Origin: Podarcis vaucheri
Lineage: Eukaryota
Assembly: GCA_965113315.1 (NCBI GenBank)
Contig: OZ220363.1
Reading direction: 5' to 3' (one strand)
DNA: 64,000 bases
A program made the translations under genes and the position numbers. The first letter of the stretch is position 1. The number at the start of each line of letters is the position of its first letter. The notes under the pieces are model-generated. The model searched no databases. It saw nothing but the letters and a program-made list of their open reading frames with translations, and was not told where the DNA came from. Positions 1-64,000 of this stretch are shown here, piece by piece.

Positions 1-539
1 TGTCCCACGGACCATCCATAGTGTGTATCTGTGGCCTTCGCCTCCTAGGATGGGTCAAGGAAGGGGTTAAAATGGATGTGGTGTGATTGGCCACTGAGAA
101 TGCAAGGGGGGAGTAGACGTTAGAGGGGAGGTTTTGAAAAAGTCAGTTGAGGTTTGGGAGTTGGGAGTTGAGGTTTGTCAGTTGGGAGTTGAGGCTTGGG
201 TGTTGGAGAAGGAAGAGGGTGGAATAGGCAGTGGGTCGGTCAAGTTGTATTGTGAGAGAGTGAGAGAATTGTTAGGGAGTTAGATAGATAGTTGGGAATA
301 ATTAAGTTTGAAGTTGTTAGGAACTAAGATTTAAGAAACTGACAAGAGAAAAATAAACTGAAACCATACGCTTGTTCCTGCACTTAAAAATAAACTTGAT
401 TATTTGTTTATGTTAACAACTGTCTGGACTCCGTGTGTCCCCGTGAGAAGCGGGGTGGTGGCAGCGAAGAAAGCAACCACAGTGGTGGCACAGGGTCAAT
501 AGACCGTGAAACGTCCGGGGGCCCTGTGTGATCACCACA
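1..539 (+). mobile_element. Probable LTR fragment (solo LTR, 5' end outside the window)
   Basis: Short tandem GTTGGGAGTTGAGG-like units (~144-200), AATAAA signals (~352, ~389), a GC-richer U5-like tail ending ...GATCACCACA, then an abrupt composition change. The 5' TG and TSD are not visible. Confidence 0.4.
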
Positions 540-3500
540 GTACCATATATCAATAAGGAGAGCAGAGGCAACAAAACTGTGAAAGAGGGGTTGAGAATTG
601 GTTAAAATAGTGCAAGGCATAAAGTGAAGGAGCGATTTTGAAAATTCTTTAATGTAGTGGATGGTTCCAATTCTATCTTGATTTATGGGATTGATTTGAA
701 TCCATAATGTTTTGGTTCCTTAAAGTATTGAAAATGAGAGTGAAGAGGAAATAAACAGCTGGACATTACATTTTCCATCAAATGCACATAGCGCTTTGTT
801 TTTCTGTTTGTCTGAGTTCACAATACAGCTTTGAAGTGTACTTTCCATCACACCCTCCTCTCTTGAACTTCATCATAGTTCCAATTTGGTACCTTTTATT
901 ATTACCCACTACTTGCTTGCCAAATTCAAAGTTGTCAGTCTATTTGATTTCCCTTCCTGGTACCTTATAATGGAAAGTTAGCTATTAAGAGACATCTACA
1001 GTGAATAGTTTCTAGATAGAAGTTGAGGGTGTTTTTTGTTTTGTTTTTGTTTTTTAAAAATCTGCTCTGTTTTGGGAATGGTCCAATCAAAATTGTGTGC
1101 TTAATGTTCCATGGGACTTCAAAATGAACTATGGCTGGCCCTTTTATTTATTCATTCAGTTCCCCTGACAATTTCCTAACTGTTAATTTTCATATTACAT
1201 TTGAGCTTTCGCATGTCATGAAAGCCACTTCTGGGAAACTAAGGAATATAGTACATGTTTAGTGCTCATTTCCATGCTATTTAATTCCAGGGGAAAAAAC
1301 ACAACTTTTTTCAGCCCCCTTAATCCAGAAAATCTCAAGAGTAAAGGGACAAATCTGGGGCAGTATATTGGCATACAGTTCTTTCCTGCTTTTTTCATGA
1401 GGGAACATTGTGAGTAGCAATGTTGTCCGGTTGTTGATTCTTGCATCACACCACACCCATTAGTGTGAATGAAATTTAGCACAACATGCTGGCATATTGG
1501 TTTATTTAAGCCACAGTTCCATAACACAATGGGTACTGCTTTGTGAAAGGAACATTTCAAAATGGGACAGAAGCATGAACAATATAATCAGGAGAACTCA
1601 ATACTCTCCATGGCCGAATGTACCCTAAGTTTACCCTACGTCCTACTAAATTTAATGGGACCTTCCCAAGCAAGTGCATATGATTGCAGCCATGCAACCA
1701 GAGACTCCACTTTCTCTGTTACACACCATCCCAATCTCAGAGCAGTGCAAGATTCCAGTGATACAAGGCACACTTAACCAGGGTCCTTTTACACAGTGGA
1801 AACTGTGGTGTCTTTATGATATATGGTTTATTTACACATATATACAACCTGAGCCTACTGTGGTTCAAAGCATTGCACTCAAAGTTTTTGTCTCCCTCAT
1901 GGCTGCAATATTGGATCCCAAACTGTCAGCCCGCATTGTGCTGTGACCCTCTTTTCTCCAGCTTGCAAACTGCTTCCCCAAACACAATTATTCCCCCTTT
2001 TCCTGACACCAGGCCACTGCAACTCTGACACTCCTCTCCTCCCAACTCTGAATTGTCTTTTGCTAACTACCCAGAGCCCAGGGTGGAGCACCATCCCTCT
2101 GCATCTGGCAGAGAGTGTTTGGCTTCTTGGTGGTTTCCTTGATGAGCCATCACCTTGACTTCATCAGGAAGCTGGCCTGGCTTACCTTATTAACATCACT
2201 TATATTTTAACATGCTGAATTTAAATCCAGGCACTGCACAAACTTACAACAACTCAGAAGTCCCACCAAGGACAATGGGGCTTAGTTCCAAGGACGTGTT
2301 CATAGGACTGTGGCTCTTGCTGGATTTCTATCTTACTCGGTACCAAAAGGTATGGTAGGTTTTAACATCTCTAGCTCCAGAAACAAAGTGATTTCTAAAA
2401 CAGAATGCAAGACTTTTAGTTAAATCCCGAGAAATGCCACAGGACAAAAGCTTTCACTATCTACTCCCAACACTGATATTATTCAATTGCCTAAGCAACT
2501 CTCTCAGTTTTGAAAGCAAAAAGGTTAACAAACTAAGCCATTTGATCTGAAATAGCGATCGGTGCTCATTGGTACTGGTGCTCTTCTTGCACTTCTTCGT
2601 GTGTGTGTAATAAAACCAATCCTGTTTTTAAAAAGGAATAATGCTTGAGTTCTCTTGATGTTCAACTGTTGCCCACGAGGTGGCAGCCCAACGATTGTTT
2701 CTTGCAGAGTCTTTGCTGTGGAAGTGCATGGCTGCCCCTCAACAAATACCCAGTGTTCAGTAGCAGAACTAAACAGCTGGCAAATGACCACTGCCTCTCT
2801 CTCCCATGGTGGATAGGATAGGGGATGCTGGCTAGTTACATCAGTTTCTGAGACGAGTTCAAATTCCAGTGTCACTTTGGTCCCTGAAAACCATCTGAAC
2901 TAGGTACGTAAAGCAGTTGTTCAGCAAATCTAGTCCTGTAAGCTGCCTGGCAACCGAAACAATAGCTACTCTCCCTGTAGGTCTGTATTAAATATATAAA
3001 TGGGTGCTGAGAATTCTGATGTTAATATTTTCCCCAAACCTCTTTATTTTTCTCAGCTTTCCAAGCTAGTTAGGTAGTTTGGCTTCTCTGGAAAATGGGA
3101 ATGCCCTAGTACAATGGCAAGACTTCAATTGTCCAATGTTGCATTTGAACTGGAGTTCAACAGGGTTCAGTTCTGAAATATGTGCCAGAGTAATAAAAAT
3201 TGTGCATTAGGCATTATTCAGAAAACCATTTCTTCCCTTGTAGCACTAAGTAACTGCATACATGTTTGTTGGAGGTAGGCCATCCATTTCAGATATATTA
3301 AATCTAGGAATAGAATCATTTCAGGTATCAGAATTAGTACCATTCATCACCTTCTGTTAGCCCAGACCCTGCTGTTTCCTTTTGGGTCGCTTTTCTGGCT
3401 GGCCTGGCCTGGCCTAGCTGTCTGTTTCTGATGACAAAGTTTTCTAGCCTCTCTGGTAAAAGCTTGCGCTTATGTGAACTCTCCTGGAACAAAATTGGCT

Positions 3501-4013
3501 TCCAATTTGAGAGCTGTGTTATTCTTTAAAGAGCCTCAGAGATCAGTGGTGGCTGGTGCCCCATTGGGCCTGGCAGGGCAGAAAGCAGGGAGGTCAACAC
3601 TAGGGGAAGTCAGAGTCAATGACAGTCAGAGTCAGCAAGGCCAACACTGAGACTAAGGAAGAGGATGCTGTCAGTGCCACTCCCTGGAATGGATTTAGGT
3701 AAGAAGGCAGGCAGATGCAAGTTGGCTAAGGGAAGAATGAAGTTGGTGGGGCAGGGCCCTGTTTGCGCTAATGGACCAGGCCACTGGTCTTCAACAGCTG
3801 GGTCATGGCTTGATCCAATGTGGGTTGCAACAGGAACACTGCCACTATGCAAATATATGGTAAAAGGTCTCTAAACAGGTTAAAAGTGAGTCCTGAAAAG
3901 GTTGACAGCAGCTGATCTAGACAGTAGAGTTTGGAATACCAATTCTGCACTGGCAGAATCAACCAAGTATTCATACAATCAGCAGAATTAAGTGGTAAGG
4001 CTGGACTGCACCA

Positions 4014-4066
4014 TGTGTGTGGGTGTGGGTGTGGGTGTGTGGGTGAGAGAGAGAGAGAGAGAGAGC
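4014..4066. repeat. Compound TG/GGGTGT + (GA)n microsatellite
   Basis: tgtgtgtgggtgtgggtgtgggtgtgtgggtgagagagagagagagagagag seen directly. Confidence 0.9.
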
Positions 4067-5217
4067 GCACAAGAGAGAGCCTGCAGCCTGAAGCAGAACA
4101 ATGGAGAGGGGGAAATGTAGCAGTTGATTCTTCAGGTTGCCTCAAATGACCCTACTGCTGCAATCCTATACAGTGGGGCTTTTGCAGAGTAAAATCCTTT
4201 TCCAAGGGAAGGGAAGCTATGGTGGCCACTCCTTTGAACAAGGCCCCAAAGGCTGGTTGTCAGGACAGGCTCTGAGCTGATTCTGCCCATTTAGTAGACA
4301 GAGGAATTAGTCGGTCTTGCCCTCCAACTGGAGGTTTCCTCTGGCTCTTAGCTGTCTCTCTGTGATAGCAGGGGCAACCTAGAATGAGTGGAATGCAAAG
4401 GACCGTGGAGTAAGTGTATTCCTGCCAAAGCCCTGTCTGCTTTTCCCCAGGAACTAAATTATAAATGTAAGATGCTTAAGATTTATATTGGCATGGTGTG
4501 TGTGTAGTATCTTCTATCTAACTCAAGTTTAAATTGCGCCTCATTAGAGGACCCCCAGGTGTACATAGGAAGCTGCCTTATAAACATAGCTTAGAGAATT
4601 GGTCCATCTAGCTCAGTTATGTCTCAGTTGTCTGGCTGTCTGACATGAGTCTTCCCCGAGGACTGAATCTAAGACCTTTTGCTTGCAAAACATATATGCT
4701 ACCACTGAGTTATGCTTGTAAATCGAGAGTGCTTTTATTTGTTTTCTCCAATAAAGCTGTTTGCCAAACTGTTCTTAAACCACACATCTTTTCTTTGACT
4801 TCCAATTCCTGGCAATGCCTTGCAACTAGAAACAAGAATGATAACATTTCCTTATAAGGTAAATTTGCACATAACCCATCAAAAATTGTTAGCAAAGTCA
4901 GGAGAAGTTTCACATCTATCACCTCTCCTAGAATATTTCAGTAAGGACTTCTCTGTGACAGGTTTACAGAAGGCTATTCCTATGAAGGAAATTATCACAG
5001 GTTTCCTGAAAAATATTATTTAAGCCACCATGGCAATGATGAGGTAAAATTGCCCAGCTGCTGTGATGATCTGCTTCATATCAGTTTACTCTGTGAACTA
5101 AGCTCCACTAGGTTTCCATTCTATCCCTTTTATATGGAACTGTTATTTTTGACCACTTACTTTTTCTGCAGAATCAAAACAGTGTTGTAATCAAATTATT
5201 GCAGCCCAGTATTCATG

Positions 5218-5724
5218 CAGCATCTTAAAAAGCAGAGACATCACCTTGCCGACAAAGGTCCGTATAGTTAAAGCTATGGTTTTCCCAGTAGTGATGTATG
5301 GAAGTGAGATCTGGACCATAAAGAAGGCTGATCGCCGAAGAATTGATGCTTTTGAATTATGGTGCTGGAGGAGACTCTTGAGAGTCCCATGGACTGCAAG
5401 AAGATCAAACCTATCCATTCTTAAGGAAATCAGCCCTGAGTGCTCACTGGAAGGACAGATCCTGAAGCTGAGGCTCCAATACTTTGGCCACCTCATGAGA
5501 AGAGAAGACTCCCTGGAAAATACCCTGATGTTGGGAAAGATCACAAGGAGCACAAGGAGAAGGAGATGACAGAGGACGAGATAGTTGGACAGTGTTCTCA
5601 AAGCTACCAACATGAGTGACCAAACTGCGGGAGGCAGTGGAAGACAGGAGTGCCTGGTGTGCTCTGGTCCTTGGGGTCACAAAGAGTCGGACACGACTAA
5701 ATGACTAAACAACTAAACAACAAC
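5218..5724 (+). mobile_element. BovB (RTE-clade LINE), 5'-truncated 3' end
   Basis: ORF 5246-5569 (TKVRIVKAMVFPVVMYGSEIWTIKKADRRRIDAFELWCWRRLLRVPWTARRSN) is the typical RTE/BovB C-terminus. Tail ...GACACGACTAAATGACTAAACAACTAAACAACAAC. 7-bp TSD ATTCATG at 5211-5217 and 5725-5731. Confidence 0.93.
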
Positions 5725-7439
5725 ATTCATGAAGCAGTGTTTTCTCTTTTAGGTTGTGTCCCTCCCACAAGACTGATTTGTAGTAATTTTTTAATGCTTG
5801 TTATCATCAGTTCTTTCTGCCCTCAAAAAAATTGCAATACATACTCTTCTCAGGAAGGAACAGCAAAGTTTGGAGCAGTAGTTCAAACAGCTGCCTGCCC
5901 AGTTAAAGGCACAAAACTACCAGCAAAAGTATCTGCAAATAAATGGTTTGATAGGGAGTTGTCAGTATTAGGAGGGATATTTTATTGTGGAAAGATCAAA
6001 TGCCAGGAGTCAAACTCCTATTATGAATTATGGGTTAGGGGCTTTTCCGCACCAAACTTTTGTAAATTTGAGGCTCGTTTGAGTCCAGTTTTTCTAGCCA
6101 TCGTCCATATCATGTTGCCCTCAGCTAGACTCTATCTCATGTTTTATTTTGTACAGTGAATTTGGATTCCCCTAAAGTATAATAGTTTTTCATTTGTAAG
6201 ATAAGATGTCTAGGGAATCTTGGCAAATGTTGATTGCTGCTTCCCTTTCTGAAAATCTTTCTGGATGTTTGTCTCAAGAGGTTGTATTCAACTAACACTA
6301 AATGTAATTTCAGCATCAGTCTTCCCAGCTCTCAAATGTAGTTTTTCTGGGTTCCTGTGGAAAATTTCCCATTTGCAGGTCTTGGCATTTTATTTCTTCT
6401 TTTTGATTGTAATTAAGGATTAACCCTATGTAAGTTTATTTTTGCATTGTATGGGAGGAGAGATTTAATTTCATCTCATCATTCCTTTATTTTCTTTTTT
6501 TATAGCAAGATAGCATTATTTCATTTTCTTTGGAAAGTGTGCTTTCAAAGGAAAATCACAATACTTCCATCATGGTGTTACAGTGCCTGGAAAAAGCTAC
6601 ATTAGTTCCGAGCTCCAGAATCTCTGTCCATTTTATATATGTTTACAAGTTAGAGATGGAGCTAAAGAAACAACAAAAATCCAAATCAGTATTCCTTTTT
6701 CTATCAGTTAACATCCATAAAAATTCACTAATTGCTATTTACAATAATGTCCAAGGGATACTAACGAAGATTTCTTTTCATTCAGCATTACATAACTTAA
6801 TTACTCATCGGATTGTCAAGGTCTAACTTTGTACACATATCTGAAAAGTATACTGTCCTTCTGTAGCATGCTGAACAAACTTGTATGTTTACACCTGTGG
6901 TTTGTATGACCTACTTTCCAGAATTCGCCCTCAAAGGAAAACCAGTCTTCCTGCATCTCATATGTTATGAAAGCAACCACAGATGATGATGGGTGATGGC
7001 TGTGCTCTTATTGCTAGCTCATCTATAGCCAGGTAAGTCCAAATACCCTTTCCTAGAATTGATGGGTATGGCATCTGAACCATTGTTTAAAATAGAGTAA
7101 AAAAAAAAAATCAGCAAAAAGCTTGGCAGACAACATACAAGCCTACTTTCACATCACATATTATTTTAGCTTTCAGCTCACATCCAGCAAGCAGTGCCCT
7201 CCAGATCTTCGGATTAATTAAAGAGGATCCGCATCCAGCCCTCCTAATACCACCCAATTTAGCTTCCGTTGATTCTAACACTACAAGTGTAAAGTGATGC
7301 AATTCAGCACACACACAAAAAAACCTTAATTTCACAGATATGCTCATGAGGTATGAACTGGTACTGACTGAGATCAGGAGTGAGACCTTGGGGTGGTAGT
7401 GGATAGCTTGATGAAGTTGTCAACCCAATGTGCAGTAAG

Positions 7440-7443
<4 letters not shown>

Positions 7444-7485
<42 letters not shown>

Positions 7486-7725
7486 TACTACTACAATATT
7501 TGAATTTATATACTGCCCTATACTCGGAGGTCTCAGGCCCGTTCACAGAAAAGAGCAACATAAAAACCACAATATATATATTCAAAATAAAACCACAACC
7601 CAATAACACCCCCCCCAAAAAGAGCCACATTTTAAAAGAGCATAGGATGTCAATCAGATCAACTAAAGACCTGGTTAAAAAGGAACGTTTCTGCCTGGCA
7701 CCTAAAGGTGTATAATGAAGGCAAA
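7444..7725 (-). mobile_element. L2-like LINE 3' end with (ATT)n tail
   Basis: (ATT)n/(ACT)n run followed by TTTATATACTGCCCT...GGAACGTTTCTGCCTGGCACCTAAA, similar to the L2 copy at 36657-37185. The poly-Leu and poly-Asn ORFs are artefacts of the microsatellite. Confidence 0.65.
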
Positions 7726-7909
7726 TTCTATGTTAGGGGTCATTATGGAAGGAGCTGAAAATAAAACTGCTGAGATCATAATGCCATATACAGATCTAGG
7801 ATGCAACCACATTTGGAATACTATGTGAGTTGGAAAAGCTTCAGAAAACAGCAACCAAAGTGATCAAGCTTACTGTGTGACCTTAGACTAGTCACTGTCT
7901 CTCAGCTTA

Positions 7910-8260
7910 AAAAGGTAAAGGGACCCCTGACCATTAGGTCCAGTCGTGACCGACTCTGGGGTTGTGGCGCTCATCTTGCTTTATTGGCTGAGGGAGCCGG
8001 CGTACAGCTTCCGGGTCATGTGGCCAGCATGACTAAGCCGCTTCTGGCGAACCAGAGCAGTGTACGGAAATGCCGTTTACCTTCCCGCCGGAGCGGTACC
8101 TATTTATCTACTTGCACTTGATGTGCTTTCGAACTGCTAGGTTGACAGGAGCTGGGACCAAACAACAGGAGCTCACCCCGTTGCAGGGATTTGAACCGCC
8201 GAACTTCTGATTGGCAAGTCCTAGGCTCTGTGGTTTAACCCACACGCCACCTGCGTCCCA
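7910..8260 (-). mobile_element. Sauria SINE, full length
   Basis: AAAGGTAAAGGG is the reverse of the (ACCTTT)n tail; tRNA-like head at the right end. 13-bp TSD GTCTCTCAGCTTA at 7897-7909 and 8262-8274. Closely similar to the copy at 26298. Confidence 0.92.
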
Positions 8261-8979
8261 CGTCTCTCAGCTTAGCCTACTTCAAAATGAATTTGTGACA
8301 GTATTATGGGGTGGGGACTCTGCATACCACCTTCAGTTCCTTAGAGGGAGGGTGGGATCTAAACATATAAATAACAATAAACAAATGTATAACAGGTATT
8401 GCTTATAACACCAGTTGAATGGAATGCTTGTCAAGGACTATGAATGTTGCTGTTCTGTTCTGGTTGCTGAGGGCGGCTCAGCAGACGTTGCAAAACTGTG
8501 GAGAGCACCAAGGGAGCAACATGTTTCCAACAAATGCTAATGGTAGAATGACCTCTTTTGAACCTCTGCCTACAGTCCACGTCTCCTGATACTAAATTAG
8601 GCATTTAAAATTTGCTAACTAATCAAGTCAATGTAATTAGACACCTTACTATTTGTTTTAGTGTGAAGCAATGTAAGGTATGCAAGTGTGAAAGGCCTTT
8701 GCAATTTTTACCTTGAGGGCCTGAGGGGGAAAAAAAATCTCCCCCCAAATGAACATAATTGAATGTGAGGGGAAGGATACTTTTTATTATGCTACTCTAT
8801 AGTCCAACAGCAGCAATAAACAGGCTGGGTAAATAAAGGGGCCTTCTGATTTACAGATATTTTTGACCAATGAACCAGAGCTTGAATTTAGGCAAAATTC
8901 ACACTGGTGACAGCACAATAACTCAGCAATGATAAGTAAATGAACACTTGTAATGCAACAGAAAAACACTGCCTCTATT

Positions 8980-9420
8980 CAGACTGAACTGTATTCAAAT
9001 GAATTTCTTGATAAGTTGTCAGTCAGCAGTTTCATTCTGGAGTTTCCCTTTGAAGTTCTCCTGTTCAAAGATGACCACCTTGAGGTCAGTAACAGAGTGT
9101 CCTGGTAAAGTGAAATGTTCCTCTCCTGGATTCTGAATACTGCTATTTCTGTTGTCTGATTTGTGTCCCATTGATTCTTTTGCATAGGGACTGGCCTCTT
9201 GATGGCATATATCAAATGTGCTGGCAGATGATGACATATATCACACTGGAAGATGAACAGGTGAATGAACTCTTGATGTTCTTGCTGACATTTGGCCCTC
9301 TAATTGTGCTGCCTGAGTAGATAAGCCCAGACAGAATTGGCTGCTGGGTTCGTGGCGGAATCTGGTTCCTGAGTTTTGTACCTCTGAGACCTGTTGTTGC
9401 TGGTGAGCAGCTTATTGATT
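8980..9420 (-). pseudogene. Penelope-like retroelement GIY-YIG endonuclease fragment, frameshifted
   Basis: Broken minus-strand ORFs give TIRGPNVSKNIKSSFTCSSSSVIYVIICQ and GHKSDNRNSSIQNPGEEHFTLPGHSVTDLKVVIFEQENFKGKLQNETA, matching the PLE GIY-YIG pattern (FTCxSxNVIYxIxC; GHKSD; EHF). Confidence 0.8.
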
Positions 9421-9601
9421 TGACTTGGTTTCTTACCCACCCATTAACACAAGGTCGGGTTACAACAATAAAATACGCAATTGTCAAACAAAGAAAACAG
9501 CTATTTGCATAAAACAAGAAAAATGTAAAAACAGTTCTTGTATACAAAACAATTAAAAATAATTCCGTATATAAGAAAAATACAATCATTTAAAAACAGT
9601 T

Positions 9602-9804
9602 ACAGATAGGTAGCCGTGTTGGTCTGCCATAGTCAAAATAAAAAAATTCCTTCCTGTAGCACCTTAAAGACCAACTAAGTTAGTTCTTGGTATAAGCTTT
9701 CGTGTGCATGCACACTTGGTATCTGAAGAAGTGTGCATGCACACGAAAGCTTATACCAAGAACTAACTTAGTTGGTCTTTAAGGTGCTACAGGAAGGAAT
9801 TTTT
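9602..9804. mobile_element. Penelope-like terminal repeat insertion as an inverted (palindromic) pair
   Basis: About 75-bp perfect inverted arms (~9641-9717 vs ~9729-9805). 16-bp TSD TCATTTAAAAACAGTT at 9586-9601 and 9805-9820. The same family occurs at 39699 and 57605. Confidence 0.8.
9715..9760 (+). ncRNA. Minimal type I hammerhead ribozyme motif (PLE-associated)
   Basis: CTTGGTAT [stem I] CTGAAGA A GTGTG-CATG-CACAC [stem II] GAAA GCT T ATACCAAG [stem I']. Core CUGANGA and GAAA are present; stem III is reduced to the palindrome AGCU. Confidence 0.7.
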
Positions 9805-12800
9805 TCATTTAAAAACAGTTCAGTATATAGAAACAGTTAAAAAATAGTTCCAGTACAACTACAGACTGCAATAAAGATATGTTCTGGTCAGCCCCAATTG
9901 AGCATGAGTTTCTCCAGTCATGGTTTGTATAATGCCATCGCTCTTTTTAATTCAAGCTATATCACCTAGATTGCGTTCTTTAGGTCTGTTTTGGTTTCAA
10001 ATCCAGAAGCAAAAAACTGAGTTCCAGAGTCCTTATACATTGGGATTGTTTGTTTGTTTAAATACTTAAATATTTCTACACCGCTGCACCTTAAAAATAT
10101 ATCACAGTGGTTTACAACAACATAGAAACATAAAACCAGGCAATAAAATCATAAAAGGTTCAAAACAAGTTAAAAGCAAAAGCAAAACTAAAAACAAAGA
10201 TCAACAGAACATATTTATATGTAATGTAGGTGAATGAGCAGGCAAAGGCCAGGTCTCTCCAGCTGAGGCTTGGTCTGAAAGCCTCCCTTAATTCAATTGC
10301 CATATGCTACCAACCACAATGGGTGCCATTGACCTAGAGAAGCTATAATACGCTTAATAAAAACCAGGACTCTGTTCTTTCCCCATCTGTTGGAGAGTTT
10401 AGGCAGTTAGCTTTTCAGCAGGAGAATGGACCCACCAGCTTTAACATTAAAAATTGTTTATATTGTCATCAATAAGTACCAGGGCCGTCGTGGCACAAAG
10501 ATCCCTCCGGTGGCACCTCCCCCCATTTTCCAGAGTTGTTAACCTTTTTTAAGGGGAGGACCCCAAAGTTGTTGTTGACCTTTTGGGGGGGGGGAGCTGA
10601 CACCACGCTTACACATTATCTGTAACAAGCCGTTAGAACAAAATAAAATGAAAAGGCAGAAGAAAATCTAATGAAGTCCTCAATTCCAAAGCAAGACTCA
10701 TTCAAGACTCAGCAGTTCTTCTAATTCATCCTCATGATTCAAATCACCACATATCAAAAAGTTAAAGCAATCACCAGTTTGTTGTTCTTTAATAAAATTG
10801 ATAAAGACACAGAGAATGATGTTCCTGCCCAAGTTGTGTTTAAGTACAAAGCTGACGTTTTCAAATATTGTGGGGAGTGGGGATGTGTGGGTGTATAGCA
10901 GTGACATCCTGAACCTAAAAAGGATCCAAAACTTGGGTCACAAAGGCTGCAGCCCTAGCTGCACTTACTTGAGAATAAGCCCTGCTGAATCTAATAGGAC
11001 CTTAAAACCCGCCCCCGTCTTTAAAGGACTTTTTGCTGGTGTTTGTTTTTAACCACTAACTGCATGGAGAGCACGCTCTCGAGCCCATCCTTACCTCTGA
11101 ACTGAGTCTTAATGGTAGTGCACCCCCCCAGCTTTCCCCTCCCACCGCCCCAAATCTGAATGAATCCCTCCTCCACCTTTTTCCTCAATGAAGGGGGTGG
11201 AGGCAACGTTCTTGGCACCCCTCCTCATCCTCCCTGCCCCCTGCACTGGGCAGCTTGAGCCTCGCTTGCCACACGGGCTTCCTCAGCAGTCCCGCTACTG
11301 CCGCGGGGCGGGCAGGAGGGAGAAGGGTGCCACATAGCTTTGTGTGCTGCCACCACTGCCTCCTCTCCCAGGCAGGAAACAAGAGAGTGCAGCTGGCTGT
11401 AGGAAGATCCACCGCCACCGCCGCCACCCAGCATGTCCTCACAGATGTTCCTGGTTGGTCCCAGACTCCCACCCCGATGGGTGAGTGCCGTGGCACAGGG
11501 CACCACTAACCCTAATGGGTAGCACGGCCCTGATAAGTACACAGCACAATTCTCGCAACAGAGGGGGGATAAAATGTAGCTTAATTAGGCAAAGTGAGAT
11601 GTTCCTTATGTGAACATCCCTTCTATTCAGCATCCTTGCTGCCTCTGGCAGAAAGTCTTTATCTTTGAAACTCTTTTATCACGATGATCCTAAAATCAGA
11701 CAAATTATATCAATGTAATTAGACTGTTTATTTGAAATTTACACACTTGTTAATTGGTCTAAAATGAGAAATGGGGATGAAAATTATACACATCATTAGC
11801 ATATTAGGATAGGTAATCACTTCAGGAAAACAATGGAACAATCATATTTTTGGCAATCGTAATACAATTGAAGCAGATAGCTGAAGGAATACAGATTGGG
11901 GCATGATTAATCCCCTTGTACAACGAACATTAAAGAAGATAGGAGTCATGGAATTGTAAAATAAGAGCCTGATTGGGCCAAAACAGTAAGAAAAAAGTAT
12001 TTGCTTGCATGCAATTATTATCCTTAGTTCCATGGAGCTCCTCCCCAACTCACGGCTTCTGCTGCTTGATGTAGTAAGCAAAGATGCCTATGGATAGATT
12101 TGAAAACCAGCTTGAAACAAATGTCCATTTCTAAATAAATTAAAATGAGGGGAAATTTTTTTAATGGGCTGTGGGAGTTCAGTAGCCACTTCTCACTTGT
12201 GTATTATGTGTGGTTTTGGAGGAGAGAGGCAACTAACATTAAATAGATGAATAAATAAATAATAATATCACAACTGTGTTCAAAAGAAAACTCAGCTAAA
12301 ATAGGTGTGTGCATAAAAACCCCCAACAACCACCGGTGTAGTTTATTGGCCATGAGGAAACATCAGCTTCTGCTCCTTACAAGTGGCTTCACTGCTATGT
12401 GGCTTTGCCCCACCCTGCCTCAGAAGAGCACTTGGTCACTGCACTTCTGGTTCTTTATAGAAACTTCCCCTGGTAGAAAACTTTGTGTGACAAAACATTT
12501 GCCACTCCTAGTCCCTGCCCTACTTCCTTACTCTTCAGGCTTTCCCTTGTAGCTTCAGCTGCACACCAAAAGGTTGTTTCCATTACATTATGAAAATAGG
12601 CTGCCATCCTCCAGCATCAGGGTCAAGAGTCTTCAGCCTCCCAAGTCTGCAATTTTATCTTTTTTCCAGGATTTCTGCCCCCTTGCTTCAAATCTGTAAC
12701 AGGCAAAATCCAATATAAGCTTCTGAAAGGACCCCTGAGCATGGTTGTTAGACTAGTATTGTGTTCTGTGATTGCTTTGGAGATGTCATAAAAGACGGAG

Positions 12801-13435
12801 CAGAAGTAATATCTGAAGAACTGCTAGGAGAAGTCAAAGGTGGAGATTTAAAAGACGTGAGGCCTTGCATCTTTTCTGTGGTGATCTTGGTGCTCCTACC
12901 TTCTTGGTATGGTTGCAATAGTTTGCAGTAAGGGGGGGGACACACCCCACACAACCCCCCCTTTTAGTTAAAGAGAATAGTCGCCATTCACTTTTATTCT
13001 TTCCTCTGCCTTGGAGAAAGCAGTGAGAATGGTCTCCATTTGAGTTTGGTTAGAAATATTTTATTGCTGTGGAATCATATTATCACTCAGGACCTCTTTT
13101 TGTCAATATGAAATGATCTGTTGGATACACTACTGCAGAATTACAGAATATCATTTTTGAAGGCGCAGATAATGTTAGAAAGATTATGCTGAATAAACAA
13201 AAGTGTTAATATCGAGAAGAGTTTGCCAGAAAATCTAGATCGAAATACTTTTGGTTCTTTCTCCCCCTCAGTGGAACCCACAAGTTAAGAGAGATAAAGC
13301 TTAATCTTTTATTTGCATAAGAAAGACACAGTTGCTTATGGGACGTCTCTTTTCTCTGGTGAGTACTTCTAAGCCTGAGAAACTATTTTTATTAGAGCTC
13401 TTCTTTAGAAAAACGCATTTGCAAGCCATACAGTT

Positions 13436-13778
13436 GGTCTTGGATGGAAGAGAGGTTGTGGTCTCTGCCTGCCCCTCCAGATATAGGGCTTCCTGTTAAA
13501 GGGATGGGGGGGTTTGCTTCTGTCCATATGGGGCCTCAGCACTCATCAATGCTGCAGTCCCCATGGGGGTCCCCCTATTTGATATAAGTCATAGGAATCC
13601 CCTGCTGCTGGATTGACCCTTGGCATCACTTCCAGCAGGTGACCCAGAAGTAAATGGTTGCCCAATGCTAATGCCAAACCACTTACATCTGTAGTCAATA
13701 AAGTTGTTGTCTGATTTGATCCCATTTAAGCTGTGTTGTGTCCTTTTATTACTATCCATTCAGGCCTGGGCATGCAAC
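13436..13778 (+). mobile_element. LTR-like insertion flanked by a 26-bp direct repeat
   Basis: Flanks AAAA(C/T)GCATTTG(C/T)AAGCCATACAGTT at 13410-13435 and 13779-13804. Internal GATATAAG and AATAAA; ends in ...GCAAC(A). Confidence 0.4.
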
Positions 13779-14047
13779 AAAATGCATTTGTAAGCCATAC
13801 AGTTAATCAACAGCAAAGTCTACTTAACCAGTTAATCAATTACAGTGCATGCCTAACTATGAAAGAAAGTCCTCAGAAGAAAACCCTCTTGAATTCAGTG
13901 GGCTTGTTCCCAGGTAAGTAAGGTTAGCATTGCTGCCTTACACATTTAGGTTATTTTATCCATGCCAATGATTAGTCTGTTTCACATTTACTCCAGGACG
14001 GTTTGTAGTTAGCCTATTATGTTCTTGTAGGTAGTTAGAGCTCTTTG

Positions 14048-14176
14048 TGGATAGCTCAGTTGGTTAGAGCATGGTGCTGATCATGCCAAGGTTGCAGGTT
14101 TGATCCCTGTATGGGGCAGCTGCATATTCCTGCATTGCAGAGGCTTGGACTAGATGATCCTCAGGGTCCCTTCCAA
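14048..14176 (+). mobile_element. tRNA-derived SINE with CR1-like tail
   Basis: A box (TAGCTCAGTTGG) and degenerate B box (GGTTTGATCCC), then the CR1 3'-like TTGGACTAGATGATCCTCAGGGTCCCTTCCAA. Confidence 0.8.
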
Positions 14177-15853
14177 AAAAATCTTTGGGGATTAAAAGCA
14201 ACAACAACATGGGGTCCACAACGTATATTCATTTGGTTTACCAGAGAATTCATTATTTATCCTGCCCATACACCAGGATTCAGATTTCCCCACTTCTTCC
14301 CATCAATTCTCATTTTCACTAACATGGTATTAAGATTCATTTTCAGCCATCTGAATCCCTAAGTATTTAAGCTGCTTAGTCTGCCATTTAAAAGGGCCAA
14401 TTTCCCCTGATACTCAAACATGCTTTGCTATCCATTGGTATCCAAATGATTCAGATTTGTCCCACTTTATTCTGTAGCCTCAAATGAGGGGGAAATCACC
14501 AATACTTTCAAAAACCTTTGGCAAACTTATTATGGGTTTGGTAAATATTCAATAGGCAGACTGAAGCAGATGACTTAGGTGGTGGGCATGGAAGCTGGCA
14601 AATTAGCATCCCTCCCCCAGTCTTGCTGCTTGCTTGTTAAGTGTAATTGTTTAATTGTACATTGAAATGGTGTGTCACCCTAAAGGCAATGTTCCCTAAA
14701 GGGAACATTGGGGAATTTCCATTGAAGCTAAAAGAACTCTCTGAGTACATGATGGGTTGATGATTAACTGTTAATGTATCTCTGCTCTGCTCTCTCTTGA
14801 CTGGTATTTAACCTTAGATCACATGAGTAAGGTATTCAGTTGCAAATTGCCATTTAGATGTAGTCTTTTGTTCTCAAGTCACTAAAGAAAGAAGGTGTGC
14901 TAATGTGTCTCCTGCATAGAAAACAGCACTCCATTTGGTTCTTCATTCCTGCCTTCAGCCTAGGTGTTCTCCCTCAGGATATGTTTATTGGTTAATCTTA
15001 ATTAAATTAGCCCTAGTCTGACCCAGCCTGTGTACCTGACCCTTTATTCAGCCGCCAGGATGCAACAGAGCACCCAGCTCTTGTATTTTTCCTTCTAGTT
15101 TATCCAACAGTGTTAAAGAAGAACTTCTATATTATTCACTTTCACCATATGTCTTGCTGTTTGGCTTGCAGAGCAGAGTCCAGGATGGTTGCTTGGGTGT
15201 TAATTTGCAACAGATGGTGACTCTGGGTAAAGTAGCAGCAGAGATGGAAAGGGGGAAAACTGATAGCTTACCCTCCTCTCTCAGGTTTGATTAATGAACC
15301 AGAAGAATTTGCAGAGCTTCTAGAAAGGAGACCCCAAGGAGTTATGGTGCATAACTTTTTCTTTTGTGATTTCCCTTTTTCAATTAAGTTTGACATTTTT
15401 GAGAGTGTGCTTGGTTACAGGCCATTAATCTGTGCTTCGAAACCAAAAAGGGAGAAATGCTTCCATGGAATAAAAAGAACAAATGAACATTGAAATGCCA
15501 TGTTGAATATTATACTGTATTGTTTAGGTCACTACATCATGGGTTCATGAACAAGTCAAGTTTAAGCAATTAAAAAGGATTGACACCTCGTACCATGAGG
15601 GAGAGATATCACCAAACTCTCCAAGCTCATTCCCGCAGCATGCTGCATATTTTCAGGAGCTGATAAAATTATGGAAGAGCTAAATCATTACATCAAAGTG
15701 AAATCTTACAAGTAAGAAGACACTCAACCATTTTCAAACTGAGTTTTTTACATTGCAAAAAATGAGATGTCTTATAAATTTCTTAGAGTGTGGGCAGGTA
15801 ATCATTAATGAGGGGCAACAAAAGGCCCCAAGTTCACCCCCCAGCATCTACAG

Positions 15854-15994
15854 CAGGCATAGGCAAACTTGGTCCTCCAGATGTTTTGGAACTACAGTAC
15901 AACTCCCATCATCCCTGACCACTGGTCCTGTTAGCTAGGGATGATGGGAGTTGTAGTCCCAAAACATCTGGAGGGCTGAGTTTTCCTATGCCTG
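15854..15994. mobile_element. hAT-type MITE
   Basis: TIR CAGGCATAGG...CCTATGCCTG with long subterminal inverted repeats; perfect 8-bp TSD ATCTACAG (15846-15853, 15995-16002). Confidence 0.9.
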
Positions 15995-18900
15995 ATCTAC
16001 AGTAAAAAGGATTTCAGGGATCAGGGCTTGAACGGTTCCCTGTCTTAGAGAGCTGATGTCTGTCAGAGAAGCCAAGACAGGACTAAATGGGCCAGTGGTC
16101 TGACTCATTGCATGGTAGTTATGGATGAATATGCTCCCATGTTATATAAACCTCTCAAATGAACAAATCTGAAATGTCTTTTGGAAACTTTACAGACACG
16201 TTTTTGGGCAACGTTTCTAACAAAAGGAAAATCGCCTGAATTTTGTATCTGCTCTTGTGCTTTTACTTTTTAAATAAAATGTGTATTGTATTTCTCATTT
16301 AAATTGGATGTCACCCACAGAGTCTTAAACTGAAGCGTATGCTGTAAACATAGGAACAGTTGAAAGTGTAATGGTAGCTGACCCACCCGGAAGACATAGC
16401 TGCCATGAATCTCGGTAAGTAAAACTCTGCAAGGTTATGAAATAATGCTGTTTCCATGGCAAATCCCCAAAGGAGATATACAACCTGTCTCTACCAACAC
16501 AGCCAAAATGATGTTGCATTCACGATGGCAACGGTGGTGACTTCATCGTATGTGTCTGGTGGCATTCAGTGCTGGGGTACTGAACCTTTGAGGCCGCTAA
16601 TAATGGGAAGCTGCAGCAGCTAAGAGCCCAATGAGAAGCAGAGTTAGAAGAAGAGATGGCAGTGCCTAAGTCAGAGCCAGTGGTGGGAATGTAGGGGCAA
16701 GTACAACCCATTTGCAAGAAGAATTTTTTTTTTTGGGGGGGGGGGAGATCGCCTTTCCCTATCCCAGTTTCAGTAGATGAAAATCAGAAAAATGTATGTG
16801 ACTAAATCACTCTGACATGTCACTAGGAAATGTGATAATCATGTTGGTTATTATAAGGAAGTATTTCAACGTAATAATTATATGTACCAAAGGCTGCAAA
16901 ATGGGCATTATTATAAAACTAAGACTCAAGTCATCTCTAACATAAACCTCCCATGACTGTTTTCTCCCAAAGATACTACTGAACAAGAAAAACTTGTAGT
17001 TCTGAAATAAATGCTGAATTCCTTATACCTCTCCCTTCTTTGGCTTGGTTCTATTTCCATTTTTTAGAAAAAGGTTTCTTACTAATGGCAAGAGGTCTCC
17101 GGCAATCTATATCATAAAAGCAATTGTACCTATGAGACAATCCTGCACAAGGTACAATTGCTATGAATCAAGACAACAGTTTGTAGAATTCATGCAAATT
17201 AAAAGTGTTAGAAAGGATGGTGCATGGTATACAAATCCATCTTCAGTAAAGTAGGTCAGAATCAACAGACACTGTTTAGAGAAGGACAGGGGAATTATAG
17301 GGAGCATCTCTCAGGCATTATCAAATAGATAAATCAATCTCTCAAATTTACACACCTTTTCTCCCCCTCCTTGCCTTCCACCAATAACCATGAAAGTTAT
17401 CATTATTGGTATTTGGGGAGATATGTGTTAAGTCCCAAAATATCATCAATATCATATACAGCAGTGGTAGCTTTTCTTCCCACCCCCACCCCCTTATTCT
17501 TAACAATAATTTGGAGGGGAAAATAAGTCCACATATATCAAAGTTTTCAAATCATATGACAGTGTATGTAGTTTTCAGAGAAATTCCCTGTACTTAATGC
17601 CCAAATATTCTTCATTGTTATTCTAGCTCTGCGTACATCCATCTTCCTTCAGGGCCTTAAGCTTTGGTGTTTATCAAGCAAATCAGCAAATAAGTCAAAG
17701 CACAAGTCTGAGCTGATTCGGCCTTATCAGCAATAGTGGGAAATAGAATTCTGCTATTTTATGGCATACTGTACCATCCAAGCAAAGTCTTTATCCAAAT
17801 CAGATTAAGCATTACGAATGGGTCACATGGATGTAAATGATGAGGGAAGCTAAAAACTAGATGCGGGTGAAGGTTGAGGGAAGAAGCCGAATCTCCAATC
17901 GACCATGCTTCACACACTGCCGGTGGAATTTCGCAGTATCTTGGAAGGATCATGTTGCCGGAAATTTACTAACGGTAATCTACAACCTTTCTAAGCTCCC
18001 TGTGTAATGAAAAGAAACAATGTTTATAAATGTTCGTGCATTCACATGAGGACAAAGATGTTTGTTGCCTGAAAAAAAATAATGAATAGAAGATAAGGAA
18101 ACTCAGTCTAACGTTCCAACATGTGATGAATGGGGCTGGGGAAAAGGGCAATACATATCTGGCAGAAGATGGCCAGACACAAAACTGGCAAATAGGACAG
18201 TTCTAGCATGGAGTCACATTATTTGTTTATTTCACTTCCTTTCATTTATCAGTCGCTTTTTGCAGTAAAAAAGCCCCCTCAAAGCAACCTGACAGTAAAA
18301 TACAGCATACAGCCATTTAAAACCATTTGTGATCGATATTTTTGATACAGAGCTCAAGCAGGGTTATTCTTATTTGTGTTTCAAACAAATAATTTCAACG
18401 GCAATAAATTAATTGTCATTGCAGGGATATATATGAATACATATGCAGAGGCAGAGAGAAGGATGGGCACACCATCCCCCCAAGACTTAATCTAAATTTA
18501 AGTGCTCTATTTTGTCATTATAGAAAGACAATCAGTGTATCTAAGATTCTCAAGCCAACCAATGTCAGAATTTGATATGGTGTTAAAAACAGCCCTGAAT
18601 ACTACTAACACACAAGTCTTTATTTTTCACAGCAAAGCGCTCATGCTTATTATTGTATTAAAGGAATTCTACTGGTTAAATCAAGCAGTGAATATAAATA
18701 GCTGTATTACTGCCATTGGACATTAGTGTTTATTTAGTAGATGTGAATCATGCAAGCGCCTTTGATGTGGTTGTGAATAAGCTGTTGCCTTTTTCTGTAT
18801 GAAGAGCTGATTTGCAAAGGATACAAGGCTATATGATACCTTTGACATGGAATTAATAAACTTTGGAATGTCACCAGATATTTCTATCATTCAGAGCCCT

Positions 18901-21900
18901 GCTGACTCCTGGCGTTTCTGGAAAGGTCCACATGGGTCCGTGAATACCTGCTTTCAAAGACAAGTGTGTTGCTACTTGGAAGAAGCTGAAGTTTGAAAAT
19001 ATATACGTAACTTCTTGAAAGGCATTGGATTTTGTTTCAAATAACGGGTGCGAGCCAATGTAGCATTATCATTACTTCTAGTCTCAGAGGGGACAAAGAC
19101 AATCAAGGGCAATACAGATTTATTTGTGATTAATATTAATCTAGGGCATGAAATCGGAGAGTGAAATTTATTTGTGCATAATTGGATATGCAACTGAAAA
19201 TAATGAGAAGCCACAAGCGAGCTTTGATTGACGACAATGGACACATACCATCACTATAGTTGTAATGCAGTCTTATTCCTTTGAAAAGATAGCATGCTAT
19301 ATTTTGAAACAAATAGCACCCCTTTTTAAAATTGTATTTTGTTTTCGTTTTTTTCAAGGTGATGAATTGAGGAAGCAGGGGTGAAGGGCTGGCTCATAAA
19401 TGCATATATGTAGCTTTATTTCTCCTTAATATGTGAACCGATTTCTTTGAAAAGCGCTGGGCTTGAGGTGTGGTGATATGAAAGCCCTGCCTTCAATACC
19501 GGATCAGGAGCAATGGCTCATTCATATATACAAGCCACCACTAGATGCTAGTCAAGTGATGAAAATGCACATGTGGACCATCTCTAGAACATGCCAACAT
19601 GACCAGAACGTCATTTCAGACATTAGCAATTTCATATGGAACACACTGGGATTGAGAGAGAAGAAAAGAACACTCTCTAATTAGTGGTTTGGGCTGAATA
19701 ATATATTCATTAATCCTGCAAAATTATGGTTTCTGGGAGGGCATCCCAAGCATCATAGGAAGCAGTAAGTTGCCTCCCCAAGTGGGAAGAGAGAGCTCCA
19801 ACCTTGGAGCAGGAAATTTGATTCCTTCTTCTGCTTCTGCAGCCTACACCAGAGTTGCAATGGGAAAATGCTGGGGGTGGCTTGGGGGCATGGCAGGCAT
19901 CTCACTGGTCACTGTGAGTACAGGATACTGGCTGGTCCAACAGGCTCTTCTTGTGTTCTTACGTTCTTATTTATTTCACAACGGGAGTAAAACTGAAAAA
20001 TAAAAATAAGAAAACCTACCCTTCCTCACTACTGCTCCATTAACAGGACGTTGAATGAAGTGTTTCAATCCCACACTTAGGACTGAACCATTGAACTTTC
20101 AATACTTTATGCCACATGTTGTTGTTGCTTTTGCAGCTCAACTCAATGGCACTATTTTGCTCTGCACTCCCTCCAAATCTAATTGAAATGGTTTTCTGGC
20201 CTTACCATTGGCTGGATCATGGCCATTAACAAACAGCCCCAATTGAGGCTGTGATCTTTATCTCTAGCCCCTTCTGCTATGGAGACTGAATTCTGATTTC
20301 TCATCCTTAGAAGGTAATGTAACAAAAGGCATGTTGGAAAACGCCCTGGGGTGCCCCTGCAGCCCCCAAACTTCGAGTGTCCTCCGGTATGCACAGCTCT
20401 GGAAAAGGCATTTCCCTTCTTCTCCAGTGCGCTTCAGCGACATATATCAAATGATATATGCACACTAATTTTCTAGCATAACACAGCAAGAAGTGTGAGA
20501 CATCGTAGAGCTAATCTACGTATTTACACACTATGTACAGACAAAGGAATCATGGCATCTTCTCTCTCCAGCTCTGAGAGAAGAACAGGCAGAAGCAAAA
20601 GTACAGTACAATAAGTACATACAGCAGAAGAGATAAGACTGTCTTCCGTTCCCACACTCTTCCCAGACAGGCATGCGATTTACACCAATCTCATCTGCAG
20701 CATCGGAGGCGTAAAATACTAGCAAAATCAAATTCATTCATTTTTTTCAGTGCTTCTTAAAGTGGTTCCCAACTATCAGTTCAGACTGATGAGAAGTTCA
20801 TGTTACTATCACAATGATCAATCATAATAATCAATCATGCATGCCAGGTGCTGTGGATGGTATTGAAGATAGATATCACACTCTTCTCTAAAAGATAGTA
20901 ACAGTAATTTAATGAATTAAAAAGGGTTGAAAAAGCATGATTGGAACCGAATAAGCATTACTCCCTCTGGATCCTGCATTAACAGCAGTGACAAGGGCAG
21001 CAAAAGCTTTGCCCCTAAGGAACCATGTCAGAAGAACTCTATCCTTCAATAAGGGAAGGTCATCAATTTTCCCATCCTAAAACAGCAGAACAGGGAGGTC
21101 CGAGAGTGCAGATATTTTCCCATCTGCTCTTCCCAGTCCAGCAGCTGTTCCTACCCCTGCTGCCTTGAGCTCCTTGGAAGAAAGGTGAGATATAAATGTA
21201 ACAAATAAATAAATGCTCTGAGCAGATGGTGTTGTCAACAGCTGCTCTACTGTACCTTTGGAGATTCCTGTCTGATTATTTTCTTTCCCATGTTCATCAG
21301 CCTATTTTTCAATCAAAAGCCCACATAATTCAGCTCTAATACCTTCATCTGCTGTCTTATCCTTTCCACTTTTTATCAACTCTAAGAGTTATTGGAGATT
21401 TTCTTTATTATTCTTTCTCTATTCCATTCCACCCCATTGCATGTATACATTAATCAAGCATGCAGTATGTATGGGTGTAAATCTATATGTGCAATTCCTG
21501 AGTTTCTTCCATCTCCTTTTTTTCTTTTTTTAAAAGAATCAAGGGTTGCTAAAAACAGGTTCACATTCAGATGTACCACATAACTTAATGGTTTCTTCAC
21601 CACACATTGTACATGGCTTGATTGTGTATAAACAAGGCCTATTGCCCAACTTCTGGAATTTTGCATCGGTGACCAGGTGTTACTTTTAGTCACCCCCTTC
21701 ACTCATAGAAGTTGTGTACTCTGCATGAGCAGGGTTATATGCGAGTTAGGAATAGATGGAGTTTACTGAGAGCAATTTCCGCAATATGAAAGGTACATTC
21801 AGAGATTGCTGAATCTGCTGAAGTTGATATCCCTGTGAACTTTGAGTCACACAATTAGACAACTCCCAGGAATGAAGAAAGCATCTACAAATAACTTGTG

Positions 21901-21955
21901 AGGCAGGGGTTCAAGTCGGCATATGAAGAATTTCCTTTCCCATGGAAGGAGATAC

Positions 21956-22082
21956 CAGTGTTTCTCAAACTTGGGTCCCCAGCTGTTGTTGTCCCATCAC
22001 CCCTAGCTAGCAGGATCAGTGGTCAGGGATGATGAGAATTGTAGTCCAACAACAGCTGGGGACCCAGGTTTAAGAAACGCTA
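21956..22082. mobile_element. hAT-type MITE related to the 15854 element
   Basis: CAGTGTTTCTCAAAC...GTTTAAGAAACGCT imperfect TIRs; internal sequence shared with the 15854 element in reverse orientation. Confidence 0.7.
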
Positions 22083-22279
22083 GTCTAGACCAAGCCAAAA
22101 CCCAAGGGTCTTGCTGATAACATTTTAAACATTTGACCTCCTTCACAGCAATGATAGAATGGTTTGAATCTCCAGAAAATGTGAACATCTGCTATGCAGT
22201 GGTCTAAGAAAGTAAGAGCCCTAAATTAAAGCCATTTATGCTGCTTTTGAAACATAATGCTTTGGCTTGTCAAGAACTC

Positions 22280-22640
22280 AAGGCCACCCAATGAAGCTGA
22301 ATATTGGACGGTTAAGGACCAAAAAAGGAAGCACTTCTTCACACAACAGATAGTGAAATCTACGGAATTTGCTCCTGCAAAATGTAGTCATGATAGCCAC
22401 CATCTTGGATGGCTTTAAAAGAAGATTAAACACATTCATGGAGGAGGCAGCTGTCAATGGCTACGAACCAAGATGGCTATATTTTATCTCCACTGTCAGA
22501 ATACCAGATGCTGGGAATTGGAAGTGCCTGCACTCAAGACTTGGACTTCTCCATGGCATCTGGTTGGCGACTGTGAGAACAGGATGCTGGACTAGATGGG
22601 TCATTGGTCTGATCCAGATGGGCTCTTATTATGTTCCTTC
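22280..22640 (+). mobile_element. CR1-like LINE 3' fragment
   Basis: GGCCACCCAATGAAGCTGAAT...CTTCTTCACACAAC...GATGGCTTTAAAAGAAGATTA...GATGCTGGACTAGATGGG; similar pieces at ~36590-36650 and 37186-37412. Confidence 0.7.
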
Positions 22641-22737
22641 TGAGGGAAAGAAGTGGCTTGGTTTTTCAAATGCTGCATGCGACAAGAAGCAATCATGCCC
22701 TGATGTTTTGAAAGTGCTGATGTTTGGGGTGTTTGAA

Positions 22738-23045
22738 GCAACAACAACAACAACAACAATTTATTATTTGTACCCCGCCCATCTGGTTGGGTTTTCCCAG
22801 CCACTCTGGGCAGCTTCCGTGAACAGGGCTGCCTTCAGATGTCTTCTAAATGTCAGGTAGTTGTTTATCTCTTTGACATCTGATGGGAGGGTGTTCCACA
22901 TGGCGGGCACCACTACCGAGAAGGCCCTCTGCCTGGTTCCCTGTAGCTTTGCTTCTCACAATGAGGGAACGGCCAGAAGGCCCTCAGCACTGGACCTCAG
23001 CGTCTGGGCAGAACAATGGGGGTGGAGACGCTCCTTCAGGTATGT
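22738..23045 (-). mobile_element. L2-like LINE 3' fragment with (CAA)n tail
   Basis: (ACA)n ATTTATTATTTGTACCCCGCCCATCTGG...GAGAAGGCCCTCTGCCTGG; the same tail occurs at ~45771-45930. Confidence 0.7.
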
Positions 23046-24599
23046 ATGTGTTCCCCTGAAAATGCATAATTCCAAGAATTGAGCCCATGTGCCTTTCCCC
23101 CACTCCTGATGTGGGGAAGGAAGAAAGTTTTTAAAAACTGCAGCCCCACCAACTCAAAAAGCCACCAGCATCTGACGCCTTCGCCAAATGCACACCTGAA
23201 AAGTGTTTTAATAACAGCCATGCAAAAAAAAAACCTGGGAGATTTAGTTCTCTGTGAATAAACATGCCCCAGAGAGACACAGAGGAGATATTTACAGTCT
23301 CAATTCTCACAAAGGCACTGAAGGGAAGTTATTATCTCATGATAACCACACCCCTTGCTACCCTTCATTAGTCACATCATATGCTTCCTGAACACAACAC
23401 TTCTTTATATTCCCCTGACATTTTGCACGTCTCATAAATGCACTGCTTACCATTCGCAGGGTGGAGACCAATCAAAATACTGTTCGAGCTTGTATGAACT
23501 GCCCAGAAAAAAAAGTTTTAAATCGAGAATTGTCTGCATGTGGTGCAGGAAGAATAAAAAAACCCTTGGCAATTTTATTCACATAGTTGGGTTGGGAACG
23601 ACTGTTGATACATATGGTCTTAATTACTTCATGTCCATGAAGAGGAATCTGAAATAGCAAATTCTGACTTATGCACTGGGTATTTTTGGAGTGCCTTCGG
23701 TGCTGCATGAAAATGTGTGTATGTAACAATGCCCCAATTGCTTTTTTGAAAAATGGAAAGCAGCCTTGGGAGTGAGAGACTGGAGTTTTGAGCTGAGCAG
23801 GTGCTTCCTTCTCTTGTAAATACACATATGAGGCAAAGCTTTCTGGGCGGTTTTGAGTAGGGAGAGGAAAGATTAAGTACTCCTCCATTCTCTTGCTCAT
23901 CTGCTAAAAATTGTAGCCTCACATAATAGTTTTTCTTTCTTTTCTTAAAAAATAAGAAGAAGTCTATGCAACGTCTCATTTACACTGATGTCTGTCTGTG
24001 CTCTGTATGTAAGTTATGGTTGGGATAAAATGACTTCTTCTTTGTATCTGCTTATAGCCCACTATCTGAAGCAGACAGTTGAATCAGAAAGTTTGTGGAA
24101 CAGTTGGACTCAGGAGTCAACCAGACACTGTGATAACATCTCACAGTCATTTCAGTAACAGAACCAGTTGCCATTGTGGGGCTCTAATCTTACACCCACT
24201 TAACTGGGAGTAAACCTCACTTAAATGCAATAGACATACTTCTGAGTAGATAAGTATAGGATTGTGCTGTAAGAGACATTTCACATTTTGCTTGGGTGTG
24301 GGTGAATGTGCCATTCTGACTCACTTTCCATCACTGGCTTTCCCATAAAATTTAGGACCTAAATTATACTTATATGGACGCCTGCATCTAGACCAGGTCT
24401 GCTGTAATATTGTTTAGCACTAGAAGGTTACAGAGTGTTCTCCACGGATATAGATTTGTGAAGACATTTTGTTCAGGTTGGTTGTCCATCCTTGCATACA
24501 GTTTGATAGCCACATCGAATCATCATTGCAACCTCAATTTCTTGGATTGTCTCCAAATAAGATGAATGGTTACTATATTTGAATGAGATTGCTATTATG

Positions 24600-24985
24600 A
24601 TGATTATGATTATTTTAATATATTATCCACCCTTCACTGTTAGGTCCTAGGAAAAGCTACACAATTTAAAATACAACACTAAAAACAGTTCAAAGCAACT
24701 TACAATCACAAAAATTGTGTGGGTCCTAAAAATGTACATCTCAGAGTAAAGAGGTGCATCTTCAGCTTTTGTAAAAAAACTGTTTAGCCATATGCACCCT
24801 TGTGGGAAGGGAATTCCCTCTCCCAAGCCACTCCTCCATCTTCTGAGGGCATCCAAACTACCAAGGAGGCCTGCTTCATCATTCTTAACACCCAAGGGGG
24901 TCTGTAGGAAAGAAGGCAGTAAACCTTAGTGTGAGCACCTTGAATTTGGCCTAGAAACAAACCGGCAACTAATAGATTTTCACTT
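24600..24985 (-). mobile_element. Degenerate L2-like fragment
   Basis: (ATGATT)n tail, TATCCACCCTTC, GGAAGGGAATTCC and AGCACCTTGAATTTGGCC motifs shared with other L2 copies. Confidence 0.5.
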
Positions 24986-25218
24986 CGATATGCTCACAGG
25001 AACCACTGCAAAAGCTAAGTCTCTGAAATATGGACCTTAGAACTGGTCCTTAACTATTGATGTGTAAGCTAAGTAGGTGGGTAGCAAACACAAACAGTAT
25101 TATTTCACTTGGATTTGGAAGCCTGTATTTTTAAATGGCAGTATCCTTATCTAACAACAGGTTAAAGTATAAGAAGTAGTGGCATGAGGTCCAGTGATTT
25201 ATCCTGTCCCCCTAGTCC

Positions 25219-25355
25219 AGGGGTAGTCAATGTGGTGTCCTTCAGTTGTTGTTACATTCTAGCTCCCATCATCCCTCACCATTGGCCATGCTGGTTGAGG
25301 CTAATGGGAACTGAAATTCAAGAACATCCGAAGAACACCATGTTGACTGTCCTTT
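25219..25355. mobile_element. Old hAT-type MITE
   Basis: CAGGGGTAGTCAATGTGGTG...CACCATGTTGACT inverted ends; CCCATCATCCCT core; a similar element lies at ~30892-31020. Confidence 0.55.
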
Positions 25356-26297
25356 TCCCTAGTCCTAACAACCTTTGGACATAACTAACAGATCGTGACT
25401 CCTTGAGATGGTGTATTTCTTGTTCAGAACAGCATTTGCTTATACATTCCCAGCTCTAACCATTTAGGCAGTCGTGGTGCTCTTTCCCACAAGACAGCTC
25501 TTTTCTGACCGTTCCAATATTTGTGTTCCAGCCTCTTCATATCTTCTGTATTTCCTCATTTTCAAGTACTTTTTCAACACTATCTTGCCCACTATATGTC
25601 TCTGCATCTCTACAGCACTTGCCTTGTCTCTCTGCACTCTGTTTCCTACCTGACAGTTCTTTTGATCTCTTCTCGCCTTGTGCTCTTGTTTACAGATAAA
25701 ACCTGAAGTTAATTTGGGGTTCCGTGCTGAACAGGACAAAGGACTCAGCAAACATTCTGTTCTCTCCCTCTTGCTTCATTTTAGTGATTTTTAAGGTTGG
25801 CATTTAGCCCCTGGCACAGAAAGCATGATGAGGTTACTCACCAACTCCTGAACTAAAGAAGGAAATCTGTAAAGAGAGGGCAGTGATGATCTCAGTGGGA
25901 AAGAAAATTTCTGAAGGCATGTGTGCAATTCCACAGTGGTGAAATGCTTCACTCAAAACTTTTTTCAGAAGGACGTTTCAAAAAGTCTTTTTCACTTTCC
26001 AGAAACCAGTTCACTAAGATACCTAATTTTTATGTTTTAAACCAGGTCTGTACAACTTCAGATTCATCACATCAAATACCTTCTGTGGCAGTCCCCTGTG
26101 GATTCCTGTTTCTGCAGTCTCAGGAAGGTGGGGGAAGCAGGTGGTTTATTGAATCTCTGTTAGGCTCATACATGGTGTTTGGCTTGTAGTGGGTTTGGTG
26201 GGTCACAGCACTGCATAGGAGGTTGAACTAGATGACCCCCAAGACCCTTCCAACTCTAAAATTCAATTCTTCTTAAGTTATGCACGCCTGCATAGAT

Positions 26298-26653
26298 AAG
26301 GTAAAGGTAAAGGGACCCCTGGCCATTAGGTCCAGTCTTGACCGAGTCTGGGGTTGTGGCACTCATCTCGCTTTATTGGCCGAGGGAGCGGGCATACAGC
26401 TTCCGGGTCATGTGGCCAGCATGACTAAGCCACTTCTGGCAAACCAGAGCAGCACACGGAAACGCTGTTTACCTTCCCGCCAGAGTGGTACCTATTTATC
26501 TACTTGCACTTTGACGTGCTTTCGAACTGCTAGGTTGGCAGGAACAGGGACCGAGCAACGGGAGCTCACCCTGTCGCGGGGATTCGAACCGCCGACCTTC
26601 TGATTGGCAAGTCTTAGGCTCTGTGGTTTAACCCACAGCACCACCTGCGTCCC
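26298..26653 (-). mobile_element. Sauria SINE, full length
   Basis: Aligns end to end with 7910-8260; (AAAGGT)n tail; imperfect TSD TGCAT(G)AGATA. Confidence 0.92.
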
Positions 26654-28189
26654 ATGCATGAGATACATCTAGCTTTTATTTTGGACGTCTAGAAGACATC
26701 TCTTGCAGTGATGTTTAGAAGTCTTAATGCACCTTTTTAGAGTAATGATTCCAAAATGGAACTACTTTTGCTTTCTATGAGGAAGATAAAGCGTTCCTTG
26801 CAAAGCTAAAGAGCCCTTTGGCAGAAGCCAGCAAAACAAGATTTATTTTCTTCTCAGAGTGGCTTCCAGTGCACTTTAGAATAGTATTGTAAGTGTGATT
26901 GCGGCTGAATTTCAGTAGTTGCTTTTAAGAGGCTATCAGAGAACTTCTGCAATGCCATCCATAGAGTGGCATCTGTAACTATTTTCAGTTATTGAACAGT
27001 TATATAGATGGGAATCCTGACAGTCAGCTCTGAATGAATTCACAAAACCAGGTTGTTCTCATCACCGTGTGGCAGGACTGACACCAAAGCGAGGTTGCCT
27101 GAACGTCCAATGTGTGATGGGCTTCATACCACACTTTCAGAAAACCACCTTATTTTAGTCTTACTTTGCAGCGTCATCTCCTTCAGACGACTTGATTCTA
27201 TGTGGTCTTCCATCATGTGCTTATTGCAGATGTCTATCTCCACCTGATTATCAAGAAAGCTGCTGATACCACCCATTGATTGATTCTAACTGGGGTGAAG
27301 AAAAGACATGTTGGTGACTTTAATCCCTTTTCAAGGTCAGCGTGTACATAGCTGCTTATTTATGTATTTAGATGTATTGATTTAAAATATTTCTATACTG
27401 CTCTTCATCAAGGGTATCACCCATCTGCCTTATTAATTTTCCCTTTCCTCTGCTTCTGGGTAATTTAAACACAAGCTTCCACGGAAACTAGAGGAGTGAT
27501 AAACTTTGAAGTGCAGGAGCTCATCACGATAGTCCCCATAGCTCCAGCCCCAAATAGAATCCAAAATGGCTGACAGCTGTGTTGATCCACCCGCAAGAAT
27601 TGCCATACATTGTTAAACAATGACTGCAATCCTATGCATAGTTTCCTAGGCGTATCTCAATTGAACTTAATGGTGCTTAGTTTTGACTGTGTAAGTTCAA
27701 CATGTAAGACACACTGAGCTTTACCAAAAGATCTTCAGTCAGCTGAAATGCAACCATTTGCTTTTAATGAGAAATGCAAGCAATCTAACAAAGAAATATT
27801 ATCATTTAAACTGCTAGCGGGAAGTAGACGCAGGAGCCCCATCAAAGGAAAGAAGTCTTGAGCCTCAGTTTGGTGTTTTTTTCCTCATTTTCTGACTTTG
27901 TCTATGTCACAAACCTGGAAGCCTCGTTATCACTTCATTCACTTTCAAGAGCAAGGTCAGTTTCTCTGGTGTTCAGGAGGACAACGGCATCACTTGCGCT
28001 CTGTAAAAGCCTAGAGCTATGCTCCCCTGAGTTCCTCCTCCACCACACCATTGCATATAGAACTAAAAAAAAGTAATATAGCAATAACGTAGATGAAGCA
28101 ACATTCTACTTGGAGCCAAAGAGTTGGTGTCCCAATTTAATACTTGGTCATCAGTGGTTAGTTGGAAGGCAGATCGTTTTGAAGACTGA

Positions 28190-28538
28190 CAATGTTTTGT
28201 GTGTTACGCTAAGGTCTGTCTGTTTTTGCTATTTATTTTGCATTTTTGTTTTTTGCGGCTCTTTTTCGTTTTGATTTTGTGACTGTGTGGAACCCAGTTC
28301 AGCTACTGATTGATTGGTTGTGTGACTGCAGTACATTGTTTGTTGCTTTCATTTTATGGGTCAATGGTCTCCTTAGATAGTAAAATTCATGTTAAATTGC
28401 TGTTTTAGGGGTTGTTTTTAAAAGTCTGGAATGGATTAATCCATTTTTGCATTACTTTGTATGGGAAAGCGTAGTTTGGTTTTGGAATGCTTTGGAACAG
28501 ACTTCCAGAACGGATTAAGTTTGAGAACCAAGGTACTG
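28190..28538. mobile_element. Tc1/mariner-pogo family non-autonomous element, one end only
   Basis: Ends in ...GAACGGATTAAGTTTGAGAACCAAGGTACTG, resembling the reverse complement of the CAGTGGTACCT TIR family; the other TIR was not found. Confidence 0.55.
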
Positions 28539-30293
28539 TGGTTTTTAAAAAATGTGTTGCAAGTGACTTGAAGACTTTCGGGTAATAAGCAGCTAACAAG
28601 TCTAATAAATTATTATTATAGGGTAGCCTTCAAAATCTGAAGTTTTACAGAGAAGTGGCCATTAGAAACTTGATAGATATGCTGAATGTGTTTCAAAGGG
28701 AAAGCAGACGTGATCAGAGAGACTCCCAGAGGGAGTTTCATTTGACTGATAAGCACCCTGAGTCAGAAGGTGAATACGTGCATAAGCGGATCAACAGATG
28801 GAGGAAATCCTACCCAGTGTACAGTTGTGGTGAGACGTGCTGAGTCATAACCTACTTGCTATGAGAGAGACTGGGAAACAAACAAGAGGTGGCTGGGGAT
28901 ATCAGAAGGTCCTGTGTGGATGTTGGCTGACAAAAATGGTCTTCTGCGCCTTACCTAAGTTGAAATTTATAGCAAGGGTTGATAAAGTGTAGATTACTTT
29001 ATCTCTAACCAGTTGTAGGAGGTTATTCAGAAAACAAGTTATGACTGTTTAAAAACCAAGTGTTTTGTAGATACTGTAACAGATAGATTTTTTTAAGCAT
29101 ATAAATGACCAGGAAAATCTGGCAAGTCCTATTAAAATATATATGGAAAACTGAAATATAGGAAGGTGACCAGCACAGAAATCTGCTTTTATTAGTAAAA
29201 TGTGGTGAATTAAAGGCTGCTTTAAATATATACATATACAGATTATGCAGCCATTTTATCTAAGGACTGAATAATGTCATTTATTTTAAGAACTACACCT
29301 CCCCCATATAGGATTTTAAAGTTCTCTGCCTAGTACTTTCTCATGTAGATAACACTGTAAAAACGCACCTTTATTTGCCTTTTAATTAAACCTGAGTTAT
29401 CAGAGATCTCAATGCTGCTTTTTGTATTCTGGGAGTGAAAAGGGTTGGGACAACCTAACGCAGATATCATCAACTAATTACAGGACATCTTCTTTTTCTT
29501 TTTCTTTTTTCTTTACTTATTGAACTTCTGTTACCAAACATATTCTGGCCTGTGGGGAATTGTTTTCAATTTCTCTTACATGCTCCTAATCTTCTGTGAG
29601 GGGGAAGGGAGGAGAATTAATTAAAACAATTAAAGACACTTTTAATTAGATAGAGCACAGGAGACAAATAAGAGCCATTAACAGCATTTCCTTCCCACCT
29701 GTCAAGATGAAATGAACATGGAATCATGAGTTAAATAACATTCACAAAGAAATACGTTTTGCATGGTTTTACAGGCATGCCAAGGAAACAGTTGTGTGCA
29801 AACCAACCAAATGTTTGCTGTGGTTGCAGAAAGCCGCCAACCACAATTTACTACTAGGGGTTCTCTCCACACTGTCAAATTTTGAGGCAGGGAAGGATTT
29901 GAGCACATATTGGAAATGCACAAATAAAGGGGACTAAAGAGCTCTGTTGCCCTAAAACAACAAATCCACATTATTACTGTATTATTTTTAAGGAATCTTT
30001 GTAGCTGAAAGGTGATGGGGAAATGAATAGAAAAGTGTGAGATGAACAAGTGTGATCAACATGATGCATAATCACTGTGCAAGCCAATCAGAACAAATGC
30101 CCAATAAAGAACCAGACATGTCTAACCTCCAGGTTAGCTTTGTGCAAGCAAATCAGGATGATGATTTAATAAACAGGTTGTCTGGTGGAGTCTGTGGATT
30201 CACAAATGCATCATATGCAACCTGCACCTGGAACTAAGAGATGTATGTACGTATGTGCCAGGTAATATTTATTTTATTTATTAAATTTATATA

Positions 30294-30519
30294 CAGTGGT
30301 ACCTCGGGTTACATACGTTTCAGGCTACAGACTCCGCTAACCCAGAAATAGTACCTTGGGTTAAGAACTTTGCTTCAGGATGAGAACAGAAATCGTGCGG
30401 TGGTGGTGCAGCAGCAGTGGGAGGCCCCATTAGCTAAAGTGGTGTCTCAGGTTAAGAACAGTTTCAGGTTAAGAACGGACCTCCAGAACGAATTAAGTAC
30501 TTAACCCGAGGTACCACTG
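30294..30519. mobile_element. Tc1/mariner-type MITE (CAGTGGTACCTCGGGTT family)
   Basis: Perfect TIR CAGTGGTACCTCGGGTTA; TA TSD; inserted in an L2-like tail. Confidence 0.92.
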
Positions 30520-31959
30520 TATCGCCCTTCATCCTAAGATTTCAGGGTGGTTCACAAGATAAAGGTAATATTCCACAGTGAAGTGTTCTGTAAAGTTCTG
30601 TGGAACTGTAGCATTTTAGAATAATGGCTACAAGTTCCCATCCTAATCCTGCAAGCAGGACTTGAGTACAACAGCACTCCGCCCTCCTGTAGCTTCCAGC
30701 AACTGGTATTCAGAAGCATACTGCTGCCGACAGTCGAGGTATAACATAGCCATTGATAGCCTTATCCTCAATGAAGTTTTCCAATTCTCTTTTAAAGGCA
30801 TACAAGTTGATGGTCATCATGGCCTTTTGTGAGAGCGAATGCTATAGTTTAACTACACACCATGTGAAAAAGCACTTTATCTGTCCCAAATTCAGGGGTT
30901 GTCAATGTGATACCCTCCAAATATTGTTAGACCCCAGCTCCTTGACCATTGGCCATGCTAGCTAGGACTGATGGAAGTGGAATCCAACAACATCTGGAGG
31001 AAACCACATTGACTTTCCCTTCCCTACCTCTAAGTATCACAATATACTGTGTCTTGATTGCTCTAAGTCTCTGGAGCATTCTCCTTGCATGAAGGAGTGA
31101 ACTTAACAAGAGTCCTGCTAGATCAAACCAAAAGCCTATCCAGTCTAGCTAGCATCCTGTTCTCTATAGTGGCTAACCAGATATCTCTGGGAAACCCACA
31201 AGCAGGGCATATACTCAACAGCCCTCTCCTGCTCTTGCTTCCATTGTTCTTGCCCGGCCATGTTTTCTTTAAAAAAAAAAATCGAACAAGTTACACAGCG
31301 TATCAGGAATTTCTGCTGAGATTCTAATTTTCATACACTTCAGATTAGTATCAAGGTGAAATCTTCTCTCCACACAGATTGTCAACTCAGTACTAATGTG
31401 CCTTTCGGAAATTGTCTGTTGCTCTGTGGGAATTGTCAGTAACCGTGTCATTATCCCTGTTTACATGACAGAACTATTTTTGCATGTCCCATTTAGCATT
31501 TGCTAAACTGCTGCCTCTGCTTGCTCCTCCCTGCTAACAATGGACTTTGGGAGTCATTTTTCTTCTGTATAATTACAACTTTGTTTTTAAACTCTTGCAC
31601 AGCGGAAGGCTTTTGCTTCAGTAACATTCAATTTGGCATTTTCCACAGTTCTGTGAGGTCACCTCTGTGAGAATGCCCCAAGAATGTGTGAGGCAATTCT
31701 GACCTTGAGATTCAAGGTTTGAGGCTCACCTCACTCTAATTTTACACTCACAGACAACTCATTACCGCTCCCCCAGATTCTGTAAGCAATCTATGCTTTC
31801 CCACCATATGCATGCCTTTAGTGTTGTCCCCAGAACTCTGCACAGAGATCCAACCAAAACAACACTCGTAACACATCATTTATTTTAGTATGAAAGGTTT
31901 ACGTGTGCACTGTTCTTGCTCTCTGAAATTCATGAAACTTAAACAACAAAACTTGGGCG

Positions 31960-32127
31960 GCTGTAAAGACTAACAATTTTGTTGTGGCATAAACTTCCAT
32001 GGGGCAGAGTCCATTTTATTAGGCGCTCAAAAGCAACTGACCCATAGAAGCTTGTGTCAGTCTTCATGGCGCCACATGAGTCTTTGTTGGTTTTGCTCCA
32101 ACAGATTATCACACCTACTCCTCTGGA
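31960..32127. mobile_element. Degenerate older Penelope-like terminal repeat
   Basis: TAAAGACTAAC...GCATAAACTTCCATGGG and CCCATAGAAGCTT...GTCTTCATGGCGCCAC form a decayed inverted arrangement like that at 9602. Confidence 0.4.
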
Positions 32128-33419
32128 GTGTGAAATTTAAAGTGCTTAGCTTTGGGCAGACCTTGCCCATTGGACTTACGCACGGGCCACTTAGCACCAA
32201 GAATGCTGAATAAATAATCAATAATAACAAGTATCTGTACTAGTTACTTGTTAGTCCTTTCAACAGTTACCACCATTTATATTATTAGAAACCAGTATTG
32301 TTTTTCAGTGCTTTTAAAATGTTTTAGTGCTACACTGCTTAAGTTAATGCCTGAAGTACAATTTTAAAATAATTAAACCAAACACTAAATAAAGCCAAAA
32401 CATTTATCTCTCTCTGCAGGTGTTTACATGTTTTTGCCTACTGAGATTATTATTTTTAATGCTGTATCTTTAATTGATAACTTGAAGGGAAAGAGAAAAG
32501 GAGAGGAAGTCAGAAGAACAGAAGAAAGGAAAACCTCTCCCTGACTTCTGAGTCATAAATTTAACAGGTGTGACCTTTTGAAATAGTGGAAAATTCACCT
32601 TAACCTGCCTGACAAGTAAAAGGTGTTTTACCCTATGATTTTGTTTTTCTTCAGGAGGGCCTTGTTATTTTAATTTTTATGTGTCTCTGCTTTGATCAAC
32701 ATTGATTTGTGCAATCCTATCCTGGGCCCAATGTGGGCAGATCCCCCACTGCTGCAGTAATATCAGTGGTCTCTGCTGCAATTTGAGGATGGGCCCCCCT
32801 CAGAGCATGGCATTGCGGTTGAAGGGGCCAGGACAGAGATCCCTTTGGCATGGCAGCTAAAAATTATGTTTAAAAACAAACTTTAAGCCAGCTTTAAACC
32901 GATTTTTCAAGCCATTTCGGTAAGGCAGTGGTGGCACAGGCACTCTCTAAGGCAACTTCACCCACAATAGGACCCCTTCTTCAGAATGAGGTATGGGAAT
33001 TGGCACAGCGGAGCCCCACAGGTGACACAGTGAATCAGGGATGTGGGAAGTTGCAACATCCTAACAGAAAGAGGGGAAGGAATCGTGCGCGAGTCCAAGG
33101 CTCATGGCAGTTCTTTTCTGCTCATGCACAGCTCACCAAACCACACTCAGCCCAGTCTGTCTGCAGATTTCATGATTGCATCTCCTGGCCTCAACCTACT
33201 CCATACTGATAGGTCTACTGGGGAAAGGCAATTACCAAAATCAAATCAGGATACTCTGATTTGGGTTCTGAATAGGTGAGAGATAGCTTCTGAGAGGACT
33301 GATTGAAGTTACTATATCTCTCTGTGTCTCTCCTACCTACACAAACCAGAAGGTTATGAATTGCAGGGTCTGGTGAAGAAATCTGCTTATCAGAAGCATA
33401 TTTGCACAGTGAAACAAAG

Positions 33420-34000
33420 ACTCATAGAACTGTAGAGGTGGAAGGGACCAGAGGGTCATCTAGGCCAACCCCCTACAAGAAGAAGAAGAGTTTGAACTTG
33501 ATATCCCACCTTTCATTCCCCTTAAGGAGTCTCAAAGTAGCTAACAATCTCCTTTCCCTTCCTCCCCCACAACAAACACTCTGTGAGGTGAGTGGGGCTG
33601 AGAGACTTCAAAGAAGTGTGACTGGCCCAAGGTCACCCAGCAGCTGCATGTGGAGGAGCAGAGACACGAACCCGGTTCACCAGATTACGAGTCCACCGCT
33701 CTTAACCACTACACCATGCTGGCTCTCCTACAATGCAGGAATCTCAACTAAAGCGTCCATGACAGATGACCATCCAACCTCTGCTTAAAAACCTCCAATG
33801 AAAAAGAGTACACCACCTCTTGTAGGAGTCTGTTTCACTGTGGAACAGCTCCTACTGTCAGAAATTTATTCCTGATGTTTAGTTGGAATCTCCTTTCTTG
33901 AAACTTGGAATCCATTGGTTTGAGTCCTTCCCTCCAGAGCAGGAGAAAACAATCTTCCTCCATCTTCCATGTGACAGCCCTAGAGATATTTGGAGATAGC
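33420..34000 (-). mobile_element. CR1 LINE 3' end interrupted by a SINE
   Basis: CATAGAACTGTAGAGGTGGAAGGGACC... resumes after 33726 and aligns with the CR1 at 55791-56157. Confidence 0.8.
33479..33726 (-). mobile_element. tRNA-derived squamate SINE nested in CR1
   Basis: Reverse strand reads GAGAGCCAGCATGGTGTAGTGGTTAAGAGCGG...GGGTTCGTGTCTC (A and B boxes) with a (CTT)n tail; TSD CCTACAA. Confidence 0.85.
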
Positions 34001-34415
34001 TTGTAATATCCTGTTCTTCATATTTGTGTTTTAAAGGCAAATATTTAACCACACAGAGTACCTGTGAAGCATTTAGGTTCTGCTGGGCTAAATATTACCT
34101 TTGATGTATAACCAATTACCAGAGCATTTCTCCTTGCATCACAGCATTTTCCCACATGCACTACACATTCTGGAGTGGGGTGGGGAAGCATTTTCAGCTT
34201 GAGGGCCACATTCCTCTATCAGCAAGCTTCCAGGGCCACATTCCAGGAGTTGGTGGGGCCAGAGGCCAAGGTGTGGGGGGGGCAATGAAAGTGCTACTGT
34301 TTTACTGTTGTTCCAGTCCTACATGGATGGCCAACTTCAGAGGGTGGTGCTGGGGGGATGCCATGTGGCCTGATGGACCCTCCAGTGTAGGGTGCCACAG
34401 GAGTCAGTTTTATTA

Positions 34416-34458
34416 TGTTGTTGTTATTCTGTTGTTGTTGCTGCTGCTGCTGCTGTTG
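34416..34458. repeat. (TTG)n(CTG)n microsatellite, likely the tail of an RTE-like fragment
   Basis: gttgttgttattctgttgttgttgctgctgctgctgctgttg seen directly. Confidence 0.8.
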
Positions 34459-34767
34459 ACATCTTCCTGTCTCGAGAGACATTGGAGTGCGCCTCCAGGA
34501 GTGTCGTCAAACCGCTGCATTAGCAGCACTGAAGTCACCTCCCTGGAGCACAACCCTGGGTTATTCTGCACCAACAACTTAATCTCACGTTTGCTAACAT
34601 CCTGGTAGTCTGAATATCAAAGCAAGCAAGCAAGCAAACAAACCAAACAACCAAAACGCAGTATGTGGGTACAGGCCATGTGTTCACATTTGTTGTAGGC
34701 ACATGCACACACATTCACATATATACACACACAGGTACAGCTCCCAAGATTTGTAGATTTGTATGGG

Positions 34768-35286
34768 TGTTGTAGGAAAATATGAGGAGGAATTTATTGA
34801 ATAGTTCCCGGATCCTATCTGTCTTGGAAGATTAGGGTTTGAACAATAGCCCTGGCCAGGTCTTGCAAATATCTCTTCATTGTTAAGCATTAGTGATATG
34901 TGGCCACGGGAACTTAATAACTGAAGGATTGCTCTCGAGGATTGCTCTTCTAAAAGGCCAGCAAACATAATGAAAGAAGATGCCTCCCCTGCCCCAACAC
35001 ACACACTCCCTGCTGAGGATGCTATAACCCAATGCTTCTGTGTGAAGAACAGACTGTAGTTTGAGACGGACTGCAGACAGAAGAAGAAAGGTGTGTGTTA
35101 GACTTTGAAGCATCTTACTGTTGGAGTATCTCCAATGCTCAACCCGTGTATATTTGTAAATACAGTAACTGCAAATACTGCAATAACACCAATAAGCCTC
35201 TACTGTGACCTTCTTCCAAAGGAAAACTATAGCTGAGTAAGTGCTGCACGCCTGGAACTTCTCACTTGTTGGAGAAGTGGGGCACA
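34768..35286 (+). mobile_element. Possible ERV-type solo LTR
   Basis: Begins TGTTGTAGG, ends GGGGCACA, with TATAA- and polyA-like motifs inside; no clean TSD. Confidence 0.3.
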
Positions 35287-36656
35287 GTATCTGTGTAGAT
35301 TACCTGCCTTGTCACTTTGCTGGATCCTCTAGTTTTCTTTTCTCCAAAGAAGAGTGAAGCTAACTTTGGGGGAAGGTGAATGGCAGGAGCTTATTATACC
35401 AATGAGCAGAAGCTAGTTCCTATTTCTCTTCCACAAGCACACGTGTGTTACCTGCTTGCTCCCTGGTGCAGACTTCCCAGAACCATCGCACAAAACTTTA
35501 AACAAATAAATAAGAAAAGTGACTTGTACATTGTCTTAAGGAGACAGTAAGCTGTGTTATGTTTCCACTGATCTGCAAAGGTTAAGGAACACATTCTGCC
35601 AGATAAAGTACAGAGGGTCTTAGGTTAACCTGCAGAGAGGCTTGGGCTATGTGAATCTTGAATATTAAGCCAAACTGGGTAAGTTCTCAGTGCTTCTGAT
35701 GTGTTCCCACAAAAACCCTAAATATTTCCCTTCTTAGCAAGTGTAGTAGAACAGAGGCAAGCTGTTGCATAGTTATTTCTCTCTCTGTCTGCCTCTGCCA
35801 AAGGGCAAACAGTGTTTGAGTCTGATACTAGGCAGAACCAGAATCAACTGGTAGAAACATTGTGAAATAAAATTGCAGCCAAGGAAGGGGAAAGGCAGTA
35901 GTTGTGCTTAACATTCATGACTTCTTGCCCTGTCAACGCTGTTTCAACTCCAAAGTTCAAAATCAGTTTGAACGACAGTGGCCTTTCCACTTGATCCATA
36001 GATCCTCAGACCAATGTGAATTCATGAACCTTCCTGGATGGAAGCTTACATTAACCCTTGCAACCCAAACCCCTAGCTTTTCTTCAGTCTAAATCCGACC
36101 TTACTGTTTGCTATATCCCCTACAACATTTATGCACCTTTACACTGTTGCACCTCTAAATTAAATATATAATTCTTATAATCATTATCCTTTTACACTAG
36201 ATGTCATTCTGGGCAACACTGTAGCCCTGGTTCAGCCCAGTAGATTTTTCCCATGACAGAAGACTTCCCCTTTAATTGGCATCTTGTTTAAACCAACAGC
36301 AAAGGCAGAATGAAGGCATGTGGGAGCCACAGATGTGGTGGATAAATTGCTGTCCTTGGAGTTGCAAAAGCAATATTTAAATTTGTGTTCAACCATGAAG
36401 TTACTGGATACCTTTGAGCAGATCACCATGGTTATTCTCCCTCCCTGTGTTTCCCATCACATGAGACGAAGAATGAGGCTGTGCTCATTCATGCTATGTG
36501 CCACATCATGTGCCCTGCCATCCTCAGCCCACCATGTGTTGGAGATCTGAAGAGAGGAACCTGCTCTGTGCATGCAAGTCAGAACCCTGTGCAATCAGAT
36601 AAAAGAAAGTACTTCCTCATGCTGCGCATAGCTAGGACAGCTCTTAAAGTAGATTA

Positions 36657-37185
36657 TTCATTCATTCATTCATTTTATATACTGCACTTTATGAGAAGAT
36701 CCCATGGTGCTGTACAACATTAAAAAACCCCCCACAGAATATCAATAATAAAAGCATAATGACAGGCAGCCTGACAGTAAAATAATCATAATAATAACAG
36801 ACCACTTCCCCACACATTTACATGCCATAGATTATTTAATAGCCATAGGACTGGGTAAAGAGGAATGTTTTTGCCTGGTGCCTAAAGACATGCAGTGATG
36901 GCACCAGACGAGCCTCTCTGGGGACAGCATTCCACAATCAGGGAGCCACCACAGAAAAGGCCTGTTTTCTTGTTGCCACCCTCCAAACCTCTCTGGTATG
37001 GGGGAGGGCATAGAGAAGGGCCTCAGATGACAAGTGCAGGGTCCAGGTTGGTTCATACGGGGAGAGGCGATCCTTAAGGTATTGAGGTCCTGAGCTGTGT
37101 AAGGCTTTATAGGTTGACACCAGCACTTTGAACTGGGCCCGTAATCTAATTGGCAGCCAGTCAAGTTGTGGCAGGATTGGTATTG
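36657..37185 (-). mobile_element. L2 LINE 3' fragment inserted in a CR1 fragment
   Basis: Minus ORF LVSTYKALHSSGPQYLKDRLSPYEP...RKQAFSVVAP is the typical L2 ORF2 C-terminus; (TTCA)n tail; CR1-like sequence on both sides. Confidence 0.85.
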
Positions 37186-38684
37186 GATTAGACCAATTCG
37201 TGGAGGAGAGGGCTATCAGTGGCTACCAGCCATGATGGCTATGTTCTGCCTTCATGGTTGGAGGCAGGAATGCTTCTGAATGATGGTTACTGGAAGCTGC
37301 AGGAGGAGACAGGGCTCTTGTGCCTGGGCCCTGCTTGCGAGTTTCCCACAGGCACTGTGAGAACAGCAAGCTGGACTAATGGACCAGCTTGACCCAGCAG
37401 GATCTATGTTCTTCTCATCAGGGTTTTTAATATTGTGGGGAGTAAGCTCTGAACTTCAGATCTTCTCCAACACATGTCCCAACTGAGAAGGCGCTACTTG
37501 CACTAGAAGGAAAGTGACCATCACCACCATATACAAGTTTTAAAGTTATATGGGGAAAAATCAGGCACTGCTAGAAAGCATGCAAAGCAATGCATTAAAA
37601 ACAGTTGGTCCAATAAAAGTTATTTCATCATCAGTTTTATCACTTATTCTTCATGGCCAAATGGAGCAACTATCACCTACAGTACTATCGTGCCGGGAAA
37701 TTCGGTGTTTGTTTGTTAGATTAATCTACAGGCTTCTAGCTAGGTTAAGCAATTGCCATATCGCGTAGCACGGGTTGCTTTGATGCTAGAAGTTAATTAT
37801 CCACACTTTAATTATCCCATGGTTTAGCAGTCATTTACCCCTTCCCAAATGAACTCTGGCAATTGTAGTGAAGGGATGGGCCACAGCATAGAACAACAGC
37901 TAGGGATCCCAAGAGCAGAATTCACATCACACTCACCATACTGCTATACCCAGGGTTCTGGGGGGGGGGGTGCGGGGGCGGGAAGCGCTTTATTAAAATT
38001 ATTTTTTTTACAAAACCACCAGATATAAAGTTTTTGTTTATTTTTATTTATTTATAAAAAAATTGTATACCTTTTGTCATAAAAATATATCAAAGCAGCT
38101 TACAGCATTAAAAACATACAATTATAAAATAAAAACCATTAAAAGGTTAAAAACAGACACCAATTAACCATTGTGGAAGGATGCTTTCTTAACTGCCTGC
38201 ATAGGTCTGCTTTTCAGCAGGCGTTTATGTTTACGTTGTGCTACCAGTAGTCCTATTAAGATGCCTCAGGAATTTTTATTAATAGCCTTCTCCTTGTCCC
38301 ACCCATATTAAGTGCATGGATTTCTTTACCCAACTTTCAAACTGCTGTTTAAACCAATGTGTTTAAAAAGCCATTTGGAATTTTGGCATGGGAAAAAGTC
38401 TCATGCATTTCCTGCATTTCAACAAAAATTTCCACCCAGACTGGCAAATATACAGAAAACAATCTACACACAAACAGCAGCAGCAGGGAAAGGGGAGATG
38501 GAATGGAATGGAGCGTTCAGTACTGCAACATTTTGTTGCACGCATCACCTGTTTTATCCAATTCTTCAACTCTTCCTTCTCAGAGCTTTTCTATCTCCTT
38601 TTCTTTGATTAGAGCAGATTTTACAGACTGTTCAGAAGCTGAAATTTATCCTGGAGCAACCAATTTATTTCATTTACCACTCTC

Positions 38685-38727
38685 CTTCATCCTTCCTTCT
38701 TTCCTTCCTTCCTTCCTTCCTTCCTTC
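38685..38727. repeat. (TTCC)n microsatellite
   Basis: ccttccttctttccttccttccttccttccttccttc seen directly. Confidence 0.9.
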
Positions 38728-39172
38728 TCAGGCTGTTTTAAAATGCCCTCATGCAACTGCAGTTATGCAATGGCTGCAGGCAGTTTCACACGTATGAAGT
38801 GTACTTTGTTCTCAGCTGTTCAGAAAGTGCAGGACATGCTTTTCCAGGAAAAGAAAGATTACCTAGAAGGTGTGGCAAGTTATCATTAAACAAGCATATC
38901 TTTCATTATAACCTCAGGAGAATGGAATCAGGTAGGAATTACAGCAGATGAGACTTGCATACCTGAACAATTTTGTCAAGCGTGCTTCTACTTTGCAAGA
39001 GGCAGGGGGGTGGGGTGGGGACGGGTGTTGTCCAGCATCCATGGGAGAATTTACAGTAAAACTGTGGGGAAAGGGGCTGTTGCAAAATCACTAATATGGA
39101 AAAGTGAGGGGCCACACAATGTGAAAATTGTTCCATGGAAATGAGGACTTGGAAGTTCAAAGGAAGCCAGTA

Positions 39173-39414
39173 CAGTGGTACCTCGGGTTACATACGCTTC
39201 AGGTTACATACGCTTCAGTTTACACACTCCGCTAACCCAGAAATAGTGCTTCAGGTTAAGAACTTTGCTTCAGGATGAGAACAGAAATCATGCTTCGGCG
39301 GCATGGCGGCAGCGGGAGGCCCAATTAGCTAAAGTGTTGCTTCAGGTTAAGAACAGTTTCAGGTTAAGAACAGACCTCCAGAACGAATTAAGTTCTTAAC
39401 TAGAGGTACCACTG
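39173..39414. mobile_element. Tc1/mariner-type MITE
   Basis: TIR CAGTGGTACCTC, TA TSD, same family as 30294. Confidence 0.92.
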
Positions 39415-39618
39415 TACTGGCATTGCTGGATTTCGCCAGAAAATAAAAGAAAGGCACCCAGATGGGGCTGGGAGCCTATTTCTCTTGCTACTCAGCCTCT
39501 AGATGGCCTCCTACCGTGGCATGGGAGTTGCCATGGGAGTTAAAACCCAAGCTGCTATACAAGTGTGAATACAGGAAGCATAGCTGTGGGATCAATCATA
39601 TGACTCTTTTCCGATTGT

Positions 39619-39620
<2 letters not shown>

Positions 39621-39661
<41 letters not shown>
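39621..39661. repeat. (AAT)n microsatellite
   Basis: About 13 perfect AAT units. Confidence 0.95.
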
Positions 39662-39662
<1 letters not shown>

Positions 39663-39891
39663 GTGTTGCTTCAGGTTAAGAACAGTTTCAGGTTAAGTTA
39701 CAGATAGGTAGCCGTGTTGGTCTGCCATAGTCAAAATAAAATAAAATCTGAAGAAGTGTGCATGCACACGAAAGCTCATACCAAGAACTAACTTAGTTGG
39801 TCTTTAAGGTGCTACTGGAAGGAATTTTTTTAGTTTCAGGTTAAGTACAGACCTCCAGAACAAATTAAGTACTTAACCCGAGGTACCACTG
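39661..39891. mobile_element. Truncated mariner MITE carrying a nested Penelope-like terminal repeat (39699-39831)
   Basis: Right end of the MITE is interrupted by the 9602-family element; 15-bp TSD AGTTTCAGGTTAAGT at 39684-39698 and 39832-39846. Confidence 0.85.
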
Positions 39892-40478
39892 TATAGGAAT
39901 GAGAGCTGGTTGGTAAAAGGGGCTGGTGAAACCGGCCCCCGCCAGGGCGCAGGCCCATGTGTGTGTGCCGGAACTGAGTTCCGGCAAGTTCCAGCTGACA
40001 AAAAGCCCTGAGTGTGTGTGGCGAAGCAACACTACGATTGTGGGGAGATAAAATGCACGCGAAGCTTCCCTCCCTTTTCGCACTTTGGAACAAAGGCGCA
40101 CAAATATATATTTTTTGCCCTTCCTCCTCACCTTGCCCTCACTCTGAGTACTTGGGTCGCATAAAATGTAGTAATTTCTAATGTGGCCATTACTGTAAGG
40201 GATTTTTTTTTCCAAAGGGGAGGGGGATACAGCTCCTTGCCAAGGGCACAGGGTATCCTAGGTATGCCTCCGCATAGGGTCAGGCATTTAGGGTTGGACC
40301 AGCCATTTGCACTGTGGTGGTCGACAAACCGTCATGTTCCTCTGCCACTATCAGATCAGTAGAGCCTGTGAGGGCATCTATGGAGGAACACACCCCACAC
40401 AACACATGCAGCTTGCAGTCTCACATGCAGCATGTGAAATGGTGCACTGCAGTTGTATTTGGTTTGGGAACTTGTATA

Positions 40479-40704
40479 CAGTGGTACCTCGGGTTAAGAA
40501 CTTAATTCGTTCTGGAGGTCTGTTCTTAACCTGAAACTGTTCTTAACCTGAAGCACCACTTTAGCTAATGGGGCCTCCTGCTGCCACTGCGCCGCCGGAG
40601 CACGATTTCTGTTCTCATCCTGAAGCAAAGTTCTTAACCCGAGGTACTATTTCTGGGTTAGCGGAGTCTGTAACCTGAAGCGTATGTAACCCAAGGTACC
40701 ACTG
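40479..40704. mobile_element. Tc1/mariner-type MITE, opposite orientation to 39173
   Basis: TIR CAGTGGTACCT, TA TSD. Confidence 0.92.
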
Positions 40705-41697
40705 TATGTGTGTCTTTATGCCAACTCATAAAATAAACCCACACCATTGTGGAAAGGCAATATAAATTATGCTAATGCACAATAAGAGCATTACATAAGG
40801 GAGGGGCCCACTGTCTCCTCAAAAGCACACAAAGGATGTAGAAGGGCCTAGTATTGCTTTGATGAGTGATGATGAGATTAGATAAGATGAAGGAGCTTGA
40901 TTAGGCAGGCAAAGCTGAGGATGGGAATGGCCAGCACCACTTTTTCCAAACATGCCTCAGACCTTCCACCATCCTCTGCCCTGCCAAGGAAACTGGGAGC
41001 AGAAAGGTCTCTAAAAAGTGTCACAGCTCCTCCAGGAAAAGGGAATGACACTGCATTAATGATGGGGGACCCCAGTCGCACAAAAACAAGAAGTGGAAAA
41101 CATGTGGAGCAATGATTCCAGCGAGAGATGATTAATGCATAAAGGCAGGAAGCTGTGACTGAAGTATTTCAAAATAATGGTTTTTACGACCATAGTCTTT
41201 GTTAATGGCTACCAGAAATACAGGGAAATTCCCTGTTGGCACCAATGGGTGTTTTGAAGGGATGTGCACTGGCTGCAGAATTCAATACGTCTCTCTAGCT
41301 TTGGGAAACATCTAAATCTATTTCAGAGCCACTCCGTGTCTTTCCTATTCATTCTTCATGATCCACTTAGATGTATTTTTTCTTAAAAATAAACTCTGTT
41401 CCCCTTCCCCATTCACTATGATGGGGGATTTTAAAATGGCTTTAACATCTGCTCTATTTCATCTGGGGTGGGGTGAACGTGTGGCCTGGGTTGTGTGTGG
41501 CCTAGACAGACCAAGGCCACAAAACTACTTAGAAGCTTATGGAGTTCCTGATCTGCCTCAAGGCATATTACTACTAACCTGATCCAACTCAGAAACGTAA
41601 GCTCACCTAGAAATTTAGGGTGTACACAGAGCTGATGCGCTCACCTAGCATTTCTGCCCACTGCAAATACTAGTTTGAGGGGAAGATTTTTCCTCAG

Positions 41698-41961
41698 TGT
41701 TAAGTTGTGGGTGAACATATCAGATGACATAGCGATTCTTCAAACAGCTTTTGTTTATTCACAGGCCAGAACAGAACTGAACTGAAGGGTTCAGCCAGCC
41801 TGCTTATATAGAGCTCAACTACAATGCAACAGTAACCACTTTCTGTAAGTATCCAATCACTGAACGTCACTTTCAATTCCTTATTTGCATATGTGGACCT
41901 GAGTGAAAACTATCTACAGTATCCCCCTGCTGGCCCAAGGTGAGAACTTCAGTACATAACA
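41698..41961 (-). mobile_element. Solo LTR (264 bp)
   Basis: TGTTA...TAACA termini, 5-bp TSD CTCAG (41693-41697, 41962-41966); on the minus strand TATATAA is followed by AATAAA. Confidence 0.88.
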
Positions 41962-44900
41962 CTCAGGACTACAGTTTGACAGAGCAGAGTTAAATTCTCC
42001 TTCTATGCTCTGCTCAGATCCTGTCAATTTCCCAGTTGGTAAATTTTGCATTTTGATAAAAACCTCACACCTTTGCAGTAGTTTTGCCCTAAGTGATGTA
42101 GCGTTTTCTTGCACTAGCACAGTGTTTGGCACTAAACCACATCTAACAGAGAGGACTTTTATCCTAAAGAAAAAGGAAGCTTTCAGTTTGGTACATGTTT
42201 GCAATGGCTAACAATTACATTTACTCGGTACACTCTTTTTGGGGGCTGGGATGGGAATGGTAAACTAAAGTCTTTCTTCCATTATGGAGAAAGGAGGTGA
42301 CAAAATGAGATTCAAAACTGAAGTTCTCTAGATTTCTTAGTTTGCTTAGATATGTGTTGATTATTCTTGAAACAAAATCCCTAGTTTATAGATGAAAAAA
42401 ACAGAAAACAAGAAGTAAAATGGTGGATGGAAGGCCTGAAGGAAAAGGCAAACAGAGTAGGAATGAAGAGGCAGTCTCTTTATCTAGCTTTTCTAAGCAC
42501 TTGTATTATGAATAATGGTTTAAAAAAAATTCTGCTGTTTATCTAGCCATTAGTTGAGTAAACACTGCAGCCCTAATATTTTGTTAAAATTACATTTATA
42601 TCACATATTTCTTCCATCACAAAGCTTAAGGCAGCGTATATGTGGTTTGAAGGAGGTCTCCTAACCAGGAACTACCCAGACCAGTTCACTTCTGCAAGCC
42701 AATGGCTTAATGTGCCTTCAGACCAGGTCACACGTTGCTGCTGAAGCTAACAGGTGCAATCCTGTGCACACTTACCTAGAAGTGGGTCTCATCCAACTCA
42801 GATTTGCCTTCATAGTCCCGACCTATGGGTGAAATTAACAAACATGTTTTCCCTTTGTAAGGTATAACTGAGTGAAAGGCAGAGAGTGTTGTGTGTTGGG
42901 AGGAAAGCAAAAGGCAATTACTTTAGGTTTGTAGTTTTCTACAGAATCCGGAATTTAATAGATGACTCCCCCACCCCGCTAATTTATGGCGTTCTGTCGC
43001 CTCATTTCAATCTGCTGCTTTTATAATTCAAATACTAATATTACAGGTGAAATAATAGACTTTGTTGACTCAATGTATCTCTCACAGAATGTGTAAATCC
43101 ATCCGTTCTATTTCCGTCAGGCATGGCTGGGTGAACAACCTCTATAAATAAGCAAAGAAGTGACATGAATAATTCCGCCTTGAATTAAGGGCCAATGCTA
43201 TCCTCATGTGACTTGAGTGAAGACCTACAATAAACCTGGTGCCATCAGCAGTGCCCCTGTGCAAGAACTGCGTGCCAGAAGCCCCAGCTAATAATTAAAG
43301 GTTCACCATGTGTCAGAAGTCCCAGCTAATAATTAAACTTATTTTCGATCTTACAACAATCACTGTATCCATGGTTCAGATTCAGTGCTGCAGTGAATTC
43401 TCTTTGGAGCCAAAGGAACTTATGTTTTGCTAATGAGGAATCAAGCCTTTGTTTTACAGCCAATATATTTGTATATATTTTTAAAATATAGTTACTGATT
43501 CTTTTAGATCAACATCATTTCATAGATACGGCGTGTTTTCTTCTCTAGTTATATAAAAAATATAGCTTGATGCATGTATTTTTATGTAGCTTGGCAACAT
43601 TTTAATATATTGTACCTGATATGAAACACCATGACTATGTACTTCTTAATGCAATAAACAAATAAATAATACAGATAGTATTTTGAATATTCAAAGTCCT
43701 AATTTGCAGGCAAAGAAGACAAAAACCAGACACTAATTTTATACATCTGTGAATCCATTCTTTCATGTCAAAGAAGGCATGTTTTATTCATGCCACAGTG
43801 ATAAATTAATCATTTTTTTGTTAATACGGATGTTTAGTTACATCTGAAATGTATGTAACATTTCGTTATATGAACACACATTTGATTCTTCTGCATCAAA
43901 TTGAGTGGGATCAAGGGTGCTTAACTTTGACTGGATTATGCCTCGGAAGTTAAAATGAAATTCAGTCTAAGTCACTCCTCTGAGCAGACCTGAAATTATT
44001 ATTTTCGGATGCAACCAGAAATGGACAGAAAATATGAAATACTGTAAAAGTGCAAAAGCGCTCAGAGTGTTTTTGCTTTGGTAGTTGGTGGAATGGGGCA
44101 TTGCTTCCATGATCAGAATGTAACCAAAAAAGGAAGCGTTTGGTATGAAGAAAGGCTGTTCCTCTGGATCAGATTAATCACAACCCAGCTCTCTTCCTGC
44201 CTTCTGGTGTACGCTGCATGAAAACAGGATGGCATTTTGATGGATCCAGACAATTTTGTTCTTTTGGTAACTCTTTTAAAGGGTGCAGCAGTGGGAGGCA
44301 GAGTGGAAATGTGATCAGAAATGAGGAATGTCAACAATGTTGCTCAGTACTCGGAGATTTGCTCTTGGAAAGGTTATTGCATTTCTATAGTAGTAAAAGT
44401 AGTGCAAAACTATAAATGGGAAAAGAAACTCAGTGCAAAGGATAAGAGCTTGCAGGCTGAGGTGACTCCCTTAACCAGCACTCAGAATAACAACACATTA
44501 ACATCTATGAATGTGCCTTGGGAAAAGAAGCACAACATGTTCACTTTCCAGAGAAGGCCTGTTGGGTCCTCTGCTAAAGGTCAGCTCAGCTCCTCTGGGA
44601 AAGAGGCAGATTGACATGTAAAAAAAGTTCATGGCACAACTGCCTTGTGAGGTGGGCCTGTTGTGCATGTAGCGTTTTCTATATAGCTGTCACCATTTCA
44701 CTCTTTTAAACCTCTGGATCTAATCAGCAGAGAACCCCAAATAGTTGTTAGGTTAGGTAGCAGCCAATGTCCCTCTCCCATATCTTCACAGGGCAATGAG
44801 CTGCTTTATTTATTTATTTGGAATTCCCCTTACACAGATAAATAGCATGAAGCCCACAGGTCCCAGTACATGGGAGAAATGGAGTCCCTCCAGCCTGACA

Positions 44901-45737
44901 CGGAATGCGAATTACTGTGTGTTTCTTCATACATTTTAAGAGAATGCAGTCTTTTGCGAGCAATGTGGCAAGCTGCCCTCACTGCAGGCCCCTAGGGCAA
45001 ATACGTATTTGCATTCTCAGACTGTTCTGAAAGTACAATAGAAGATGCTTTGATCTTCCATACAAGTTAGGACAGCTGCGGAATAGATGCAAACTCCTCT
45101 CGGTTTTCCCAGTTCTCCACCTCGCATCAAGGAAACTGGGAACGGCAGAGGTGAATGTTAAAATAAACCATGCCAAACGCATTCTAGGGCAGAACCTGTA
45201 ATCAGGAGCGTATTGGAAGGACTATTGTTCTCAAATGTTCGCTGAGAACAAGTCAAACAGGTCAGGTTATAGTCGTCAAGAATGATCGCAGGAGAAATAT
45301 GTTCCACATTGTAACGCAAGTGATTAAGGTCTGAACTTCTTGACGAATGGGAGCAGTTCAGTTTAAGGAAAGGGGAATTTTAACTAAAGCCAATCAACTT
45401 CTACATCCTGGTCTGGCTGCCCAGACATAGAGGCCTGGCTGAGACATACAAAACTATGGATAGGGATATGCCCTGTGCTCATGTCCTCCTTCAGTCTCCT
45501 CTCCTCATGGATGCTACTTCAGTTATCTACTTCCTTATTTCAATCAAATCGCAGTGAGCTGTTACCAAGCCCCCAATCTACCTTTCATGCTCACCTGCCA
45601 AACTAGGATTGCAAATGACTTTAGAGAGATTGAGGCCTGTTTGCTTTTTTCCAGCTTTCTAAGCTGTTGTTTGAGAAGCTGAGGAAGTATTTCAAATTAA
45701 ATAAAATATATTTTAATGAATACTTCATACCCGACAA

Positions 45738-46146
45738 TATTTCTCTGATGAAAATAGGGACATCCTATTTAACAACAACAACAATTTTATTATTTATACC
45801 CCGCCAATCTGACTGGGTTGTCCTAGCCATTCTGGGCAGCTTCCAGCATATATAAGAACATAACAAAACATTAAACATTAAATAACCTCCCTATAGAGAG
45901 CTGCCTTCAGATGCCTTCTAAAGGTTGTATAGTTATATTTCCTTGGCTGGTGGGGTCACATAACTCCACACCCTCCAGTATTTCTCTGATGAAAATCGGG
46001 AGGTTCTACCATACCCTCCAATATTAATTTGATTAAAATAGGGACGTCTTAAGGAAAAATGGGACATTCCGGGATCAGATCAGAAACCGGGACAGCTTCT
46101 GTAAATCCAGGACTGCCCCTGGAAAATAGGGACACTTGGAGGGCCT
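45738..46146. mobile_element. Non-autonomous DNA-transposon fragment (AAAATAGGGAC repeats) interleaved with an L2 tail
   Basis: Repeated GATGAAAATAGGGAC; end ...GGGACACTTGGAGGG is the reverse complement of the copy at ~55545-55673. Confidence 0.55.
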
Positions 46147-46299
46147 GATACTTTAAAAAGTGCAAAGTCCATCTAATTTAGACTACGTCTTGTGACATAT
46201 GCACCCGCTTCTGAGCACTGAAAAGTTCCAAGTACATCATTACAGAGCTTTGTTTCCTTTTAGATGAGGAAGCACTGAAGATGTGGGGTGACTGTAATA

Positions 46300-46657
46300 C
46301 AGTGGTGCCTCGCAAGACGAAAAGAATCCGTTCTGTGATTCTCTTCGTCTAGCGGTTTTTCCGTCTTGCGAAGCAAGCCCATTGACGGATTAGCAGATTA
46401 GCGCTATTAGCGCTATTAGCGCTATTAGCTCTATTAGCGGCTTTTAGCGGCTTATCTGCTGATCGGATCAGCTGATAAGTGGCTTAGCGGCTTAGAAGGG
46501 GGGGGAGGGAAAAAACCAGCAGGAACTCGCAAGACATTGTCGTCTTGCAAAGCAAGCCCATAGGAAATTCGTTTTGCGAAGCACCTCCAAAACGGAAAAC
46601 TCTTTCGCCTAGCGAGTTTTCCGTCTTACGAGGCATTCGTCTTGCGGGGCACCACTG
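46300..46657. mobile_element. Tc1/mariner-type MITE (CAGTGGTGCCTCGCAAGACG family) with internal (ATTAGCGCT)n
   Basis: TIR CAGTGGTGCC(T/C)CGCAAGACGAA, TA TSD; related to 61236. Confidence 0.88.
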
Positions 46658-46660
46658 TAT

Positions 46661-46784
46661 TTAGCTAATAGCGCTAATAATGCTAATCCGCTAATACGTC
46701 AATGGGCTTGCTTCGCAAGACGAAAAAACCGCTAGACGAAGAGAATCACAGAACGGATTCTTTTCGTCTTGCGAGGCACCACGG
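46661..46784. mobile_element. Inverted partial copy of the left arm of the preceding MITE
   Basis: Reverse complement of ~46300-46425 (e.g. GAAGAGAATCACAGAACGGATTCTTTTCGTCTTGCGAGGCACCAC). Confidence 0.85.
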
Positions 46785-47564
46785 TATTTGCAAATACATA
46801 AGCAGAGCATAGTGCAGAAAAATATTCTCCTGTGAGCAAACAGCATAGTCATTAATCCTGCAACACGCTTTCCAAGAGAGCAGCTACATTCCCCCAATGA
46901 GAAAGGCACTCCTTGGGTGTTTCAGCTCTAGGAAAGCCACAGCTTTAAATTTCTAAGTGCAAACTTGCTATTTTTCACACATGCACAGACACACACACCG
47001 GAAAGGTACACACTTCCCCAATGTGCTTAGATGCCTGCTTTAGGAATTATGTGATCATATTTGGAGCAGAAGTTGCCTTTTTGGAGCATCAGCTGCAAAC
47101 CTGACCAGCACACTGGTTTCTCTAACTTTATTTATGAATATTTATGAATATATTATATTTATTTATGAATAAATGTAAAAGCATGGGGCGGGGAGCTCAC
47201 TTATTAGATCGCTCCACTGTGAGAGTTGTCCATTTATTCCTAATTCCTGCTTTCTGCCCTTTAACAAGTTATTGATCCATAGGAGGACTTATAATCTTAT
47301 CCCGTGATTGCTGAGTTTATTCCGGAGCCTATTTGAGGGACTTCATTGAGGAAACTTTCTTCATTTTTTTAGAAGACAGGGTATAAAGATATAGAAACCT
47401 GTCCTTATTGTAACTTGTCAACAAGAAGTTATCAAGGTCAGCTTTTCTCTCTTGATAACTTGCATATTGTAAAACAGCAGCTATGAGCTGCATATTTTAA
47501 AAATTATTTGAGCTAAATTAGTTGTCATTTGAATCAGGCTTATTTCTAACTCAGTAATATCCCA

Positions 47565-47962
47565 AGGGAGGCCCCTCTCTTGGTCCTGCCACCTTCCCTG
47601 GCACACTTGGTGGGGACACAATAAAGGGCCTTCTCGGTGGCTGCTCCCAGACTCTGAAATTCCCTCCCTGGAGAAGCTCAAATGACTCCCTCCTTGATGT
47701 CCTTCCACCAATAGGTGAAGCCTTTCTTGTTCCAACAGGCTTTTGAGAACTGACTGTTTTTAATTAAAGGGATGGTGACATGCTGTTTTTATTGTAATCA
47801 TTTGTATTTTAAAAAACAAGTTTTATATATGTATACAGTTTTAATAATTCTATCAGTGTTTAATTGTTTTATAATGACTGCTTTTTCTATTTTATTTTAT
47901 TTTTTAAAAATCTGTGAGTTGCCTTGGGTCCTGCCAGGAGAAAAGGTGAGGTATAAATAAAT
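47565..47962 (+). mobile_element. L2 LINE 3' fragment
   Basis: AGGGCCTTCTCGGTGGCTGCTCCCAGACTCTG (RAFSVAAPRL) and a GGTATAAATAAATA tail. Confidence 0.75.
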
Positions 47963-47963
47963 A

Positions 47964-48189
47964 CAGTGGTACCTTAGTTTACTAACTTAATCCATTCCGG
48001 AAGCCCGTTCTTAAACCAAAATCGTTCTTAAACCGAGGCGCGCTTCCCCTAATGGGGCCTCCTGCCACCCAGTGCCCTTCCACCCTTCAGATTCCGTTCT
48101 TAGACTGAGGTAAAGTTCTCAAACCAAGACACTATTTCCGGTTTTGCGGAGTTTATAAACCAAATTGTTCTTAAACTGAGGTACCACTG
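47964..48189. mobile_element. Tc1/mariner-type MITE, related subfamily
   Basis: TIR CAGTGGTACCT(T/C)AGTTTA; 5' TA. Confidence 0.85.
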
Positions 48190-50325
48190 TCTATAATAAT
48201 TCTAACATCACTAAGGGATCGATCCTATGCACAAGAAGTTGGCATAAAGCAAGATGGTGTAAATTAAGCCAGAAGAAAGGAATACCAGATTCAAACCCCA
48301 TTTAGCATCAGACCTGCCGCTGCTCTGCCTGAGCCTGACAGAGGGAAAACAAACATTTAAAACAGTGTTTTATGCTAGGATGCCTGGCCACATGGCAAGC
48401 TGAACAGGGTTACCTAGCCTAATTCCCCCCTCTGTGGCCATGACTCCCTTGGCCCCAGAATGTGCCTTTTGGGGGATTTACACCAGCATTGGCTCAGCCA
48501 GCTAAGCTGGTATGAGCAAGTTATGCTGGTGTGTCTTTGGCTGAGTTGGGGACTTAACGCTGGCTGAGCCGGAGATCTCTTGCATCTTAAGCTGCTCATT
48601 TTAGCGAATCTTGCCGTAGGATTGTCACCTAATTAAAAGATTATGATATCAAATCTACTGTATATTTTGGTAAGTTGTTTGCTCATTTGGGGTTTATTGT
48701 AGCTAAATTTTGCATGATGTTTCTCGAGATCAAGTTGCAGGTTTTCAGCTATGTTTGAATACAACTGGACACCATTTTGAATCAAGAAGAGAGACGGAAC
48801 CTTTCAAAACAGTCCTGATCTCAACCAAATTTTGCATGATAGTTCTTGAGACCAAAGAGTGGGTTTTCATCTTAAGTGTGGATACAGTCAGATGCCAATA
48901 TGAATCAATAATATTTGAACTTTTCAAAACTGCACTTTTTAAATTATTTCTTAGAATTCCCAAGCAATGTTGGGTATGAGGCTGCTAGTATTATAAAATA
49001 TCCCTTTATAAAAAAAGAAAATTAAGTTAGTGCTTACTTGAATAAAGGCATAATCAAGTAAATTAGCATAAACTTTCATTTTCCTATAATATGTTTCTTC
49101 TTGATATTACTGCTAATTACTTAATGCCATTGTTCTAGAACCTACTGCCCCTTCAAAGGCTCATTTTCAAACTTCTCCATTGATCCTAAAGTTGTCCCAA
49201 TTCTTCATCTGTAGAAGATTCCACTTCCAAGTTTCCTTTATGTTCTTGAAGAATGCAATAAAGAAAGAATTTCATCACTTACCAAAAAATCATGTTGACG
49301 GTGACAAATTAAATAAGGAATTAAGTATGTATGGTAATTTCAATAATCCACATTACTAGGAGTGGATTTTTCTGTTGGAACTGCTTTCGAGAGTGGCTCA
49401 CATGAACCATGGAATTTATTTGAGAGACGCCAGATTGTGAGTAGCATTGATGGGTGTGCGTGTATATAGATAAATAGATATTTGCAGATACTGCAGCCTA
49501 CATGCTGAAAGGTGACATCATTTGGAAAGTCAGCAGCCTGTGAACCAAGTCAGAGACTCTTATGCTGTTTCCAAACTGTTTAAACATTAGGATAAGAACT
49601 TTGAGGTTTCTTGCTTTGTGAAAGTGTAATATTTGCCCAGCGTGAGTTGAAAGCTGTCTAAGCATGATAGCTACCATGAGTGCTTGCTGCTAACTTTTTA
49701 CTTATGGTAATTTCCTAATAACCAATTGATTTCTGTTGCTAATGTGGCAATTTGTTAAAGCTCTCAAGACAAGAAAAGATTAAAAGAAGAGGAACGAGCC
49801 CATGTGGCTATCCGAAGATCACATTTATGAACAGTGGGGTGGCCAGCAGAAGAATTTTCTGAAGTGCAGAAATGACGCCTCGCTTTCAAGCCAAGGATTG
49901 TGGACATGCCACAGAGTACTAACAACTGTCTGAGGGCATCAGGGCTTTTCATTAAGCAGAATTGATGCAGCTTAATTTTTAAACCAGCACTTCTGTCATT
50001 CATGCACAGTGAGCTCCATTTACACCGCACAAGATTATTAAGGGCAGCTACTCATACTTAGCATCCATAAATTGGCATCCATTTTCAACACACGATTAAA
50101 ACAAACAAACAACTAATGGCCTGATGCTAAGAAGAGTTGTCTGAGGCCTGGTCTACACACACCAGAATGAGGTGATTCCACGCTGTGGTGCTAGAAGGGA
50201 CTGCTTCCCTCACTGAGGGTGAGTGGGGAGAGGGCGAGGAGAGGAAATCACAGTGTAAAAACTCCATGCAAGTAAAATAAATCCCTAGCAAATAAAAAAT
50301 TAGCAGGCAAAGGACCAGAATAGAG

Positions 50326-50543
50326 GCAAGTAGATAAATAGGTACCGCTCTGGCAGGAAGGTCAATGGTGTTTCCGTGTGCTGCTCTGGTTCGCCAGAAG
50401 CGGCTTAGTCATGCTGGCCATATGACCCGGAAGCTGTCTGCGGACAAACGCCGGCTCCCTCAGCCTATACAGTGAGATGAGTGCACAACCTCAGAGTCGT
50501 CCGCAACTGGACCTAACGGCCAGGGGTACCTTTACCTTTACCT
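50326..50543 (+). mobile_element. Sauria SINE, 5'-truncated
   Basis: Reverse complement of the tail half of 7910-8260; ends GGTACCTTTACCTTTACCT. Confidence 0.88.
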
Positions 50544-50645
50544 ATATAGTTGTCTATTTGTATAGAAGATGCATTCATTTTTTAACACTAGGGGCATTCA
50601 AAAGTGGTATTCCTGCACTGCAATATGATGTGGTACAGTCCTTTG

Positions 50646-50770
50646 CAGTGCTATTTTTTTACAAAAGAAGTGCTGGAACTCACCCTGAACGCCTCCCTTG
50701 TTCTCTTATAATGGCAATGGCGCCCATCTGAGAGGTGTCAGAACTGAGTTCCGGCTGAAGAAAAGCCCTA
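50646..50770. mobile_element. hAT-like MITE (GGAACTGAGTTCCGGC family)
   Basis: CAGTGCTATTTTTT...AAAAGCCCTA imperfect TIRs; a related end lies at ~39960-40010. Confidence 0.5.
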
Positions 50771-53700
50771 GTCCTTTCTATCATGTCAGCATTCTACCTC
50801 TACCACTTTCATTTGCTGCCTGAAGCAGTGGCTCCGAGATTCTCAGTGAGGCAATTGAGGAATTTGTTGGACCCACATTCTTGGCAAAGTTTGAGTTCCA
50901 ATAGAAATCAAATCCCCACTCAGCCATCATGCTCACTGGCTGATCTTGGGCTAGTCACTATCTTATCCTACTTCACAGGGCAGTTGTTGAGATAAAATAG
51001 GGTGGGGAAGAACTACATAGACCAGTCTGAACTTATTGAAAGAATGACATGTAATAAGTAAGTAAGCCATTGCTTTCCCCAGTGCCTCTTCAGCCCACCC
51101 ACAGGCTGTTTATACTACCAGGCTCTTACAAAAGGCAGTAACATAATCCATCCAACCACTGTGATAGTGTTGTGATAACAACCCATATCAGTTTCACTCT
51201 GTGGTTTTAGAGGATCTGCAACCAGCCAAAAAGAAAAGAAGAAACTCCTGTTGCCATAATGACCTCTTTCCTTTCAGTTCAGACTCCATTCTCTAAAGGG
51301 TTGAAGAAAGCACAGTACTTCTTTCTTTCTTTTAGTACACTGAAGGAAGTATTTATGACACAACCTTTTTTTCCTTTTCAGAACTCTGTGTGTGCAGAGG
51401 AGCACGTATTTGGGTGGCTGCACTGTGTCTTTAATTACTGTGATTAGACATGGTAACAGATCAATTGTGCATGCTGTGATTACGAGGCCAAACAGATCTC
51501 AACGTGCACAGAACCACTACGGAATGAAAAACAGTGTGGCCCTAAAGCAAGTCACTAGGATGCAATATAAAAAGTAGAGCAAAGTCATAGCATTACTTTG
51601 ACACTGAGTGCTTGAAACGCAGAGTTATCAATCCAGCAGCTCACCCTCTCCTTCCCAAGCTTTATTTCTGGACTTTAGTAGGCCATTCTCCTTTACTTGC
51701 TTGCTTGCCCTTGTCTACCCCTGGTTCTCATAAGGAGATCATAGACAGAAGGACCTCAGAACTCATGTAGCCTAGCTCATTGCAGGTTGCATGATGAAGG
51801 CCTCTGTGCAGGCAGGCAGGGCAGACCAGACTCTTCTTACTAGTCTGTTATTTTGTGGGTAACACACCTGTATTATTACAGCCTGACCCATGTTTTCCAA
51901 ATTAACAGAGTTGCTCATTATGCTGGGAGATCGGTGATTGATTGCCTGGCCTTTTCCTGACCTTTCCCAACAAACAAGCACACTCGGGACCAGACACAAC
52001 ATGCCATCACTAAGTAGGGCAATGCCTCTTGCTTAGGAGGCGGATCAGATCTGCCAACAAATCTCAACAGGGACTCAGTTGGAAGTGTGGGGAGCATTTT
52101 CATCAGTAACCCACCCAAACCATGAGTGCAATGGCTAAAGGGCATGGATGGAGCAGGCTGATGGCCTGGTGAGAGGCTCCCTAGAGGGCATTTATGCACA
52201 GTGAATTCAAGGAGGGGTGGCAAACTGTTGTGGGTATGTATGCTCTTTATCTTCAGCTCCAAAAGAAGCTACTCTCAGAAGTCATCATGGCTGAGGGGCG
52301 CTGCTGGTGCTGGTAATCTGATCAAGGGAGTGGCAGGGATGTCTAGGAAGCTGATCAGACGCTATCGCTCGTCCTTTACAAGCGTTTTTGCAGGAAGGGC
52401 GCTTGCACAAGACTGAGGGGGGTGTCATTTGTGTGGAATCAGCAGCAGCCTCCCTGTAGCAGGCATTCTGAGGGCAAAGGCAGAGAGATGTCCTACGTGG
52501 GGAGGAAGTGGTTTCGACACACGTTCTCTGTCCTGAAAACAAATGCCTCGGAATGTGGTGAGCTTGTGTTGAAACCACGTCCGCCACATTTCAGAATATA
52601 TGCTTGTGTCGTTCAACTGAGTGCCCTAGGAGCAGATTCAGCCATACCCAGATAGTAAAAAATAAAAAAAGTTTGAAAGCGAAGGCAGCTGTGTCCTATT
52701 TGCCAGTCTCAGTCAGGATGCAGCTTGAGCTGTCGTGTGCATGCTGCTGTTCACACTCTTGAAGCTGAAGTGAAAGCTGCTACAGGAGGCTGAGACCGTG
52801 GGGGATCTCGTTATGAGAAAGCTGGAGAATGTCCGTAATTCAAAGTAAATTAAGACATGATGAAAAGTAGTCATCATTTAGGCTTGCTTTTAAGATGGGT
52901 TTGCAAAGGCACTGTTCAAAAATCAGCAGGCAATTAATATAAAACAGACGGGATGCGTGAACGTACATGCAAAGACTCAAATAGTCCTATTTAGGCTTGG
53001 GTCTTTGGAGTTAAATAAACATGCCTCTCCATCACTGCCACTACTGCCCGTGGATTGGAAGGCAACAGTCTGCAGCAGAGAACCTGCAGTACTCATGTAG
53101 CTCCCCTGAATGCAATGCAGAACTCTGAATTTCCACCGAGATAACATGTTGCAGGTATGGTTCTACTCTGTCAGTTCTTGGTCTCATTTTTAAGAGTTCC
53201 AAAGTTTGAAAAGGCACCTATCTTTTAACAATGATACCTCAAAATTACAACAATCTGGCTTTAGCACCTGAAGTGGTCTTCCACTCCCATCACACCATCC
53301 GTGACACTTATAAATAGAGGCTTTTATTGGTGAAATATGTATGTATCTCACAGCAGAGTGGCTGCATGGCATGCGGTATATCTATCAGTAGGATTTAGTG
53401 TTCAGTTTCTGAAACACTAGAGCACAATATGGAAGGAGGTAGGGGGGGTGCTGAAGAAAAGCATATTTAAAAATAAACCTAGATCTTAACACAATCAAAT
53501 GTGATTTATAGCAAGTCTCTGTTTCTCTCTTTTCAAATTTAAGCACCGGCGCTGGAAGCTGTTCTTTAAGTTGCCACTATAAATCAAGGAGGACAGGCAA
53601 AACCCTTCCAAGACAAGGGAATACACTTATTGAATTTCACTTGCTCAGATTTCAAATTGACACTATTTACATACAAGACGTGATTTATTCGTTGCAGATT

Positions 53701-54218
53701 TCCCCCATTTAATGTGTTGTTACTTTTCAAGCCTGGAACATATCACTGTAAATAAGAGCACTTGTACACTCAGGTGCTAGGAGATAGGTCTGCTGCACGC
53801 AACACTCTGGATAACAGAGCCCTGAAATGTGAGCAGGCCATAGAAGATACAGAATGTACTTGAGAGGAGTAACAGTGTCAAAGGAAATCATCCCTCCAAA
53901 TGCTTAAGTCATATGAGCAAGATCATACACTAAGAACTGTGGAGAAAGCAAATTCTACTGCTGCACCACAGCGGAAACTGTGAAGTCAGAGGCAGGTCCT
54001 AGGTATGCCCCGAGGCCACACCTTACTAAAACTAAGTAGGTCTGGGTCTGGTCATTGCCTGAATGGGACCCGGGCCCCCATTGGAACCACATGCGTACCA
54101 CCTTGTGTTTCAGGGTGGTAAAAAAGGAGAGATATAAATGTAATGAAATAAAATATACTTTGCTGTAGACCACACTACAATGATCCTCCAATGTACCATG
54201 CTCTGCACTTAACAACTA

Positions 54219-54687
54219 CAGTGGTACCTCGGGTTAAGTACTTAATTCGTTCCGGAGGTCTGTTCTTAACCTGAAACTGTTCTTAACCTAAAGCACCACT
54301 TTAGCTAATGGGGCCTCCTGCTGCTGCCGCGCCGCCGGAGCAGGATTTCTGTTCTCATCCTGAAGCAAAGTTCTTAACCCGAGGTAATATTTCTGGGTTA
54401 GCGGAGTCTGTAACCTGAAGCGTATATAACCTGAAGCATATGTAGCCTGAGGTTAGCACTGTACAGTGGTACCTTTGGTTATGAACTTAATTCGTTCTGG
54501 AGGTCCGTTCTTAAGCTGAAACGGTTCTTATCCTGAGGCGCGCTTTCGCTAATGGGGCCTCTGGCGTGCGATTTCCGTTCGCCTCCTGGGGCAAAGTTCG
54601 CAACCAGGAGCAGCTACTTCCAGGTTAGCAGAGCTTGTAACCTGAAGCGTTCGTAGCCAGAAGTGTTTGTAACCTGAGGTACTAATG
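54219..54687. mobile_element. Two tandem mariner-type MITEs sharing one TA (54219-54461 and 54464-54687)
   Basis: ...GCACTG TA CAGTGGTACC... junction; the two copies belong to different subfamilies. Confidence 0.85.
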
Positions 54688-54911
54688 TGCAAACACAGGT
54701 GTGAAATTTGTTCCATACCAGCTACTGGTTTGCTCCAAAGGAAAGCAGTAATATATGCTGCTTTTTTATTATTAAAGGTTGGTAAAAATTGGCGAGTTCT
54801 TGGCAGTCTTTTTATTTTGTTCGTTTAGCTTTGGACTTGTACAGTGACTGGCATTCCATAGAATGGGATTAACCGCACTGTACTAGACACAGTTGAATTC
54901 AAGGCTTGTAT

Positions 54912-55090
54912 CAGAGGCAGATTTAGGGCAGGGAGAGTGGCTCCCTGCCCCCCGCCCCAGGCTCTGAACTGAGGCGTGTGCTGCAGTGCATTGCAACTAT
55001 GATGTAGTGCACGTGCAGAAAGGAAGGCGCACTGAATTTTCGCCTCACACAAGGTGCTGCTTAAATTTGAAAGACCCAAGTCTGCCTGTG
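54912..55090. mobile_element. hAT-type MITE
   Basis: CAGAGGCAGA...TCTGCCTGTG termini; flanking direct repeat (G)CTTGTATC consistent with an 8-bp TSD. Confidence 0.7.
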
Positions 55091-55790
55091 CTTGTATCCT
55101 AAGACTAGGGGGTTTGGGTTTGCTTGTTTATTTGTTTGCTCTTGTACTGGGAGGTGTCAGGTTTGTTTCCAGTGAAACAGAATTGCTGTCAAGAGCAATT
55201 GTTGCTGCTGGTCTAAGCTTGAAAGCATAGGACCCAACTCCTAGGGGCTGAGGTCCCTTTGCCCTTCTCCCTTATAAAATATTTGAGGCGGCTGCCCCCT
55301 CCCCCCAGTTGATGGGCATTGCCATTCAAATGCTGTGTGTGCTGCATCTTGTGATTGATTGTGAAGAGCAGGGCTTACCTGAGCCCCCTCAATATTTATT
55401 CAAGTTGGCACTCCTGCTGCAAAGCCAAGAAAAGTCCAGGAATTTAATCAGGAATACAGCTGATGCTATAAGGAAGAGAGTGCCTGTGCAGGTGCAGAAT
55501 GCAGTTCCATCTACTAGACTAGGGACACGATCAAGGTGAGCTCAGACCCTCCAAGTGTCCCTATTTTCCCGGGACAGTCCCGGATTCACAGAAGGTGTCC
55601 TGGTTTGATCCTGGAATGCCCTGCATTTCCTTAGGACGCCCCTATTTTAATTGGGGAAATGTTGGCGGGTATGTCTTAGCCTGATACCAGTCGCGCACCT
55701 TTCTTTTGAGAACCAGTGAGCCAGCCACCTATTTGCACCTGCAGAGTCACAGAGAAAAACCTAACAACCACCAAACACTTCGTCCTTCTT

Positions 55791-56157
55791 AGAATCATAG
55801 AATCATAGAGTTGGAAGAGACCACAAGGGCCATCGAGTCCAACCCCCTGCCAAGCAGGAAACACCATCAGAGCACTCCTGACATATGGCTGTCAAGCCTC
55901 TGCTTAAAGACCTCCAAAGTAGGAGACTCCACCACACTCCTTGGCAGCAAATTCCACTGTCAAACAGCTCTTACTGTCAGGAAGTTCTTCCTAATGTTTA
56001 GGTGGAATCTTCTTTCTTGTAGTTTGGATCCATTGCTCCGTGTCCGCTTCTCTGGAGCAGCAGAAAACAACCTTTCTCCCTCCTCTATATGACATCCTTT
56101 TATATATTTGAACATGGCTATCATATCACCCCTTAACCTCCTCTTCTCCAGGCTAAA
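55791..56157 (-). mobile_element. CR1 LINE 3' end (young)
   Basis: AGAATCATAGAATCATAGAGTTGGAAG is the reversed (ATTCTATG)n CR1 tail; followed by GTCAGGAAGTTCTTCCTAATGTT typical of the CR1 ORF2 end. Confidence 0.9.
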
Positions 56158-56329
56158 GTCCTGCGTTCTTAAGTCCTGCGTTTAAAGTGCACTTTTTGTC
56201 CTAACAAACACATGGGGAACGATTCGTTGCAGCAGCAGCAGCGGTAACCCCATTATCTTGATTTCCAGAACGGGACAGGCCAGGACTGGAAAAGCGGAAA
56301 AAGTCAGCACCAAGCCCAGGTGAATGAAT

Positions 56330-56785
56330 GGAGCCAGCAGCCGCGGCCAGCGCTTGCGAGCTTCCTTTGTGGCTCCCGCCCCTCGTTCCAAGCCGGAGAG
56401 AGGGCACGTAACAATCCCAGATCCCAGTCTCTCCCTGCACGTCCGGCACTGCCCGGGAGCTTTTTCGTGCGCTGCGTTGGATCCCGCGTGTTCCCAGCGC
56501 GTGTCCTCGAGGGACGGCTGGATGAGGCGGCGAGAGAGAGAGAGGAAGCCAGGAGGGCGGGAAGGAGGGAGGCGCTGGGCGGGGGCGGAGGCGCCGCTCG
56601 CTCCCCGTGGTACGTGTGCACGCTCCCGAGCGGCATGTCCTCGCTCCTCGTATCCGGCGGCGTGTGGCGCGAGCATGGCATTTCCCGCGTGGAGCTCGGG
56701 CCCGGCCAGAAGCGGCATGCCGCCGCCGTGGTGAGGCGATGCCGCCCCGCCGGCCGGGAGCGGGAGCTGGTCTTGCGCGCAAACC
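56330..56785 (+). promoter_or_regulatory. CpG-island promoter / 5' UTR of the upstream PHD exon, with candidate HREs
   Basis: High GC and CpG density; GC boxes (GGGCGG ~56555-56590); RCGTG cores at 56405-56410 (CACGTA), 56438-56442 (CACGT) and 56611-56616 (TACGTG, followed by inverted CACGC at 56619-56623). Confidence 0.7.
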
Positions 56786-57394
56786 ATGGCCTCCTCCGGC
56801 GGGGAAGCGGCCCAGCAGCAGCCCCCGGCGGCCGCCCAGCTCCGCGGAGACTCAGTAGAAAGCATGAGGAGGATTTTCATCCACCACCCGCCCGGGAGCC
56901 GCCAGGAGGGGGGCGGAGAGGAGCAGCCTGCAGGGCCGGCCGCAGGCCCCCTCGGAGGCCTCTGGTGCCCCGCTGCGAGCCCGGCGGAGGCCCCGGGCGT
57001 CGAGGGCGCTTCGCCCTCCGCCGGCTCTCCGCCTGGCAGCAAAGCTCCTCTCCGGGAGCCCCGCAGAGATGCGCAGAGGCTAGTCTTGCGCTACGTGGTG
57101 CCTTGCATGAACGCCTATGGCTTGTGCATAGTCGACCACTTCCTGGGGCACAGGATGGCCGAGAAAATCTTCCAAGAGGTCCTGGCTTTGCACCTGAGTG
57201 ACAAATTCCAGGACGGCGCCCTGGCGAGCCAGAAGGCGGGCGGCGGCCGAGCCATTCGCGGGGACAAGATTTTGTGGGTTGAGGGCAGTGAGCCGGGCTG
57301 TGAAAATATAGGCTACCTCCTGAAAAGAATGGATAAGCTCATCATGTACGCAGATGGCAAGCTGGGGCGCTACAAAATTAGAGGAAGACACAAG
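56786..57394 (+). CDS. PHD2/EGLN1-like first coding exon (203 aa); putative alternative exon 1 of EGLN3
   Basis: Strong Kozak ACCATGG; intact ORF; C-terminal 106 aa (YVVPCMNAYGLCIVDHFLG...FQDGALASQK...IRGDKILWVEGSEPGCENIG...GKLGRYKIRGRHK) is the N-terminal half of the EGLN catalytic domain. Donor AAG|GTTAGT is phase 0 at the conserved EGLN intron-1 position. Confidence 0.85.
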
Positions 57395-57604
57395 GTTAGT
57401 AGCTTGTAAGCCCCGACTGAAGTTCACTCCGGGCTCCTCCGGAGTTTCTGATCTCCCTCTCTTGCCATTTCATGTACTCTTCCGAGTCTTAACCACGCAA
57501 TTCCTGGCCGCTCTGCTACCAGCTGCAACTCGGGCTTGGCATTTGGTCCATCCGCTCAGATCCTAACCCTAGTTCGATCGCTTTGTGAAACAACTTTAAA
57601 CCGT

Positions 57605-57794
57605 CAAAATAAAAAAATTCCTTCCAGTAGCACCTTAAAGACCAACTAAGTTGCACACTTCTTCAGATACACATGCACACAAGTGTGCATGCACACGAAA
57701 GCTCATACCAAGAACTAACTTAGTTGGTCTTTAAGGTGCTACTGGAAGGAATTTTTTTATTTTGACTATGGCAGACCAACACGGCTGTAACTGG
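57605..57794. mobile_element. Penelope-like terminal repeat (rearranged inverted pair) between the two first exons
   Basis: Same family as 9602; 13-bp TSD AACTTTAAACCGT at 57592-57604 and 57795-57807. Confidence 0.8.
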
Positions 57795-58549
57795 AACTTT
57801 AAACCGTGTAGCGTTCACAGCGTGGCAGCCCACGTGGGATTTCCTATATCCACGAATTGGAGAGGTAGTAGCGGGTGATTTTGTATGGCGGGGGGTAACC
57901 TCACTACGCTTAAAGACACGGTTTCCTTTTTTTGTTTTTCCCGCCTTCATCAAAAAGTTCCCTAGAGTTATTAACCAGGATTTGTGAGCTGCAGTTTCAA
58001 AGAGAACAAATTTTCTGAAACACTCGTGCGTGCATATGCATATATATAACCCCGAACATCTTACTTTAACGGCTCTCTCTAACGTTTATACAGTATTGGT
58101 AATTTCTGAAACGATAGTTATCTTGGCAGGCTATGAGAGTGGGCATATTTTCCTAGCTTTTAGGAGAAAAGGAATGAGGTTTAGAATCCAGGTGGTGACA
58201 AGTCAGTGAGTGCTTTTTAAACAAATCATCTGTGTTTCGAGAGGCTTTTGAAAGCCGGGAACTGGTATTCCGCACGCATGATCTTGTTTGCAAAGCGAAT
58301 TCCAGCTCTGCAATATGTTTTGTCAGCAGATGACCAGGTGTGAAAAGGGGGGGAGGATGTCTTGAAGTGGGAGAGAGAGAGAAAGAAAAGAGGGAGATAA
58401 GCACTTGTAACCTCGCTCCCCATCCCTATAGCATTAAGTTGCCAAGAGAAACTCAACTGGCACTTAACGCCCTTATACCCCCCCCCTCCGTTTGTTTACA
58501 TTGGCTTGTAGTATGTGACCGTAGTAGAAGCGTACATGCTGGGGGAGAA

Positions 58550-59422
58550 TTCCTCAATGGCGGAGACCACACCCACTCCGAGTTGTAGGCGGCGCACGAC
58601 GAACCATAAGCCGCGCCTCCTCCAGACACGCGGCTTTTCCTCTCCGCCCTCTCCCCCACGCCTTGATTCCAGCCGTGAACCCTACGCGGGTTGGACGCTT
58701 CCGGCGAAGCCCCGCCCTGCCCCCCTCCTGATTGGCTGCCCTCACGTTCCACAGGGCTGCGGGTAGGCGCGGGGAGAGATTGTCCCCGGGACGGGGCTCC
58801 ACCCACGTGGCGCTCGCCGCAGAAGTAGGAACACATTCTGCACGTAGCAGACGTATTAATCAGAGAGGGGCCATCTGCTGCCTCGGTGAAATTGAAAGGA
58901 GTTTGCAGGACTCGGCACCAAAAAAAATTCAAAAAAAATTAGGGGGAGTGATCACATCAGCAATTGCGGGGTGTTCACACACTGGTCTCCCGGCCTTAAA
59001 GCTGGTAGAAAAGAGCTGCTTCAGCTTCCTTTTCCAGCAACTGCCTCTCTGCCAAGGTGCCGATCCCCCCGCGGTATTGGGTGGAGGTCAGTCCGCGGAA
59101 GGCGTGCAGCCACCGTTCACTTCATTAGCAAGCCTTGTGTCGCCCAGGGGTTGGGAGAACCCGAGAAGGTGGCTGCTGACTGCGCTGAAGACAAAAGTAC
59201 GACTTTAGCCAAACTTTTGGGCACGCCGGTTTCTCTGACTAGCCGGACCCTGATTTGCTCTGCTCTGCTCGCTTCTCCCAAGAGTTAGGCATCGCTGCTG
59301 GCCCGTGTGGCGGATTCAGTGTGTTAGAATCGCCGATAGAAACCAGGTCTCCTGGCGCGCGCTCCGCCGCTTGGCTTGCGGCTCTTGACTTTCTGCTACA
59401 AGGGGCGAAATCAGTCGGGTTC
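58550..59422 (+). promoter_or_regulatory. CpG-island promoter / 5' UTR of canonical EGLN3 exon 1
   Basis: CpG-rich; GC box CCCCGCCC ~58710; inverted CCAAT (ATTGG) at 58731; CACGT at 58743, CACGTG at 58804-58809, CACGTA at 58841-58846. Confidence 0.7.
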
Positions 59423-59428
59423 ATGAAA

Positions 59429-59785
59429 ATGCCACTGGGACATATCATGAGATTAGACCTAGAGAGAATTGCCTTGGACTACATAGTGCCTTGTTTGCAT
59501 GACATTGGTTTTTGCTACCTGGACAATTTTTTGGGCGACTTGGTAGGAGACTGTGTCCTGGAACGTGTGAAGCAGATGCATTATAACGGGGAGCTGCAGG
59601 ATGGTCAGCTAGCCGGCAAGCGCAACGGCATCTCCAAGAGACACTTGAGGGGAGACCAGATAAAGTGGATCGCAGGCACTGAGGAGGGATGCGAGGCCAT
59701 CAACTTTCTCTTGTCACTGATAGACAGACTGGTTATGTACTGTGGAAGTAGACTTGGCAAATACTATGTGAAAGAGAGGTCCAAG
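59429..59785 (+). CDS. EGLN3: Egl nine homolog 3 (PHD3, HIF prolyl hydroxylase 3), coding exon 1 (119 aa); the rest of the gene lies beyond the window
   Basis: MPLGHIMRLDLERIALDYIVPCLHDIGFCYLDNFLG...KRHLRGDQIKWIAGTEEGCEAINFLLSLIDRLVMYCGSRLGKYYVKERSK matches the diagnostic PHD3 N-terminus; consensus donor AAG|GTAAGA. An in-frame ATG lies 2 codons upstream (59423). Confidence 0.97.
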
Positions 59786-61235
59786 GTAAGAAATTCAAAT
59801 GGGGGGAGATAGCTACTAACACTTCTAATGTAATGGGGACTTTTAATTAGGGAGCCATGCTTGAATGTTTGGGTTGTAAGGGGGTTAATATCCTTATTTG
59901 CTTTCATACTGATGCTGGGCTTAATATTTCCATCATAAACTGCAAAACACAAGTAAGCGATACCTGGGATGAGTTTTTTGATCCTCCACCCCAAGTTAAA
60001 ATCCTAAAAAAGTTTATTGTGAATATGCTCCTTTGGACTCAACTGGATTTACTTACTGGTTTAAGAATTTTTCACTTTTTCAGTGCAGCATGTGAATGAC
60101 TATAATTCACACTGGGGCAGCCAACTTGGTTTAAGTGAGATTATAACTGTAACTGGCCCTCTTGTCTCCTCCTAGAAGTGGAAATGCAGGATGTTGCATT
60201 TGTGAGGAATTTGTTTTTTAAAAATATTACTAAGAAGAATTCCAATATAGCATTGATTATACACCTGTAGAAGAGTTTCCTAGAACTACATTGGCAATTC
60301 AAAATGATTTTGAATGGTGCCAAAAGTTTGTATAAGTCCATTGCCTAATTGGATTATCCTTGCTTTCCTGTCACTTTCCACTAAGCTCCAGGTTGGGTTC
60401 TTGTGGTGGTCATATGCTGAGTGCTTGTCAGGCTCCTGAGCAGCTTAGCTTGTCTTTAGAAAGGTAATAAAGTTAATCCCTAATTTATGCACATATGTAC
60501 CAGCAGAGGACACTGCACAGCTGAGTAAATAAACAAAATCCACAGCAATTAATAAATTAATTTATGCTGAAAAGTGACCGAAGTGTGGGCCCATGCATAA
60601 ACTCCTTTTGGTTTGCATTGATCAAACTGATTGCACAGCTTCAACCTTCTGTTAGCAATCAGTTTCATACAACGTGCGCCTTTGCATGTCAGAAGTAAAT
60701 CCTATTGAGCTCAGTGGAATTTCAACTTACTCCCTGGTTAGTGGAGTTAGGATTGCAGCTGTGGAAAGCGAAACATATCTGGAAGTGACAACAAAAATCC
60801 TGATTAATGGCCATGAGAGGACGTTCTGTAACAGTAGTTAGATTGGTTTCCTTCTTCCTTAGTTTCAGACTTCATTGAAATCACCAGATAAATTATTTCA
60901 TTGCTTTTCCTTCCTTCCCTACCACTCAAGAGGTAAAGAAGTAAAATAATGTCATGCATATGTTCAGTTGAACAAAAGCAGTTTTGACAAAAGCCAGCAC
61001 ATTAGCTAGTTTTTGAAAAGTTATTCGGGACTTTCTTCCTCTCTTCTGTGTTGCTTATTATTCCAGCATCCTTCATGGTAATGAATGAATAGTTTTACCA
61101 GAACTCAACTTTAGGTAGTGACTAAGCCTACAGAAGTATATCTGTAACTCTGCTATAGGCTTAATTATTTACGGTGCAATCCAATGCTTGTCAGAAGTAA
61201 GTCTCATTGATTCAAATGAGGCATACTCCCAGGTA

Positions 61236-61589
61236 CAGTGGTGCCCCGCAAGACGAATGCCTCGCAAGACGAAAAACTCGCTAGACGAAAGGGTTTTGCG
61301 GTTTTTGAGCTGCTTCGCAAGACGAATTTCCCTATGGGCTTGCTTCGCAAGACGAAAACGTCTTGCGTTTTTTGCAAGTTTGCTTCCTTTTTCTTAACAC
61401 CATTAATACAGTTGCGACTTGACTTCAAGGAGCAACTCATAGAACACGGTGTGGTAGCCTTTTTTGAGGTTTTTGGTGATTTTTGAAGCTTTTCCAAAAC
61501 TTTTCCGACACCGTGCTTCGCAAGACGAAAAAACCGCAAGACGAAAAAACTCGCGGAACGAATTAATTTCGTCTTGCGAGGCACCACTG
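61236..61589. mobile_element. Tc1/mariner-type MITE in EGLN3 intron 1
   Basis: TIR CAGTGGTGCC(C/T)CGCAAGACGAA, TA TSD, internal GCAAGACGAA repeats; nested in an older short palindromic repeat. Confidence 0.9.
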
Positions 61590-62459
61590 TAAGTGGGTAT
61601 GGGATTAAAGTCTTTGGGTTGTGTGCAACTAACTTTGAATTAGAGTAGACCCAGTGATCCATTGCTTTTAACATCAATGGGTCTGCTCTGAGTCAAAGTT
61701 GACTACAACCCCATGATTCACAAATAGGACTTGCAACAAAATATTGCAGTGTGGACTGGGTGTATTCAGAGTTCCAGACAACAATGGCCTTTTGCAAGAC
61801 ACTCCATTCCCCCCTGGTTTTGTCTTCCCAGTCAGCCGGTGTACCATGGCTACCGAGCATGCTCAGTGAGCTAGTTGGAGGTTTTCCCTCCTCTTACTTT
61901 TTTTTGGGGGGGGGGGATATTTTACATTTTTGTGTTTCAGCAAACCTTGGGACTCTGCTGAACGTCTTATGTTTTGATGCATTTTGGCTACAGTCTAATG
62001 AGTTTGCTATTAGCATATAGAATTCTTAGATTTGCTTATGTTTATCGCAGAAGTAGAAGTTAAACTGAGTTAAAAGTGATCAACCATCACGCTGACTGCT
62101 AGTAAGTGTAGCCACAATCTGTGTACAGTTTTAGCTATCTACGTAAAGCTGTCTTAAGGTGGTGATTGTAAGCATGCTTACTAGGGAATAAATCCCGGCT
62201 GAATTAAATAGGACTTGTAAGCAAAGATGCTTAGAACCGTGGAGCACAGGAGATGGAACTTCATGGGGGAATGAACATGGAAGAGAAATCATAACACACA
62301 TTGCAGCCATAGGAAGTTACATACTGTATTCATGTTAGAAGCTGATTTAAGCCTCAGTCTTGAAAATAATCTCTGGCCACAACGATTCACACACTTAGCC
62401 AAGTCCCATTGAACTCAGTTGGACCCCTTCTGAGAAGATGTGCATAGGATGGCACTGTA

Positions 62460-62697
62460 AGTTTATTTATTTAATTGTATTTATATTCCACCACCTTCTC
62501 CCAAGGAGCTGATGTTGACACACATGGTCCGATCCCTCCTCCTCTAATCCTTGCCAGATCAATGTGAGGTGGGTTAGGCTGAGAGGCAGTGACTGGCCCA
62601 AGGTCACCCAGTGAGCTTCATGGCCAAGTGGGAATTTGAACCCTGGACTCCCGGGTCTTAGCCTGACACTCTAGCCAATATAACACACAGGCTCTCA
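62460..62697 (-). mobile_element. Old tRNA/CORE-like SINE
   Basis: (TTTA)n tail and GTGAGGTGGGTTAGGCTGAGAG...GTGACTGGCCCAAGGTCACCCAG...TTTGAACCC, shared with the 33479 SINE. Confidence 0.7.
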
Positions 62698-63114
62698 GTT
62701 TAAGATTGTTGCTTTAGGCTGGAAGCTGATAACATACTTGGTGTAAGTCCCATTGAACTCAAATGAGGAAGGGTTATAGCTGTACCTAGGGGTTGATGAA
62801 ACCCCTCCAGGGTCACAGACCCCAGTGTGTGTGTGTGTGTGTGTATATATAAATACAATATTCAACTATCTGGTGTTTGAATTCTACCACACTACCTGGA
62901 GTGCCACTCCCCAGCTCAGCACCTCCTTTTCCTGCTGAAGGAATCTGCCGGGATCTCCAGCATAAAAAGCTGCTGCTGCAGGAGGGACAGAATAATGCTA
63001 ATATAGTCTTCGTTGCCTTTCCGAAGTTTTCTCACGTCAACTTGGTTTATAAAGTCTGGACTGACTCTTCTGTATAGGTGCAAGTGCAAGCCTAGTCGTG
63101 CCTACTCTGAAGTA

Positions 63115-63635
63115 CCGTATTTTTCGTCCCATAGGACGCACCGGCCCATAGGACGCACCTAGTTTTTTTTGGGGAAAACAAAGGAAAAATTTTTTTCGTC
63201 CCATAGGACGCACCGGCCCACAGGACGCACCTAGTTTTTTTGGGGGGGAATAAAGGGGGAAAAATTCCCTTTATTTCCCCTCCAAAACCAGGTCGGGGAA
63301 TCCAAACCAGGTTGGGGAACAGCGGGATGGCGGCGCTGCGCCTCCCCGCTGTCCCCCGAGCTTGTGGGGCTGCCTGATGTCTGCCCGAAGCGCGGGGCGT
63401 GCTGAAGCAGAGCGCCCCGCGCTTCAGGCAGACATCCAGAGCCTGGGGAGCCCGTAGGCTCCCCAGGCTTGCTGATAGCTTCCTGAAGCCTGGAGAGTGA
63501 GAGGGGTCGGTGCGCACTGACCCCTCTCCCTCTCCAAGCTTCAGCGAAAGCCTGCATTCGCCCCATAGGACGCACACAGATTTCCCCTTCATTTTTGGAG
63601 GGGAAAAAGTGCATCCTATAGGGCAAAAAATACGG
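63115..63635. mobile_element. pogo/Tigger-type MITE
   Basis: TIR CCGTATTTTT...AAAAATACGG, TA TSD, repeated CCCATAGGACGCAC subterminal motifs, and a ~70-bp internal tandem duplication near the left end. Confidence 0.88.
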
Positions 63636-64000
63636 TATGTCCCACGGAATATAGGAAGTGGCCCATCTAGCTCACTATTATTTGACTAACAACAGCTCTC
63701 CAAGATTTCAGGCAGGAGTCTCCCCCAGCACTACCTGAAGATGCAGACATATGCATTAGTTTTCAGTAAGGTTGATGTCAACTTTCCCAGTTGCATTATG
63801 CGTCCGCGTTTTGCATGTCACACAAAGTCACAAAGTCTTAGTAGAAGTAGAAGTGAAGAGGAAATCCCAGTCCGGTTGAAGGGAAGTCCTCTTGGCCTTT
63901 TGAAATCTTGACAAATCAAATTGAGGTGTTTATATAAAACTAGGACTAGCAACTAATCCTTATGGTAAATGTCTGCTACTCCCAAGTATTCAGGCCAAAG

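Follow-up and report, generated by a model that had tools for sequence, protein, structure and literature searches.

We found that EGLN3 in Podarcis vaucheri has two alternative first exons, here called 1A and 1B, within the window analysed (one stretch of 64,000 nucleotides). Exon 1A is a real and old alternative first exon of this gene. We put at about 0.58 the probability that two HIF prolyl hydroxylases arise from the two exons; NODD hydroxylation by the 1A form is predicted to exceed that by canonical PHD3 and to fall short of that by PHD2. The two isoforms would have the same iron/2-oxoglutarate core and different substrate-gripping halves.

The coding part of exon 1A is an open frame of 203 codons on the plus strand (56786-57394), with stranded RNA coverage. 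Its ATG at 56786 sits in the context AAACCATGG, a phase-0 donor (AAG|GTTAGT) directly follows position 57394, and the segment 57206-57394 is in frame with the ATG and forms the 3' end of the open frame. The 5' untranslated part comprises at least 56666-56785 (plus strand), as an RNA-type contig starts at 56666; sense-strand reads on this side of the exon start in the bin 56588-56734. The exon encodes a low-complexity N-terminal extension of about 92 residues, the start of which is conserved and which has a basic patch ahead of the domain, followed by the N-terminal half of the PHD catalytic domain (PHD2 residues ~189-297). Exon 1A and human PHD2 aligned gap-free across 108 residues (E 4e-37), and PHD2 residue numbering can therefore safely be used for exon 1A. 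The exon also matched the PHD1 structure 5v1b (E 4e-31), and named Podarcis EGLN3 isoform X1 proteins were 97-99.5% identical to it. A second single-exon 'EGLN3-like' model of Podarcis muralis (P0011), 92% identical to exon 1A and found on a different sequence of 63.5 Mb, is possibly a displaced copy. Pfam searches with exon 1A alone or exon 1B alone returned no family; the MYND zinc finger, the hallmark of PHD2/EGLN1, was thus not found by Pfam in exon 1A. We rejected a MYND remnant upstream of exon 1A, because a MYND-bearing EGLN1 aligned with the 64-kb window over its residues 178-295 only.

Exon 1B is the canonical first exon of EGLN3. Its coding part (59429-59785, plus strand) has 119 codons and a phase-0 donor (AAG|GTAAGA), and it was 87.5% identical to a bird EGLN3. 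Canonical human PHD3 (EGLN3) has 239 residues. Exon 1A lies about 2 kb upstream of exon 1B. The two stop at the same codon, each followed by a GT in phase 0, and are identical at 44 of 109 residues. The two exons are thus homologous and in tandem, with a start codon each and donors of the same phase, and both are transcribed in a related species. EGLN3 exons 2-5 were not found within the 64-kb window.

RNA was examined over 56000-60400 in four of the 24 listed runs, i.e. three raw RNA runs and one contig set that was guessed to be RNA; the runs were from a related species and not from the source species of the window. Coverage was seen on both first exons and not on the unique sequence between them. 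In the stranded run X23, sense depth was 2.7-7.0 on exon 1A, 3.1-7.4 on exon 1B and zero at 57911-58351, with first mates on the minus strand across both exons, which in most libraries corresponds to plus-strand RNA. Run X24 gave a low depth on exon 1A (0.3-2.6) and a depth of 1.0-12.2 on exon 1B, while the single-cell run X21 reached only the 3' end of exon 1A. In the contig set X1, one contig spanned 56830-57395 and another 58933-59786, RNA coverage of exon 1B starting at 58933. RNA coverage in a related species supports 1A as a transcribed alternative first exon, in line with the first-pass annotation. The depth peaks at 56000-56293 and 57470-57910 were rejected as EGLN3 transcripts because they are repeats, and the joint 56554-58369 was rejected as a splice because it joins AG-rich tracts and has the other mate direction. 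Interspersed repeats at 55790-56157 and 57605-57790 drew hundreds of unrelated RNA reads, and repeats at 61240-61590 and 63116-63636 resemble short elements whose ends are inverted.

Both X1 contigs extend 26 bases past the exon donor, and the exon ends share 4 bases, for a total of 30 in each case. With k = 31, which we take to be the value used for the contig graph, such 30-base overlaps are expected if exons 1A and 1B both enter one node of the 31-mer graph, i.e. one downstream exon. The contig ends thus fit with the splicing of each first exon to one shared exon 2, and we infer that both are spliced alternatively onto the same downstream exons in the source species. Database models and the tree of C-terminal halves (see below) likewise indicate that the 1A isoform uses EGLN3 exons 2-5. 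Among 173 1A-type database proteins, 95 run straight into exon-2 sequence, these being automatic predictions with many near-duplicates, and the others are mostly single-exon or partial predictions; four gene models (gecko, skink, horned lizard and carp) have 1A and 1B in tandem. Some 1A gene models (P0028-P0030, P0014, P0016, P0034) omit exon 2, with loss of two iron ligands, or end before the last helix.

Both promoters and both first exons lie in a CpG-rich region (56000-59750, unstranded). The CpG observed/expected ratio was 0.6-0.96 in all 500-base windows over 56001-59750 and 0-0.37 in the flanking windows examined. Some 55 bases before the 5'-most end of the 1A contigs lies a candidate hypoxia-response element (56611-56622, plus strand), composed of TACGTG and, after it, an inverted CACG. 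ACGTG occurs three times in 56250-56785 before exon 1A (0.37 expected, p 0.019) and four times before exon 1B (1.05 expected, p 0.027), both regions having been chosen after looking. The stretch 56607-56762, which contains the hypoxia-response-like motif and the 5' untranslated part of exon 1A, matched, at 58% (E 2e-7), an N-terminus that had been mispredicted in another genome. A mispredicted Rhineura N-terminus matched the region starting at 56640. These matches suggest that 56607-56762 is conserved promoter sequence. Ahead of exon 1B, the translation of the non-coding segment 58515-58619 matched a Phrynocephalus prediction (69%, E 6e-7), and a similar stretch was found in a Lerista model; this segment is likely a conserved promoter element of exon 1B in squamates.

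The AlphaFold model of a Podarcis 1A isoform (P0009), the domain of which is identical to that of the window exon, had a mean pLDDT of 75, with 138 residues at 90 or more. It comprised a confident domain, a disordered N-terminal extension and a beta2-beta3 loop with a pLDDT of 55-66. The model matched PHD2 structures with an E value of 4e-33 and a TM of 0.91 over 216 columns (7q5x) at ~70% identity, a likeness that is partly built in, as the alignment used for the model included EGLN1/2 rows. The predicted fold is compatible with a PHD enzyme (double-stranded beta-helix, alpha1-3, beta2-beta3 loop with R252/D254). The equivalents of the Fe(II)/2-oxoglutarate residues H313, D315, H374 and R383, which are encoded outside the window, were present in P0009, as were those of P317, R371 and R396; metal, 2-oxoglutarate and clinical-variant positions were all intact.

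Eight selectivity positions of PHD2 are given in Chowdhury et al. 2016 (PMC5007464): V241, S242, K244, I251, I280, R281, I292 and G294. Exon 1A matches PHD2 at six of them (S242, K244, I251, I280, I292, G294); at the two others it has, like exon 1B, Ala241 (PHD3-type; Val in PHD2) and Met281 (Arg in PHD2). The beta2-beta3 loop of exon 1A (PHD2 237-254; 57212-57265, plus strand; DGALASQKAGGGRAIRGD) comprises A239, A241, S242, K244, I251, R252 and D254. Helix alpha3 (57341-57346, plus strand) contributes I280, which is PHD2-type, and M281, which is not, and the alpha3-betaI loop (57374-57394, plus strand) K291, I292, R293, G294, R295, H296 and K297, of which K291 is PHD2-type and R293 PHD3-like. 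In exon 1B, the beta2-beta3 loop has 19 residues (DGQLAGKRNGISKRHLRGD, 59600-59656) and is one residue longer than in 1A, as the first-pass annotation had stated; our alignment also agreed with its assignment of PHD2 positions 280/281/292/294 as I/M/I/G in 1A and V/M/V/E in 1B. The description of the 1A determinants as PHD2-type holds for six of the eight, but not for Ala241, nor for Arg281, which was found in 0/81 1A rows (T 39, M 36, L 6). In this residue survey (81 1A-type rows from jawed vertebrates, picked by search rank and including the window), the conserved states were I251 (80 rows), I280 (74), I292 (81), G294 (78) and A241 (67), while the loop positions S242 (43/81) and K244 (46/81) vary freely. 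With so many 1A-type rows, the feature is not due to chance.

The earlier claim was that the isoform should regain NODD hydroxylation. I251, I280, I292 and G294 are, however, ancestral states: EGLN2 mostly has them, and they also occur in PHDs of hagfish and invertebrates (I251 and I292 are the common state in EGLN2, and 85 of the 96 representative PHDs, among them sequences of invertebrate type, have I292). They are thus retained rather than regained, which indicates that 1B is the derived exon. Since carp exon 1B still has I251, I280 and I292, the complete L/V/V/E combination seems to have arisen on the tetrapod side.

The kinetic data in PMC5007464 bear on the strength of the NODD activity. 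Arg281 of PHD2 bonds NODD Asp412 (supplement). The kcat/Km for NODD is 13.6 for PHD2, 1.7 for R281L (eightfold lower), 1.7 for I251L and 3.4 for I280V/R281L/I292V, and R281L has less than 10% NODD hydroxylation left in competition. The CODD/NODD ratios that we computed from the same table were 3.4, 10.4, 16.8 and 10.3, respectively; the effects of the determinants in PHD2 are not additive. In the R281L background, V280/V292 is better on NODD (3.4) than I280/I292 (1.7). Taken with Met281, these values indicate that the alpha3 pocket of 1A would resemble that of the NODD-poor R281L, in which the isoleucines are of no help to NODD. The point changes R65K and L73I took the NODD hydroxylation of PHD3 from <10% up to 25-30% (supplement of the same paper), and exon 1A naturally carries both of these states (positions 244 and 251) as well as G294. 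PHD2 S242G/K244R/I251L hydroxylated NODD alone like the wild type (77% vs 78.5%), but not in competition. Tyr113 and Lys115 of PHD3 clash with NODD in a model described in PMC10952196; exon 1A has Lys and Arg, respectively, at the equivalent positions. The 1A isoform likely has an intermediate NODD activity, above that of canonical PHD3 and below that of PHD2, with CODD still preferred; we predict it to be catalytically active and, should its behaviour be that of PHD2 R281L, to favour CODD by about 10:1. The direction of the earlier prediction (more NODD activity than PHD3) is therefore likely to be right, but a PHD2-like strength is not supported.

The first-pass annotation had also attached meaning to a Gly-rich loop and to the replacement of Gln239 by Ala. 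Position 239 proved to be variable (E 27, Q 26, A 23, K 4 and V 1 in the 81 1A rows), and the triple-Gly loop was found in three lacertid rows only. We therefore rejected both as conserved features, this being variation at the level of lineages. Gln239 of PHD2 contacts the substrate (PMC6235002) and the beta2-beta3 loop is a minor O2 route in simulations (PMC13151054). An effect of the loop or of Q239A on kinetics is possible, and nothing in the data marks the feature as selected. In cartilaginous fish, the 1A exons (P0081, P0082, P0084, P0327, P0331) have a beta2-beta3 loop 8-13 residues longer than that of PHD2.

We found 1A-type exons in squamates, turtles, caecilians, axolotl, lungfish, bichir, paddlefish, gar, bowfin and many teleosts, as well as in cartilaginous fish (rays, sharks and chimaera); most carry the annotation 'EGLN3 isoform X1'. 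Frame, start and donor are intact from sharks to lizards, with 84/109 residues identical between lizard and turtle and 68/109 between lizard and chimaera. Exon 1A thus predates the split between sharks and bony fish on this sequence comparison. We rejected a lizard-specific novelty, and the view of the exon as a feature of a hypoxia-tolerant ectotherm was not borne out. In a search with a turtle query, the best 120 of 456 matches comprised 98 1A-type sequences (assigned by motif), 19 of EGLN1-type and three unclassified. No named mammalian, bird, crocodilian or frog 1A was among these best 120 of 456 matches, which extended to bat and bird EGLN1 and included many rows without a name. This search listing is weak evidence for a loss of exon 1A in mammals and probably in birds. 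An EGLN1 model from a flycatcher (P0309) with a doubled exon was rejected as a parallel case, as its two copies are identical and likely an assembly artefact.

In a tree of 50 hand-picked N-terminal halves, in which unlabelled rows were assigned to groups from their motifs, 1A formed one group (94/93), sister to 1B at 87/88, with exon 1B on a long branch. AU tests did not reject the grouping of 1A with EGLN1 (p 0.42) or with EGLN2-like sequences (p 0.43), nor that of 1B with EGLN1 (p 0.43). In a tree of 45 C-terminal halves with a poorly resolved root, the 1A isoforms were intermixed with canonical EGLN3 by taxon and lay apart from EGLN1 and EGLN2. Mean identity of 1A was 54% to EGLN1, 49% to EGLN2 and 41% to 1B. 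The simplest reading of these sequences is that exon 1 of EGLN3 was duplicated early, before sharks and bony fish separated, and that 1A then evolved slowly and stayed near the ancestral sequence, while 1B would have diverged rapidly into the CODD-selective form. In sawfish, a protein named 'EGLN1' (P0097, P0098) lacks the MYND finger and sits on a long branch of its own, next to EGLN2 or inside it; cartilaginous fish may thus have a divergent EGLN2 or a fourth EGLN paralogue. Such a separate EGLN2-related gene in sawfish would make it less likely that 1A is a stray fourth paralogue.

How far 1A departs from PHD3 and approaches PHD2 can be read in several ways. It is distinctly unlikely that the 1A isoform is a PHD2 equivalent, hydroxylating NODD and CODD about as PHD2 does. 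The six PHD2-type residues among the eight published determinants, Lys291 and the loop length, which equals that of PHD2, would agree with this, and five of nine EGLN2-type rows have Met or Leu at 281, so that Arg281 may be dispensable in some backgrounds; yet Arg281 is missing from every 1A row and its loss is costly for PHD2 in competition (PMC5007464), Ala241 and Arg293 are PHD3-like, the MYND finger is lacking and His296 has no PHD2 counterpart. The 1A form might instead be active and as CODD-selective as canonical PHD3, the second exon serving promoter choice, tissue pattern, localisation or stability through the N-terminal extension. Against this, a single PHD2-ward change at 244 or 251 raises the NODD activity of PHD3 in the same source and 1A has both changes plus G294; moreover, the alpha3-betaI loop is far more conserved (I292 and H296 each in 81/81 rows) than regulation would need. 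We consider this possibility unlikely, even though the loop determinants are unconstrained across 1A orthologues, CpG-rich sequence containing ACGTG sites lies separately upstream of each first exon and the N-terminal extension keeps its conserved start and basic patch. Invertebrate PHDs also share I251, I292 and often G294, and, as the Trichoplax PHD serves a single CODD-like site (PMC6235002), these residues alone do not mean use of NODD.

His296, a feature absent from the first-pass annotation, was present in 81/81 1A rows. In 96 representative PHDs with an intact junction, this position (Thr296 in PHD2) was Thr in 83 and Ser in 11, i.e. in 94/94 non-1A sequences; the two others, of 1A-type, had His and Asn, the latter in a fish (P0083). 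According to simulations in PMC10003257, PHD2 Thr296 contacts CODD Ile566, two residues past the target proline, and NODD peptides have Ala at this Pro+2 position (supplement of PMC5007464). His296 is predicted to re-shape the pocket for HIF Pro+2 and could, given this contact and the Ala of NODD, shift preference away from CODD. A stronger version, in which His296 makes 1A an enzyme with a distinct specificity, disfavouring the bulky Ile at Pro+2 of CODD and preferring NODD, one HIF-alpha paralogue or a non-HIF substrate, is in our view very unlikely; the side chain may point away from the pocket, the fish P0083 has Asn, and the CODD anchor R396 is retained in the shared exons. It is scarcely credible that 1A is a separate gene fragment, a pseudo-exon or an annotation artefact: some predictions do stop after exon 1A or fuse it with 1B, and the junction with exon 2 was deduced from contig ends, but the conservation of frame, start, donor and residues from sharks to lizards and the exon-bounded sense RNA contradict it. 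A bolder form of the preferred reading (two first exons for two hydroxylases) is tentative and rather doubtful. It holds that in most jawed vertebrates other than mammals EGLN3 also contains a fourth HIF prolyl hydroxylase, reached by an ancient promoter switch, that this enzyme prefers a particular ODD or HIF paralogue because of its His296 pocket, and that mammalian PHD3 is the CODD-selective remnant left after loss of the exon.

The gene is the same as that for human PHD3, with 1B as the orthologous first exon, exons 2-5 in common in gene models, and the shared A241 and non-Arg 281. In contrast, 1A replaces the whole N-terminal half, adds about 92 N-terminal residues, has a loop one residue shorter and carries S242/K244/I251/I280/I292/G294 and H296. 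With human PHD2 (EGLN1) it shares the 108 gapless residues, the loop length and six of eight selectivity residues; it differs by the lack of MYND and Arg281, by Ala for Val241 and His for Thr296, and by the PHD3 C-terminal half and tail. PHD1 (EGLN2) similarly has a long non-MYND N-terminal extension and mostly I251/I280/I292/G294, but is encoded by a separate gene, groups apart by its C-terminal half, has Thr296 and is 49% identical to 1A. Variable first exons on a constant region are known from UGT1A, GCNT2, the clustered protocadherins and PGM1. As in these genes, the first exons of EGLN3 are duplicated, have their own starts, code for the part that recognises the substrate and continue into common exons; unlike them, EGLN3 has only two, the swap cuts through a single dioxygenase domain and one exon is apparently missing from mammals. 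RefSeq/UniRef models from non-mammalian vertebrates named 'EGLN3 isoform X1' (for example XP_028576813.2, XP_053883979.1, XP_043929826.1, XP_072896132.1) represent the same isoform, annotated automatically, and single-exon predictions of 1A are often misnamed EGLN1-like. In the open-access literature, to which our search was confined, we found no description of the origin, spread or function of 1A. The isoform is thus already in public annotation and apparently undescribed in the literature.

The picture of vertebrate oxygen sensing with three PHDs comes from mammals. If the 1A isoform is active, studies of egln3 in fish, amphibians and reptiles measure or knock out two enzymes rather than one CODD-selective feedback enzyme, and one of the two escapes any edit or primer placed in exon 1B. 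Because the catalytic C-terminal half is identical in both forms, the exon pair is also a domain swap provided by nature, which makes NODD versus CODD selectivity directly testable. For the species that carry it, the second first exon likely provides an extra oxygen sensor, which is predicted to be broader in its action on HIF than mammalian PHD3 and narrower than PHD2.

Follow-up and report, generated by a model that had tools for sequence, protein, structure and literature searches.

The window, a stretch of 64,000 nucleotides of DNA from the lizard Podarcis vaucheri, very probably (we put the probability at about 0.88) includes the 5' end of EGLN3 from a lacertid, with two alternative first coding exons that exclude each other and have separate starts, and of which the upstream one leads to a long form of the protein with a PHD2-like front. 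The downstream exon would yield the short PHD3 known from textbooks, and the upstream exon (hereafter the ALT exon) a longer protein, of about 325 residues as modelled in Podarcis muralis, in which a disordered N-terminal extension of ~94 residues would be followed by a slowly evolving, paralogous N-terminal catalytic half (helices α1–3, the first strands, and the β2–β3 finger loop) and then by the part encoded by the shared exons 2–5, with the Fe(II)/2-oxoglutarate ligands. The ALT exon is genuine, ancient, and constrained. It is also new to the literature, where we found no description of a long EGLN3 isoform or of a paralogous upstream first exon, but it is already present in annotation; its function is one that we infer.

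Two first coding exons at the 5' end of EGLN3

The ALT exon is the upstream first coding exon of the lizard EGLN3 (PHD3) gene and occupies positions 56786–57394 on the plus strand, with 203 sense codons in the list of open reading frames. Its ATG at 56786 lies in a strong Kozak context (ACCATGG), and it ends with the residues GRHK, directly before the phase-0 splice donor GTTAGT (57395–57400, plus strand). Codons 1–94 (56786–57067, plus strand) encode a Pro/Ala/Gly-rich N-terminal extension, which is predicted to be disordered on the basis of an AF2 model, and in which no Pfam domain was found. In an alignment of 20 isoform X1 proteins (see below), the start of this extension, MA[ST][ST], is conserved, the motif DSVESMRRIF is found at codons 22–31, and a basic stretch precedes the domain. 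Codons 95–203 (57068–57394, plus strand), assigned through their match to PHD2 and their RNA coverage, encode the N-terminal half of the prolyl-hydroxylase catalytic domain; they correspond to PHD2 residues 189–297, with the β2–β3 finger loop at codons 143–160. The 5' UTR of the ALT transcript, as judged from the starts of RNA contigs, extends approximately over 56666–56785 (plus strand) and includes upstream ATGs at 56675, 56717, and 56739. It is preceded by a CpG-rich promoter region (56000–56665, plus strand; GC 0.64, CpG observed/expected 0.85) with a TACGTG motif at 56611–56616 (plus strand), ~55 nt ahead of the start region, which is a pattern match only.

The canonical EGLN3 (PHD3) first coding exon, identified by its open reading frame and by homology, is found downstream at 59423–59785 (plus strand). 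It encodes MKMPLGHIMRLD...KERSK, starts at an ATG at either 59423 or 59429, and is followed by the phase-0 donor GTAAGA at 59786. At the protein level, it is 84–95% identical to EGLN3 of reptiles, birds, and mammals, and 84–87% identical to mammalian EGLN3. Its 5' UTR covers 58933–59422 (plus strand), as delimited by contig pieces at 58933–59422 (run X1) and 58947–59422 (run X9), both of which continue past the mapped stretch, and its promoter region (58600–58932, plus strand) contains CACGTG at 58804–58809 and, on the minus strand, TACGTGC at 58841, both of them pattern matches only. The original prediction of two intact ATG-initiated exons with phase-0 donors after the same Lys is thus borne out: both exons are present in the sequence as described, both donors are in phase 0, and the Lys residues are homologous.

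Each exon had also been placed in a CpG island of its own. The CpG richness is confirmed, but the observed/expected ratios across 56001–60000 (0.85, 0.75, 0.78, and 0.59 per kilobase, against 0.1–0.4 for the majority of the remaining kilobases of the window) describe one broad block with two start regions rather than two separate islands. The same region is dense in RCGTG motifs, with 23 in the 3.5 kb between 56000 and 59500 compared to 1.1 per kb window-wide; we rejected this density as evidence for HIF binding, because it is explained by the CpG richness. The spacer, or intron, between the first exons harbors a high-copy hairpin repeat outside the coding structure (57603–57766, no strand assigned), with 50-nt perfectly complementary arms and 64 nt between them, where the depth reaches thousands in every RNA run and many unrelated loose ends occur. 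Rfam gave only a weak tRNA-like match, far from the EGLN3 exons. The exon-2 motifs YPGxG, VACYPG, RNPHEV, and WYFD are absent from all six frames of the 64-kb window, and exon 2 therefore sits beyond position 64000. The earlier observation that no exon 2 lies between the two first exons is accordingly true, yet weaker than it sounds.

The upstream exon is transcribed and spliced

RNA reads from four runs, all from a relative ~1% diverged from the window, were mapped to 56300–59422. Run X23 is stranded RNA-seq, and the other three are presumed to be RNA, in agreement with their intron-free pattern. The ALT exon is transcribed on the plus strand: in run X23, the depth is 2–8 over 56720–57454, the first mates mapping to the minus strand throughout, and the stranded reads cover 56615–57454, with zero depth in unique intron bins, including 57455–57559. 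ALT contigs start at 56666, 56667, and 56706, the first raw reads falling in the bin 56615–56719. The contigs of runs X1, X5, and X9, which come from three studies, cease to match at 57395; past this point, the X5 contig has another 1018 letters, and the loose end of the X9 contig, G followed by CAATGGTAGCCTGCTACCCTGGAAA, encodes AMVACYPGN, the start of EGLN exon 2. The donor at 57394 is used, and it joins the ALT exon to letters encoding AMVACYPGN, so that the junction expected from the original prediction is seen in the RNA of the relative.

Each first exon occurs in RNA without the other, the canonical contigs beginning at 58933 (X1) and 58947 (X9) and the ALT contigs beginning at 56666–56706 and ending at 57395. 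No joints from 57394 into 57395–59422 were found in the four runs, and the depth in the unique spacer is zero. The depth over the ALT exon is at least that over the canonical 5' UTR in 4/4 lizard runs (16.5 vs 13.1, 15.6 vs 4.0, 39.8 vs 11.8, and, in raw reads, 2–8 vs 0–1.8). The proposal that promoter choice splices either first exon onto common catalytic exons is supported by these RNA data, by RefSeq models, and by isoform pairs in three species. Both first exons would probably join the very same exon 2, as gene models and protein identity in other species suggest.

Relationship to PHD2 and predicted fold

The ALT exon contains the N-terminal catalytic half of the EGLN/PHD family (homologous to PHD2 ~181–297). 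In a phmmer search against the PDB, it aligns with human PHD2 (residues 190–297) without gaps over 108 residues, of which 61 are identical (56%; hand count; E 4e-37), and further matches were obtained to PHD1 (4e-31) and a Trichoplax PHD (2e-19). The ALT and canonical exons share 44/110 residues (40%) with one gap. Both counts are close to those given originally (~60/106, ungapped, for PHD2 and ~43/107 between the exons). The ALT finger loop has the length of that of PHD2, and the loop of the canonical exon is one residue longer. With the PHD2/EGLN1 catalytic domain (PDB 2G19, 5L9B, 8Q6D), the ALT half also shares the SQK...IRGDKI pattern, but PHD2/EGLN1 differs in possessing a MYND zinc finger, whereas isoform X1 is devoid of it, has the C-terminal half of EGLN3, and falls outside the EGLN1 clade. 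Indeed, the MYND finger (PF01753) is absent from the window exon, from P. muralis isoform X1 (P0002), from a 570-aa ray isoform, and from the precomputed domains of any ALT isoform, whereas the EGLN1 matches P0066, P0068, and P0070 do carry it. The designation of the upstream half as PHD2-type therefore stands as regards similarity but not as regards descent from EGLN1. Canonical PHD3/EGLN3 (~239–243 aa) shares the gene, exons 2–5, and the homologous phase-0 Lys end with the long form, but is without the N-terminal extension, has one more loop residue, and has its exon 1 on a long branch.

The Fe(II)/2-oxoglutarate ligands H219, D221, H280, and R289 (PHD2 H313, D315, H374, and R383) are invariant in 20/20 isoform X1 proteins, and PF13640 is detected in the shared part of P0002 (E 4e-22), the ligand-bearing exons 2–5 of the window's gene lying beyond 64000. 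An AF2 model of P0002, built on an 88-sequence alignment, has pLDDT values below 50 for residues 1–90 and above 90 over most of residues 93–318, except in the finger loop, and agrees with PHD2 structures with TM scores of 0.93–0.96 at 70% identity. The chimeric ALT and EGLN3 domain is thus predicted to fold like PHD2.

Occurrence in jawed vertebrates

A look at existing annotations, as suggested in the original prediction, revealed that the isoform is already predicted: the RefSeq/Gnomon 'prolyl hydroxylase EGLN3 isoform X1' consists of the ALT exon followed by the shared EGLN3 exons. In P. muralis, this isoform (P0002, 325 aa) has a domain part that is 100% identical to that of the window, and 6/94 residues differ in the N-terminal extension. 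P. muralis also has a paralogous 'EGLN3-like' locus. Isoform X1 is modelled in P. muralis, snakes, geckos, turtles, caecilians, lungfish, zebrafish, other ray-finned fishes, and rays; examples are the models of Danio rerio (XP_005169871.1; P0344), Hemitrygon akajei (XP_072896132.1; P0162), and the bream Megalobrama amblycephala (P0328). A protein-level search found the ALT exon from chimaera and rays through to lizards, and the start (MA[ST][ST]), the reading frame, and the ...IRGRHK end at the donor are all kept over this range. The ALT form was not found among the proteins of birds, mammals, crocodilians, frogs, or salamanders in this protein search.

Origin and constraint

In an exon-1-only maximum likelihood (ML) tree, the ALT exons form their own gnathostome-wide clade (support 96/94), separate from the EGLN1 clade (96/88), and the branching within it largely matches the species tree. 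The exon most likely goes back to an ancient event in which exon 1 of EGLN3 itself was duplicated in tandem; the canonical copy would then have diverged fast. In the best free ML tree, ALT and canonical exon 1 group together (support 97/86), as they do in a quick tree of 162 rows (support 85), and two alignment columns favor the grouping of ALT with canonical and EGLN1 with EGLN2, whereas one favors the opposite split. Given the same orientation, the same phase, and the adjacency of the two exons, a local tandem duplication is also the simplest scenario. A different origin, which we regard as a tentative alternative, is that ALT was the first exon of an EGLN1-like gene and was captured, or that it is what remains of a fourth paralogue or tandem gene after the loss of exons 2–5, and that it was later co-opted into EGLN3. 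A tree constrained to unite ALT with EGLN1 has a log-likelihood 1.55 higher than that of the free tree and is not rejected by the AU test (p-AU 0.55), and the window's ALT segment is, on average, 53% identical to EGLN1, 50% to EGLN2, and 41% to canonical EGLN3 exon 1; the ungapped alignment to PHD2, set against the extra loop residue of the canonical exon, points the same way. However, the higher identity to EGLN1 is also expected if the canonical exon has simply evolved faster, as its stem (0.62, compared to 0.20 for ALT) suggests, and the lack of a MYND finger in every ALT isoform, including the 570-aa ray form, argues against capture. Of the old duplication under purifying selection that had been proposed, age and constraint are therefore upheld by the spread of the exon from chimaera and rays to lizards, while the exon-1 trees are compatible with either origin.

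It is very unlikely that the ALT exon is transcribed into non-functional products (promoter-upstream or bidirectional noise, nonsense-mediated decay substrates, or a decaying relic) with no distinct enzyme resulting. The upstream ATGs in the 5' UTR would fit such a scenario, as would the strongly diverged iguanian copies, with 64–72% identity (compared to 90% in snakes). In a crude count from read variants between the window and its ~1% diverged relative, the domain part has 0–3 differences, all non-synonymous, and the N-terminal part 8 non-synonymous and 6 synonymous ones, and this short-range variation, crude as the count is, does not point to purifying selection between the window and this one relative. 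Over the longer range, however, the start, frame, and donor have been kept from chimaera and rays to lizards, and, across one and the same species split, the exon has changed less than canonical exon 1, the lizard-to-chimaera path being 0.58 substitutions per site for ALT and 0.84 for the canonical exon. The RNA depth in all four runs and the high-confidence predicted fold of the chimeric domain also speak against a non-functional product. The notion that ALT is exon 1 of a separate, complete tandem EGLN gene with its own exons 2–5 downstream of the window, which is left possible by direct inspection since exon 2 lies outside and is echoed by the name 'egl nine homolog 1-like' given to exon-only models in some databases, is close to refuted, because these 'EGLN1-like' models are read-throughs of the one exon into the intron (GRHK followed by V...), and because the isoform pairs of three distant species (Rhinatrema, Protopterus, and Geotrypetes) are identical from AMVACYPG to the C-terminus, where separate sets of exons would have diverged since before the gnathostome radiation.

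Discussion

The picture of oxygen sensing by three enzymes, PHD1, PHD2, and PHD3, is derived from mammals. Under our preferred reading of two alternative EGLN3 first exons, the long form is a putative active HIF prolyl hydroxylase, in which the finger loop of PHD2 length would shift the substrate preference, the N-terminal extension would alter interactions, and the separate promoter would alter regulation; those vertebrates that keep the ALT exon would have in it a fourth PHD activity. Of the fourth, chimeric PHD enzyme originally proposed, the chimeric transcript is supported by RNA and RefSeq models, and the enzyme activity is what we infer. It is conceivable, if on balance rather doubtful, that most fishes, caecilians, turtles, and squamates possess in long EGLN3 a fourth HIF hydroxylase with a function of its own. 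Such an enzyme would unite a PHD3 core with a PHD2-like loop, which would confer a different choice between NODD and CODD or of non-HIF substrates, and it would also have a conserved motif in its N-terminal part and a separate promoter. Mammals, birds, crocodilians, frogs, and salamanders would have lost it, or it would have escaped annotation there. It would be intact in zebrafish phd3 mutants that are affected in canonical exon 1, so that work on 'PHD3' in non-mammalian models would have overlooked part of its biology.

Paralogous first exons with their own promoters that are spliced to common downstream exons are known from UGT1A and the clustered protocadherins. As in these systems, the swapped part in EGLN3 is the substrate-facing half of the protein. 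The EGLN3 pair differs from them in having only two alternatives, in that only half of a single catalytic domain, and not a whole one, is exchanged, and in predating the gnathostome radiation. More than one EGLN3 transcript per gene also occurs in M. amblycephala, the species with the isoform X1 model mentioned above, for which two alternatively spliced PHD3 transcripts have been described (Chen et al. 2016, as cited in PMC8772553); as presented in the citing article, these result from alternative splicing of known exons, unlike the ALT first exon.

One gene would thus encode two predicted enzymes that differ in the whole substrate-facing front half of the catalytic domain, an arrangement that is found in most jawed-vertebrate lineages sampled and that predates the split between sharks and bony vertebrates. 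In a published zebrafish phd3-null line, 8 bp are deleted from 'exon 1' of the 243-aa form (PMC10724695), and this lesion should leave the reading frame of the long isoform untouched. Evolutionary work that uses 'the longest isoform' of EGLN3 may, moreover, align non-orthologous first exons. The EGLN3 locus would also represent a natural domain-swap experiment on PHD substrate selectivity.

Two first exons at the 5′ end of EGLN3

An open reading frame with an ATG start in the context ACCATGG spans 56786–57409, and its codons 1–203, ending in ...YKIRGRHK, are directly abutted by a GTTAGT donor at 57395. About 2 kb 3′ of this upstream exon (ALT; 56786–57394, plus strand), the canonical exon (59423–59785, plus strand) encodes MKMPLGHIMRLD...YYVKERSK and adjoins a GTAAGA donor. 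Both donors are in phase 0, each after the homologous lysine. The CpG observed/expected ratio is 0.59–0.85 over 56001–60000, whereas most kilobases elsewhere in the window have 0.1–0.4. The canonical exon is 84–95% identical to EGLN3 from reptiles, birds and mammals. The two exon products share 44 of 110 residues with one gap, and ALT codons 95–203 align without gaps to the catalytic domain of human PHD2 (E 4e-37; 61/108 identical by hand count), with PHD1 and an invertebrate PHD as the next best matches. Reading frames and donors thereby confirm the original prediction of two intact paralogous first exons about 2 kb apart with phase-0 donors, and the alignments agree with its estimates of ~43/107 identities between them and a gapless ~60/106 to PHD2. 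Its claim that no exon 2 lies between them also holds: the exon-2 motif is absent from every frame across the whole 64-kb window, and exon 2 therefore lies beyond position 64000.

Elsewhere in the window, a lone kilobase about 10 kb 5′ of EGLN3 (46001–47000) has a CpG observed/expected ratio of 0.86 at an ordinary GC content of 0.45, and a partial tRNA-like match at 14052–14110 (Rfam RF00005, 32 bits, model positions 8–63) is probably a tRNA-derived SINE fragment.

Probably shared downstream exons

The domain part of ALT is 100% identical to P0002, a 325-aa Podarcis muralis protein annotated as 'prolyl hydroxylase EGLN3 isoform X1', in which the ALT exon is followed by the ordinary EGLN3 exons; the N-terminal 94 residues of the window differ from it at 6 positions, which points to a source closely related to that lizard or to another individual of it. 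Domain identity is 99% in Zootoca, 88–93% in Varanus, snakes, an amphisbaenian and a cordylid, 85–87% in geckos, 79–81% in turtles, 72–78% in caecilians, and 57–70% in lungfish, paddlefish, bowfin, many teleosts and a chimaera. In a comparison of database proteins, the long isoform matches the short one at every residue from AMVACYPG through to the C-terminus in Rhinatrema (P0027/P0124), Protopterus (P0041/P0128) and Geotrypetes (P0025/P0125). Since separate exon sets would have diverged from the base of the jawed vertebrates onwards, this identity argues strongly that both first exons feed common downstream exons; together with an RNA junction (below), it supports the proposal that either first exon joins the same catalytic exons.

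Annotated isoforms in turtles (P0020, P0022, P0023), Electrophorus (P0040) and also P0073 and P0099 join a first exon, which may be of either type, directly to ...LHGGILRIFPEGKS, skipping the exon with the HxD iron ligands. Such variants, if real, would be catalytically dead.

Transcription from two start regions

Four runs from a relative about 1% diverged (X1, X5, X9 and X23) were mapped on 56300–59422, an interval that leaves out the canonical coding exon. Stranded raw RNA-seq (X23) covers 56720–57454 at a depth of 2–8, and its first mates all lie on the minus strand, which indicates plus-sense RNA; no reads cover 57455–57559 or 57875–58294. Contigs from three different studies match 56830–57395 (X1), 56667–57395 (X5) and 56965–57395 (X9) and then lose the genome match, the X5 contig running on for 1018 further letters. 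The X9 overhang, CAATGGTAGCCTGCTACCCTGGAAA, encodes AMVACYPGN when read with the shared G at 57395. The 57394 donor is therefore used and joined to an EGLN exon 2, which is the junction that the original prediction had proposed to look for.

ALT transcripts start near 56666 and canonical transcripts near 58933–58947. Depth, a rough measure, is at least as high over ALT as over the canonical 5′ UTR in all four runs (16.5 versus 13.1, 15.6 versus 4.0, 39.8 versus 11.8 and, for raw reads, 2–8 versus 0–1.8), and the long form is more than a trace product. We propose that two promoters about 2.3 kb apart would select one of the two first exons, the remaining mRNA being common, and that the long and short forms are presumably regulated separately. 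TACGTG or CACGTG occurs 55–130 nt 5′ of both start regions, which in CpG-rich DNA is not evidence for HIF control. The ALT 5′ UTR holds three upstream ATGs (56675, 56717 and 56739), one of which starts an out-of-frame ORF of 39 codons overlapping the main start; upstream reading frames could thus control ALT translation.

Three non-synonymous differences in the ALT domain of X23 reads (57095, 57128 and 57245, or V104M, I115V and G154S) are missing from the X1 and X5 contigs bearing the same species label, and could be due to another lineage, allele or paralogous copy. A weak joint from 56554 to 58369, skipping 1814 nt, appears in three X23 reads with opposite mate orientation and without canonical splice ends, and a low-depth X5 contig lies on 58238–58446; these may be repeat noise or mark a transcript that is antisense or derived from the spacer. 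In the intron 3′ of ALT, a hairpin repeat at 57603–57766 has perfect 50-nt inverted arms with 64 nt between them. In all four runs its RNA depth reaches the thousands and its flanks are many and different, which marks it as a high-copy MITE-like interspersed element carried in many transcripts.

Age, constraint and origin

ALT-type exons all end in ...I[RT][GW]R[HNS][KS], canonical EGLN3 exons in ...ERSK, and those of EGLN1, EGLN2 and invertebrate sequences in ...INGRTK. A maximum-likelihood tree of 65 exon-1 segments (support as bootstrap/SH-aLRT) recovers clades of ALT (96/94), canonical EGLN3 exon 1 (100/99), EGLN1 (96/88) and EGLN2 (100/99), and pairs ALT and the canonical exon as sister groups (97/86). 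The stem leading to the canonical exon is long (0.62) and that leading to ALT short (0.20). Between lizard and chimaera, the path length in substitutions per site is 0.58 for ALT versus 0.84 for the canonical exon, so that ALT is under no weaker constraint than the textbook exon. With forms found from cartilaginous fishes to squamates, the predicted old age and constraint are supported. The likeness of ALT to PHD2 (mean identity 53% to EGLN1 and 41% to the canonical exon) is best read as ancestral sequence retained.

Adjacency, orientation and phase favour an origin of ALT by tandem duplication of EGLN3's own first exon. These features speak against the less favoured candidate, capture of an exon from an EGLN1-like gene or a fourth paralogue, although a tree joining ALT to EGLN1 has a log-likelihood 1.55 higher and is not rejected by the AU test (p 0.55), three alignment columns only being informative on the origin.

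Distribution among vertebrates

Named proteins with ALT come from cartilaginous fishes, ray-finned fishes, lungfish, caecilians, turtles and squamates, and those named by cluster look-ups include rays (570 aa), a houndshark, zebrafish (XP_005169871.1), bream and eel. No ALT form was found among bird, crocodilian, non-human mammal, frog, salamander or coelacanth proteins, all well represented in the database searched (204/204 word-sharing candidates scored), which suggests, at the level of protein sequences, that ALT was lost in these groups.

ALT is 64–78% identical to the window in pleurodont iguanians (Anolis P0033 and P0036, Sceloporus P0028, Phrynosoma P0001), below snakes (90%) and turtles (80%), and in the tree Anolis is misplaced, with a long terminal branch (0.54); this divergence suggests relaxed constraint or adaptive change. 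P. muralis also has a second ALT copy, P0004 ('EGLN3-like', 221 aa), 95% identical in the domain and located on a 63.5-Mb chromosome, versus 137 Mb for that of P0002. It is an exon-only model reading into the intron, with Gln where the window has TAA after GRHKVSSL, and may be a segmental duplicate or pseudogene.

The protein encoded by the long form

Window residue n corresponds to PHD2 n+94, which places the exon boundary at K203 (PHD2 K297). The iron ligands and 2OG-binding arginine of P0002 (H219, D221, H280 and R289, equivalent to PHD2 H313, D315, H374 and R383) are invariant in all 20 isoform X1 proteins aligned. ALT contributes PHD2-equivalent residues 189–297, including the β2–β3 finger loop (codons 143–160), which governs NODD versus CODD selectivity in PHD2 and PHD3. 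The ALT loop has the same length as that of PHD2 and its SQK...IRGDKI pattern, whereas that of canonical PHD3 is one residue longer. The N-terminal 94 residues contain no MYND finger or other Pfam domain and are poorly conserved overall, but retain a MA[ST][ST] start, a DSVESMR-IF motif and a basic KEHRR-like stretch. An AlphaFold2 model (88-sequence alignment) has pLDDT >90 for most of residues 93–318, ~60 in the finger loop and <50 for residues 1–90, and matches PHD2 crystal structures with TM 0.93–0.96 at 70% identity.

Implications

The two-exon arrangement is real, and its original interpretation was essentially right. ALT is transcribed, spliced, conserved and foldable, and we infer that long PHD3 is catalytically active with altered substrate choice. 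Selection of the canonical exon would yield short PHD3, and selection of ALT a long PHD3 with a slowly evolving, PHD2-like substrate-facing half and an added disordered tail. The long isoform is already in RefSeq for dozens of species as 'isoform X1' models, so that the annotation check called for in the original prediction is positive, and a full-text literature search found no paper describing it; it is apparently known to annotation pipelines and new to the literature. EGLN3 is handled as a single gene in a survey of EGLN genes in fish from 2024, where the word 'isoform' does not occur (PMC11370800). In a phd3-null line of zebrafish, 8 bp are deleted from 'exon 1' of the 243-aa form (PMC10724695), a lesion that should by inference spare the reading frame of the long isoform.
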